Origin: Haliotis rubra
Taxonomy: Eukaryota
Assembly (NCBI RefSeq): GCF_003918875.1
Contig: NW_025765066.1
Location: 62,001-126,000 of the forward strand
Reading direction: 5' to 3'
DNA length: 64,000 bases
This document shows positions 1 through 64,000 of the stretch, piece by piece. A model generated the notes under the pieces. The model saw nothing but the letters and a program-made list of their open reading frames with translations, searched no databases and was not told the origin of the DNA. How positions within the stretch are numbered: the first letter of the stretch is position 1; each line of letters starts with the position of its first letter. A program made the position numbers and the translations under genes.

Positions 1-2455
1 TTTACCAATGGTTATGATCTCCCTGCAGTTGAGATTTACCTACAGTTATGATCTCCCTGCAGTTGGGGTGTACCTACAGTTATGATCTCCCTGCAGTTGA
101 GATCTCCCCACAGTTCAGGTTTACCTATAGTTATGATCTCCCTGCAGTTGAGGTTTACCTACAGTTCTGATCTCCCTGCAGTTGAGGTTTACCTACAGTT
201 ATGATCTCCATGCAGTTTAGGTGTACCTACAGTTATGATCTCCCTGCAGTTGAGTCGTACCTACAGTTATGATCTCCCCGCAGTTGAGGTTTACCTACAG
301 TTATGATCTCCCTGCAGTTGAGATTTACCTACAGTTCTGATCTCCCTGCAGTTGAGGTTTACCTACAGTTATGATCTCCCTGCAGTTGACGTTTACCTAC
401 GGTTATGATCTTCCTGCAGTTGCGACTTCCCTCAGTTGAGGTTTAAATACAGTTATGATCTCACTGTAGTTGAGGTTTACCTACAGTTATGATCTCCCCT
501 GCAGTTGACGTTTACCTACGGTTATGATCTTCCTGCAGTTGGTGACCCCCCCTCAGTTGAGGTTTAAATACAGTTATGATCTCACTGTAGTTGAGGTTTA
601 CCTACAGTTATGATCTCACTGCAGTTTAGGTTTACTTACAGTTCTTATCTCCCTGCAGTTGAGATCTCCCCGCAGTTGAGGTTTACCAATGGTTATGATC
701 TCCCTGCAGTTGAGATTTACCTACAGTTATGATCTCCCTGCAGTTGGGGTGTACCTACAGTTATGATCTCCCCGCAGTTGAGATCTCCCCGCAGTTCAGG
801 TTTACCTATAGTTATGATCTCCCTACAGTTGAGGTTTACCTACAGTTATGATCTCCCTGTAGTTGAGGTTTATCTACAGTTATGATCTCCTTGCAGTTGA
901 GGTTTACCTACAGTTATGATCTCCCTGCAGTTGAGGTTTACCTACGGTTATGATCTTCCTGCAGTTGCGATCCCCCCGCAGTTGAGGTTTAAATACAGTT
1001 ATGATCTCACTGTAGTTGAGGTTTACCTACAGTTATGATCTCACTGCAGTTGAGGTTTACTTAGAGTTCTTATCTCCCTGCAGTTGAGATCTCCCCGCAG
1101 TTGAGGTTTACCAATGGTTATGATCTCCCTGCAGTTGAGATTTACCTACAGTTATGATCTCCCTGCAGTTGGGGTGTACCTACAGTTCTGATCTCATGCA
1201 GTTGAGATCTCCCCGCAGTTCAGGTTTACCTATAGTTATGATCTCCCTACAGTTGAGGTTTACCTACAGTTATGATCTCCCTGCAGTTGAGGTTTACTTA
1301 CAGTTATGATCTCCCTGCAGTTGAGGTTTACTTACAGTTATGATCTCCCTGCAGTTGAGGTTTACCTACGGTTATGATCTTCCTGCAGTTGCGATCCCCC
1401 CGCAGTTGAGGTTTAAATACAGTTATGATCTCACTGCAGTTGAGGTTTACCTGCAGGTATGATCTCACTGCAGTTGAGGTTTACTTACAGTTCTTATCTC
1501 CCTGCAGTTGAGATATCCCCGCAGTTGAGGTTTACCAATGGTTATGATCTCCCTGCAGTTGAGGTTTACCTACAGTTATGATCTCCCTGCAGTTTAGGTG
1601 TACCTACAGTTATGATCTCCCTGCAGTTGAGTCGTACCTACAGTTAGGATCTCCCCGCAGTTGAGGTTTACCTACAGTTATGATCTCCTTGCAGTTGAGA
1701 TTTACCTACAGTTATGATCTCCCTGCAGTTGAGATTTACCTACAGTTATGATATCCCTGCAGTTTGGGCGTACCTACAGTTATGATCTCCCCGCAGTTGA
1801 GGTTTACCTACAGTTATGATCTCCTTGCAGTTGAGGTTTACCTACAGTTCTGATCTCCCCGCAGTTGAGATTTACCTACAGTTATGATCTCCCTGCAGTT
1901 TGGGCGTACCTACAGTTATGATCTCCCCGCAGTTGAGATCTCCCCGCAGTTCAGGTTTACCTATAGTTATGATCTCCCTACAGTTGAGGTTTACCTACAG
2001 TTATGATCTCCCTGCATTTGAGGTTTACTTACAGTTATGATCTCCTTGCAGTTGAGGTTTACTTACAGTTATGATCTCCCTGTAGTTGAGGTGTACCTAC
2101 AGTTATGATCTCCACGCAGTTGAGATCTCCCAGCAGTTGAGATTTACCAACAGTTCAGATCTCCCCACAGATGAGGTTTACTTACAGTTTTGATTTCCCT
2201 GTAGTTGATGTTTACCTACAGTTATGATCTCCCCGCAGTTGAGGTTTATCTACAGTTATGATCTCCCCACAGTTGAGGTTTATCTACAGTTATGATCTTC
2301 TTGCAGTTGGAGTTTACCTACAGTTATGATCTCCCTGCAGTTGAGATTTACCTACAGTTATGATCTCCCCGCAGTTGAGGTTTACCTACAGTGATTATCT
2401 CGCTGCAGTTGAGGTTTGCCTGCAGTTGTGATCTCTCTGCAGTTGAGATCTCCTT
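1..2455. repeat. 34-bp minisatellite built from two related 17-bp halves (gcagttgaggtttacct + acagttatgatctccct); runs off the window start
   Basis: Directly visible head-to-tail units with no unique spacers; single 17-bp variants such as gcagttgagatctcccc are interspersed. Confidence 0.97.
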
Positions 2456-3905
2456 ATGCTGGACACCTTTCTTCAGATGTATTCTCCCTACTGCCGGGGA
2501 AAATTGTAAATAGAGAAAGTGTCGTGATCTACAAAGACGACGTACAGTTGATTTACAACTGACATGCATGTGGCATGTAGCTTTTCTTTGTATTGGGGAG
2601 GGAACATGCAAAGAGGATCAAATGGGTCGATCACAATAATTGGAATGTTCAAGACGACTCATGTTTGCATGTATGCATTTAATTTACTATCAAAGGCATG
2701 CTGACGGTCTTTAACCTGCCCGACATGATTGGTGTGAGGCAAGTCTGGTGGAAATATTTCAAACTTCCTCTCAATGTGTATGTGAGCCTTTCCAAGGATT
2801 GAAATCGCTGATGTAATACGGATAATATTTTAATCAACTCTCTGACAGCATTAGAATCTAGTTTTTAATGTCATTTAATGCAACTGAACAGTGTTTCCAC
2901 ATCCTGGTGAAAATCGTGGAGACTGAGAAGGATGTAAATGTGTTCATAGCCAGGGTTGAAACTTTTCTGCAATTTTAATTAACTTTCTCTTTCGACTTCG
3001 TGATATTCAACTTTACTCATTATGTATATAGAACAACATTAATTCAGTGTGTATTTCCCTCTTGGCGAAACGAAGCTGTGCAATGTGTACATGGCTGTAC
3101 TCCCGACCCTGCCACATCTGTACATGTGATGCACGAAAATAGATCCTGCGATGACGCATTCGTATGTCTTTGTGGTCTCTGAATAAAAACACATGTGACA
3201 ATATTCACGATATTGTGACATTATACATTTAAGATAGTGGTAGTATAGATATATAGTATGATGATGATGCGACAAACACATAAAATGGTAAAATAATAGT
3301 TATATTGATTGCATGCTATTACAGTAAATATTAATGACATCTATAGCTCTCTCTATAAACAACCGTACAAGTAATTGTACAGGGAATACCAGCTTCTTCG
3401 TTATAAGTAACACGATGTTTCGGAGTGAATTGTGGTGGTGTGTGGTCATGTGCATAGAGTTCAGTTCACGAATCAGTTGAATTTCAGCAACGTTTGTCAC
3501 AGGGAGTCCTTGGATGGGGGACCGTGTTTGGCAGCTTGATTCCTGAGAGTTTCTAGAACTTCTGTCTTGTGCAACAACGAAGCACACATGGCGCCTCACC
3601 TCAGGCAAGTGAGTTTGTTCAAAATTGCCTCTGTTAACCTAGCAGAAAAAGGGTACCCGGTGGGATAAGTCAAATGACTACTCGCAGCGTGGTATATCCG
3701 GGGTTATAGTGTCCATCATGCTAAATGCGCTTAGAACGTGTCCCTGCTGTTATGTTCAAGACTATATAAGTGGCCATATTATTCTTTCTCCTTCCAGAAT
3801 GTTCTGCGGAACGTGCCTTTCCTCAAAACAATGAAGTTGGCATTCCTCCCAATGTGTGGTTCACTTGTCCCTATTAGAGACTTTACATAGCAGTAGCTAT
3901 AGTCT

Positions 3906-4118
3906 GACTTCTTTGGGTGATATGTTAGAAGTTGGGAAGTACAATATTAAAGAAACTTTATGGATAACAACTTCTTCTATTTCGTGAGTGCGACGTTTCG
4001 ATACAGATTCTGGTACCCTTGTCAACTATTCCTGCTTGACAACGGTACAAGAATCTGTATCGAAACGTCGCACTCACGAAATAAAAGAATGCAATCCATA
4101 AAGTTTGCTTAACATAGG
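3906..4118. mobile_element. Fold-back (inverted) Penelope-like mini-element
   Basis: Long inverted arms around ~4030; homologous to 22267-22462 and to the 3' end of the Penelope remnant at 35110-35228; flanked by tatagtct (3898-3905 / 4119-4126). Confidence 0.75.
4033..4072 (+). ncRNA. Minimal type-I hammerhead ribozyme motif (U3-A8 core variant)
   Basis: tgc-TTGACAA-c-ggtaca/agaatc/tgtatc-GAA-acgt-c-gca: stem I tgc/gca, 6-bp stem II, palindromic ACGT stem III, GUC cleavage triplet. Confidence 0.65.
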
Positions 4119-4180
4119 TATAGTCTAGACATTGCTATTTAACATTTCACTCCCAGTACGAAATACCCAAAATGATGAAT

Positions 4181-4345
4181 AGAGGCTTAATCATTAATCC
4201 TGGGATTCCTGTACGCATTATATACTTTGTTTGTAAATCATATTCTGTCATTCACCAGTCCTGATGAAGGGTCAAGACCTAGTCCAGAAACGTTGTGTTG
4301 TAAATAATAAAGAAGTTGCAAATCCATACCATACGTTGTTATGTC
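4181..4345 (+). mobile_element. Short Penelope-like fragment with a degenerate canonical hammerhead core
   Basis: CTGATGA..GAAACGT at ~4261-4293 followed by aataaagaagttg..atccata, as in the other PLE ends here; 11-bp flanking duplication aaatgatgaat (4170-4180 / 4346-4356). Confidence 0.55.
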
Positions 4346-5083
4346 AAATGATGAATGCATTTTGCTAGTTTTCCTTGAAGCCTATACTTTACATATTTTC
4401 ATCAGTAGTTGTCTAGTTGATATTCAAGTTTTAGTTTCAGCTATGAGCTGAGATTATGCAGTCGTACACGTGGTGTGTTCATTATACACCCCGCCCGCCG
4501 TACAGGAAACGCCGCCTCTGTCACTATGTCGTGGGTTTAACTGTATCAATAGAATCCTATGCATAGGTCTGGGGAGTATGGAAATGCAGCAATATTGAAA
4601 AAGTACATGAATTGTGTTTCAATGTGGCGTTCAGATATAGCCTAACTTCACACCTGGTTTGAAATGATTCACAGATTCCATTGATCATTTCAACAGTGAT
4701 AACATAAAGAACATTGAAAAGAAAACATATTTTGGTGGTTGCCGATATGTTGATAATGTACATATGCGTGTTTGGTGTATGACGGCTTGGTGACCATGGT
4801 AGTGACAACAGTCAGAGATCGTGACACCGTTTTCCTGGTAGTTGTGTCTATAGAATTTCCACATGCATTCTCTAGTTCGTGTCAGTGGTCGACACACATA
4901 TAATGTTAGAAATATTGTGCGTACGTGTGTGAATGTGGGTAAACGTGTGCGCCATTGATTTTGAGCTAAACAACTGCAGTAGGAGAGGCACTCGTCTAAT
5001 ACAAATATGAACGACACACAACATTATCCTGTTACTGAGTTTATCCGTTCTTAGAATAGATACTCCGTATACTCTCTGAAACA

Positions 5084-5192
5084 GGGGAAGTGGGGTAGCC
5101 CAGTGGTTAAAGCGTTCGCTCGTCACGCCAAAGGCGCAGTGATATTGCTGAAAGTTTGCTAAAAGCAGCGTAAAACCATACTCACTCACTCT
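5084..5192 (+). mobile_element. tRNA-derived SINE family 1, internally deleted copy
   Basis: Head gggtagcccagtggttaaagcgttcgctcgtcacgcc joined to the 3' tail and (cact)n; homologous to 18743-18911. Confidence 0.75.
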
Positions 5193-5699
5193 CTCAAACA
5201 TGTTGGGGATCGTGAACTGTGAATATCAATACCAAAGATAAAACAAAGAGAAGTGTTGAAGACACCAGCCAATGCAACGCAAGAACGTTAATATCTGTGA
5301 AACGTACCACTAAACCACACCCAGAGACATATAGTTTGCACGTGTAGTTCGTACGAGCGTCAGTCACGTGCGAAGAACACTATTCCTGACTTTGAAACTT
5401 TCAAGGATGGTTGATCAGTCTGTAGAACTGCTGTCAATGTTGTGATTTACTTAATTTCAATGGTTCAAGGGATGCGGCGCCTGCGCCATTAAGTGCAAAA
5501 CTGGACGATGTCAGCGTGCTGTGGAATTATGGTCAATGTTTGACAGCATGTAATAACATGTACCAGCACACCAATAATGGTGACGATCGATCCCATTAGC
5601 AGTATACTAAGATGGACAAGATCGATTGACCTGAAACCAACCTTTACAATATGCAGCACAAACAACAAAACAAACTGCTGTTGTAGTAACAGTCGCATA

Positions 5700-5835
5700 C
5701 GGAGAAGGTGTTGGTGTCGATGATGTAGGTGGTGGTGTTAGTGGTAGTATTGGTGGAAGTAGTAGTATTCGTCGTCGTAGTAGTAGCAGCAGTGGTGGTG
5801 ATGATGGTAGTGGTGGTGGTGAAGATAAATAATAG
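5700..5835. repeat. Degenerate (GTG/GTA)n trinucleotide tract
   Basis: Low-complexity triplet repeats. Confidence 0.8.
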
Positions 5836-7302
5836 CAAGGACATTTATAACTAGCAGTACACTAACACAAGTAATGCTCGTGGAAAATGTTCCCTTGCAC
5901 GCCAAATTTCAAGACAATTTCAATGCTTACAAAGGTATACCACCTGAATCTACTTTGATAGTACAGGGAGTATCTACTCCAGTGTACGACGTTAGTTCTG
6001 TACCAGTACAGTGTCTGTCTGTAACCCCAGCCTGAACTGTGGTAGTGTTCTAATTGTAAATGGGTCTATGCAAATGTTCTTCCCAATAACCCTGTGTCAA
6101 ATACAGCTTTGACTGTGGGTTATGTAAACGTCAATGCATTCCCGAGGAAAGATATTAAGTAGTCATAAAACACACTTATGGCTGCTGTTGCCGGGAAGTT
6201 TGGGCTATGTTTATAAGAATGTGTGTGCATTCTTGACGAGCGTGTGAGCAGCTGAAAACAACCCGAGTTCTGCCAGCATGACAGGGCAAGCATGTGTTGT
6301 AATAACGTGTACAATTGGGATATATTTAAATGCATTCACATTCGAAATCATGTTACAATTGAGGACTTAACACATGTTTCTGTCTTATACTAACAACCGC
6401 AAAGAAAAAAAAGAAAAGAAAAAAAAGAAAGAAAACATAGCAGTGACGATTCACCAGCATATTACGTTTTATTTTGGGTCGTCTCTACATGTCACACGTT
6501 AGCTCAAATATAGACAGGAACTAGAACGGAGGCTTACACCTTTCAAAAGTAGTACGTGAGTGAGTGAGTTTAGCTGTACCCCCGTTTTGAGCAACATTCC
6601 AGCAATATCACGGCGGATGGGACATCAGAAATGGGGCAGTTTATCTCCGATCACAAATACGAAATTGAAGCAAGATTAGAGAGCTTAGTTTGTACAACAG
6701 ACTGAAAAAGAACGATTTTCAGACCTTTCACGGAAGTGTCAAAATCAGAACTGATCCCCGCCCAACTTTCTGTTGGGAGTAACTGCGTGTTTTACCTGGA
6801 ATGTTTTTGAGTATTTAGGTTTTGGTTCTCTCTATTGATATTTTTTTAAAGCTAATCTTGATTTCAGAGACAGGTTTATGTTCGCATCATGGAAAACATG
6901 GTCATAACAGACATAGCTACACAAAATGTATATTGTAACAATGTAGACGTAGTGTATTATGTTGGATTGCGGTAAGGATGCCAATATGATGCCAATATGA
7001 TGCCATATGATACAACACCTAAGTCAGACGGTTATATGAAATGATTAAACTGAGAAAGAATGCACGGGTTTCCAAAGGTAAATCACAGCAAGAACTTCCA
7101 TATGTAATTAGATATTAGCAGGACATCAACAAATTGGGCTTTAATGTATATGTGATATAGTTTTGCGGAAATCCCAAGATCAGTGACATCTTGTACACAT
7201 CCCTCAGTGAACACACATTGTGTACAGGAGATAATTCCTTACCGTGACAGGGGGCGTGTGTTATCTATGTGATTTCTCTGTATGATCTATCCGTTTTATA
7301 TA

Positions 7303-8718
7303 TACTGAACCGCAAAAGAAACGCAAGTCAAAATCCAGATTTAGAAAAACTAAATGCATGAAAACAGGTACATAATAACAATCAACACTTATTGCATGAT
7401 TATTGGGACATGTCAGTCAATGCATGGAACATTGTTGGTTTACTTTGCATTGAAGACAAAATCGAGGCATTGCTGCACATGTCCGGATGATGGCTGCCTG
7501 GAGTTCTGCTGCAGTTGTCGGACGTGGTCGGACTTCATTCAGTCGTCTCTGCAGCTCGTCCCAAAGTGTTCGATCGGGTTTAAATCGGGACTGACAGCAG
7601 GCCATGGCAGTAGTCGGATGTTGTGCTGCTGGAAAAATGCCTGAGTGACTCTAGCAGTGTGGGGCCTGGCATTATCTTGCTGGAAAATGTGTTGCTGGTG
7701 TTGGACACAAAATGGCACAACCTGGGGTCGGAGGATCTGGTCGATATAACGTTGGGCAGTGACTCCATTTCCCCGACCTGGCGCAATATTCTGGAAGAAT
7801 AACGGCCCTAATCTCTGATTCAGGCCATCACTGCCCATACCATAACGCTTGGACCTCCCCATGCATCAACTTCCATTACACATTCGTCAGCAAAGCGTTC
7901 ATCTCCTCTTCGCCATATTCGAACTCGGCCGTCAGCATGACAAATGCAAAACCGACTTTCATCAGAGAACAATACCAATCTCCACTGTTGTTGACGCCAG
8001 TTTCGATGCAACGTAGCCCACTGCAGACGATTCTGACGATGTCTCGGTGTGACGATAGCACGTCGAGCTGGACGACGACAACGGAGGTGGACTGCTCTGA
8101 GTCTGCGCCGAACTGTATCTCCGCTTATTGCTCGGTTGTCGCAGTCTGTCGGGCAGTCTCGTTGGCAGATAAGAATCGATCCTCCATGTGCGAACGTTGA
8201 ATGTGTCGATCTTGCCGTTGTGGTGTGACTCTCGGACGTCCATGACGTTGGCGGTCAGCAGTGGTCTGTGTAGCAGCAAAACGTTCCTGAAGACGGCAGA
8301 TGGTCGTTATGTGCACATCGAATGCATTGGCAACATCTGCAACACTCTGTCCAGCTTCAAGACGGCCGATGGCTTGTTCCCTCTCTTGCGTCGTTAACCT
8401 TGGCATTCTTGGTGGGCGTTTGTCGGGAGTGATTTCAAACTGATTTGAGGGCATTTTCATACACCGATGTGTCCGTGACATAATGCGCATCATGATTTTG
8501 ATGACAAACTTCTGCAACCACATCCCACGGCCAATTCAATTGCTGCGTTTTGGCGATGTGCAATATCCAAGAGAAATCACCAAACAGAACCTGAACATTA
8601 ACAAACTGTTTTTTTACAACAACGGTAACCAGTGTGTAGTTACACTATAATATTTAACAATGTTTTGTCGAATATTTCTTAATTTAGAAAAACTTGCGTT
8701 TTTTTATGCGGTTCAGTA
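7303..8718 (-). mobile_element. Tc1-family DNA transposon with a disrupted transposase (8406 to ~7417)
   Basis: TIRs tactgaaccgcaaaagaaacgcaagt / acttgcgttttttatgcggttcagta with TA on both sides; MPRLTTQEREQAIG HTH, FSDESRF, FQQDNARPH and WPAVSPDLNPIEH motifs spread over several frames. Confidence 0.93.
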
Positions 8719-9005
8719 TATGTATTTTATATGCATGATCTATGCGTTATATATATGTATTTTCTAAGTATGATATGTGCATTGTCTTTGTATTTCTCCG
8801 TATGATCTGTTAATTGTCTATGTAACTTCTCAACATGATCTATCAATTTCTATGTATGATCTATGCCATATGTATGTATTGTCTCTGTATTTTCTGTTTA
8901 TGACCTATTCATGTCCATGTATTTTCTCGGTATGGTTTATGTGTTGTCTATGTATATTCTCTATATCATCTCTACATTTTCTATACACTTTCTTTGTAAG
9001 GTATG

Positions 9006-9270
9006 ACCCGTGAAGATCTGGGTTATAATTGATCTTCAGTAACCCATGCTTGATGTAAGGGGCGACTAACGGGATCGGATGGTCAGACTTGGTTGACACA
9101 TGTCATCGTATCCCAATTGCGTAGATCGATGATCATGCAGTTGCTCACTGGATTGTCTGGTCTAGACTCGATTATCTACAGATTGCCGCCATATAGCTGG
9201 AATATTGCTGATTGCGGCGTAAAACTGTATTCACACACACACACACGCACACACACACACACACACACAC
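9006..9270 (+). mobile_element. SINE-like family 2 (no tRNA head; starts acccgtgaagatc)
   Basis: Homologous copies at 17214, 20964 (minus), 21839, 25799 and 37131; shared tail gctggaatattgctga.tgcggcgt.aaac followed by a simple repeat. Confidence 0.8.
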
Positions 9271-9989
9271 CTGTAAGATCTTTGTATTATTATCTATGTA
9301 TTTCCTCTTCCTGCCCGTTTATGTCTGTCATGTTAATATTTGATATGTAATATCTCCCAATCACTTCTAAACCGTGAGAAATCCATGCACATTATTTGTA
9401 TTTATCTGATTTTGATCGGATTTTATCTATGACTCACCAAAGCTGATAGAAATCTAACCGATAAGGGAATCAAGATACGGACCTCATATGAATAGTTGTG
9501 AAAATCAATTATTTGAATCTAGAAGCCAAAGTAGAAACTATTTCATCCCGGGTAAAAATTCAGTAATGTACGTGATGAGGAAACTGGTGGACGAACATCT
9601 CAAGTTGTTGTTTCTGAAACTTCATTATGTAGATGGCAGACTAAACAGAATTTAACAGATGATTCAATTTTGAGTTTATCGATTTTATATCCTTATGATT
9701 AGGAAGAAGCCTACAATTAACATTTATTCAAGATAAATGATTAGGGCTAGTTAATATGCATCGTCATTATTGTACAGGGTTATAAGGTCGCTGGTGCATC
9801 TTATCATACCACAGAGCTTCAGTAACTACGTCTGGAGTTTTAATCCTCGAATTTCCGTTTTAGGTTATGCGTTGACAAGCTCAAACAAAATATTTACAAA
9901 TTAAAAATGTGAAGTTACGAACCCTAACATATTTTGAAATTCAAGCGGATTTGAGTTGAGCATATGGTTCCTTCTGTTCCGTTCTTTGT

Positions 9990-10918
9990 CGACCTTGTAC
10001 GATTGCGTCTGGGTGTTTGACGTGTGTATAACGTACGTTCTCTGTAGGGTATGACGATTGTGTATATAACGGTACGTTCTATGTAGGAGTTTGATGTGTG
10101 TAGTATAACGTACGTTCTATGTAGGGCGTGACGTGTGTATAACGTACGTTCTGCCAGTGTAGGGTTTGACATGTGTATAACATGCGTTCTGTGTAGGGTT
10201 TGACGATGTGTATAACGTACGTTCTGTGTAGGGTTTGACGTGTGTATAACGTACGTTCTGTGTAGGGCTTGACGGGTGTATAACGTACGTTCTATGTAGG
10301 GTTTGACGATGGTATAACGTAACGTTCTCTGTGTAGGGTTTGACGTTATGTGTATAACGTACGTTCTATGTAGGGTTTGACGATGTGTAAAACGTACGTT
10401 CTGTGTAAGGTTTGACGATGGTATATAATGTACGTTCTATATAGGTTTGACGTGTGTATAACGTACGTTCTGTGTAGGGTTTGACGTATATAACGTACGT
10501 TCTATGGTGGTTTGACGTGGTCTATGTAGTAGGTTTTGACGTGTGTGTATAACGTACGTTCTATGTAGAGGCTTGACGTGTGTAGTATAACGTACGTTCT
10601 AGGATGTAGGGTTTGACGTGTAGTATAACGTACGTTCTGGTGTAGGGTTTGACGTAGTGTATGGCGTACGTTCTATGTAGGGTTTGACGTGTGTATAACG
10701 TACGTTCTGTGTAGGGTTTGACGGGTGTATAACGTACGTTCTATGTAGGGTTTGACGTGTGTATAACGTACGTTCTATGTAGGGTTTGACGTGTGTATAA
10801 CGTACGTTCTATGTAGGGTTTGACGTGTGTATAACGTACGTTCTGTGTAGGGTTTGACGTGTGTATAACGTACGTTCTGTGTATTGTTTGATTCGTATAG
10901 AATGTACGTTCTGTGTAG
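9990..10918. repeat. 34-bp minisatellite (gtgtgtataacgtacgttctatgtagggtttgac) with an internal AACGTACGTT palindrome
   Basis: Directly visible tandem units. Confidence 0.95.
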
Positions 10919-11679
10919 GCACATAATAGGATCAGTTTTCCTGTTGTGATCATATTGTTGAGATTGCATGCCAGGGGATCCATGGTGGGTTTAATGTTTT
11001 TAAGTAGTATAGAACGGTCATTCATGCTGAAGCATGAAAGAAACGTTACATGTTATAAACTAATTTGGAAAGCGAAAAGGGGTAAGAACCAGTGATGATG
11101 ATGAAAATAAATAGTAGCATGTCCTTAATGACTGACAACAGGGTAGTGATTGTGGTGTGTGTACTGCTGCTGTTCCTGGTGATGATGGTGATGATGATGG
11201 CGTTAATGATGATGATGACGATAATGATGATGGTGTACTGACCTTCAATGATATAATTGATCGTTACACCGATATAACTCAGATGTTGTTTGTAAAGAAA
11301 GTACTGATAATACTGCTGTCATGATGATCATAATACTGTTGATACTATCAGCAACAGTAACTGTAAGTGACGGTAGTAAATGTTCGGATGGTCCGAAGGT
11401 CAGGAACGTGTTTGTCAAGTTATATTTACATCAGGGGTGCGAGTGTTGTTGTGTGATTTCTCTCAGAAGTGACTCACAGTGTGACTACTCTTCTATGCAT
11501 GTCTTTAATCTCGTCTCAAACTATTTCCTTACAACTTCAAATTTCTTTTACAAGCCGGTTTCGTTCTTGAGGCGGAAATACATCAAAATCTGAATACAGT
11601 GCAAAGAATGTTTAACCTGTACTTATGTCATGAAATTCAAGGATTGTTCTCTGTCGGGCCTCGGCCATTCTCTCCAAGC

Positions 11680-14600
11680 TCAACCCGACCCAACTAACAC
11701 CTACAAACCCTACTTCACTCTTAAAATAAAAACTTCCCCAAACCTCCCTATCCGTACTACCTGATCCCCAACCAAAACAATACAATTCCGACCAACCAAA
11801 CACCACTCCAAAACCCTAAAACAACACCGTCCTGGCTAAATCCCATTCTAAACCTAAAACAACCCTTCCTTTACCAGCTCTGAACTCAAGTCTACTAAAC
11901 CGACCCCCAACCCAAACAATCTACTGCCCTACCTAACCTGACCCCACCCAAAGCAAACTCCCTGACCCCATCAAAACAACCTCAGCCATACAAATCTGAC
12001 CACCCAAAGCAAACCCATCTAAATCAACGAAAGACCTAACCTAATATAACCCGACCCCACCTTAAAGCAACACCAACCTGACCCCACCCAAAGCAACATC
12101 AACCCAACTCCACCCAAATCTACTCACACCCTGAACTCCATCCACCAATCTGATTTCAAACCTGCCTAAAGTTAAAACCAACTTCGACTTCTACCTAAAG
12201 CAACTCCCTCAACTCTTGGACTTCTACTCTAAAGTAAACCCACCTAAATTTGACTTCTACTAAAAGTAAATTTCAACCTGGACTTCTACTCTTAAAGTAA
12301 ATACCAACTCCGGGACTCCTACCTTAAAGTAACACTAAACTTTTCCAACTCTACCTAAAGTAAATACTCAACTCTACCTGTAAAGTAACTCCTAACCTGA
12401 CTTCTACCTAAAGTAAATACTCTAACTCTACCTTTCACCTAAAGTAAATACCTAGTCTCCGACTTACCTCTAAAGTAATACTAAACCTGACTTCTACCTA
12501 AAGCAATACCAACCTGACTCTCACCTAAAGTAAATAATTAACTTGTTCTCACCTAAAGTAATCACTAACTGGACTCTAACCTATAAAGTAACTTAATTCC
12601 TGACTTACCTAAAGTAACCCCTCAACTTCCTACTCGTAATTCCTAAAGTAAACATCAACCTGACTTCCTACTCCAAAGCAATCTACCAACCTGGACTTCT
12701 ACCTAAAGCAAATAATACTAACCTGTTCCCAATTAAAGTAAATACCAACCTGACTCCTACCTAAAGTAAATACCTCAACTCGACACTTACCTTAAAGTAA
12801 CTCTCAACTCCGGGACCTCTACCTAGAGCAATACCTAACTCCTGACTCCTACCTAAAGTAATACCAACTCCTGACCTTCTACCTTAAAGTAGTCTTAACC
12901 TTTATTCTGCCTAAAGCATAGTAAACTGACTTGTACCTAAAGTAACACTGAACCCTAATTCTACCTAGCAGTAACAATTAACCTGGACTCTTAACCTATC
13001 CACAACTCTGACTCCTGTCCTAAAGTAACACTAACCTTGACCTCCTACCGGTAAGTAAATACTCAACTCTTACTCCTACCTAAAGCAACTCCCTAACCTG
13101 GGATTCCACCTTAAAATAACACTAACCTGATTCAACTGGCTAAAGCAAACACTAACAACCTGGAATTCTACCTAAAGCAACACCAACCTGACTCCTACTC
13201 TAGTAATACCAACCTGACTAGTCAAAAGTAACTTCAACTCCTACCTAACCTAGTAAATACTAACTTCTAATTACCTAAAGTAACTCCTAACCTGACTCCT
13301 ATCTCTTAAAGCTACACTGAACCTGACTTTCTTACCTAAAGCAATACCAACTCTGGACTCCTACCTTAAAAGTAAAGTTAACCTATCTCTGATTCTAACA
13401 CTAAAAGTAACTTCAACCCTAATTTCTACTCTAAAGTACACACTAACCCTAATTTCTATCTAAAGTGCTAAATCCCCTTAACCTGACCTCTACCTCCAAA
13501 CTAACACCAACCTGATCTCTGCCAAAGTAAATGTCTAACTCCGACTCACCTAAAGCAACAACCTTGACTTCTAATTAAAGTAATTTCAACTCCTAATTTG
13601 CACCTAAAGTAAATACCAACTCCTAATTTCACCCAAAGTAATACCAACTTGATCACTAAAAGCAACTTCAACCTAACTCACTTAAAGTAAATACCCAACC
13701 TCACCCAGTAAAAGTAAATTTTAACCTGACTTCTACCTAAAATAAATAATACTAACTCCTAATTCTACCTTAAAGTAATACCAACCTAATTCCTACCTAA
13801 AGTAAATACTAACTTTCTCTCTACCTAAACAACTCCTAACTTGGATTTCTACCTAATAAACAACGGACTACCTAAAGTAAATACCAACCTAAATCTAACA
13901 TAGAGTAAATTTCAACCTGACTCTACCCAAAGTGTAGTACCAACCTGGACATCTCACTAAAGTAACCTTAACTCCAACTTCTACCCAAATAACACAACTC
14001 CTACTCCTACCTAGTAATTTTAACTCCGGGACTCCCTACCTAAAATAAATACCAACTCTCTACCCTACCTAAAGCAACACAACCTAGATTCACCTAAAGT
14101 AAATACCAACCTGTTCCTACCTAAAGTAACCCCAACTGGACTTCTACCTAATGCATTCCAACCTGATTCCTACCCAAAGGAACACTAACCTAGTTCCAAC
14201 ATACAGAGCAAATTTAACCTGACCTACCTTAAAGTAAATACTTAACTCAATTTCTACTCTAGCAATACTAACTGGACTTCTTAAAGTAACAGTCTCTTGT
14301 CCCTACTCAGCAAATAATTTGTCCTGACTCCTACCCAGTGTAACTCCTAATCTGACTCCAACTCTTAATGTAAATCCTCAACCTGACTCCTACTCTAAAG
14401 TAAATACCTAATCTCAACTCTAACATAGATCAACTTCTAACCTGCTCTACCTAAAATACCAACCTGATTCTACTTAAAGTAAATACCTTATCCTGGACTC
14501 CAGCCTAGCAACACCAACCCCAGTCTCTACCTGAGTAAATACCAACTGACTCCTACTAAAGCAAATACCAACCTGACTCCTACCTAAAGTAACACCAACC

Positions 14601-17192
14601 CTAATTTCACCTAAAGTAACCTCAACCTGACTCCTACCTAAAAGTAACACACCAACCTGACTCCCACCAAAGTAACACCAACTCCTAATGCACTCAGCAA
14701 CTCTTAACTCCTGACTCCTGCCTAAAGCTACAGTAAACTGACTGTACTCTTAAAGTAACACTAACCCAACTCCCACCTTAAAGCAACACTAACCTGACTC
14801 ACTAAATTCCATTTACAACTCCTGACTCCTACCTAAAGTAATTCCCAACTCCTGACTCCTACCTAAAGTAATACTCAATCAATTCTACCTAAAGTAACAC
14901 CAACCTGATTTACTCCAAAACAACACCAACCTGACCCTGCCAAAATAAATACACCAACTCCTGACCTCTCACCTAAAGCAACACACCAACCTGACTCTAC
15001 CTAAAGCAAACACCTCAAACTCTGACTCCTACCAGCACTTTAACCCCTAACTTTCTACCTGACTGTGCTAAATCCCTCAACCCTAATTTCTAGCCTAAAG
15101 TAACCCTTTAACCTGACTTTACCCAAAACAACACCAACTCCACCTCACTAAAAGTAAATACCAACCTGATTCCTAATTTTAAAGTAAATACCTATCCTGA
15201 CTCACCCACCCAACTAATTAAATCTGACTACACTAAAAGCAAATCCCTAACTTCCTACCCTATCCAAAGTACTACAATAAACTCCGACTCCTACCTAAAA
15301 TAACCACCAACCTGGACTCCTGCCAAAGCAATAACCAACCTGACCCCACCTAGCAACACCACTGACCTGAACTACCTAAAGCAATACCAATCAGAACTCC
15401 TAACTCAAAGTACTCACTTTACCTCTACTCCCACCCAAAGTAACACCAGTCCTGGACCCTACCTCAGTAATTTAACACTCTAACTCTACCTAAAGTAACA
15501 CTAGTCCCACCTCACCTAAAGCAACCTTAACCTGACCCTTACCTAAAATAACACCAACTCCTAATTCCTACCCAAAGCAACACCAACTCTGATCCGGACT
15601 TACCTAAAGTGTCAACTTGTTCCTACCCAAAACAAACTTTATATCTGACTCCCACCTTAATGTAAATAATTCAACCCGACCTCCTATCCTAAGCGGTAAC
15701 ACCAACTCCAACTCCCAACATAGAGCAATTTCAACTGACTCCCACCTTAAAGCAACACAAACCTGACTCCTGTTCCTTAAAGCAATCCTTAACTCAACCT
15801 CACCTAGCAATAACACACCTGACTCACCAAAGGGACTCCTGTAACCTGACCCCAAGTAAATACCTGTCAACCTAGACTCCATCAAAAGCAACTTCAACCC
15901 TAATTCCCACCTAAAGTAACACTAACTCCACCTGACCTAAGGCACTACAAACCTTAATTCCGGTAAATGTAACACCAACCTGGACTTCTTACCTAAAACT
16001 CACTTAACAACCCGACTCCCTAAGCAAAGTAAATAATTTAACCTGATCTCACTACCTAGTGTACACCAACCTATCCTGACTCCAAAGCAACATCAGCCCC
16101 ACCCCATCCAAGCAACACCAACCGGCCCACCCACCAAAAAACAACACCAGCCCGACTCCCGCCAAAAGCAACACCCAGCCGGCATCCACCCAAAGCAACA
16201 CCAGCCCGACCCCACCCAAAGCAACTTCAGCCCACCCCACCCAAAGCAACACCAACCCCACCCCACCCAAAGCAACATAACCCGACCCCACCCAAAGCAA
16301 CTTCAAGCCCAACCCACCCAAAGCAACACCAACCCTACCCCACCCAAAGCAACCTTAACCCGACCCACCCAAAACAACACCAGCCCCACCCCACCCAAAG
16401 CAGCACCAGCCTGCCCACCTAAAGCAACACCAACCTGTCCCCACCCAAAACAACCCCAATCCGACCCCACCCAATGCAACATCAGCCCGACCCCACCCAA
16501 AGCAACACCAACCCAACCCAACACAGAGCAACTTCAACCTGACCCCACCCAAAGCAACACAAACCCGACCCCACCCAAAGCAACCTTAACCCAACCCCAC
16601 CTAAAACAACACCAAGCCCAAAACACCTCCACCCAAAGCAGCACCAACCCCACCCCACCCAAAGCAACCTTAACCTGACCCCACCCAAAACAACACCAAC
16701 CTCACCCCACCCAAAGCAACACCAACCCGACCCCACCCAAAAGCAACACCAACCTGTCCCCACCCAAAGCAACCCCAATCCGACCCCACCCAATGCAACC
16801 TCAACCCGACCCCCACCCAAAGCAACACCAACCCAACCCAACACAGAGCAACTTCAACCTGACCCCACCCAAAGCAACACCAACCCCACCCCACCCAAAG
16901 CAACACTAATCGGACCCCCCTAAAGCAACACCAACCTGACTCCCACCCAAAGCAACACCAACCCGACCCCACCCAAAGCAACCCCAATCCCTGACCCCCA
17001 CCCAATGCAACCTCAACCCGACCCCACCCAAAGCAACACCAACTCAACCCAACACAGATCAACTTCAACCCGCCCCTACCCAAAACAACACCAACCCGAT
17101 CTCACCCAAAGCAACACCATCCCGACCCCACCCAAAGCAACACCAACCCGACCCCACCCAAAGCAACACCATCCGTACCAACCCCATCCCTA
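11680..17192. repeat. 26-bp C-rich minisatellite (aacccgaccccacccaaagcaacacc); G-run-rich on the minus strand
   Basis: Clean units at ~16080-17190; noisy, T-rich units at ~12100-16080. Confidence 0.92.
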
Positions 17193-17213
17193 CCGATATT
17201 CGTGGATCTGTTA

Positions 17214-17400
17214 CAACCCAGGGAAGATACAAAAGAACTCTCATGTTGCGATGGCGTAAGAGGCGACTAACGGGATCGGGTGGTCAGGCTCTCTACCCAT
17301 TTGCGTCGATCGATGATCGTGGTGTTACACGTGATCGTGATTCACACGCAAATCAATACAAACCCCGTCTTATAGCTGGGTGTGGCGTTAAACAACAAAC
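17214..17400 (+). mobile_element. SINE-like family 2, degenerate copy
   Basis: gcgtaagaggcgactaacgggatcgggtggtcagg core and ggcgttaaacaacaaac tail. Confidence 0.65.
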
Positions 17401-17784
17401 ATCATGGAGCGATGGCGTGTGTATTTGACAACACAAGGGAGACAACCAATACATGTAGTGATGGCGTGAATCTATATCAGAACAAGTGCGACTTCGTGGA
17501 TTATCTCTTACAACCCAGGGGAGGTACCCATACATTTCTGGATCTGTTACAGCACAAGGGATAATCCACGCATGCTTGCATGTTGTGAATGTGAGGAGGG
17601 TCCCTTACAACACAGTCACACATATGCACGCACACATACACGCAAACGCACACCTACACGCATACGCGGATGCATACATCAATACATACACACACACACA
17701 TCCCTATATGCATAAGTACATAGGTACATACACAAATATCATCCGAAACCGTGTTACACTGGAGACATTGTTTGTGTGAGATCA

Positions 17785-19404
17785 ATAGAGAATACTACAC
17801 GAGGTCTCATTACATACGAATTATACGAAACGAGTGTCCTTCCTATAGTATCTGACCGAGCGAAAGTACCATAAATTATATTTTGATTATACAATGATAA
17901 AATGAGACAAACCATATATAAAAACAAAGAAAGGTAACATATTTACAGGGGACAAACTTGAAACACGAACATTATCACATATAACATTGTACCACTACAA
18001 TGTCATTATGGCTTTAGTAGCTCAACTCAACAAGGGTCAGAGTAAAACTACCCATGAACAATGAGATATCTGTGCCCAGCCATAATTCGTATGTAATGAG
18101 ACCCACGTCTTACATGCATTAAATTGACAAAATAACGTATTTTTGTTAATATTTTGGTTTCAAACCGAAACCGGTTTCATAAAGAGGTTGCGGAAGAGTT
18201 TTGTACTGGAGTACAATATTTGCATGACGTCACACTGTAATGGCGTCACTGCCTAGGTAACCGACGTCACGATGCATGTCAGTTGTCATCGCCTTGGACA
18301 GCTTCCTACAGTAAACTACTCCGTAGCACCCCGTTTCTTGGTTTCCAGTTGCTTCATTCGGCTAACATCACTCGTGGAAACATTGCGTTTATGTTTTTAG
18401 ACGGATATGATGTCTCAGTTCGACTCACAATTAAACAGCGACACGGCAACGTTCGCAATGTTTCAAATTCCCACAATGCATATAAGTTGTAGAATGAATG
18501 AATTCACGTGTTTGTTATGAATGTAAAAAATAGTTACGTCAGAATGTGACCTAATTGAGAGGTCATCGGTTATCCAATCAAATCGTTATAATCTCAAGTC
18601 AAGTCGTTACGACACAGGTCAACGCGATACGACACTCGTGTGACGTACGAGATTAGTATGCAACTACCCATACGTTGACCACGTGGGTAATAAAACGAGT
18701 TATTACGCATCCGTTGAAGATACATCACTGTTTAATAATTTCGGGGCGGTGGGGTAGCCTAGTGGTTAAAGCGTTGGCTCGTCACGCCGAAGACCCGGGT
18801 TCGATTCCCCACATGGGCACAATGTGTTAAGCCCATTTCTGGTGTCCCCCGCCGTGATATTGCTGGAATATTGCTAAAAGCGGCGTAAAACTAAACTCAG
18901 TCAGTCAGTCAGTTTAATAATTTCACAATGTTATTACACATTGTGTAATAACATCGCGTGATGCCGTACGCATGACGTCAAAGTGGTTTACAGTTATGAC
19001 GTCACAATGTTAATACCTCTGTCACAATAGTCTTTGACTTTGCTTGACTCGCGGAAAGAGTCACTCGTTGAATTCTTAGGAAAAAAATACTTCGCTATTA
19101 TTTTGCTAATGTTGGGCAATAAAAAAAATCCCTAAACCATGTACGTATCTCGCCATGTGGTTACGTGGCCAAAGTAGAATACGTCCAAGAGGTGCCCACT
19201 ATCGTATCTTGTTGTTACTCCATGCCAGAATACAAAACAGTTTTGACAGTAGATTTTGAACACTACCCTGGAGTCATCAATTACATGACCCACAATGCTA
19301 TGGCGTCATAAATTTGATGACGTCACAATGCTATGACAATGCGGCACTGCAAGTCTAATGGCAGTATAACTGAAATTAGTAGACACTCGGGTAAGATTCT
19401 CTAT
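17785..19404. mobile_element. Putative non-autonomous DNA element (Crypton-like architecture) rich in TGACGTCA motifs
   Basis: Short terminal inverted repeat atagagaat / attctctat; subterminal inverted pair ggtctcattacatacgaattat (~17803) / ataattcgtatgtaatgagacc (~18082). The family assignment is from memory of similar invertebrate elements. Confidence 0.4.
18743..18911 (+). mobile_element. tRNA-derived SINE family 1, full length
   Basis: A box tagcctagtgg, B box ggttcgattcc, (cagt)n tail, 13-bp TSD gtttaataatttc. Confidence 0.93.
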
Positions 19405-20963
19405 AATCTCTTTACCAGGCCGATCTTAGACGAAATTCGGACCCACATTACGTTGTGGAAGCCACAAGTGGCCTGTCTGAACGCCGATGGTCCTGTTGAT
19501 ATTAATAATTTTACCGGATATATTTAAATATGATAATGGCCCGCCAACCGCTGACGTCGTTGATAGTTAAGCACCTAATTTGGGCCATAAGAGAATGTAG
19601 ACGTGTTCGGTGAAATTCTTGATTAACGCAATGGTTAAAACTTAAGCACGTTGCGTTCACTATCTATAAACCAACAGTGGGGCCGGATACGCTTTCGTTT
19701 TCGGTATGTCCACCCTATAAGTGCACACACACACCCGAGCCCCTAGCCCCTAGCCCCTAGCCATTAGTTGCTGAGGAGTGCAACTTTGCAGTGTCATGCT
19801 TCATTTTATAAAGAATTATGAATTCTTATCCATTAACAATCCGAGTGACAGGCGTAATTATTTCACGTTGTAAACACTGAAAAAAAACCTACAAACACAT
19901 TAGGATGTCATATTATTGTCCATCATCATTAAGGGTTTTACAGTGCAGTGCTGCTGGAGCGTGAAGCGGCACAAATACAAACAAAACTTATTTAAAATTG
20001 TTGTCAGTTTTTAAAAAACGTAAACGATTTACACTATTTCATCCGATCACAGCTGTCACGTGTCTTTATCTCTTCAGTTGTTTACATACAGTTCTCGCTC
20101 AGGGAGCATGTGATTCTGATTAGTGTAGTGGAATCTTCATGAACAGTGCAAGGGAGGTAAATCTGACAGGACTAAGTACAAGCGACAGGATGGTGAACGT
20201 GCACTGACAGCTCTCTGTGAAAGGAATGTTGTTATGTTATCACTATTTACACGAGGATGATACATAAATAACGCTCGAAAAGCAATCCTATGGTCCTAGT
20301 GAGGAGTTAAATGGAAACCACCATGACGTCAGTCCTTGGTTGGTCAAGGCCATCCTCTCTCAATAATTCTGGGAGATGTTCTTTAACTTTATTTGAGTAG
20401 CATGTGATATGAGACGGTAAATACCGAGATGATTTTACCCGTAAATGTTGTCTTTGGACGTGTAGAAATGTTCGTGTGTACGTGCAGTACATGTAGTGTG
20501 ATAAACGTCCCTTGCACCATGGCGTTATTACAGTGTGTACATGGGTACATTAAGGAGACCTCACAGTTAACGTAGATAACGATATGGAGTCACCTCTGTT
20601 ATCTATAATATACCTGTGTGAGTGCTGGCTTAGGTGCGTTTGTGTCTAGGTCTCTGTGCCTTCGTTTTTAGTATCCGTCTGTGTTGGCTCCTTGTTTCTG
20701 CAGTAATGTAAACGTTATTTGTCTCCATATATGTGTGGTTGTTATATACATGACACGCATGAGAATACGGCACCTTAGATACAACCACTCAGTGTAATAG
20801 ACATCCAACCGTTGCACAACGGTACGTTACTGCTTGCACAAAAAGCCTAACCTGGCCCAAGTTATATCTAATATAGCCTGACGAGAAAGCGCATTAAATT
20901 CACGTCTGGCAATAGTGTATTTTGCATGTTTGCAATGAATTAATATTTCAAAGTCAGTTCGAC

Positions 20964-21145
20964 CGAGTGAGTGAGTAGAGTTTTAAGCCGCGCTCAGCAG
21001 TATTCCAACTACATGGCGATGGTCTGCAAATAATCGGCCAGGACCAGACAATCCAGTGATCGACGGCATGAGCATCGATCTACGCAACTGGGAACCGATG
21101 GCATGTGTCAACTACGCCATCCAGCCTGACCACCCGTTAGTCGAC
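20964..21145 (-). mobile_element. SINE-like family 2, 5'-truncated
   Basis: Reverse-complement match to the family 2 body and tail. Confidence 0.7.
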
Positions 21146-21838
21146 CGAAAAGAGGTTTTAAAATTACTTATTTTACATAGCATTCCAAGGATTATGACTT
21201 AAGGTGAAGATAACATGTTCCGGCATTCCATACAGTCTTCATAATCATTATATGTATTCAGCGTCAAGATGAAATATGCAAGATGGCCTATAAACGCAAA
21301 CGAAACAAATCCAATGTAAAATACATGTCTTAATAATTAATTGTTTTTATCTAATCTCTCTTTTAATAGGTTTCGTTTATATAATTCATGGAAGAACGGA
21401 GTGGTACACACGTGCATGAACACGTGCATACTAATAGCAACACACAGTGCTGTGGCTCCACGTGATGACCTTTGTACTTCCTCGTTGTTGTTAAATACAT
21501 GCATAGATGAAGCAGGATTACATCTCACATGGCTGCAACACGGGCCCTCAGTGTAACACACTTTCGAAGAGTTGATTGTGATCGCATGTTGAACTCAAAA
21601 GGAAATTGAATGTGTTCATAGGTCAGCGTAGATGAAGGGAACATTTTAGGCGTCTGATAAACCCATCCGAAACCGCGCTCACAGCCGGAAATGTTTCACG
21701 TTGTATGAGAGACGTCCAGTAGCGTTTCAACACTCTCATCAATATATCGACCCGCGCATAACCATTACCGAGTCGGGTGTTTCCTCCTGTGTATTGTTAG
21801 TTACGGCGCAGCATCCACAACTGTCCTCAGCTGTTTCA

Positions 21839-22080
21839 ACCCGTGAAGATCCGGGTTAGAATTGGTCTTTGGCAATCCATGCTTGTCGTAATAGGCAACT
21901 AAAGGGATCGGGTGGTCAGGCCTGGCTGATTAAAGTAACCAACTGTGTATATCGATGCTCATGCTGTTGACCCCTAGGTTGTCTGACCGAGACTCGATTA
22001 TTTACAGACTGACGCCATATAACTGGAATATTTCTGAGTGCAGCATTACACAACAAAAAGAAACAAAACAAAAACAAACA
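21839..22080 (+). mobile_element. SINE-like family 2
   Basis: acccgtgaagatccgggttagaattggtc start; shared tail. Confidence 0.8.
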
Positions 22081-22266
22081 GAAACTTCAGGGACCTCATG
22101 GTATAATTGTGTTGACTGTGTTTGTTTCATCTGACATAACGTCAAGCTGATTACTTTCTTATAAACTCAACACGTGAATCCACCGACTGATACAGCCATG
22201 GCCCTGAACATCCTCTAGCAGGAAGAATCGACGGAATCATTACACATATTAGCTAATACCTTTGTT

Positions 22267-22462
22267 CAATATAGAACACACTTTATGGATAACAACTTCT
22301 TTTTATTCGTGAGTGCGACGTTTCGATACAGATTCTTGTACCGTTGTCAAGCATGCATTGAGTTTATCGAAACGTCGCACTCACGAATAAAAAGAAGTTG
22401 TTATCCATAAAGTGTGTTCTATATTGCACTTTCCAACTTCTAAATGCCACTCAAAGAAGAAG
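22267..22462. mobile_element. Fold-back Penelope-like mini-element
   Basis: ~60-bp inverted arms caatatagaacacac...cgacgtttcgata / tatcgaaacgtcg...gtgtgttctatattg; 11-bp TSD atacctttgtt (22256-22266 / 22463-22473); absent from the duplicated copy at ~26220. Confidence 0.85.
22314..22353 (-). ncRNA. Minimal hammerhead ribozyme motif (U3-A8 variant)
   Basis: Reverse complement reads tgcTTGACAAcggtacaagaatctgtatcGAAacgtcgca, the same 40-mer as 4033-4072. Confidence 0.65.
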
Positions 22463-25459
22463 ATACCTTTGTTGTTCTGATTGATCGGATTCTAAACGTA
22501 TCTATGGTCATTCACAACATGGCTCTTCGTCTTGTGGCAACTGCGCGTTGTCTGTTTGCTCTTGTACAAGAGTTTGCTGTGACATACAATTGCAATCCCT
22601 GCTTTACAAGTAAAATTATTCATCCCCTAGAGTTGTTATGGGACACAGCTGTGGGTCAGGCAAGGCAGGTGTAGAAACAGCTATCACTGCTACTGTAAGC
22701 TCTTTTATAATACATTTCTTAAACACGGTATTGCAGCAGTGTAAGAGAAATGACATGTGAATGATGTGATAAAAAGGCTTACTTAATAACTGAGAATCTC
22801 GTTATAATATGTTTATAGAGTACAAAATGTTCTTTATTGACCAATCGTGATCTGACCAAGCTTTGAGGCGACAATATTCCATTGCACAATGCTGTATAGT
22901 GATCAAAATACCGACTCGTTTTCCCGAATAACAGAAAAACACACACACACACAATGTCTATTGATAAAATACGTCAATGGTCACGTATAGTTAATTCACA
23001 TGTGGGTGTCATCAGCTGTCACAGCTCTGTATTTGCACGTCTACTTTGTGTCATAGCAAACGATCACAAGTTATGTTCAGCCTCGTATCCAACCATTAAC
23101 ATCTAACCTGCTTTCCACAACGACCTGTAATTAGGAGATAAACGTACTGTGTTGGGAAATTAGATGAATGTTAGGCAGAAATGATAGTCTCTAAATTTCA
23201 TTTGGAACCGAACGTGTAGCGACTAATTTGGGATTCTTTGGAACATTGATTTCATCATTTGGGACTGGATTGTGGCCAAACTTTTGTCAAAGTGTACGAA
23301 CATAGATCACCAGCAGTGACAGCCTTGCTGGGAAGCTGGCAGAGAGTGGAATTCTGGTGGTTTGTGTTTCGCCTGACCGTTATCTTGCGAATTTCCCATT
23401 CTTATGATTCTACACGGAAACAAATATACCATTTACCAGGTAGGTACATGTTTAGTGAGAATTTGCTGCACATTTTGTATAGATAGGGATGAAATTTACA
23501 AGGCTTTCTGATTTACATGTTAGATATTGTTTGTTTATGTTTGGGGCTGTGTATTGTAAGTGAGTTTGAATATTTTTATTATAGACGGTTATATGATAGT
23601 GAGGTTCCCTAATATTTGTGGAGGAAAAATCATATAATAATTGTATTTTTCGAGTTTTAATAACTGTTTTATCAGCATTCCCATCACGTCTTGATATTAG
23701 TCATGTTGGTGGTCAAGCTGATGCGGCAGTGTTGTATACGTGCGCAGTGAAGCGGTCATGAAATCAGACGAATTTTCAATCCAAAATTGATAGCGTCTAA
23801 TTTTATTGATTGACAAATCAAAATCGAGCATTTCACGTAGCCAAGGTAGAATATCTGTTGTAGAGCGGTAGATAGTCAGTGTATTCCCAACTAAAGCCTG
23901 AATGTATGAAAGTGCATAAACAAATCGACGGACATGAAGTCTTTATACATGAGATAGTTCAGCGGGTTCTATCATCATGACTGACGGATCAATGTCAAGC
24001 AGTTATACCAAGTTATTTATGAAACAGTTCCAATAGAGACAAAACACGAATCCCTGAAGTATTGTATTTTGTAATCAACGGACAGAATAGCTTAACGGTG
24101 ACATGCACATCTCAAGAATAACTCAAGAAATTCAACGAAAATATTCTTTGAACAATGTGGTGATAAGATCATTTCACAAAGAAGACAATTAAGACCTGTG
24201 ATCGCCAACGCCAGTCATTCGTGTGAACAACCTGGAACATATCTTAAATTTCTTTTTGGCAATGTCATGAATTCCGACTTCCCGAAATGAGTATGCAGTA
24301 AGCAGTTTGTACAAGTAGCTACTTGACAGGGTAGCATAAGATAAGCAAAGGTTATGCCCAATTTAACCAAATTCAGTGAATATATTTATATATATAGTTC
24401 AATTAATTTAAACACACTAGTTATTTCCGCGACATTTACATTTCAACGTCTTTTCAAATGACAGTTCAAACGTTATTTTACGATTGCAGATAATATTAAT
24501 GTATTCTTGAGTGACAGACAATCGTAAACTGGATTCGAAGGTACATGAAAAGAAGATAGGTAAAGTTGAACTTCCCTTTATCAATTGTCGTTAGCATTTC
24601 GGTGATGTTCGTAACTGAGACATGTGGATGATACTATCAACATTGAGAACATTATGAAGGTTTTACAAACAGTTTGCACGTTATTTTTCAGTTGGAAAAT
24701 GTAAATACTAACAGACTTTGTACTACTATCTTAGATCTACCAAGGGTCATACTGACATGAGCATCGGACATAACACGGGACCAGTAACTCTTATTCTGCT
24801 GTACCGATGGTGTTAAGCAGAATCAAGGTACATTTATCTGTATTCACGGTTATGTTTATTTTCCACGGTGGTCAAATTCACCTGTACATCCGTGGTCTAC
24901 CCGCAACTTGTCATCTATTATATACCTGTATCATAAAAGCTCCGGTCAAACTAAATGATATCACTCTGTCGAGACAGCCAGATGTAATTCACAATCCCAA
25001 CCTTATCGTCAGTTTGAACAGCAAACTAGATCAGTGATAGGTAGAATGAGTATCAAATATATACGGCAGGTAGTCACAAGTCCTAGTAGCTCATTAATAA
25101 ACTAATTGTTTAATCACGCAGGTAAAAACGTTACTATTTTAAATATTAACAATATCTTCAAGTTTATAGTAATGGTAATTGAAAAAACTTGACAATAATG
25201 TGTGTATATTCCAAACAATCCCACTGTTCTACTGCTGTAAACAGTTTATGCCAGCTCTGTTAACGTGATCACGTATGGTATATGTATCGTGAGTAATGTA
25301 GTATGTATCTTGTGTAATGAATCGCTATCATATTTACCTTAATGTTTTTCGTATATGTGTACTTCTATAAATAATTGTAACGTGCTATTTAACTTGGTTC
25401 TACATATTCAGCAGCAGATTGATGATGTGTAATGAATCTGGGTCGGGGTGGTACACACG

Positions 25460-26812
25460 GGGTGGTACACACGTGCATACACACATGCATACAAATAGGA
25501 ACACACAGTGCTGTGGCTGAGTTCGATGAGTTGATGGTGATCTCATGTTGACCTCCAAAGGACTGTTCTATGATAATAGGCCAACAAATATGAAGAAAAT
25601 GTATTTTAAGCGTCTGAATTGATGAGGCTGGGTGGCTGGCAGGAGGCTTCCTTTTAACATAGATAAACCCGTCTTGAAGCAGCGCTCACATCTATGTTTG
25701 AGAGACGACGTCAATATAGCGAGCCGTGCATAAACACTACCGAGTCGGCTGTATCCACCTACGGGACCCCGCATCCACAGCTGTCCCAAACTGTTTCAAT
25801 CCGTGAAGATCCGGGTTAGAATTGGTCTTTTTGCAATTCATGCTGGTTGCAAAAAGCGACTCTCGCGATCGGGTGGTCAGATTTGGTTCACACAAGTACC
25901 CAACAGTGTATATCGAGGCTCATGATGTTGACCCCTTGATTGCCTGGTCGAGACCCGATTATTCACAGACCGCCACCGTGTAGCTGGAATATTGCTGAGT
26001 GCGGCGTTAAACAACAAACAAACAAATCAAGTTGTTTCACGCCACATCAGGGTCCTCATGGTGAACTTGTGTTGACTGTGTTTGTGTGGTCTGACATTAC
26101 GTGATGCGGACTGATTGCATTCGTATAAACTTAACACGTAAACCCACCGGCTGATACAGCCATGAACCTGTACACCCCATAGAAAGAAAGAGATTATGAT
26201 CTCATTTCACATATTAACTGAAACCTATATATGGACATTCACAGCATGTCTCTTCGTATTTTGCAAGTGTACGTTGTCTGTTTGCTCTTGTAACAGATTT
26301 TTTGTGTGACATGCAATAGCAACCCCCGCTTTACAAGAAGAGTGAATTCAGCTCCTAGAGTTGTCATAGTACACAGCTGTACAGGGTGTATCTCGGTGGG
26401 TCAGACAAGACAGGGACTTCTCACGGCCTCCCTTACGTGAACTCACTGATCTTGTAGAAAAACTATCACTGCTACTGTGAGCTCTTTTATAATCCAATTA
26501 TAAAAAGCGGTATTTCAACAGTGTGAGAGAAATACCATGAAAAGATTAAATTCTATTGCGATCAATGATGTGACGAAAAGGCTGACGTAATAACTGCAAG
26601 GCTCGATATGTTTGCAAGGTACAGAATATTTATGTATAGACCATCTGTCATCTGAACAACCACATGCATAAACGGCCTATGAGGCGACAAATGTATTGTT
26701 CAATACTGTGATCAAAATATCGATTCGTTTTCCCGAGGAACAGAATGACCTGTGCAGAATGACACACGTATAACGTACATTGATAAAATAGGTCAATCTT
26801 CACGCGTAGCTA
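25460..26812 (+). repeat. Local direct duplication, copy 2 (contains a family 2 SINE at 25799-26026)
   Basis: Collinear with 21400-23000. Confidence 0.8.
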
Positions 26813-26890
26813 ATTGAGAAGAAAGGATGTACTCCGAAACGCTGTGGTCCTCATAATTAAGAAAAAAATATATTCCTCGCTCTTGGAATA

Positions 26891-27067
26891 GTGAATGAGT
26901 GAGTGAGTGAGTTTAGTTTTACGCCGCTTTCAGCAATATTCCAACAATATCACGGCGGGGGACACCAGAAATGGGCTACACACATTGTACCCATGTGGGG
27001 AATCGAACCCGGGTCGTCGGCGTGACGAGTGAACGCTTTAACCACTAGGCTACCCCTCCGCTCCACA
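26891..27067 (-). mobile_element. tRNA-derived SINE family 1
   Basis: Reverse complement of the 18743 family; TSD ctcttggaata. Confidence 0.9.
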
Positions 27068-28169
27068 CTCTTGGAATAACAAAGGTGTGAAGTGAAATTG
27101 GACAGACCGTTACACGTATATAACGACATAGACGCACGTGTGTGCCCGATTGGTCTGATCAGAACTACTGCCGGTTTTATAGTACTATCCAACGAAGAAA
27201 CAGTTTCACAAGGATACCTTACACAAACATGGGACAAGACGTCGGACCAGTCCGTGTTTCAGACCGTTAATACCCATTACCCTAGAGGGTAACAGCAAGT
27301 ACCAGGTTTTAACACCGTTTGGTATGAAATATATTTAAGTACTCAAATAAAAATGACTCTTAACACAAGTACAATGTATTGTTTTAATCAACCTAATATG
27401 TACCAAGAATATACAAATAGGCAGGTATCTAAATGAAGCAATTGACCTGATACAGAAGGAATATCCCTAGTAACACAATACATGGAGATCCAAATATACA
27501 ACTGATTAATTATGTAGAAAAATAAGGTGTTATGGAATGTGATTGTGAAACAAAAGTGAAATATTAGATAAGCTAAAACATAATACATTGCTTGTTGGTG
27601 TAAAATCAAACATCTGGCTATGTAGAGTTCACAAACCTACAAAGATGTGATCGCGACTCAGCGTCCGAATATTACACAAGCGGTGATAAACAGGCTCTAA
27701 TAACAACTATATATATATATACTATAGGAGTTGTGTAACAAAGAAAACAATTGACAAAGCCTCTCGTTTGGTGAGTCATATTAACAACAACCAAAATAAC
27801 ATGTTAATAACCAGATGCAAAGAAATAACAAACAAATACAAAGAGGTACAATAACACATGAACATGTCGAGTATAGAAATATTTGCATATAACAGAATTA
27901 AGAAATTCTGACACACAAGAATAGTTCTGCATTAAGCCTGCACGTTGTTATTGTGATTGCTTGAGAACATTACCAAGGTGTTTTTTAAGCACGTATCAAT
28001 TGACAGTGAAAATGAAATGTCACAAACGGTCAGATCTACAGGTAGACATAGGTCAAGTTGAAATGTCAGTGAAAAGAGTACAAACAAATATCTCGAAGGA
28101 CAGGTTCGAATTACAAAGTTACCAGATGTGTTACAATATAACCAGTATTCCAGTGTGTCGGTTCAATGT

Positions 28170-28795
28170 CGGAGGTGAGGTGAAATGGGGGTTAACGTCG
28201 TACTTAAGAATATTTCCCTCATATGATGACGTGCATGCGTGTGTATGTGTGGCTGCTTGTACTAGCCCAGACTGACCAGTCCTTGTTGTACCCATTAATG
28301 CCGACGGCCAGGCAGGGACCAACATGCTCCATATTTTAACGTCTTTTGGTATGACATACGTTATATTTGGGATTACTCTTTCTTAGTAAAGTACATATTA
28401 TGGTACTTGTTTGGGTTGAGTCCCATCCGGGATACGAACCCACACCCTCTGAGTCAGGCACCTAATCGCCAGCACACAAAGTCTGCCGCCCAACCTGCTC
28501 AGCCATCGCGACTTCCACAAACATGGAAGTCGGACAACTAGTAGTCGACACTTCGGACTTTGTGTACCCCTCTGATAAGTGTGAATTGGCACGGCTCCCA
28601 CGGCCGAAAGCTATGATTACATAATGCCATTTAGAAAGTGGTCAAATGTAACATATGTTATATTTCTTAGAATCTGTACTTTACTAAGAAAGCGTAATCC
28701 CAAATATAACATATGTTACATTTGACCACTTTCTAAATGACATTGTGTAACCGTGTTTTAGTATGACGCGGCCGGGTATCGAACCCGCTCTCTGC
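28170..28795 (-). mobile_element. Older tRNA-derived SINE split by an insertion at 28356-28760
   Basis: Removing the insert restores the minus-strand reading gggttcgatacccggccgcgtcataccaaaagacgttaaaa (B box plus body); the tail resembles the other SINE tails. Confidence 0.55.
28356..28760. mobile_element. Small tRNA-containing element with a fold-back end
   Basis: 7-bp TSD gtatgac; inverted arms 28354-28395 / 28675-28716; tRNA-like A and B boxes on the minus strand (~28419-28513). Confidence 0.6.
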
Positions 28796-28994
28796 TATAC
28801 ATTTTGGTATAACCCACTAGGACGATTATGGAGTGAATGAGTGAGTTAAGGTCACATCGGCAATATTTCAGCCATATTGTGACTGCACGGGCATTGAGCT
28901 GAAACAGAAGCATGAAATCCGGAAGCGCAAACAAATACATGTGACCTTGATGTTCATTAAATTACAGCTTAATCAAAATACGCAAACGACAAGA

Positions 28995-29161
28995 CTGACT
29001 GACTGAGTTTAGTTTTACGCCGCTTTTAGCAATATTCCAGCAATATCACGGCGGAGGACACCACAAATGGGCTTAACACATTGTGCCCATGTGGGGAATC
29101 GAACCCGGGTCTTCAGCGTGACGAGCCAACGTTTTAACCACTAGGCTACCCCACCGCCCCT
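28995..29161 (-). mobile_element. tRNA-derived SINE family 1
   Basis: Near-identical to the 18743 copy; TSD caaacgacaaga. Confidence 0.92.
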
Positions 29162-29298
29162 CAAACGACAAGAAGTAATAATACAGAAATTCCTGTCCTA
29201 ATGAGAAGCTAATCATCGAACCATGTGTTCTGTTCTGTTTTAAAATAAGTTCAATCCAATATAGTCATCACTGATACTATAGTCTAGACATTCGCAGT

Positions 29299-30617
29299 GG
29301 TACACTCCCATTTGTCAGACGTGCCATTTGTCAGACGGCCGAATTATCAGAGAGACCAGTCAAGTGTGACCAGTGTAACTGCCTGGACTTAACCATTATT
29401 TAATGAGCTGCTCCAAACTGTGGACAGAGTAGGCAACTGTTCGCTCTCAAGTTCGTTAAGTGATACAGATTAACCAGATTATGATTTTGCTTGTAAGTTG
29501 CTTTTGATCAGTGTGACGGGTTGCATGTGTTGTAGTAACGAAATTTGGAGTAACTTGTTCAACTGTATTGGATACAGGAAGTGCGTGAGGCTCTGTACAT
29601 ATTCATCAATAGGTTTTAACTGAATTTGTTTTGCATTATTTCATTACTTAAATGGATTAAACTTCTCCAAAACATAAGTATAATCTCACATGTACCATAT
29701 AACATGAACTCTAAAGTCAGTAAGATATCGCTGCAATGGCTGGTATACGCAGAGTTGAATTCATTGAGTCTCAGAGAGGAACCCCACAAGTATTTGTTAA
29801 TGGCTTCACCTACTCTAAGAATAGAACCAGGGGCCAGACCACACACGGGAGATGTATCATCAAGACATGCCGAGGGAAATGTTCCACTGTTTGGGGCTTT
29901 CTGAACGATTTCTCGGACAACTGCCATCCGCCAAGAGATCCGAATCAAGTCCAGTTTGTTGGCAGTTTGCGGAAACGGTCCAGAGAAGAAGCTACAGTTT
30001 GTTAGCAGTTTGCGAAAACGGTTCAGAGAAGAATAATAATAAGAAGACAAGATCCTGATCTTTTATACTGATGAGCAGCTGATATGTCTTTTCGAAGCAG
30101 ATACAATCTACATGGATGGTACCTTTTCCTGTTGCCCCAACCTTTGGAACCAGCTGTACACTGTACATACCCGCAGTGGATATACGACGTACCCACTTGT
30201 CTTCGCCCTGCTGCCCAACCGACAACCGACAACATACGCCAGGCTGTACACAGAGTCTGAGGGGAGACTGCTCCAGTTGAAAGAGTAGCTGACAAGTGGA
30301 CAGAAGACATCTGTTCAATTCCTGGATGCTGTTGGACACCTATTGAAACTGGGCAGACTTGAACTCTACTCTAATATAATCAGGCTGATTTCATACTGAT
30401 TTGCTTACTTGTACTGGATGGGTTCATTATTGTTATTGTCATTATTATTAAAAAGTCTTCCCTGATTTCTAACATTTCTGATTTCTTTTATTTGTTTTAT
30501 GGGCCATTCCTATTTCATTAAGAGGTAACAGGCAGGGGATTAGCTGTGCAATCAACCAGATAGTTTGTTGTTTTTACCTGTCTGACAAATGGCACGTCTG
30601 ATAAATGGGACGATACC
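29299..30617 (+). mobile_element. Internally deleted MULE/Mutator-like transposon (FLYWCH plus partial DDE)
   Basis: ~38-bp TIRs ggtacactcccatttgtcagacgtgccatttgtcagac / gtctgacaaatggcacgtctgataaatgggacgatacc; 8-bp TSD ttcgcagt; FLYWCH-like SQRGTPQVFVNGFTY..RC..KTCRG..H (29736-30005) and IYMDGTFSCCPNLWNQLYTVH..YPLVFALLP (~30100-30250). Confidence 0.88.
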
Positions 30618-30959
30618 TTCGCAGTCACGTTATGTAGGTTGCCATACTTGCCCGACCATATCATTGCCTGGACAGAAAGGTCACCTAACCTACCAGCATA
30701 ACCTTTACCCCAACATTTGCTATGGAACAAGGAAACTATAACTTGCCTCCTGACTTTGTAATTTACTTTACAGACACATAGAGATTGTGTAGACAAACCT
30801 CCGCAATGGTTCCTCAGCAACTAGCACGCATTGAATTCGTTCAATATAATTTGGCCCTGATAAATATATTCGTACACATTGCCACATTTGCCTTAAACTC
30901 GCTTCACGCTCAGGATATACGCGTCAGTGTTGGTAGTGAGGATTTCCAAGTCCTTGACC

Positions 30960-32158
30960 TCATTGTGACATGAGCAGTTCATACAGTTCCATTTGATATG
31001 TACGTTTCGCAATCATGGAGGCTGTTTCGCCACAATGATTTCCTGCATTGATGTCAAGCTCATTCTTTAACAGAACATACTGCGCAATTTTCCCATTTCC
31101 TGTTTTGCAGGCAATGTGAAGCACGTTGTTTCCCCCATCGTCCACTTGTAATAGATCAGCGCCTTGACTCACAAGTAACCGAATCACTTCATTTTGGTTC
31201 CGCAACGCTGCCCATAACAGTGGCGTTCTTCCACGTTGCCCTCGACTGTTGATGTCCACAAAATTCTGTGACAGGATATGCTTCACCATACTTTCATGCC
31301 CTTCCATGCTAGCCATGTGTAGGATGTTGTTCTCCATGTTATCAAGTAGTGATGTATCAGCTCCCTTTCCCACAAGCAGGTCACACACGCCTCTGTGTCC
31401 ACCACGTGCTGCGATCATCAGAGGTGTTGCCCCATCCTTCCCCCGACGGTTGATGTTAAAACCTCTCTGTGAGAGGATATACTCCACCATCTCTTTATGT
31501 CCTCCACGACACGCCGCATGGAGCACATTGTTGCCATCCTTATCTACGTGTGATATGCTACTTCCTTTCCCGACAAGTATGTCAAACACCTGTTTATGTC
31601 CTTGATCTGCTGCCTCCATCACTGCTGTACGTCCATATATGTCAATACTGTGGATGTCAATCTCGGCCTCGGCGAGGATCTTCTCTACGATTCCTGGGTG
31701 TCCTCCATTACAGGCATAATGAAGGATGTTGTCCCTATCATTATCCATTGATATATGGTCAGCTCCATTACCCAGCAGATAACCAAATATATTTTCCCGC
31801 CCATGCCATGCTGCCCACATCAAGGAAGTTCTTCCGTCGTTTCGCTTTCTGTTGATAAGTTCAGGTTGTTTTGAGACCACATATTTTACAATGTCAATAT
31901 TTCCCCCGACACAGGCAGTGCTAAGAATGTGGTCACCATCCCCATCCGTTAGTGTCATATCAGCTCCTTCCTTGTGAAGATGTTCAAAGACGTCATTCTG
32001 CCCTCTCACTGCAGCCAACATCAATGGTGTCAGTCCATACAAACCTCGGGTGTTGACGTCTATTTCATACTCACTCATGACCTGTTTCACGGTATCGAGG
32101 TTCCCATCAATGACGGCCTTATGGAGCGGGGTGTCTTTAACTGGCCCTTGATGTAACC
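30960..32158 (-). CDS. Ankyrin-repeat protein, large terminal coding exon (about 12 ANK repeats), module A, intact
   Basis: Open frame 30960-32210 with alternating TPLMxAA and NILHxAC repeats; acceptor tttcaacacag|gg at 32159 is conserved in the paralog whereas the upstream ATG is not. Confidence 0.88.
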
Positions 32159-32526
32159 CTGTGTTGAAATTTGGATATTGTTCAATCTTTATATGAACAG
32201 CTGATAACATATCAGGTGATATTTTATCGATGTTACAAATGAAAGTAACTATGGGCTTAAGTTAATGCTCCTTCACACAATACTTCAATTTGATAGTGTA
32301 ATGTCAACTTAATGTGTTGGGTAGGAAAGCACATGCACATTCTAGGCTGCGCCATTTTTATATTAGAATGTGATGAACAACAAATATGTCTGGAGACTTC
32401 ACGACTAGGTGACGCAATTACATGACATTCCTTTCATGTCCTACTCTCAATAAAAACACATCTGTTTTCTTTGCACCTTTAACAAATAATCATAAGCTGT
32501 GATTATTTCGTTTTTTTCCATCTCAC

Positions 32527-32568
32527 GTCTATGATATTTGTCAGGTATCCACGAGTCTTCAGTGTTCG
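32527..32568 (-). CDS. Predicted 42-nt phase-1 micro-exon of ankyrin module A (ANTEDSWIPDKYHR)
   Basis: attctcctcag| ... |gtgaga; length is a multiple of 3; in frame with the ankyrin exon; paralogous exon at 39756-39776. Confidence 0.6.
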
Positions 32569-32651
32569 CTGAGGAGAATAGTATGACATACAGTTAACTG
32601 TGATTGCATATGAACATTGCCATCAGCGTAACAATGTTTATGAATGTAGCG

Positions 32652-32818
32652 AGGGGCGGTGGGGTAGCCTAGTGGTTAAAGCGTTGGCTCGTCACGCCGA
32701 AGACCCGGGTTCGATTCCCCACATGGGCACATTGTGTTAAGCCCATTTCTGGTGTCCCCCGCCGTGATATTGCTGGAATATTGCTAAAAGCGGCGTAAAA
32801 CCAAACTCAGTCAGTCAG
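32652..32818 (+). mobile_element. tRNA-derived SINE family 1
   Basis: Near-identical to the 18743 copy; TSD tatgaatgtagcg. Confidence 0.93.
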
Positions 32819-32866
32819 TATGAATGTAGCGTCACTCTGGCGATGATCAAGGACAGGTGAAAACTA

Positions 32867-34392
32867 TACTGAGTCAAAAAACAAACTTCACAAAATGTAA
32901 TTTGAAAAATAATGAATAATTTTTCTCTGATGATACATCTATGTATCCGAAATGGGATCTTTCGACTCTAGAAAAACGTTAGCAAAACCCACTCAAACCC
33001 ATCAATTCGTCGTGCAAATGACGTTAGTGTCAAATCAGGTTTTGCACGTGCAGACGATCACGTGATATTGCATCGAAGTTTTCTTCATATGCACGTGTTT
33101 GCACTGGCCTCAAGAATTGAAAAACACACTTTTAAACCACAGTTCTAACGGTACTTGAAATGCCACGATTGTCAAATGTGCAACGTGAACGTGCCGTTGG
33201 CATGTTGCAAGCGGGAAGATCAGTTATTGACGTCGCAAGGGCAATGGGATGCAGCCGTCGTACTGTGTATGACTTGCGAGGTCGTCTACAACAAACTGGC
33301 ACCACTTCTGATCGCCCAAGGTCGGGTCGTCCACGTGTGACGTCATGAGCAGAAGACCGTCAAATCGTCCTACGTCACCTACGTGACAGATTTCTGCCGG
33401 CTACACGAACCAGGACTGAGATGTTTAGAGGTCGACTGTCCTCACAGACCAATCGAAATCGTTTGCGGGCCGCCAATCTCCATTCTCGACGTCCATATCG
33501 TGGGCCAATATTGACTCCGTTTCATCAACGTCAACGTCTGCTGTGGGCCCAACGTCATCTCCGATGGACCCAGAGAGACTGGAATCGAGTCGTCTTTAGC
33601 GATGAATCTAGGTTTACCCTCAGATTCGCGGACGGCAGGCATAGAGTCTGGAGACGACGTCTTGAACGGTATGCCCATTGTTGTGTACAGGAAGTCGACA
33701 GATTCGGGGGCGGAAGTTGCATGGTGTGGGGTGCTTTCTGTGGGAACAACCGTTCCAGACTTCTGGTCATCCGTGGAAACCTCACAGCTGCTGCTTAATG
33801 CGACCAGGTGCTCACCCCTGAAATCGTTTCTTTCATGGCGGCTCATGGCCCAGGTCTACAGTTCCAGCATGATAATGCTCAGCCGCATACCGCGATGTTG
33901 ACACGAAATTCCCTTCAAAACGCTGGAATCAACGTCATGGACTGGCCATCGAGGTCCCCTGACCTTAATCCAATAGAGCACGTTTGGGATGCACTTGGGA
34001 GAAGGCTTCGTGGTCTTAGGAACCAACCTCAGAATTTGCAGGAACTTGGCCCTGCCTTGCAAGAGCAATGGCGCAGAATCCCCAACCACGTGTTCACAAG
34101 CATCAGGCAGTCGATGAGGAGACGGTGTTTGGCAGTGGTTAATGCGCGGGGCGGCCATACACGATATTGAACTGAGAAATTTCGCATTTTTATTCTTGTG
34201 ACATGACATTCTGTATACCCCTGTTTTTGAACGGCGGTGTAGCCTAATGGAACTGATTATGGCACTATCAGTGTATCGAGTACATCACACAGATCTCAGC
34301 AATGAAATAATAACAATTTAACCGTCTTACCATCTCTTGTTCTTTTATAGTGCCCTGCAGAAGGAATGTGAAGTTTCTTTTTTGACTCAGTA
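32867..34392 (+). mobile_element. Tc1 (DD34E) transposon, full length; transposase 33160-34170 has two in-frame stops
   Basis: TIRs tactgagtcaaaaa..aaacttcaca with TA on both sides; three ORF pieces share one frame; DESRF / QHDNA / LNPIEH with 34 residues between the second D and E. Confidence 0.96.
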
Positions 34393-34581
34393 TATATTGA
34401 GGTGGAGGTCGGAGTAGGGGGATGGCAGGTGTCAATCGTTGAATCTGTCATGAGGTTAGGGGGTGGGATGTCACGAGTGACATCTATACATGCGACACAT
34501 TTTCCGTAATCACGTCTTTTCTGTTAATTACTATTTCTCATCCTTCACAAATTCATTCTTAATTTAACATTTTTAATTTCC

Positions 34582-35228
34582 AAACTTCAGTCCAGAAAGA
34601 CTCCAAATCCGCCAAAGGCGACCACACCAAAGCCAACCCTGACCATGCCATCCTTTGGGACAACATCCCCATCCTAGAAACCAACCAATCAGACTACAAG
34701 ATTAGGAAACTTCTTGAAGCCATAAATCCAACGTTTAAACCCCACCACGAACCGGGATCAAGGTTATTTTATCTCCTCAGCCTATCACCACCTAATTAAA
34801 GATCACCAATAATCCAGCCATACCTCGTTCAAATGGCTTCTGTGCTCCCTTTTTGTGTATTGTAATGACAACCAATTAATGTGTACACCAACCTACTCTC
34901 TTCAACTCATGATTACCATCTCAGTGTACATCAACTCATCTATTGTATAAACCAATTCTCCATATTGTTTTAATCACTAGCACTTCGTACATGAACCTAC
35001 TCTGCTCAAATCACTAATTAGCAATCCAATGAATATCAACCTTGTCAATTGTATACACACAATATGCAGCTATGTATATATTCTCCATATTACAACTGTT
35101 TGTATCACTTGCTTGATAACGGTGTTAGTACCTACACCGAAACGTCGCACTCATTGCAATAAAGGAGCTGACTATCCATAGAACTTGGTTTTCCTTCATC
35201 AGCTTCAAAAATGCCTCTCAAAGAAAAT
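34582..35228 (+). mobile_element. Penelope-like retroelement 3' remnant (GIY-YIG C-terminus plus pseudo-LTR)
   Basis: Translates to DHTKANPDHAILWDNIPILETNQSDYKIRKLLEAINPTFKPTTNRDQGYFISSAYHHL, typical of the PLE endonuclease end; hammerhead motif and atgcc.ctcaaagaa end shared with the mini-elements. Confidence 0.75.
35110..35149 (+). ncRNA. Minimal hammerhead ribozyme motif (U3-A8 variant) in the PLE pseudo-LTR
   Basis: tgc-TTGATAA-c-ggtgt/tagtacct/acacc-GAA-acgt-c-gca; stem II differs in sequence from the 4033 copy but still pairs. Confidence 0.7.
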
Positions 35229-35262
35229 ACATTTTTAGATATTGTTCTGGTCTCGTTACATA

Positions 35263-36769
35263 TACTAGGCACATACACAAACTGTGTATACAAAAATTTA
35301 AAATCTAAATTTATCAAACCTGTGTAGACACATAAAGATTTAAACTCAGAGATTAGTGACATGTATCCAACATGCATGCACGTACCAAGTTCCTTGACGT
35401 CAGTGTGTTCGTCCTTGAGACGTGCAATACGTTTTAGCACGTGCATTCCGGGAAAGAGAAACAGAGCAAATGAATGCCACACAATACTGTCACTTTGGAA
35501 AGCTCAACCCTTGCCCTTGCGATCGTTCAAAAAGTTAAGCAGCTATTGAAACGCATAGCATGCCAGGGCTCACGTCTGCACAACGTCATGAGGCCATTGG
35601 GATGGTCCATGGGGGAATGTCTCAACGACAAGTGGCTGCACATTTCCACTGTCACCGGAACACCATTTCTGCACTGGTGAGACGCTACCAGAACACAAAT
35701 GACGTCATCGATTGGCCACGTTCTGGACGTCCACGTATAACAACGCCAAGACAGGACAGATGGATAAGGGTGACCCATCTTCGTCACATGTTTTAGACTG
35801 CAGTGATGACTGCCCGAACCATCCCAGGACTTCGCCGTATCCACCCCAACACAGTTCGACAACGTTTACGTCATCACGGGATCAAACCACGACGTCCCGC
35901 CATACGGCCTATCCTGACACAACGTCATCGACAGGCTCGCCGAATGTGGTGCCGAAATCATGTCCGCAGACCCTTGTTTTGGTGGAGAAATGTTGTTTTT
36001 ACAGATGAGTCCAGGTTTAACATTTCCCATAGTGATGGACGTGAACGTGCCTATAGACGCGTTGGAGAACGTTATGCACAGGCCTGTGTCTTGGAGAGGA
36101 ATCGCTTTGGTGATGGTTCCGTGATGATTTGGGGTGGAATAACAGCACGCCAAGGAACTCCTTTGGTGATTGTTCAGGGCAACTTAACTGGTGTGGGCTA
36201 CAGGGATCAGATTCTTCGACCTGTTGCAGTTCCTTTTCTGCAACGTCATGGCCCTGGGTTAACATTCCAACAATGCCCGCCCTCATACGGCAAGGGTTGC
36301 TATGGATTTCTTGCAACACCACAACGTTGACTTACTGCCTTGGCCTGCAAATTCACCGGATCTTTCCCCGATAGAGCATGTTTGGGACGATATGGATCGA
36401 CGTCTACGCCGTCTTCCTCATCCGCCAGATAACGTCCTTGACCTTGCAACAGAACTTGAGAGAATCTGGCGTGACATCCCACAAGCCTTTCTTGCACGTT
36501 TGATAGGCTCTATGCGTCGTCGATGCACTGCAGTTCTCAATGCCGATGGTGGACATACCCGTTATTGAGCTTGTGACATGGTCGTGTGACCCCTGTCCTG
36601 CTTGTGGACTCGTGACGTCATTGTGATTGACTTTTCAATTGAAATTCTCCTGACTTGTTATGGTCTCATGATCCCTCCATTAAAGTTTATTTGTACCTTT
36701 GACATTGTTATCGTACTTATCGACTGGGATAATATTTTGACAATGCACAGTTTCTTTATGTGGCTAGTA
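35263..36769 (+). mobile_element. Tc1-family transposon (third family) with a disrupted transposase at 35560-36568
   Basis: Imperfect TIRs tactaggcacatacacaaactgtgtat / atgcacagtttctttatgtggctagta with TA flanks; FTDESRF and WPANSPDLSPIEH; one stop plus a frameshift at ~36270 that removes the second catalytic D. Confidence 0.92.
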
Positions 36770-36994
36770 TATTTCTCCGAACCGGTTTGCCTTTCCACTG
36801 AACGTTACCCACCGTTCTATGACGACATTACATAACAAACGGGATTGCCAACTGAAGAAGGAATATTTTTCAAACTCTCGATCAATGACTTGGTAAATTT
36901 CAACATTTGTCCCTAACCAACTGGTTTTATGACGGTACCAAAAGTGCGTTTAAACAACATTATCTTTAAATTAACATTGTGTCTACATCATTAC

Positions 36995-37057
36995 CACTTT
37001 CTGGTGAACTTGCCGCTTTGAACTCATAAGTTTGTCTCCAAGAACGCTTCATGCCCG
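36995..37057 (-). CDS. Predicted 63-nt phase-1 exon of ankyrin module A (AGMKRSWRQTYEFKAASSPES)
   Basis: tgactttaaag| ... |gtaatg; the paralog at 50393-50455 keeps length, frame and AG/GT. Confidence 0.6.
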
Positions 37058-37130
37058 CTTTAAAGTCAGTATTAAAACTTACGCTACTGACAACAACGGA
37101 AGTGAAGACATTTGAAATGAATAATTGAAC

Positions 37131-37295
37131 AAACCATGCTTGTCGTAAGACGACTAACAGGATCAGGTGGTCAGTCTCACAGACTTGGTTCACACTTGCA
37201 ATCGTATCACAATATCGTAGGTCGACTCAATAAGTTACAGACTGCCGCCACATAGCTGGAATAGTGCTATGTTCGGCATTAAACAACAAACAACA
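37131..37295 (+). mobile_element. SINE-like family 2, 5'-truncated
   Basis: catgcttgtcgtaagacgactaacaggatcaggtggtcag core and tail. Confidence 0.7.
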
Positions 37296-37338
37296 CTTCA
37301 TAAATCAAAGAGCATTTGTAAGTGAGTTCTGTTCTTAC

Positions 37339-37365
37339 CTCTCATCAGTGGATCCCTCACTGCAT
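37339..37365 (-). CDS. Predicted 27-nt phase-1 micro-exon of ankyrin module A (DAVRDPLMR)
   Basis: ttatgtcttctcag| ... ag|gtaaga; paralog at 50761-50787. Confidence 0.6.
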
Positions 37366-38011
37366 CTGAGAAGACATAATATAGGATAACATGTGACTCT
37401 GAATGATTTGTTTTTACCTTAATTTCTTTTTTGCGTGACAGGTACACATTATATTCAAAACTGCTAATATTATGCTCCATGCTTGTCAAAGTGGATACAA
37501 AATGTAAATAATATATATACGATCACAGATTGTTTACTATTTGTAACAAACAGGAGAACTATGAAATGGGCTGTAAATCTCATGGCACGCAATGGCATAC
37601 TTTGATGAATTGATGAGATGAATCCACAACTCAACGATTTTTCTTCCGGAGGACTGAAGCCTACGATTTATTTAGATTTGAAAACAACTATGTCTACTAC
37701 AAATGATGACCCAAACATAAACTACATTATACTGAGAGTCGGATGGACACTGTCACGTTTCGAGTTAAAATTAAATACAAATGACACAACCCTTTCCACT
37801 TTCTTAAGAAGTGTATGCTAAAATCAGAGTCGATTGTACAATTGTGACTATATCATGAGTATTATAGTACAGAGCAGAAAACTGCGACATTTCACAGAAG
37901 TAAGAAATTATGTGTTTATGAATTACTATGAAATAGTGATGATACCAGGGGTTCGCGAAATGTTGGGCGTATCTTGCCCCTACGGTGGCACCCATCAATA
38001 AAACAATACGT

Positions 38012-39381
38012 TTACCTAAAATAGTTGGTGTTACATGGTCGAATACATCTGATTTTTGCAATCATGACGACTGTTTCGCCACGATGGTTTCGTGCGTTGA
38101 TGTCAAGCCTATATTGTGACAGAACGCACCGCACAATTTCCTCATTTCCTGTTTCACATGCTACATGAAGGATGTTGTTTCCGTCATCAACTACTTGTAA
38201 TAGATCAGGGCATTCACTCACCAGTAACCGAATCACTGTACTGTGTTTCCGAAATGCTGCCCACAACAGTGGCGTTCTCCCTTATTGCCCGCGTGTGTTG
38301 ATGTCCACCAAATGCTGTGACAGGATATGTTCCACCATCTCTACAAGTCCTTCCATGCAAGCCAAGTGTAGGATGTTGTTCTCCATGTTATCAAGTAGTG
38401 ATGCATCAGCTGCCTTTCTCAGGAGCAGGTCAAACACGCTTCTGTGTCCACCACGTGCTGCGATCATCAGAGGTGTTGCCCCATCCTCCCCATTACAGTT
38501 TATGAGAAAACCTCCCTGTGAGAGGATACGCTCCACCATACCCGTAAGTCCTCCCATGCAGGCCAAGTGTAGGATGTTGTTCCCCTTGTTATTAAGTAGT
38601 GATGCATCAGCTCTCTTTCCAACAAGCAGGTCAAACACGCCCCTGTGTCCACCACGTGCTGTGATCATCAGAGGTGTTGCCCCATCCCCTCCCCTACAGT
38701 TGATGTTAAAAACTCCCTGTGACAGGACATTCTGCACCATCTCTACATGTCCTCCACGACACGCGGCATGGAGTATATTGTTACCATCCTTATCTTGTGA
38801 TATGCCACAATCTTTCCCGACAAGTATGTCAAACACCTGTTTATGTCCTTTCTCTACTGCCAGCATATCTGTTTCTACTGTTGATGTCAATCTCAGTCTC
38901 ATCGAGGACCTTCTCAACCATTCCTGTGTGTCCTCCATGACATGCATAATGAAGGATGCTGTGCCCAACATTATCCATTATCCAGCCCCTTTATCCAGCA
39001 GATATTCGAACATGGTTTCCTTCCCGTGCGAAGTTGCCCACATCAAGGGGGTTCTTCCGTCGTTCCTCTTTTTGTTGATAAGATAATGTTGTTCCGACAC
39101 CACATCTTTTACAATGTCCATATTGCCCCCGAGACAGGCAATGCTTAGAATGTGGTCACCATTACAATCCATCAATGCCATATTTGGTCTTTGCCAAAGA
39201 AGATATTTAAAGATGTGATGATGTCCTGACATTGCTGCCAACATCAATGGTGTGAGTCCATACAAACCGCGGCTATTGACGTCTATTTCCTCATCATGCA
39301 CGAGCTGTTTCACGACATCCAGACTCCCATTAACGGTGGCTTTGTGGAGCGGGGTCTCCATAACTGTCCCTTGATATAACC
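38012..39381 (-). pseudogene. Ankyrin-repeat terminal exon, module B, disrupted
   Basis: Collinear with 30960-32158 but with frameshifting deletions (~38985 and ~38870), stops at 38978 and 38282, and one extra 201-nt repeat pair. Confidence 0.88.
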
Positions 39382-39755
39382 CTGTGTTGAAATTTGCATA
39401 TTGTGCAATTTTATATGAATAGCTGATAATCCGTTTGAAACAGCTGAACTGATATTAATAATCTTGAAAGAAAAATTGACCACGGGCTTATGTTTATGCT
39501 CTTTAAAACAATACGTCTGCAATATCGTAGAGTGTAAAGTTCATGTTTCGGAAAGGGAAGCCTATGCACTTACTATGCGTGTATCAGTTTTTATAAGAAT
39601 GTGATGAACAACAGAACTATGGAGACTTCCCCACTAGGGGACGCAATTACATGACGTTTCTTTCATGTTCAACCCTCAATGAAAAAGTCTTTGTTTTCTT
39701 TTGCGCCCTGAACAAATTACCATTAGCTGTGTTTGTGTGGCATCTTTCATCTTAC

Positions 39756-39776
39756 CTCTATGTTCCTTGTCATGTC
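39756..39776 (-). pseudogene. Predicted 21-nt micro-exon of module B (HDKEHR)
   Basis: tatgtcag| ... ag|gtaaga; matches the 3' half of the 42-nt exon in module A (PDKYHR). Confidence 0.5.
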
Positions 39777-41747
39777 CTGACATACAGCTAATCAAATCAA
39801 ATGTTCATTGTATGAAAGGCCATAGGCCCATATACATGAAGTGTTCATGGTACTATATAGGATCTATTAAACAAAAGATTCACATTTAATTTCTACTCTT
39901 GAATGCATATTTGAAATATAACATTACAGATTTTGAATCTTGATAGTTTGTAGTTGCCATAAGGCGAAGAAATTGTTGTACTGAAGGGCGATTTAAATAT
40001 TTAATTGGTATGTATTTCTTTCGAATTTTCTTTAAGGATCTTCAACGTTGTTTTAATTACAATGTGTACACACCCTTTAATGCTTTGCAGTTATATTATG
40101 TCTCCCGGTATCAATATTTAACCGTGTACATCCAACTCGAGCACGAGCAAAGTCGGTTGCAAATGTACTCAAGGTCAAATCTATTACATATTTCTCTGCT
40201 TCAAGATTAATCTTTAAACTTGCATAACATTCATATCTGGAGTTAGATGCTAATATATTTGTCCTTTCTTGGAAGTACATATCTTTTACTCTGGTTTGGA
40301 AACTGCTGAGAAAAATAGTTATACATCTAACGTCTTGCTAGACTGAAGCATAACCAAGACCTGAACTAAATAAGATATGTCTTGTAACATTACTTGCCCA
40401 TTTCGTACGCCTTACGTGGAAGTCGACCAGGTGGCATGTGAAGTAGTTTTAGCCAATATTTAATGCACCTCACTGGACTGTCTATAAACAATGGGTAACG
40501 ACCCAAGAGCCATCACTTTAGGAGTGTTAATGCCTGTACCAAGATAGTGTTTACATGCACGAAACTGGACCCTCTCTACCACCTTTAGTCCTTGATGTCC
40601 CCATATTTTGCTCCGTAAAGAAGGATGGGTGTAATTTTTTATTCCAATATTTTGAAACATGTTCTGAGTGGGACTTTTCCATATGTCCAAACTTATTTTA
40701 AAACATTCATAAGTGCCCTTTTCTCGTTTAACGGCAAACGGGATACTTCCTTGTTAAATTTAATGATGGAGTCATCAGTAGCCCAAGGTATTCTGAGACA
40801 ACTTCTACAATTTCATGGCGTTAATACCATTTTTCACATTGTTTAAGATTTCCACCCTAACGAAAAAAAAGGTTTTTGTTTTTGAAATGTTGAACAGTAG
40901 TCATCTTGAATATCCAGTTGCTCTTGTAGCCCACTAACTCTATCAGACATGAATATAACATCATTGGCAAACATCAGTAGAAACAGTTCATGTAAATCAG
41001 GATATAATTGTACTCCCCTATGACAAGTATAATGCATATCGGCAGCCACCTCATTAGTAAAAAGAGTAAATAGAATTGGGCTTAATATACAGCCCTGTTA
41101 TAGTCCAACAGGACAATGAAAACACTCGGTATAACCAGCGTTACACCGTACGCATGCTATTACAGACGAATACATAGACTGAATCACAGTCAACATTTTA
41201 ACTGGTAGACCACATTTTTGGAGGACATACATGAGTTTATTTCCATCTGTAGAGTGAAATGTTTTTCTGAAAGTCTACAAAGGCAACATAGAATCGACCT
41301 CTCCGTTTACTTAAATATTTCTGTATACAAGCTGTTAGTGTGAACAAGTTGTCCGTTATTGCGTATCCAGGCCTAAAGCCTGCTTGTTCTTCACATATCC
41401 TATTATTAATTTCTGCCCATTTTTTTAATCTGCGGTTAATTTTTGTTGAAAATATCTTTCTGAATATACTATTTACCCCTGTATTTATTAGGATCATCTC
41501 GAGGGCCATTTTTGTAGATAGGTACCATGGTACCTTTGCTCCGGGAGGAGGGAAATTCGCCTGTGGAATATATTCTTTTAAATAAAACTTCCAGGTGAGG
41601 GCATAGTTAGGTCAAATGATGATTTGAACATTTCCGGTAATAACATATCTAAACCCGATGATTTCCCACCCTTTACTAATTTTATACCATTCAGTATCTC
41701 TAATGTTTTTCAATCGTTTACTCCAGCTCATGATGAGTTTCTGTTTG

Positions 41748-42197
41748 TGTGAGGGAGTGACTTAATATTTAACGTCACATCGGTAATATCCCAGCCATAT
41801 CGTGACGAAAACAATTTATACAATAAAAGTGAAAATATTTTGAAGATTAAAACCTGTCGACGATGGACAGTAAAAATACTAGATAATCACAGATACAGTA
41901 TAAAACTAGTGAACAAAGCTCAAACATTCCAATTACAGAAGACAATTCAATATAAAACACAGGCTATAGATCGCTACGAACTGAAGGTAGATCACCAAAC
42001 TAGGAACCATGGGGACCATTACTTTTGCTACCTGCATGGAAACTAGCTGGATTTACACCATCCCTTCAGCCGCTGGCGACTGTAGGATAGTTTAGCCGAA
42101 ATTTAAAAGAACGAAACTACTACGTTTAACAACTTTGTACGAGAAAATCTTTCTTTGAAAGTTTTTGGACCTACGTACCCTCTCAGGAGGACAATAA
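41748..42197 (-). mobile_element. 5'-truncated retroposon (family 3; related pieces at ~28830-28885 and ~56466-56690)
   Basis: 10-bp TSD tttctgtttg; tail cgtcacgatatggctgggatattaccgatgtgacgttaaa followed by (cact)n. Confidence 0.7.
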
Positions 42198-42320
42198 TTT
42201 CTGTTTGATCGTGAGCATCATCAACACTAATTGAATGTAAAAACTCATCTTTGTTCAAAGATGGAACTTGAAACAGATCCTTAAAATATCCGTACCAAAT
42301 AGCTGTACTAATATCTATTT

Positions 42321-42488
42321 GGACTGACTGACAGTATGGTTTTACGCCGTTTTTAACAATATTCCAGCAATATCACGGCGGGGGACACCAGAAATGGGCT
42401 TCACAAATTGTACCCACGTGGGGAATCGAATCCGGGCCGTTGGCGTGACGAGCGAACACTTTAACCACTATGCTACCCCACCGCACCC
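42321..42488 (-). mobile_element. tRNA-derived SINE family 1
   Basis: Reverse-complement match to family 1. Confidence 0.88.
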
Positions 42489-43096
42489 TATTTATTTGAA
42501 AAGGTTTATTGTAACCCATGTTTTTAACGTGCTTCCAAAACGATTTACTGTTATGAAGCGATCCCTCTAGGATATTTAACAGTTCTTTTTTTAATGAAGT
42601 ACACTTACGTCAAGTGGTTGGCTTATATCTATTGTTAAGTAAGACTCGAGGTAAGAAAACACCGAGGCGAAGTTGCCAGGACATATACTTTTATTCCTCT
42701 CGCATGAGTGAATCTAGACACAACCACGCCGGCCGGCACATGGTTCTTCACTGCCCTCGCTTACACCCTTGCGCATGCGCATGCCTCTCACGCAAAGCTA
42801 CTTCCTTCCTCTCCAGTGCTCCAGCCACCCATACGTACACATACGTTAACACACTCCCAATATTCTATATTTGTTATGAAACTGGAATACATATATACAT
42901 ACACATTTATAAAAGTTCAACCAAATTATTGATATTTTTGTTTGTTGTTGTTGTCCTAAAGAAAAACATTAACAGTCCTGGCAATTATATAGTGACACAG
43001 AACAATATCAACAGTCCTGGCAATGATACAGTGATCAGATGCAATTCATCAGGAAAACTTCAGATGTTAACAAATGTCTGATTACTTCTTTTTCAG

Positions 43097-43783
43097 TCAC
43101 ATATATGACATGCTCCCAGATCGAAGACACTCAAGGAGCTGAGCGGCACTTGCTCCCTTCTTCGTCATACAGTCCGACAATTGTTGATTTGTATCCACCC
43201 AGTGAACATTGGATATCACATTCTGCTGCAACATTTGCTTGATGCTAGCGATGTCAACCCGTAAACGTTTCTCGTTTACAAGTTTTGTTGAATGTATGTT
43301 TTCAAACAGTGATTTGTTGTCTGTAAAACAGTCAATAGGGATCACGTTAGTGTTTCTCCTAAGCAGAACTTCGCTGAGAAGATGTCCAAGGTAGCAGGCA
43401 GTATCTAGCCCATCTACCATGGATAATGTCTCGGCTGCCAGCGTACTTCTCACTACCCTGTGTATCTTGTTGGCTTTCCAGGCAAGCGGAGAACTTTGAC
43501 ATCGTTCATCTGTCAGCAGAATGATAAATCCACAAGCACTTGAAACTCCATCATTCAGATTGGCATACGAGGCATCACAGAATAACTTGATTCTCAAATC
43601 TAAACTTTCAAACTTTGGAAAATAAAGAGGAAAGTTTTCATATTTTAATTTTCTTAATGCCTTATTAGCCCTGAGAATGTCCAAGACTCGAGGATGCTTC
43701 ATCGCTGTGCTTAGCTCAAGAACATCAAAACAGATATCAGGCCTAGTCTGGTTTCCTACCCAACTTAGCTGTCCGATCAAACT
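43097..43783 (-). CDS. Copia RT C-terminus plus RNase H segment
   Basis: SLIGQLSWVGNQTRPDI..FCDASYAN..STLAAET..TDNKSL..QLSDCMTK. Confidence 0.9.
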   Translation of the reverse strand, partial: SLIGQLSWVGNQTRPDICFDVLELSTAMKHPRVLDILRANKALRKLKYENFPLYFPKFESLDLRIKLFCDASYANLNDGVSSACGFIILLTDERCQSSPLAWKANKIHRVVRSTLAAETLSMVDGLDTACYLGHLLSEVLLRRNTNVIPIDCFTDNKSLFENIHSTKLVNEKRLRVDIASIKQMLQQNVISNVHWVDTNQQLSDCMTKKGASAAQLLECLRSGSMSYM

Positions 43784-46700
43784 TTGACAGATGAAACACA
43801 GGCCACAGCATATTATACACGGGGACGTGCATATGGACCGCGTCGTAACAGGAACGGTCGGCGTGGGAGGAGAGCTTATTATCCTCCACAGTTGGGTTTG
43901 TCTTCCCAAAATACTAGACAAAGGGGTAGAGGACATAGAATTCTTAATCCAATGGGAGACGATGGTCCTCAAAGGTGTGTGATATGTGAATCAATTTACC
44001 ATTTTGCAAGAGATTGTCCAGATTCCTATGAAAACATGAAGGCTAATGAAGAGGCTGTACTTTATACAGGGAACAAACAAACTGAAATGCAAGTATTGAT
44101 GTGTGAAGCCATGAATGCTGCAGTTTTGGATAGTGGCTGTACATCAACAGTTGCAGGTGAGATTTGGTTGGATGACTTTGTAAATAGTTTAGACAAGGAT
44201 CAACTCAAGAAAGTGATTGTTTGTGAAAGTGATACAATTTTCAAATTCGGCGGGGGAGAGAAATTGAAATCAATCAAGAAAGTTACCTTCCCATGTAAAA
44301 TCGCAGGACAGAACTGTTCGATAACAACTGATGTTGTGAGCAGTGACATTCCCCTTTTACTTGGAAAACCAGCCATGAAAGAGGCCCGTGTTGTACTGGA
44401 CCTTGAGAATGATAGGGCAAATATTTTAGGACAAGAAATAGAATTGCAGTGTACCTCTTCAGGACATTATTGTGTTTCGCTAACTGACAATACCACATCA
44501 GTAGCAGTGTCGGAGGTCTTCTTCAATGTATCAGAAAAGTCAGAACAAGAAAAGAAGAAGATTGTAACCAAGCTCCACAAACAGTTTGGACATCCATCAA
44601 GCCACAGATTAACACTTCTTTTACAAGATGCAGGCTGTTATGAAGAAAGCATGAATAATCTCGTGGAGGATGTAACTGCTACCTGTGATGTCTGCAAGAA
44701 ATTTAAGAAAACTCTTCCTAAACCTGTTGTTTCCTTGCCATTGGCGACTAGATTCAATGAAGTAGTTGCACTTGACCTGAAGGAGTGGAAAGCTGGGATA
44801 TACTTTCTACATATGGTGGATCTTGCTACTCGATTTAGTTTGGCAACAGTTATCTACAACAAATTGCCAGAGACAATTGTGAATAAAATCCTTGGTCTGT
44901 GGATTGGCAGTGGTTTTGGTGTTCCAGGAAAAATTTTGACGGACAATGGTGGTGAGTTTGCTAATGATATTGTGAGAGACATGGCGGAAAATCTAAACAT
45001 TCAAGTTTGTACAACAGCAGCTCAGAGCCCTTGGCAAAATGGAACTTGCGAAAGGAATCATGCCATCCTTGATGACTGTGTACAGAAGATGTTAGCTGAC
45101 AATCCAAGACTTGATCTCGAGACTGCAATTGTATGGGCCACCAATGCAAAGAACTCCCTTCAAATGGTTCATGGATACAGTCCCTACCAGCTCGTCTTTG
45201 GATGCAATCCCAATTTGCCATCAGTACTCATTGACCGCCCCCCTGCATTAGAAGGGAAAACTGTGAGTGAGATATTTGCCAAACATCTGAATTGTATACA
45301 CAGTAGTCGAAAAGCTTTTGTTGAGGCTGAATCATCAGAGAGAATAAGACGTGCTTTGAGACATCAAGTGAGGGCATCAGGTGTTCCCTTTCAACCAGGA
45401 GAAACTGTATATTATCAACGCAACGGAACATGGCGAGGACCTGGAAAGGTGATAGGACAAGACGGAAAAATAGTGTTTGTCAGACATGGCAGTGTGTACG
45501 TCAGAATCCATCCATGCAGACTTAACAGAGTGGGTGAAGAGTTTCTTAACCCTGAAGTGGAAAATACAAGTACCATTGAGGAAGGAAATGGATGTATAGA
45601 AACCATAGTAGAAAGACAAAATACAGAACAACTCTTTGAAGATGACAGTCAAGAAAACACATCACAAACAATTGATCACTCAAGGACAGTGTCTCAGTCT
45701 GCCTTACCGAAACCACATACGGAAATAAGATACCTACCTGTGGGTGGTGACATGTGGGTTTCTGCTACCGTGATCAGTAGAGGGGGCAAGGTGCATGGAA
45801 GTAACAAAGCTTGGTTTAATATCAAGGACAGTGATAGTGAAGAAATCAAATCACTTAATTTTGAGACAGGAGTAACATCATGGGAATTAGTTCAAGCTTC
45901 ACCACAGGATAACAGTGACTTAGTCGAAGAAAAGACTGGTGATAATCATGTTTTTCTTGCCTCTTCTAATAGCATTGATGATGCTAAACAAGCAGAATTA
46001 GACAACTGGAAAAACTTTAATGTCTATGAGGAGGTTACTGACCATGGACAGCCTCAAATGTCTACCAGATGGGTGTTGACTGAAAAACAACAGGATGGAA
46101 AGCTGATAAATAAAGCCAGGCTAGTTGTTCGCGGTTTCGAAGAAATGGCAGATATACAAAGTGATTCACCGACTGCAGGTAAAGATACTCTTAAAATTCT
46201 GTTGTCTCTGTCATCAGCTTTTGGATGGGAATTAAACACCATAGATATTAAGGCAGCATTCTTACAAGGACATAACATAGATCGTGATGTATACCTCAAG
46301 CCACCTGTTGAAGCTGATACTGATGGAAAATTATGGAAACTAAGGAAATGTGTGTATGGTCTCAATGATGCATCAAGAAAATGGTATTTCAGTGTTAGGG
46401 AAGAGTTGTTGAAAGCAGGATGTTTGCAATCTACAATAGACCCATCTCTATTTTACTGGTATCGTGACAAGTTAGAAGGTCTTTTCCTGATGCATGTAGA
46501 TGATTTCATTTGGTCCGGAGCACTCCCATTTGAAAGAATTGTCATTGATAAGATTAGATCTTCGTTCAAGATTGGAAAGGAGGGGAGAATGATGTTTAAA
46601 TACATTGGAATGGAAATCAAACAGACGAAAGGAATTATCCTTGATCAGTGGTTCTATATCAGCGGAATACAGTCGATACCTTTATCAACAAGTCGTTCGG

Positions 46701-46801
46701 CACAAAAAGATGATGATCTCAACAAAGAAGAAGTAGGTCATCTGAGAAGTTTGATCGGACAGCTAAGTTGGGTAGGAAACCAGACTAGGCATGATATCTG
46801 T
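43784..46801 (+). CDS. Copia zinc knuckle-protease-integrase-RT segment, inverted relative to the rest of the element
   Basis: CVICESIYHFARDC, LDSGC, HKQFGH..CDVC, TDNGGEF..CERNH, DIKAAFLQ and MHVDD in one uninterrupted frame. Confidence 0.93.
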
Positions 46802-47416
46802 CAAATACACTGGTTCCACTTTAATGGTGGGACAAGAAAAATTTGTGTTTGGCATTGACTGCTTCCCAAAGAATTTTCTTAAAGATAATGACATCTGTTT
46901 GAAGAGAGTTGATGCTTCATTGTAATCAACACCTGTGAGAACCAACTGTCGATCTTTGTGTTCTAACCCTGACCCGTCAAGCAGACGGAAAGCTAGCACT
47001 GATTCTGGAAGTATCATATTAAACTTCTTAGTTTTGTTATAAAGTTTTTCAAATTCTGAAACATACGTTTCCATACTCATATTTTGTGTTCTTTTAAATT
47101 TATCAAAGTCACCATATACCTCATACGCTGCCGTGATTTCATCCTTCTTGTAGATTCCATCCATAAACGCAAGAAGTAATTTCGCCCCATCCTTGTCACC
47201 AAGTTTCGCCGCTCCCAGTTCATTAAACACTTTGTCCCGAATGTTATCTGTTTCTGGCAGTGAAAGAGCTATTGCCGCACCCTGTTTATCTTCTGCCAAA
47301 TCTGTGACTGCTTGCCACACCTTCACTTCTTCCACCCATCGACTGTAAGGCTTGTCGTCGAGAAACGCTGGGGGAATTCTGTAATTTTCAGGCGCCATTT
47401 TCTTTTCGGTAGACAC
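46763..47416 (-). CDS. gag: Copia gag N-terminal part
   Basis: ORF just after the PBS: PPAF..YSRWVEEVKVW..QGAAIALSL..LAFRLLDGSGL. Confidence 0.85.
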   Translation of the reverse strand: MSTEKKMAPENYRIPPAFLDDKPYSRWVEEVKVWQAVTDLAEDKQGAAIALSLPETDNIRDKVFNELGAAKLGDKDGAKLLLAFMDGIYKKDEITAAYEVYGDFDKFKRTQNMSMETYVSEFEKLYNKTKKFNMILPESVLAFRLLDGSGLEHKDRQLVLTGVDYNEASTLFKQMSLSLRKFFGKQSMPNTNFSCPTIKVEPVYLTDIMPSLVSYPT

Positions 47417-47489
47417 TTCGCTTCGCTAATTCTTCGCTTCGCTATTTCACTGTAGTTGCCCTGTCACTGGCCTGGGAACTATTAACCAC

Positions 47490-47501
47490 GCTCTGCTACC
47501 A
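47490..47501 (-). promoter_or_regulatory. Primer-binding site complementary to the 3' end of tRNA-Met
   Basis: TGGTAGCAGAGC directly after the 5' LTR. Confidence 0.85.
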
Positions 47502-48593
47502 TGTTAAGTAAGACTCGTGGTAAGAAAACACCGAGGCGAAGTTGCCAGGACATATACTTTTATTCCTCTCGCATGAGTGAATCTAGACACAACCACGCCG
47601 GCCGGCACATGGTTCTTCACTGCCCTCGCTTACACCCTTGCGCATGCGCATGCCTCTCACGCAAAGCTACTTCCTTCCTCTCCAGTGCTCCAGCCACCCA
47701 TACGTACACATACGTTAACATCTATTACGAAGCTGCCTCAATGACACTTGACCCTTACAGCTCCTGTACCGTCTAAGTGCTCGCCCGGCCTCTAGCTTAC
47801 TATAGTGATATTCTGCATCATACCATTTGCCTGTGAAGAGTCTCTTAATTGTCCTAGCATTTCGCTTAAATATAGAGGCAGTATGTAGCAAGGCACGTGA
47901 AACTATAGCAACAGAAGTATCAATACTGCTATATAACAAGTCAGTGGCACGGCTCAGCTCTTGCTTACAACAATCCGTTAGCTATCTATTACAGAATGTA
48001 TATTCCCCAACGTTACTATCATCACCACAGCGAGCATTTATAATATGGATATCTGATGAAATACATAAGCCAATGTGGGTTTGATCAAATCTTTTTTACA
48101 ACAGTATCTTTTGAGCTACATGGAAGATCGAAAGGATCTTCATTTTCACCAGCAACGTCATCACGCGAGTAATCAGACACCTTACCAGTTCGCACATTTA
48201 AGTCTCTTCCTATTACAATACAAGGATTGTTCTACAGTTTGGCAATAAATCTAGAATAATAGTTCCTAGAAGATTTATGCCATTTCTGTCTGGTTGTTTG
48301 TCATAAAATGTCGAAAACTGGGGAGGTATATATACACACGCGTACAATATATCGGCATTTAAGTAGGATAATGATTTATCAAGCTTTAAACATACACCTA
48401 GAGCGCATGTATACAGTTGGGTAATAAGATGACTTATTGTTTTCCTCACTAACACTGTCACAGCACCCGAACTACGCCCAACATGACTAAATCTTGACGC
48501 TTGGACTTGATGAATGTCAAAGGCGGGGAAACACCCCGAACAGTCTAAATCCTGAGCCCATGTTTCTACAAATCCAACTAAATCATAGTCAGA

Positions 48594-48697
48594 CTGACTG
48601 ACTGACTGGGCTTCACACATTGCAAACATGTGGGGATTCGAACCCGGGTTTCGGCGTGACGAGCCAACGCTTTAACCACTTGGCTACCCCACCGCCC
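48594..48697 (-). mobile_element. Short family 1 SINE (tRNA head joined directly to (cagt)n)
   Basis: 16-bp TSD ctaaatcatagtcaga; inserted in the LINE endonuclease region. Confidence 0.85.
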
Positions 48698-49567
48698 CTA
48701 AATCATAGTCAGAGATGTAGGCTATGAAGTCTGTTTCATCAAGTTTCGAACTGAGTCCTTCAAAGATCCACAACAGGAAGGAGATATCACTTTTCGAGCC
48801 TCGGCTTAACCATAATTCTTCCTGACGCGTGTTACTGGGAGCCAGGTTTACACCTTAGATGGTGACAGGCGTTTATCTTGGGAGGGGCGGGGGTGACGTG
48901 TGTGTGTGTGGGGAACCTTTTCACAAAATGGAATGTTTCCCTTGTTTAAGTACCTACGTTCATGATCGGCTTGAAGTCCCCGATGAACAGCTCTTTGTCT
49001 CCGGGTGAGATCGCTGGACACACCAATACCAACCTTTTCATAGTCCTTGTGGTGGTTCAACACGTTTAGTTTGTAGTGCTCGTGGGCGAATCGTACTAAA
49101 AAAGGTCTTCGTCGATCTCTTGATCTTTGGCCTAGCCTAAATGTTCTCTCCAAATCCAGAGGTAGCCACTCAAGGTGTCCCTGGAGTTGATTTAGAGTAT
49201 CCATAAACGTCTCGCCGTCGTTTTCAGGAACTCCATAAAATATGACGTTGCTTTTTCGTGTGAAGGTGATATTTCTATTTCGATTTGTGTCATCTTGCTT
49301 TCTACTGCCTCGTTAATACGACACTCCAGATCGCCAATATTAGAATGAACAGTATCAATGTCTAATTGTAGTACATGTTGATTTTTCCTTCAGGCTGTTC
49401 AGCTCAGTTCCATTGGAGACAACAGATGCTTTGAGGTTGTTGGTATCTGCTCAGATTAATTTGATATCTTCTTTCACCTCTCTCATATCCCAACTGAATA
49501 CTGTTTTCATATCCTTTCACTCTCTGAGAATCTTGGCCATGTCAGGTCCTAGACGATCTAGTGCAGC

Positions 49568-49606
49568 TGGTCCAGGATTTACTTCAACGTCTCCAGACAT
49601 TAGTAA
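49568..49606 (-). other. 2A-like (StopGo) peptide motif LLMSGDVEVNPG|P at the start of LINE ORF1
   Basis: Codon-by-codon translation matches the D(V/I)ExNPGP consensus. Confidence 0.75.
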
Positions 49607-50392
49607 ATGGGAGTGTGTGTCAACAATGTAGATCACCAGGACAGACGTTAATTGTCCGTGTTGCGGCGGTGTTGTGTATGTATATATCTGCATTTTACAT
49701 ATTTGTATATACTTAATCTGGTAATGAAAAAATGTATTAAGTTTTACTGTAAAGTAAATATTATTATATCAGCTTTAATATTATTTAACTGCCTTTGGGT
49801 AGCTGTGGGTTAAGGTTGCATGGGTTACTCTTTTGTTAAAGACAGGTAAGTTATGCATTTTGTATGTTTTTACAATTATGTTATTGTATATAGTGCTTAA
49901 TCACTATTGTATGTATGTATGTTCTGTCGACCGAGGGACATATAAAACCCCATATGCAATGAATCATAATGCTACAACAAATTTATCTTACCGAAAGTTT
50001 AAATCTCTCATCATGGAAATACAACATTAAAACAAACTGAAAGTCAATTATATATTTTACTGACATGGTACTAACTAGTCGATCCGAACCACAGGTTCAC
50101 GGTTTACTGACTGCCGTGGATGCATGCTTTTTCCATGGGGCGGGGTATAAATGATTTATTCTCCCTCGCAAAGATTTATACCCAGCTTGGGCGGTAAACG
50201 GCATACCTGCTAATTTGTTCAATTTGAGATCAAGGTTCTTACATGAGGTAGGATAAACGGGATTGCCAACTGAAGGGATGTTTTTCAAACAGTTTCTTGG
50301 TGAGTTTCAGTGTTTGTCCCTAACCAACTGGTTTTAAAACAGTACCAAAAGTGCAACATAGTATCGAATGAACACTGTGACTACATCATGAC

Positions 50393-50455
50393 TACTTTCT
50401 AGTGAACTTGACGCTTTGGCTTTATAACAGAGTCTCCAAGAACGCTGCATATCTG
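50393..50455 (-). pseudogene. Predicted 63-nt exon of module B (ADMQRSWRLCYKAKASSSLES)
   Basis: Same length and frame as 36995-37057; donor gtcatg is weak. Confidence 0.5.
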
Positions 50456-50760
50456 CTTTAAAGTCTTGCTATTGACAACAACTCATGCTGTTGACAAGAA
50501 CGGCACTGAAAATATTTGAAATAAATCATTGACAACTAAATAATTTCTTTATTTTTAGATACATATAGTTACGAAGGAGTTTTTAAAAAAAAATTAAAAA
50601 TTACTTTAAGTGTTTGGGAGTAGGGAGTTTTGGGAAGAGAGGTCAGATTGGGATTCAGTGGTCGTGGTCGTGTAAAATTGCTGTGTTCAGCATTAAACAA
50701 CAAACATCAAATAAAACTTCATATATCAAGGATCAATTTGTAAGTGAGTTCTGCTCTTGC

Positions 50761-50787
50761 CTCTTATCAGCGGTTCTCCTACTCCAT
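50761..50787 (-). pseudogene. Predicted 27-nt exon of module B (DGVGEPLIR)
   Basis: Same acceptor ttatgtcttctcag; donor is gcaaga (GC) instead of gtaaga. Confidence 0.5.
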
Positions 50788-51184
50788 CTGAGAAGACATA
50801 ATATAAGATGGCATATGGCTCTGAATGATTTGTTTTCTTTTTGGGTGAGAGGTACATATTACATGAAGCATTGAGAAGCACAACGACCTAAGTCACTTTT
50901 TGTAGGTTTTCGGGAGAGACGAAAAACTGGTACCTTGAAAACTATTGGGAAAAAGTTTTCTTTATTAGACTTGCGTGGTGACATACAAAGCATCATGCTC
51001 TACTTTGATGCTGTTTCATTAATAAACATTTTCAGAATTATGGAGGCAAAACTAATTATTGATTCTTTTACATGAGAGATCTCCCTTGGGGTACATATAA
51101 GCATAAGAATCTCCATTCTAATCCCTGCGACTGTTGTAACTATATTTTGAACAAAATATTTAAAAAACAAAAACAACGTTTTTG

Positions 51185-54100
51185 TCTGCAGGAGGAACTG
51201 GTACCTCGTTTGAGAAGCAGTTGACAGACGTCCATTCACATCTTGCACGTGACATTATTCACTGTGCTAGCATGATGATGGGCTCTGTCATTGGCCTGCG
51301 CAGTTTGTGGCTGTCGGGGGCGTGCTATTCACCAGCCACTCAGCAGGCACTATTTTCTCTGCCTTATACTATAGGTGCAAAACCCTCTCCGGAACAGGTA
51401 AAAGCCACTTCAAATCCCTGTGTCCTGTCCACACTCAGGGATGGCCATATGCCACAGTGGAAACGAGGTCCGCCACCATTCACTGAGGTGCATCACATTC
51501 CTGTTCCCACCTCCCAGGAAAACACACGCAATCTCCGTGCCGAGGTCCAGTCTCTACTGGACAAGGCAGCCATCGAGGTGGTTCCAGAAGGTCCCCAAAA
51601 CGAGGGATTTTACTCCACGTATTTCATAGTGACCAAGAAGGACGGATAGTCCAGACCCATACTCAATCTAAAAGGGCTGAACAAAATGATAGAAGTGCCA
51701 TCTTTCAGGATGGAGACACTGTGCTCAGTGATTTCCAGCGTTGAGACAGGGGATTGGCTCACGTCAATCGATCTCAAAGAAGCTTACCTACATACATGTA
51801 CCAATGCATCCTGACTTCCAGAAGTACTTCTGGTTCTCCTTCGATGGGAAGTGCTACCAGTTTCGTGTGCTCCCCTTTGGCATCTCCACGGCACCAAGGG
51901 TGTTCACCAAACTCATGTTAGCTCAGTTAGCAAGGTCAGAGGGCAGGTTTTGTCACCCGTACCTCGGCGACTGGCTGCTCCGGGCGGTAGGCCAGAAGTT
52001 GAGCAGGAATAGCACACATCATGTGATAAAAATTCTCATACGGCTGGGATGGATTATCAATCTCAAGAAATCAGAACTCATTCCATCAAAGGATCTGGTT
52101 TTCTTGGGAGCGAGATTCAATACAGTGACGGTGATTGTTTCACTGTCCCAGGACAGAGAACTTTTTAAAAGCTTCTTGGGACTCCCACGGCTTAGGCTTC
52201 AGCTCGGCAACATGGCGGCGACCGTGGATGTGGTGTGGCGTGCGCGTCTGAGGGTGAGACCTATACAGCAGGCACAGACTCAACTGTGGTCTCCATCCCC
52301 AAAACCTCCCCCCCCCCCCCACACACTTACGGTGGTGGATGGACGCCGGGACCTTATCAAGGGATGTTCCTCTGGAGTCCCTTACGCCCACCCTCTCGAT
52401 TCAGACAGACGCCACCCTCTCAGGTTGTGTGTGTGTGTGTGTGTGAGGGGTGTGTGTGTGTTTCTGGGCGTCAGGTCAGTCTCGGTTGGAGCATGAGATC
52501 AGTCTGCAAATCAATGTGCTAGAATTGAGAGCAGTCCGACAGGTGTTCGATAACATTGTGGATCAGGTTCGTGGCCAAGTGGGTTCTTCTAGAGATGGAC
52601 AATCAGAAGGCCATGACCTATATCCTGAGGCAAGGCGGCACGGTATCAGTGTCCCTGCTACAGGAGGCGTGACAGTTTCTGCTATGGTGCAAAAGGACAA
52701 CATACGTGTGATGCCAGTTTATCTCCCTGGGGAGAGACAATGTTCGCGCACTTGCGCTCTCCCGTCGTATATTAGCTCCACACGAGTGAATGCTAGATAT
52801 CTGGGATTATCTCCCAGTTGTACAGGTCGTTCCAGGTGGATCTGATTGCCTCTGGGGAGACGAACCAGATACCAGTGTTTGCTCTTGGATACCGGATTCG
52901 AGAGCGATAGCCAACGGTGCCTTACAACTGGATTGAATGGACAGGGTACTGTGGGCGTTCCCACCAATACTACTGATATCCAAGGTCATATCGCAGTTGG
53001 CCACTCAACCATCTCGACTGTTAGTGCTCCTTGCACCTCTTTGGTCAGCTAAAAGATGGTTTCCGGTAATTCTCAGGTTCCTGTACTATTACCCTTTCTG
53101 ACATACCTTCTATCCCAGAAAGGGGCGCTACACCCAAATCGCAGGTCCAGAATGGCCTCCATGCAAGCAGAATTCCTGCATCAGTTGCAAACACAATTCT
53201 GGCTTCGTGGAGGGATTCGACAAACGTAAGAATGGCCTGTTGCACGCGCTGCTGTGTTGGCAGGGGAATTTTAGGTTCCCCTTTCTGCAGATCTAGTCAT
53301 GATGTTTGAGTTCCTCCAGTCTCATTTCGAAGCGGGGCTAGCCGCATCAACTGTTTGAGGTTACTCAACGGCTATTTCAGCGTTTCATATACCTGTCGAT
53401 GGTGTACTCTTGGGGCAGCACCCTCTTTTACAGCATTTATTAGTATGCCCAGAAAGAATCCGTCTGGTGTACGGTGGATCAGTCCTCCGTGTCAATCGTT
53501 CTTGATTGGCTGTCCGGTCCTCTCTTTTACGATCTGTCAGCTCTTACCCTCCAGCTGTTAACGTGGAAGGCGGCTGTCCTTGTGGCAGTAACCTCTGGCA
53601 GGCGAGTAGGTGACATTCATGCATTGTCGGCTGACCCCCAGCTAACTGTTTCCCATAAAGACAGAGTTAGCATTAGGTTGCCGGATACTTACCGTCCTAA
53701 GAGAGATAGCGCCTTTCATGTCATGGTGCCTATTGAGCTTCCAGCTTTCAGTCAGCCTTCCCCACCAGGTACCTCTCTTCGGCACCAGGTGCTCACGTCT
53801 TAGATATGTCTAAGACCCTCAAGGCTTATGTCAAGAGGATATTGGCTATCCGGAGAGATAACCAATTGTTTTGTTGTTACGGTGGGGGGTAAGGCTGGTC
53901 TTCCGGCGAACAAGCAGACCATATCTAGGTGGCTTGTCTCTGCCATTTGTACGAGCTATACACAGAAAGGGTTAACACAACCTACTGGGTTAAAAGCTCA
54001 TTCGCTTAGAACAGTAGCCACATCTAAGGCTTATGCTGCGTCTCTGCCTATTGAGGAGATCTGCTCCGAGCTATCTGGAGCCGGCCGAGTATGTTCATCT

Positions 54101-54470
54101 GGCATTATCAACTTGACACTCAAGTGAGCGTGCTCAGTTCGGTCAGTCAGTTGTTCTCCCCCTATGTCAATATTGCACATTATTCCTTAGAAATCTAGGC
54201 TTGGCTGTGGTTTCATGGGATTTAATGTCTCTCCCTCCCTAGGTAGTTATGAAACTCGGGATGAGGATGGGGCACTATTGTTTACTACATGCGTAGCCCG
54301 CTGCCTCATTTGCATATGAGCAGAATAGATAAACCCTGACCCTGGACCAATCGCCTGATTAGTTGAATAGGTCACGTGACCAGGTAAGTTCTTTTTATAG
54401 TAGGGAAATTCCATATGTCGGGGCTTAGTTTATCAGACAGAATATCACTCCCAGGACTCTTTGTCTTTTT
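51185..54470 (+). mobile_element. DIRS1-like tyrosine-recombinase retrotransposon, degenerate
   Basis: RT GFYSTYFIVTKKDG, YQFRVLPFGISTAPRVFTK, YLGD; RNase H INVLELRAV; YR LTWKAAVLVAVTSGRRVGDIHAL and AHSLRTVATS. Confidence 0.88.
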
Positions 54471-54482
54471 GTTTTGTAAATA

Positions 54483-55875
54483 TACTGAGTCAAAAAAGAA
54501 ATTTCACATTCTTTCTTCAGGGCACTATAAAAGAACAAGAGATGGTAAGATGGTTAAATTGTTAAAATTTCATTGCAGAGATCTGTGTGATGTACTCGAT
54601 ACACTGACAGTGCCATAATCAGTTCCATTAGGCTACACCGCCGTTCAAAAACAGGGGTATACAGAATGTCAAGTCACAAGAATAAAAATGCAACATTTCT
54701 CAGTTCAATATCGTGTAGGCCGCCCCGCGTATTCACCACTGCCAAACACCGTCTCCCCATCGACTGCCTGATGCTTGTGAACACGTGGTTGGGGATACTG
54801 TTCCAGCGTTTTGAAGGAAATTTCGTGTCAACATCGCAGTATGCGGCCGAGCATTATCATTCTGGAACTGTAGACTTGGGCCATGAGCCGCCATGGAAGG
54901 AACGAGTTCAGGGGTGAGCACCTGGTTGCAGTAAGCAGCAGCTGTGAGGTTTCCACGGATGACCAGAAGTCGGGAACGGTTGTTTCCACAGTAAGCACCC
55001 GACACCATGCAACTTCTGCCCCCGAATCTGTCGACTTCCTGTACACAACATTGGGCATACCGTTCACGACGTCATCTCCAGACTCTATGCCTGCCGTCCG
55101 CAAATCTGGGGATACACCTGGATTCATCGCTAAAGACGACTCGATTCCAGACTCTCTGGGTCCATCGGAGGTGTCGTTGGGCCCACAGCAGACGTTGACG
55201 TTGATGAAACGGTGTCAATATTGGCCCACGATATGGACGTATAGAATGGAGATTGGCAGCCGATTCCGAACGGATTTCGAATGGTCTGTGAGGACAGTCG
55301 GCCTCTAAACATCTCAGCCCTGGTTCGTGTAGCTGGCAGAAATCTGTCACGTAGGTGACGTAGGACGATTTGACGGTCTTCTGCTCGTGACGTCACACGA
55401 GGGCGACCCGACTTTGGGCTATCAGAAGTGGTGCCAGTTTGTTGTAGACGACCTCGCAAGTCATACACAGTACGACGGCTGCATCCCATTGCTCTTGCGA
55501 CGTCAATAACTGATCTTTCCACTTGCAACATGCCATCGGCACGTTCACGTTGCACATTAGACAATCGCGGCATTTCAAGTACCGTTAGAACTGTGGTTTA
55601 AAAGTGTTTTTTTTCGATTCTCGAGGCCAATGCAAACACGTACATATGAAGAAAACTTCGATGCGAAGATCACGTGATCGGCTGCACGTGGAAAACCTGA
55701 TTTGGCACTAACATCATTTGCACGACAAATGGATGGGTTTGAGTGGGTTTTGCTAACGTTTTTCTAGAGTCGAAAGATAGGGATCACATTTCGGATGCAT
55801 AGATGTATCATCAGAGAAAAAATTATTCATTATTTTTCAAATTACATTTTGTGAAGTTTGTTTTTTGACTCAGTA
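54483..55875 (-). mobile_element. Tc1 transposon, same family as 32867-34392, with an internal deletion removing the catalytic E region
   Basis: Same TIRs and TA flanks; QNAG jumps past WPSRSPDLNPIEH. Confidence 0.95.
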
Positions 55876-56036
55876 TATATTTTATTTAAAATATAGTTAC
55901 AACTGTCGTAGGGATAAAAAGGACATTTTGACGCCTTTATGTACCCCAAGGAAGACTCTTATCAAAGAGTTAGCAACCTCTACAGGTTTGTTCGAATTTC
56001 TGTTTTCTGGCAGTATGACCTACGTCAGGTGGCAGA

Positions 56037-56206
56037 GTGAGTGAGTGAGTGAGTGAGTATGGTTTTACATCGCTTTTAGCTATATTCCAGCAATATCACG
56101 GCGGGGTACACCACATATGGGCTTCACACATTGTACTCATGTGGGGAATCAAACCCGGGTCTTCACCGTGACGAACGGACGCTTTAACCATTAGGCTCCC
56201 CCTGCC
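56037..56206 (-). mobile_element. tRNA-derived SINE family 1
   Basis: Reverse-complement match; TSD gtggcaga. Confidence 0.85.
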
Positions 56207-56699
56207 GTGGCAGAATGACCTTAGTCACTAAAATTGGGAAGCAAAACAACCTAAGTCATTTTGCATTAAATCATTTCAAGAAATAGCACAATGATTATGA
56301 GAAAGATAAACGAAAACCCATTGCACATGCTTCTGGTGAAAGCTTCAGAGAAATATTGCATTTTAAAACGATGTTTTTGTTCAGAAACTCATCTCAACCT
56401 TAAAGGAGACTAGTAATGCTTTTCTATTGGTTTACAGACTGCAGTACATCCACCAGCCATCATAATGAGTGAGTGAGTTAAAATTTAAAGTCACTATGGC
56501 AATATTTCAGCCACATCGTGACTAAAACGACATAGATATTAACAATATTGAAAGATAGCGTATAAAATCCTGTCACCGAAGGCCATCATAATGAGTGTTA
56601 AAACATCTCTATATTGGAATCGTCAAATATATTCAAACATAAAACATTCTGAACATCAAACTGTAATAAACAATTCACCCTTATGGATTATAATATCTA

Positions 56700-57742
56700 C
56701 ATATTTCTTACCATTAAAGCATTTCAAGAAAAAGTCTTGTCTTCTATACTGTTCTTGTCAGGAACAAGCAATACGTTTGTTATGCTTTCACATAATTTGT
56801 ACAAGCCTTTCCAATCTGCATACCGTCCTAAACACAGTACGGAGACATCCCTATTGAATGTCCTCAACGATCTTACATGTGGTATTGACATTGGCCTTCT
56901 CCTAGAGCTGTTACCATACCATAGGCCACCAGATGCAACTCAGACGCCACAAGGATGACTACTTCCTCAATGGTAGTGTATGGTCCTGGTTCGAATCCTA
57001 TCTATCGATGAGTCTATTCAGCTCCAGTGAATCTTTCAAGCTGTGTGCCACAGGGTTTCGGTTTTGGACGCTGTTCTATTTACATTGTATACCAAGGCAC
57101 TTGAATCTTTCAGGCACTGCTGAATCTTTCAACACGCTCAAGTTGAATGCTGGAAAAACGGAGTATGTTGTGGGGATACTGAGGTACCAGTGTCAGAGAC
57201 AGAGTGTGTCATAATCATAGGTGTCATCCTGGACTAAGACCTATTCATGGATAGTCACATCACTCAATGAACCAACATTTGCTTTCTACAGATGAGGAAC
57301 ATCAGCAACATCTGGAAATATTTGACCAAAGAATCAGCCGTACTGTCCCTAGTCGTGAAAAAGATCGACTACTGTAACATGGTTGGTGTCACTGCTATGC
57401 TATAAGTCATCTCCAGTGTGTACAGAATACGGATTGTGTCACTTGCCCATAATCACGACCATACCCACCCGATCTTGAGGGATCTACACTGGCTTCCTGT
57501 GCATTACAGGATTGCTGTCAAAAGCCTCTGCGGTGTCTGTCTGGGGATGCTCCAGGCTACCTACAGGACTTCTGGCCCATCTACTCACCTCGTTGGTCAC
57601 CTTTTATGTATGTCACATTCTCAGAACCAAGACTTTGAGATATGGTCAGCGTTCCTACTCATACACAGCAGTATGTGAGTGTTTGCTTCGAGCATGCATC
57701 AAGCATGGAGTAATAAGCAATAAAAGGGTCCTATTATTATAT
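56700..57742 (+). mobile_element. L2-clade LINE 3' remnant
   Basis: FQSAYRPKHSTETSL, WFESYLS, LKLNAGKTE, IDYCN and HPILRDLHWLPV in broken frames; ends in ctattattat. Confidence 0.8.
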
Positions 57743-57754
57743 TTTACAGATTAA

Positions 57755-58205
57755 GATGAAAATGCTGCTTGAGGATTCAGGTGACCCTAGAACACTCATG
57801 TCGTTAGGGTTCATCATCAGCTCAGGGCCCTCGCCCCTTCTACACGCAGCCCAAACAGCGAATGAGACTTCTCCCAGGAAACGCTTCCCAGTCGAATCCA
57901 CCAAGAACCTTTCGGAGAATTTAAAGGCTCCCCAACACTGTCGCATGCTGCATTACCCAGAGTGTCAGAAGGGCTGTGCTCTCGGTGGAGAACCTGGGCA
58001 CGTCCAGGTGAAAAATATCCGGGCACACTCCTGATCTGCGCCAAGAGATCTGGAGGTACCAAACCAAGAACATCGAGAACAATGGGGTGCCTGACGACAG
58101 TGTCCTGGGGATGCAAGCAAGACATTTCAGAGGTGACGTCGGCATAGCTTGCTTTTCCTGAATTTTGCTTATCACATTGCTGTCGAATGGGACAGAAACT
58201 TCAAT
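57755..58205 (-). mobile_element. RLE-type (R4-like) non-LTR retrotransposon 3' remnant
   Basis: IEVSVPFDSNVISKIQEK..YADV..PIVLDVLGLVP..MQHATVLGS.ILRKVL across frames resembles the restriction-like endonuclease C-terminus. Confidence 0.55.
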
Positions 58206-61200
58206 AAAATAAATTTATTAATTAATGCATCAAAGTGAAATCTGACCACAATGTAGATCTCAAAGTGGCGATTAGTGGGGTGTTATGTCAAAACAACCTA
58301 AGTCTAACTAAGGTCGTTCTGTTTCTCAACCCTTCACACTTAACGCTGCTAATATAATACTGTCTACTTGTCAAAGTGGATATAAAGCTTACTAAATTTC
58401 CTTTCACTGCTATCAAACAATATGTAACAGATCAGTGACAGCAGATTTGGAATTATCTAGCATCAAGTCAGCTTCATTCCAATAAACCCAACATAGGACG
58501 GAATCCATTCACAAACGAATTCGTACAGGACATAGCTACTAAGAAACAATTACAAGTATTGTTAGTCATTGTTAGTAAACTTACCTGTGGATTATGGTTG
58601 TCTTATTTCTGTGGTTACCACAGACACTTACAGAGAGAAAAAATGGAAAAGTAAAAGTCATAGTTCCCCTGGTAGTATGCCCTTCCCTAAGGAGTTATCT
58701 CCCCTGAAATCGTGACATAAGAGCGTGCACTTTAAAACGTCACAATTTTTATGAATAACAGAATCTGATTAGCGGGGAGGATAAAAACAAAGAAAACAAG
58801 CGGGCGCGGAGCTAAACACCATAATCCAGAGGTAAGTTTACTAACAATTACTAACAATCTAATGACGTCACTTCCGGTACCTAACGTCATATTCTCCTTT
58901 CAGGTAACGTAATCGATGAGAAAACAATTAAAGATAGTGGCATACCAATCCACTGAATAACACTTGACTCAAATTTAGGTTAGAGAAACCATAATATGAA
59001 TAAGACTCTCACTCCACGAAGCATCTTCACAGGCCAGACTGTATCACACTGAATGCGGACCTTCTCTGAAGCATTCTGAAGTGGTTCACATGGAGTCCTT
59101 TGTACTGATTGAAGCACTAAACAGAGGTCCCATTTAGGAAACATGGTGGGAGTAGACACATCTTTAATTTGAAAAGATCTGATAAGCTTAGGAAGAGAGT
59201 TATTAGATCCCACACCTAGTAATGGGAGAATCTAAGAGCTGATGCAGTCTTCTCCACTCAATGAATCGAGCCCATTTAGTATTGTACAGTGATGCTGTGG
59301 AAGATCTGACTGACTAAGAGATAGCCACAGTGGTTTCTGTTGTAAAACCCAAATGACTTGCGGATAACCTCCACGCGTGCAGGTGCTGAATGTTCTCATG
59401 ACATCGGTTTGATTGCGGTTGACTGATGAGACTGATGAGACTGATGTGCCAATTTGGAAGTAACATTGGCGTGTTGATGAGATCTAGTTGGGTCGGAAAC
59501 CACGTCCTCGTGGGCCAGGCAGGAGCCAGTAGATAGACACAATTGTGCTGATAGGTCTTGCTGAGCATTTCCCGGAACCAACTTGAAGGGGGGTAAAAGC
59601 ATATGCCGTCATGTTGTCCCGCGAAATTGAAAGAGCGTCCACCGCCCAGGCTAGGGGATCTGGACCCAGACTGACCTAAACTGGAAGTTTGCTGTTGTGA
59701 CACGAGGCGAATAGGTTTATCACCGGAGTCTTCAACCGTTGTGTGATCATCTTGAAAGCCTCATCGTGTAAGGTCCTTTCGGTTGTAATTATCCTGTCTT
59801 GCCTGGATAGAGAGTCCACTAGAATATTGAACTTGCCCGGAATGTGACGTGCCCTGATTGAACAATTGGTCAACTCCACAATTTTAAACAACTTCTAAGT
59901 TGCCTGAAGTAGCTGGTGAGATCTTGTTCCTCCCTGCTTGTTCACACAGGAGACTGAGGTAGAATTGTCTGTGGCCACCATAATTGCTTTGCTGTGGAGA
60001 CACCAAGACCAATGTTCTAGTGCTCTGACTATGGCTAACATCTCGAGAACATTGATATGCAGACTCTTCTCCTGGGTCTGACCACATTCCTTAAACTTGA
60101 AGATGACCCATATGTGCACCCCGGCCTGAGGTGGAAGCTTCTGTGTACATCTGTCAGGTGTGGAGGCAGAGATCGAAAGGGTGCTCATGACAGGACGTTG
60201 GCCTCGCTGGTCCACCAAAGTAGCCCTACTTTTTAGTTTCTGTGGAAAAGGAAGACGTGTGTCTAGTTCTAAGTGTCTGTTCTGGTTGATCCACACCTGA
60301 CACTCCCGTAAATCGATCCTGTCGCGTTGAGTAAAGTCTTGAATTGACGTCAGTGATCCTAGAACTGACATCAAAGAACATAATGAAGTTGGAGGCACAC
60401 TTATGAGATGTAGAATCCTGTTTCGCAGGATTAACCAGCAATCCGGAGGAGGATAAATGTGAGAGACTCGAGAGTCCAAGATTGCCCCCCAAAACTTGAT
60501 TATTGAAGTTGGAATTAACTCTGAAGTGTCGGGATGCATAATTAGAATCAGATGAGACCCAGAATGGACTTGGACTGTTTGATTAAAGTATGAGTGATAA
60601 TATTCCTTGCCAAAAAATCGTCCAGATATCCGTGAATGGCAATGTTCCAGCGATGAAGGAAGTTTAGTATAGGATTCATCATTACCGTGAAGAGCCAAGG
60701 TGCTAGGGATATTCCAAAGGGAAGCACTGAAAACTGAAATCTCTGGCCGTTGAATGCAAATCTGAAATATTTCTGGGAGCGTGGATGAATCGGGATGTGT
60801 AGATATGCATCCTTCAGATCTATATTTATGAATTTTGAGTGAGGGCAGATGAGTGTGCGGACATTGCTGAGCCATTCCATCTTGAATTTCGGTGGGTTTT
60901 TTTGAAAAAAATTGTTTGTAATCTTCAGGTCTATAATCATTCACATCTCCAAACACTGGAAAGTTAAAACCCCGGGAGATATCGTGACTGGGAAGCTCTA
61001 TTACAGCCCGTTATTCCAACAATTGATCTATTGCCTGAGTAGCTGCAGAGAGGCGTGGTTCCTGTAGAAAAAATCTCCATCCTATGGGCTGGATCGTTAC
61101 TGGAGGTAATCTGTCCCATGATAAAATAAAACCCCTTTTTACAAGTGACAGGATCCAAGGGTCCCGTGTGCTCTGTCTCCAATTGTCTATGTACAAAGAA

Positions 61201-61253
61201 ATCCGGCCTACCACAGGGGACTGGAGTAACTGGAATCATAAAAACGTGATCTA

Positions 61254-62182
61254 TAGTTTGGCATGAAATGCATGTGGGCCCGTTTTTTTGTAAATATCTC
61301 TTCATCCAATGACCCAATCGATCTCAAACTGTGCAAGTGGATGTTTTGTCAGACAACCTAATCTCATTGTAAATCACCGATTTTATGCATTTGTATTAAA
61401 GAATCTGTCTATGTAACTGTCAACAAAATCAACAGCAGAACGCAGAAAGCTTGCAGAGGGAGGGAGCCAATGACCTGTAACAGCGGCAGTGTTGGGTCAT
61501 AAAGGTCAACGTTCGTCAATGTAGGTCAGCTATGCACGTGACAGGTATGAAGAGGTGTTCATTTCTAGCAAATAGCCGGCGAATGACATCTCTGATGACC
61601 CTGATGTCAAAAGAATCTAACTTTGGATGCTTACTTTTTTGTACAAGGTTTTGTTTATTGGTTGTTGGTTTATTTTTCACAATTTTTAGCACGATGTTCT
61701 TTTTCATGCCAAGAGCAAAAGTTGTACGTTTCATGTAATCCGACACCTTATAAATCGTATTGCTACGTTTGCTCTCTTATTTAACAAAATTCAACACATT
61801 TCTAATTAAACGTTTAGCATCATCTGAATAAGCTTTCATGATGACAGCTAGAAGTAGTCAATGTGAATGATCCAAACGGTCTATCACTGTGCAGTGCACA
61901 GGTAACTATCATGAACTGCACGTGCATTGACCTTTATGACCCAACACTGCCGCTGTTACAGGTCATTGGCTCCATCACTCTGCAAGCATTCTGCGTTCTG
62001 CTCTTGATTTTGTTGACAGTTACATAGATAGATTCTTTAATACAAATGCATAAAATCGGTGATTCACAATGAGATTAGGTTGTCTGACAAAACATCCACT
62101 TGCACAGTTTGAGATCGATTGGGTCATTGGATGAAGAGATATTTACAAAAAAACGGGTCCACATGCATTTCATGCCAAACTA
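61254..62182 (-). mobile_element. TA-targeting DNA transposon derivative with ~256-bp TIRs, inserted in the DIRS
   Basis: TIRs 61254-61509 / 61927-62182 with TA on both sides; internal transposase N-terminus-like remnant (..LDSFDIRVIRDVIRRLF..). Confidence 0.85.
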
Positions 62183-62547
62183 TAGCTCTGAATCCGTGGA
62201 CATTACCGGGTCGTAAGGCTGAGTGGAAATTGGAATGTGTACGTCAGCTTCTTCTTGCACCCGCTCTTGAGGACTGAAAGGAACCTCTACCCCTCCTTCT
62301 TCCTCTGAAGCTCTGCGACTGCTCTCGGAAAGGAACAGAATTTGAGCATGGTCTGGAATCCGACATACGATCAAAAGCCGATCTTTGCAAAGACTCCCGC
62401 TGTCTCATAGCATGAACAAGACATCGTAGATGATGGAGTACCTCTCCTACTTCTAGGAATACTCCTCGATCTTTTTTGAGCAAGTAGTGCGGAGGCTAAT
62501 TGCTGATTAAGATAACGAGAGGTCACAGCATACTTAGTCGTCATGTC

Positions 62548-63618
62548 CTAATGACACTGTCCATTAAAGAAGGTATGAGAGTTAAAGTGTTGTTGAAGCA
62601 GCTGATCCTTCAATGAATCTGGGAGGTTCCTCACAGAATGTAAACGCTGAGACCGATCCACTGCAGTCAAATGTCCTAAAGTGTTAACTTGGGCATACGT
62701 AAAATCACTGACCCCCTGGTACACCACATCAAGGAAAGAGTGTGCTAAGGCAACTTCGTGAGCAGACATCGCCACTAAGGTATCCTTCTTTACCCCCGAG
62801 TAATCTTGAAAAACAGGTGGAAGCAGGGCCCTAACAGCAGCCGCAAACCAATTCACATATGATAATATGTCCACAGAAGCTCTAGCTGACATATCTAAAT
62901 AACGCACATCTCTGCTAGATAAGTGAACGAATTGTTCCTTAGGAGCCCTAGGATCCAGTTGAGAATAATCAGCATCCAGCTCAGGTGGAGCAGAGGGTAA
63001 TAACCTGTCATGAATACTGTATCTCAGTTTGTGAGAAACCTTAGGCAAACCAAATACATTCTTGACTTTGGCAAGTTGTGAGTTATAAGTTTGTAAAGCT
63101 GATTTAACTACGGACGAGTGTGGTAGTGAAAGTCTGGAGACACGTTCAAGTGGAAGACATCCCGATGTCTCCAGTACCGCGGGAATTTCCATCGCCGGTT
63201 GATCAGATGGAAGAGGCAACATAGACGGATGAAGTTCATGAATAAATTCAATCTTATCTCTAAGGGACGATCCTGGTACGTAATCATCAGCCTCGGTATC
63301 CATGGAAGGAACTGTCACTAAACCGTCTCTCATAACAATGGCTGCTTGTGAAACGGGGTAAACACTAGATCCGTGCTGATCAGAAAAGTCCGGGACTAAC
63401 GGAATAATATGAGGGTTGTCAATATCCAGTGATCCAAACTCCCAAGCCGCCTGATCAAACGTGCCGCCCGTGGCTAGGGTAGACGACCGTTGAACTTCAG
63501 CCGAGCTGCACGAGCCACCCAAGCCAGCCGTGCTGACCCTAACTTGACCCCGGTCTGACCCTGTGACAGCTATGTGATCAAAGTCATCCGTAACGAGCCC
63601 ACCCGGCCCGTGCTGCAT
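62548..63618 (-). CDS. DIRS gag-like ORF1 segment
   Basis: 356-aa open frame upstream of the DIRS RT on the same strand; assigned by position. Confidence 0.55.
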   Translation of the reverse strand: MQHGPGGLVTDDFDHIAVTGSDRGQVRVSTAGLGGSCSSAEVQRSSTLATGGTFDQAAWEFGSLDIDNPHIIPLVPDFSDQHGSSVYPVSQAAIVMRDGLVTVPSMDTEADDYVPGSSLRDKIEFIHELHPSMLPLPSDQPAMEIPAVLETSGCLPLERVSRLSLPHSSVVKSALQTYNSQLAKVKNVFGLPKVSHKLRYSIHDRLLPSAPPELDADYSQLDPRAPKEQFVHLSSRDVRYLDMSARASVDILSYVNWFAAAVRALLPPVFQDYSGVKKDTLVAMSAHEVALAHSFLDVVYQGVSDFTYAQVNTLGHLTAVDRSQRLHSVRNLPDSLKDQLLQQHFNSHTFFNGQCH

Positions 63619-64000
63619 GCTTGCGTCTGTGCTCTTATTACGTAATTAGCTGACAGGCACAAGTATTTAGGAATCTGCCACCACCGGCTGAAAACCCGAG
63701 ACAGGCAGTCTACCGTCGGCACCTGCCATGGATTTATCCTGCTGTCTGCCGACACAGTCGGTTGTCCCTGCCCCGCTCGAATGCTACTGCCTCACCCCCG
63801 GGGGTCGGCGTTCAGTTTCAGACGGCAGGAGATGACCAACTTTCTGGGACAGAGCTCCTGACCCGCCTATGGGTACTGATCCTAGACTGGCCCTGGCCGG
63901 CCTCTTCCGGGTCTGATCGACATAAGGTGGATTGGGACTCAAATTGCTTCTGCAGATTGGAAAACTTGAGATCATTGCCAGACTCAAGCTCATTTAAGGA

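What the first reader, a model, noticed from the sequence alone, without database searches (positions are those of the whole stretch)
43730..46801. Young Copia element with an inverted pol core between 55-bp inverted repeats; flipping it yields gag-UAG-pol in frame
Seen: the LTRs, TSD, PBS, gag and RNase H read on the minus strand, but zinc knuckle-PR-IN-RT is one unbroken ORF on the plus strand. The inverted block is bounded by 43730-43784 and 46747-46801, which are reverse complements at 54 of 55 positions and encode SLIGQLSWVGNQTR(P/H)DI. The junctions use microhomology (acagat), and the gag codons LTD appear at both ends. Reading the product of recombination between the repeats, RT-RH is restored exactly, and gag reads ..VYLTD-IMPSLVSYPT-UAG-LSDQT-LTDETQA.., a 57-nt in-frame insert with a single UAG followed by C. 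Established: GalEa elements normally have one gag-pol ORF, and UAG-C is a comparatively leaky context. Inference: the simplest explanation is a one-off template-switch inversion. The geometry would nevertheless allow a reversible off/readthrough switch, and a transcript of the present form would be antisense to pol of sister copies. The in-frame outcome has a 1-in-3 chance of being coincidence.
Basis: partly seen in the sequence, partly recalled or inferred. Interest (0 to 1): 0.85.

Follow-up and report, generated by a model that had tools for sequence, protein, structure and literature searches.

The report
One-off inverted Copia retrotransposon copy
A recently inserted Copia-type retrotransposon has had its central 3 kb flipped by a single copying accident that left a 55-bp inverted duplication as a scar, so it is a broken copy and not a genetic switch.

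Summary
A 5,088-bp Copia element lies on the minus strand at 42633-47720. Its LTRs match at 218 of 219 positions, the target-site duplication is TCTAT, and the primer-binding site is the GalEa-type TGGTAGCAGAGC. Its zinc knuckle-PR-IN-RT block is one open 1,024-codon frame on the plus strand, bounded by 55-nt arms that are reverse complements at 54 of 55.

The arms are a scar, not a feature of the family. The genome's other copies are three full-length and one cut off by a contig end. All are collinear and show neither inverted junction. The three full-length ones carry the 55 nt once and read VYLTDETQ with no stop. Junction 1 has a 6-nt microhomology (ACAGAT). Junction 2 has 2 nt inside a 9-of-11 near-match. 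This fits two microhomology-guided template switches, most likely during reverse transcription.

A homologous contig (C931) has an empty site, so the insertion is very young and possibly heterozygous. The in-frame 57-nt/UAG reading holds arithmetically. However, the stop is not conserved, no RNA structure follows it, no recombinase is present, and no second orientation was seen.

The public data were short-read contigs that keep only majority variants. The inversion therefore rests on the assembly alone. Interest is low.

The parts
42628..42632 (.). Target-site duplication, left copy (TCTAT)
   Evidence: The homologous contig C931 has a single TCTAT at the empty site.
42633..42851 (-). 3' LTR, 219 nt, TGTTA...TAACA
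   Evidence: It matches the 5' LTR at 218/219.
42852..42860 (-). Putative short polypurine tract (GGGAG) abutting the 3' LTR
   Evidence: Read. Position-based inference only.
43097..43729 (-). RNase H part of pol, sense on the minus strand, open to its stop
   Evidence: Homologues at 62-64% identity cover this part only. It is collinear with the sister copies.
43730..43784 (-). Left arm: the original RT/RNase H boundary (..NQTRPDI), identical to the three full-length sister copies
43736..43792 (+). The 57 nt that read I-R-P-S-L-V-S-Y-P-T-stop-L-S-D-Q-T-L-T-D on the plus strand, in the pol frame
   Evidence: No structure follows the TAG.
43785..46746 (+). Inverted block: zinc knuckle, protease, integrase and reverse transcriptase, one open frame on the plus strand
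   Evidence: It is 98.7% identical to sisters L019 and L020, in which it is collinear with gag and RNase H.
46747..46801 (+). Right arm: the duplicated copy of the RT/RNase H boundary at the end of the inverted block. It carries the private C-to-A change at 46791 (P to H in the TRPDI motif).
46796..46801 (.). Junction 1: 6-nt microhomology ATCTGT/ACAGAT, shared by the gag-pol boundary and the RT/RNase H boundary
43783..43786 (.). Junction 2: 2-nt microhomology (TT/AA) inside a 9-of-11 near-match between the gag-pol boundary and the RT flank
46802..47416 (-). gag without its zinc knuckle. It runs on into the antisense arm and stops after 10 foreign codons.
   Evidence: It is 99.3% identical to L019.
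47490..47501 (-). Primer-binding site TGGTAGCAGAGC
   Evidence: PMC3587641 gives the same 12 nt for GalEa1 and CoRex1.
47502..47720 (-). 5' LTR
47721..47725 (.). Target-site duplication, right copy (TCTAT)

Best explanation
This is one very young copy of a low-copy, GalEa-like Ty1/Copia family, and it was born with or soon acquired a single internal rearrangement.

A growing DNA strand left its template at the gag-pol boundary (..TTGACAGAT). It re-annealed through the 6-nt ACAGAT/ATCTGT match to a strand of opposite polarity at the RT/RNase H boundary. It then copied about 3 kb backwards to the gag-pol boundary. There it switched back through a 9-of-11 near-match (TCATCTGTCAA against TCATCTGAGAA), landing 55 nt upstream of where it had first landed.

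The result is an inverted zinc knuckle-PR-IN-RT block. The 55-nt RT/RNase H boundary is now present twice in inverted orientation, and TTGACAGAT is present at both ends. The arms are therefore the scar of the event, not its cause.

I think the switches most likely happened during reverse transcription in the particle, at roughly 55-60% of the weight given to this explanation. Later chromosomal replication or repair is the less likely setting.

The copy cannot make a gag-pol polyprotein, so it is non-autonomous. Its LTR-driven transcript would carry truncated gag, about 3 kb of antisense pol, and then RNase H.

Shown: the anatomy, the junction sequences, the collinear sisters and the empty site. 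Inferred: the order and stage of the switches, and any transcript.
For: 1. The 55 nt is single-copy in all three full-length sister copies (L019, L020, L021). Their gag-pol boundary reads TATTTG-ACAGAT-GAAACA with no insert. The truncated fourth copy is also collinear at that boundary.
2. Searching the genome with both junctions returns only this locus in the inverted form.
3. Nothing is lost at either breakpoint, and only duplications occur. There is 6-nt microhomology at junction 1, which has about a 1-in-4,096 chance for a fixed register. Junction 2 has a 2-nt microhomology inside a 9/11 near-match.
4. The LTRs match at 218/219 and the TSD is intact. Contig C931 is collinear at 89-97% identity and has an empty site with a single TCTAT. 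The insertion is therefore very recent, which leaves little time for a separate chromosomal inversion.
5. Two of the 23 private substitutions lie within 16 nt of junction 1 (46791, 46817). This is a weak hint of error-prone synthesis at the switch.
6. Template switching during reverse transcription is already invoked for complex LTR-retrotransposon structures (PMC1950507).
Against: No read-level confirmation was possible. The four runs laid were Logan short-read contigs. They show only the collinear joints 43784<->46746 and 43793<->46796. At all 19 tested positions where they differ from the window they carry a sister copy's letter, 16 of them private to this copy. They therefore represent the majority copies and neither confirm nor refute the inverted junctions.

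The stage of the event (particle, chromosome, or a rearranged donor) is not settled by any result. An inversion needs a template of opposite polarity, which is a rarer kind of switch for reverse transcriptase than same-polarity copy choice.
Confidence: 0.78

Rival explanations
1. The same one-off rearrangement happened after integration. It arose either by fork-stalling/template-switching (microhomology-mediated break-induced replication type) or by repair of two staggered breaks, which is known to leave inverted duplications at inversion breakpoints.
For: The junction anatomy (inverted duplication plus microhomology) is the same as that described for chromosomal template-switch inversions. 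The arms differ at 1/55 and the LTRs at 1/219, which is compatible with any timing.
Against: The insertion is very young and absent from the homologous contig C931. The chance that a specific 5-kb stretch suffers an independent 3-kb chromosomal inversion in that time is small compared with the error rate of reverse transcription (established knowledge, not measured here). Plain staggered-break repair does not predict the 6-nt ACAGAT coincidence.
Confidence: 0.25
2. Assembly artefact: the locus really holds a collinear element, and the inversion was introduced by a chimeric long read or by merging of assemblies.
For: No public contig bridging either inverted junction was shown. The assembly matches, by size and contig count, a roughly 30x Nanopore hybrid meta-assembly merged from two assemblers (PMC6774278; the identification is an inference). 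A haplotype-specific copy would have had only about half that long-read depth.
Against: Assemblers join on long overlaps, not on 2-6 nt of microhomology. An artefact would need two precise breaks 3 kb apart inside one element. It would also have to create a 55-nt duplication that no sister copy has and then return to the correct strand, LTR and matching TSD. Against the short-read contigs the copy differs almost entirely by substitutions, mostly transitions, and shows few indels, so the region is well polished. Several of its private letters recur in a run from another study (X8 at 42901, 42932 and 46817).
Confidence: 0.1
3. Reversible switch: recombination between the 55-bp arms flips the block on and off, and the 'on' form expresses pol by readthrough of the UAG in the 57-nt insert.
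For: The geometry allows it. The arms are 54/55 identical. All three coding pieces fall in one frame after mirroring (arithmetic). The stretch has a single TAG followed by C.
Against: The arms exist in this copy only. The family has no stop at the gag-pol boundary. There is no structure after the UAG (z = -0.15). No recombinase other than the element's integrase is present. A 55-bp homology gives very inefficient spontaneous recombination in animal cells (established knowledge). In-frame has a 1-in-3 chance. No joint of the flipped form carrying this copy's private letters was seen (weak data).
Confidence: 0.02
4. An add-on to the best explanation, not exclusive of it: the rearranged copy acts as a silencer. 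Its LTR-driven RNA carries 3 kb of antisense pol and a 55-bp long-range stem, and it feeds small-RNA silencing of the sister copies. This would resemble maize Mu killer.
For: Geometry only. A possible RNA run (X8) holds contigs carrying this copy's private letters at 42811-42974 and 46800-46984. However, the run type is a guess and contigs give no strand.
Against: No strand-specific or small-RNA data are available. X8 has no contigs over 43857-45240. The family is tiny and its sisters are already broken, so there is little left to silence.
Confidence: 0.05

Closest known systems
GalEa clade of Ty1/Copia retrotransposons (GalEa1, CoRex1, Zeco1)
   Same: The element is 5.1 kb with 219-bp LTRs beginning TGT and ending CA, with TGTTA termini. 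It has a 5-bp TSD and the PBS TGGTAGCAGAGC, identical to GalEa1 and CoRex1. It has the TRPDI motif in RNase H and the domain order PR-IN-RT-RH. The host is apparently marine.
   Different: This copy has its core inverted. The protease motif is DSGC and the RNase H end motif is SDCMTK instead of ADxxTK. Placement in a tree with reference GalEa sequences was not done.
5'-inverted L1 copies (twin priming)
   Same: This is a retroelement copy carrying an inversion made by the copying machinery, with microhomology and small duplications at the junction. The 5'-inverted class is described in PMC2912911. The twin-priming mechanism is from my own knowledge.
   Different: L1 is a non-LTR element copied at the target site, and its inversion always includes the 5' end. 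Here the inversion is an internal block with both flanks, both LTRs and the TSD normal.
Chromosomal inversions with inverted duplications at the breakpoints (staggered breaks; FoSTeS/MMBIR)
   Same: There is an inverted duplication of breakpoint sequence, microhomology at the joins and no loss of sequence.
   Different: Those are host-replication or repair events, usually at kilobase to megabase scale. Here the event is confined to one newly made 5-kb retroelement, and reverse transcription is the more likely setting. Comparison from my own knowledge.
Complex LTR retrotransposons made by template switching (PMC1950507)
   Same: Aberrant element structures are attributed to strand switches during reverse transcription rather than to later recombination.
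   Different: Those cases are same-polarity switches giving elements that share LTRs, not an internal inversion.
Mu killer of maize
   Same: It is a rearranged transposon copy whose transcript contains antisense or inverted element sequence.
   Different: Mu killer is shown to make hairpin RNA and small RNAs that silence MuDR. Nothing of the kind is shown here. Comparison from my own knowledge.
Invertible DNA switches (Hin, Fim, phage Mu G segment, yeast 2-micron FLP)
   Same: A segment is bounded by inverted repeats.
   Different: Those have conserved repeats, a dedicated site-specific recombinase and both orientations in a population. None of the three is found here.

Membership tests
Ty1/Copia superfamily | pol domain order protease - integrase - reverse transcriptase - RNase H | tested here: met
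   Integrase_H2C2 (253-308) and rve (324-415) lie upstream of RVT_2 (755-961) on the block's own strand. The DSGC protease motif and the CX2CX4HX4C knuckle lie upstream of them. The RNase H piece continues RT collinearly in the sister copies.
GalEa clade | LTRs of about 138-311 bp bordered by TGT...CA (PMC5445492) | tested here: met
   The LTRs are 219 bp, TGTTA...TAACA.
GalEa clade | 5-bp target-site duplication (PMC5445492) | tested here: met
   TCTAT is on both sides, and a single TCTAT is at the empty site in C931.
GalEa clade | PBS TGGTAGCAGAGC as in GalEa1 and CoRex1 (PMC3587641) | tested here: met
   The identical 12 nt lies at 47490-47501 on the minus strand.
GalEa clade | One large gag-pol ORF (PMC5445492) | tested here: inconclusive
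   The sisters read through the gag-pol boundary without a stop but are broken elsewhere into 3 or more ORFs. In this copy the three pieces share a frame only after mirroring (arithmetic). CoRex1 is described with two ORFs.
GalEa clade | Conserved motifs: TRPDI in RNase H and ADxxTK at its end | tested here: inconclusive
   TRPDI is present in the left arm and in the sisters, and is TRHDI in the right arm. The end motif reads SDCMTK.
GalEa clade | Groups with reference GalEa RT/RNase H sequences in a tree | not tested
The nearest named hits are generic 'Pol polyprotein' entries from marine arthropods and mussels at 45-46% identity.
Invertible DNA switch | Inverted repeats conserved among family members | tested here: not met
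   The 55 nt is single-copy in all three full-length sister copies, and no other locus has either junction.
Invertible DNA switch | A dedicated recombinase encoded in or beside the segment | tested here: not met
   Only retroelement integrase and RT domains were found on the ORFs of the element.
Invertible DNA switch | Both orientations present in a population of molecules | tested here: inconclusive
   The collinear joints seen in four runs carry sister-copy letters. Short-read contigs drop minor variants, so neither orientation of this particular copy could be followed.
Programmed gag-pol stop-codon readthrough (MuLV type) | A conserved in-frame stop at the gag-pol boundary, followed by a stimulatory RNA structure | tested here: not met
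   The sisters have no stop at the boundary. The 95 nt after the TAG fold no better than shuffles (z = -0.15).

The most novel reading that the evidence does not exclude
The rearranged copy is transcribed from its own LTR. Through its 3 kb of antisense pol and the 55-bp long-range stem formed by the arms, it seeds small-RNA (piRNA or siRNA) silencing of its own family. That would make it a natural animal counterpart of maize Mu killer, born in a single reverse-transcription accident.
Probability: 0.05. Interest if true: 0.6.

Novelty: new member of a known kind. Interest (0 to 1): 0.2.

Why it matters
The importance is modest. It is a clean, base-resolved natural example of a double, microhomology-guided strand switch inside a metazoan Copia element, with the ancestral state preserved in sister copies and an empty site available for comparison. 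That is useful for cataloguing how LTR elements are born defective. It is also a warning for annotation, because ORF-based pipelines would call this one element as two or three elements on opposite strands. It does not open a new mechanism. The switch and readthrough ideas that made it look exciting are not supported.

Tried and rejected
1. Read support. Only Logan short-read contigs were on offer. They show only the collinear joints. At all 19 tested positions where they differ from the window they carry a sister copy's letter, 16 of them private to this copy.

2. Independent occurrences of the junction-spanning ORFs. A homology search with the 291-aa ORF found nothing above 64% identity, and nothing covering its antisense-derived N-terminus. 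Exact look-ups of the ATG-started gag (211 aa) and pol (968 aa) products found no record. The collection may leave this genome out, so this is uninformative.

3. Readthrough signal. The RNA fold after the TAG gives z = -0.15, so this was rejected.

4. Selection on the lineage. The 21 coding private substitutions split into 8 synonymous and 13 non-synonymous, which is close to neutral and uninformative.

5. Nested insertion of a second, opposite-strand copy followed by two deletions. I rejected this because the block is exactly the part missing from the host copy, with no LTR remnant.

6. tRNA origin of the flanking high-copy repeat. ARAGORN finds no tRNA.

7. Earlier notes of the scan. Nothing relevant was found.
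Full report
**What is there**

A 5,088-bp LTR retrotransposon lies on the minus strand at 42633-47720.
- The two 219-nt LTRs (TGTTA...TAACA) differ at one position, 42649/47518.
- The element is flanked by a 5-bp duplication, TCTAT.
- The primer-binding site TGGTAGCAGAGC follows the 5' LTR directly.
- On the minus strand, gag is open over 46763-47416 and the RNase H part of pol is open in the ORF 43097-43972.
- Between them, the zinc knuckle (CX2CX4HX4C), protease (DSGC), integrase and reverse transcriptase form one open 1,024-codon frame on the plus strand, at 43784-46858.
- Pfam finds Integrase_H2C2, rve and RVT_2 in that order on this frame.

The block is bounded by 55-nt arms at 43730-43784 and 46747-46801. 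They are reverse complements at 54 of 55 positions, with the mismatch at 43740/46791. Complementarity stops exactly at the arm ends. No other inverted repeat in 11 kb exceeds 25 nt at 82%.

**The in-frame claim**

I did not build the flipped sequence.

The existing plus strand, read in the pol frame from 43730, gives TDIRPSLVSYPT*LSDQTLTDETQAT. The existing minus strand gives ..VEPVYLTDIMPSLVSYPT*LSDQT.. at the end of gag. Mirroring coordinates about the arms (p to 90531-p) puts the pol codon starts at positions congruent to 1 mod 3. That is the same class as gag (47416) and RNase H (43972).

In-frame has a 1-in-3 chance, and one stop in 19 random codons is about what chance gives.

**The family**

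The genome (1.378 Gb, 2,855 contigs) holds only three other full-length copies and one cut off by a contig end:
- C2374 (L019);
- C2704 (L020);
- C2682 (L021);
- C815 (L022), truncated.

They are 95-99% identical to this copy, piece by piece. All are collinear. In the three full-length copies gag runs straight into the zinc knuckle as TATTTG-ACAGAT-GAAACA (VYLTDETQ), with no insert and no stop. The 55 nt occurs once, at the RT/RNase H boundary, always with CCT (..TRPDI). The truncated copy is also collinear at the gag-pol boundary. Searching the genome with either junction returns only this locus in the inverted form.

The arms are therefore not a family feature. They were created by the event that inverted the block.

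**The junctions**

I describe them in element sense.

At junction 1, gag ends ..TATTTG-ACAGAT and continues with the reverse complement of the RT/RNase H boundary. That reverse complement itself begins ACAGAT, so the six bases could come from either parent.

At junction 2, the inverted block ends ..TCATCTGTCAA and is followed by AGTTTG... of the arm. The normal sequence upstream of the arm is TCATCTGAGAA. The 3' end of the inverted block therefore matches the re-entry site at 9 of 11 positions, including the last two.

No base is lost. Only the 55 nt and TTGACAGAT are duplicated, and both in inverted orientation. This is the signature of two microhomology-guided template switches:
1. A growing strand leaves at the gag-pol boundary and lands on a strand of opposite polarity 3 kb away.
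2. It copies back to where it left and then re-enters 55 nt upstream of its first landing site.

Blunt repair of staggered breaks could give the duplications. It would not predict the ACAGAT coincidence.

**When it happened**

The copy is very young, with LTRs matching at 218/219.

Contig C931 (104.6 kb) is collinear with this contig over at least 20 kb at 89-97% identity. It has an empty site with a single TCTAT exactly where the element sits. C931 is either a residual haplotig, in which case the animal is heterozygous for the insertion, or a recent duplicate.

Either way little time has passed since insertion. Reverse transcription is far more error-prone than chromosomal replication. I therefore favour a birth defect made in the particle. 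A post-integration event, or an unseen rearranged donor, remains possible. The arms differing at 1/55 is compatible with all three timings.

Two of the 23 private substitutions lie within 16 nt of junction 1 (46791 and 46817). This is a weak hint of sloppy synthesis at the switch.

**Is the assembly right?**

I could not confirm this with reads. All runs on offer were Logan short-read contigs. Laid on 42300-47480, four runs from three studies show two opposite-strand joints, 43784<->46746 and 43793<->46796. These are the collinear RT-RNase H and gag-knuckle junctions.

At all 19 tested positions where those contigs differ from the window they carry a sister copy's letter, and 16 of those positions are private to this copy. 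So they are the majority path through four or five near-identical copies. Contigs of this kind drop minor branches. This neither confirms nor refutes the inversion.

Protein-level look-ups for the junction-spanning ORFs found nothing.

Several points argue against an artefact:
- It would need two precise breaks at 2-6 nt of homology.
- It would need a new 55-nt duplication that no sister has.
- It would then need to return to the correct strand, LTR and TSD.
- Against the short-read contigs the copy differs almost entirely by substitutions, mostly transitions, and shows few indels.
- A run from another study (X8) carries the window's private letters at 42901, 42932 and 46817.

The genome's size and contig count match the published blacklip abalone assembly A6 (1,378,265,264 bp in 2,854 scaffolds). 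That assembly was a roughly 30x Nanopore hybrid meta-assembly in which some haplotigs remain (PMC6774278). This identification is an inference. I put the risk of an artefact at about 10%.

**The switch and readthrough idea**

Nothing supports it:
- The arms are unique to this copy.
- The family has no stop at the gag-pol boundary.
- The 95 nt after the TAG fold no better than shuffled sequence (z = -0.15).
- Only the element's own integrase and RT are encoded.
- A 55-bp homology is a poor substrate for spontaneous recombination in animals (established knowledge).

**What it is like**

The LTR size and ends, the 5-bp TSD, the PBS identical to GalEa1 and CoRex1, and the TRPDI motif all fit the published description of GalEa-like Copia elements (PMC3587641, PMC5445492). 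GalEa is one of the two dominant Copia clades in molluscs (PMC6238403). I did not place it in a tree, so clade membership is likely but unproven.

The rearrangement works like the 5' inversions of L1 copies (PMC2912911). It also resembles chromosomal template-switch inversions with inverted breakpoint duplications. Template switching has been invoked for other aberrant LTR elements (PMC1950507).

**Consequences**

The copy cannot make a gag-pol polyprotein. A transcript from its 5' LTR would encode a gag lacking the zinc knuckle. It would then carry about 3 kb of antisense pol and could pair its two arms into a 55-bp stem. That could in principle feed small-RNA silencing of the family, as Mu killer does in maize. 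I have no strand-specific or small-RNA data, and the sister copies are already broken. I give this about 5%.

**Verdict**

The exciting one, a reversible readthrough switch, is not. This is an ordinary kind of event seen in unusually clean form, and the interest is low.

Noticed in passing
G000 contig C931:97801-104629 (L030, L024, L036), against window 40167-51388: A second contig is collinear with this region at 89-97% identity. It has an empty site with a single TCTAT at C931:100186-100190, where the element sits here. It is probably a residual haplotig, which would make the insertion heterozygous in the sequenced animal, or else a recent duplication.
   Followed up: partly
L020:4022-4687 (C2704 sister copy); the unit corresponds to window 46033-46074: One sister copy carries a 39-nt unit repeated 17.1 times at 99% identity inside the RT region, which is in frame at 13 codons per unit. 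The k-mer depth spike in run X1 at 45933-46105 probably reflects this array.
   Followed up: partly
window 43785-46801: Of 17 substitutions private to this copy inside the inverted block, 10 are C-to-T on the plus strand against 2 G-to-A (p about 0.006, post hoc). Only 3 of the 10 are at CpG. The flanks and the sister copies do not show the bias. It could be a trace of cytosine deamination on one strand, or chance.
   Followed up: partly
window 44503-44607: A contig in run X1 skips these 105 nt (joint 44502 to 44608). None of the assembled copies has this deletion, so the reads hold at least one further family member that is not in the assembly.
   Followed up: no
window 42330-42490 and 48607-48698: This is a very high-copy short repeat, with summed k-mer depth in the millions in all DNA runs. 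It occurs on both sides of the element at 78-83% identity. It looks like a SINE, but ARAGORN finds no tRNA in it.
   Followed up: partly
window 41747-42200: A repeat of about 455 nt has at least 40 copies at about 90% identity across the genome. I did not identify the family.
   Followed up: no
window 41237-41509 (minus strand): A short ORF has a weak RVT_1 match (E = 5e-4, below the Pfam cut-off). It is probably a fragment of a non-LTR retrotransposon. The region around the Copia element is a patchwork of repeats.
   Followed up: partly
L019, L020, L021: All three full-length collinear sister copies have interrupted reading frames. L019 has three ORFs of 369, 532 and 547 aa. L020 and L021 have more breaks. 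Their LTR pairs are more diverged than those of this copy.
   Followed up: partly
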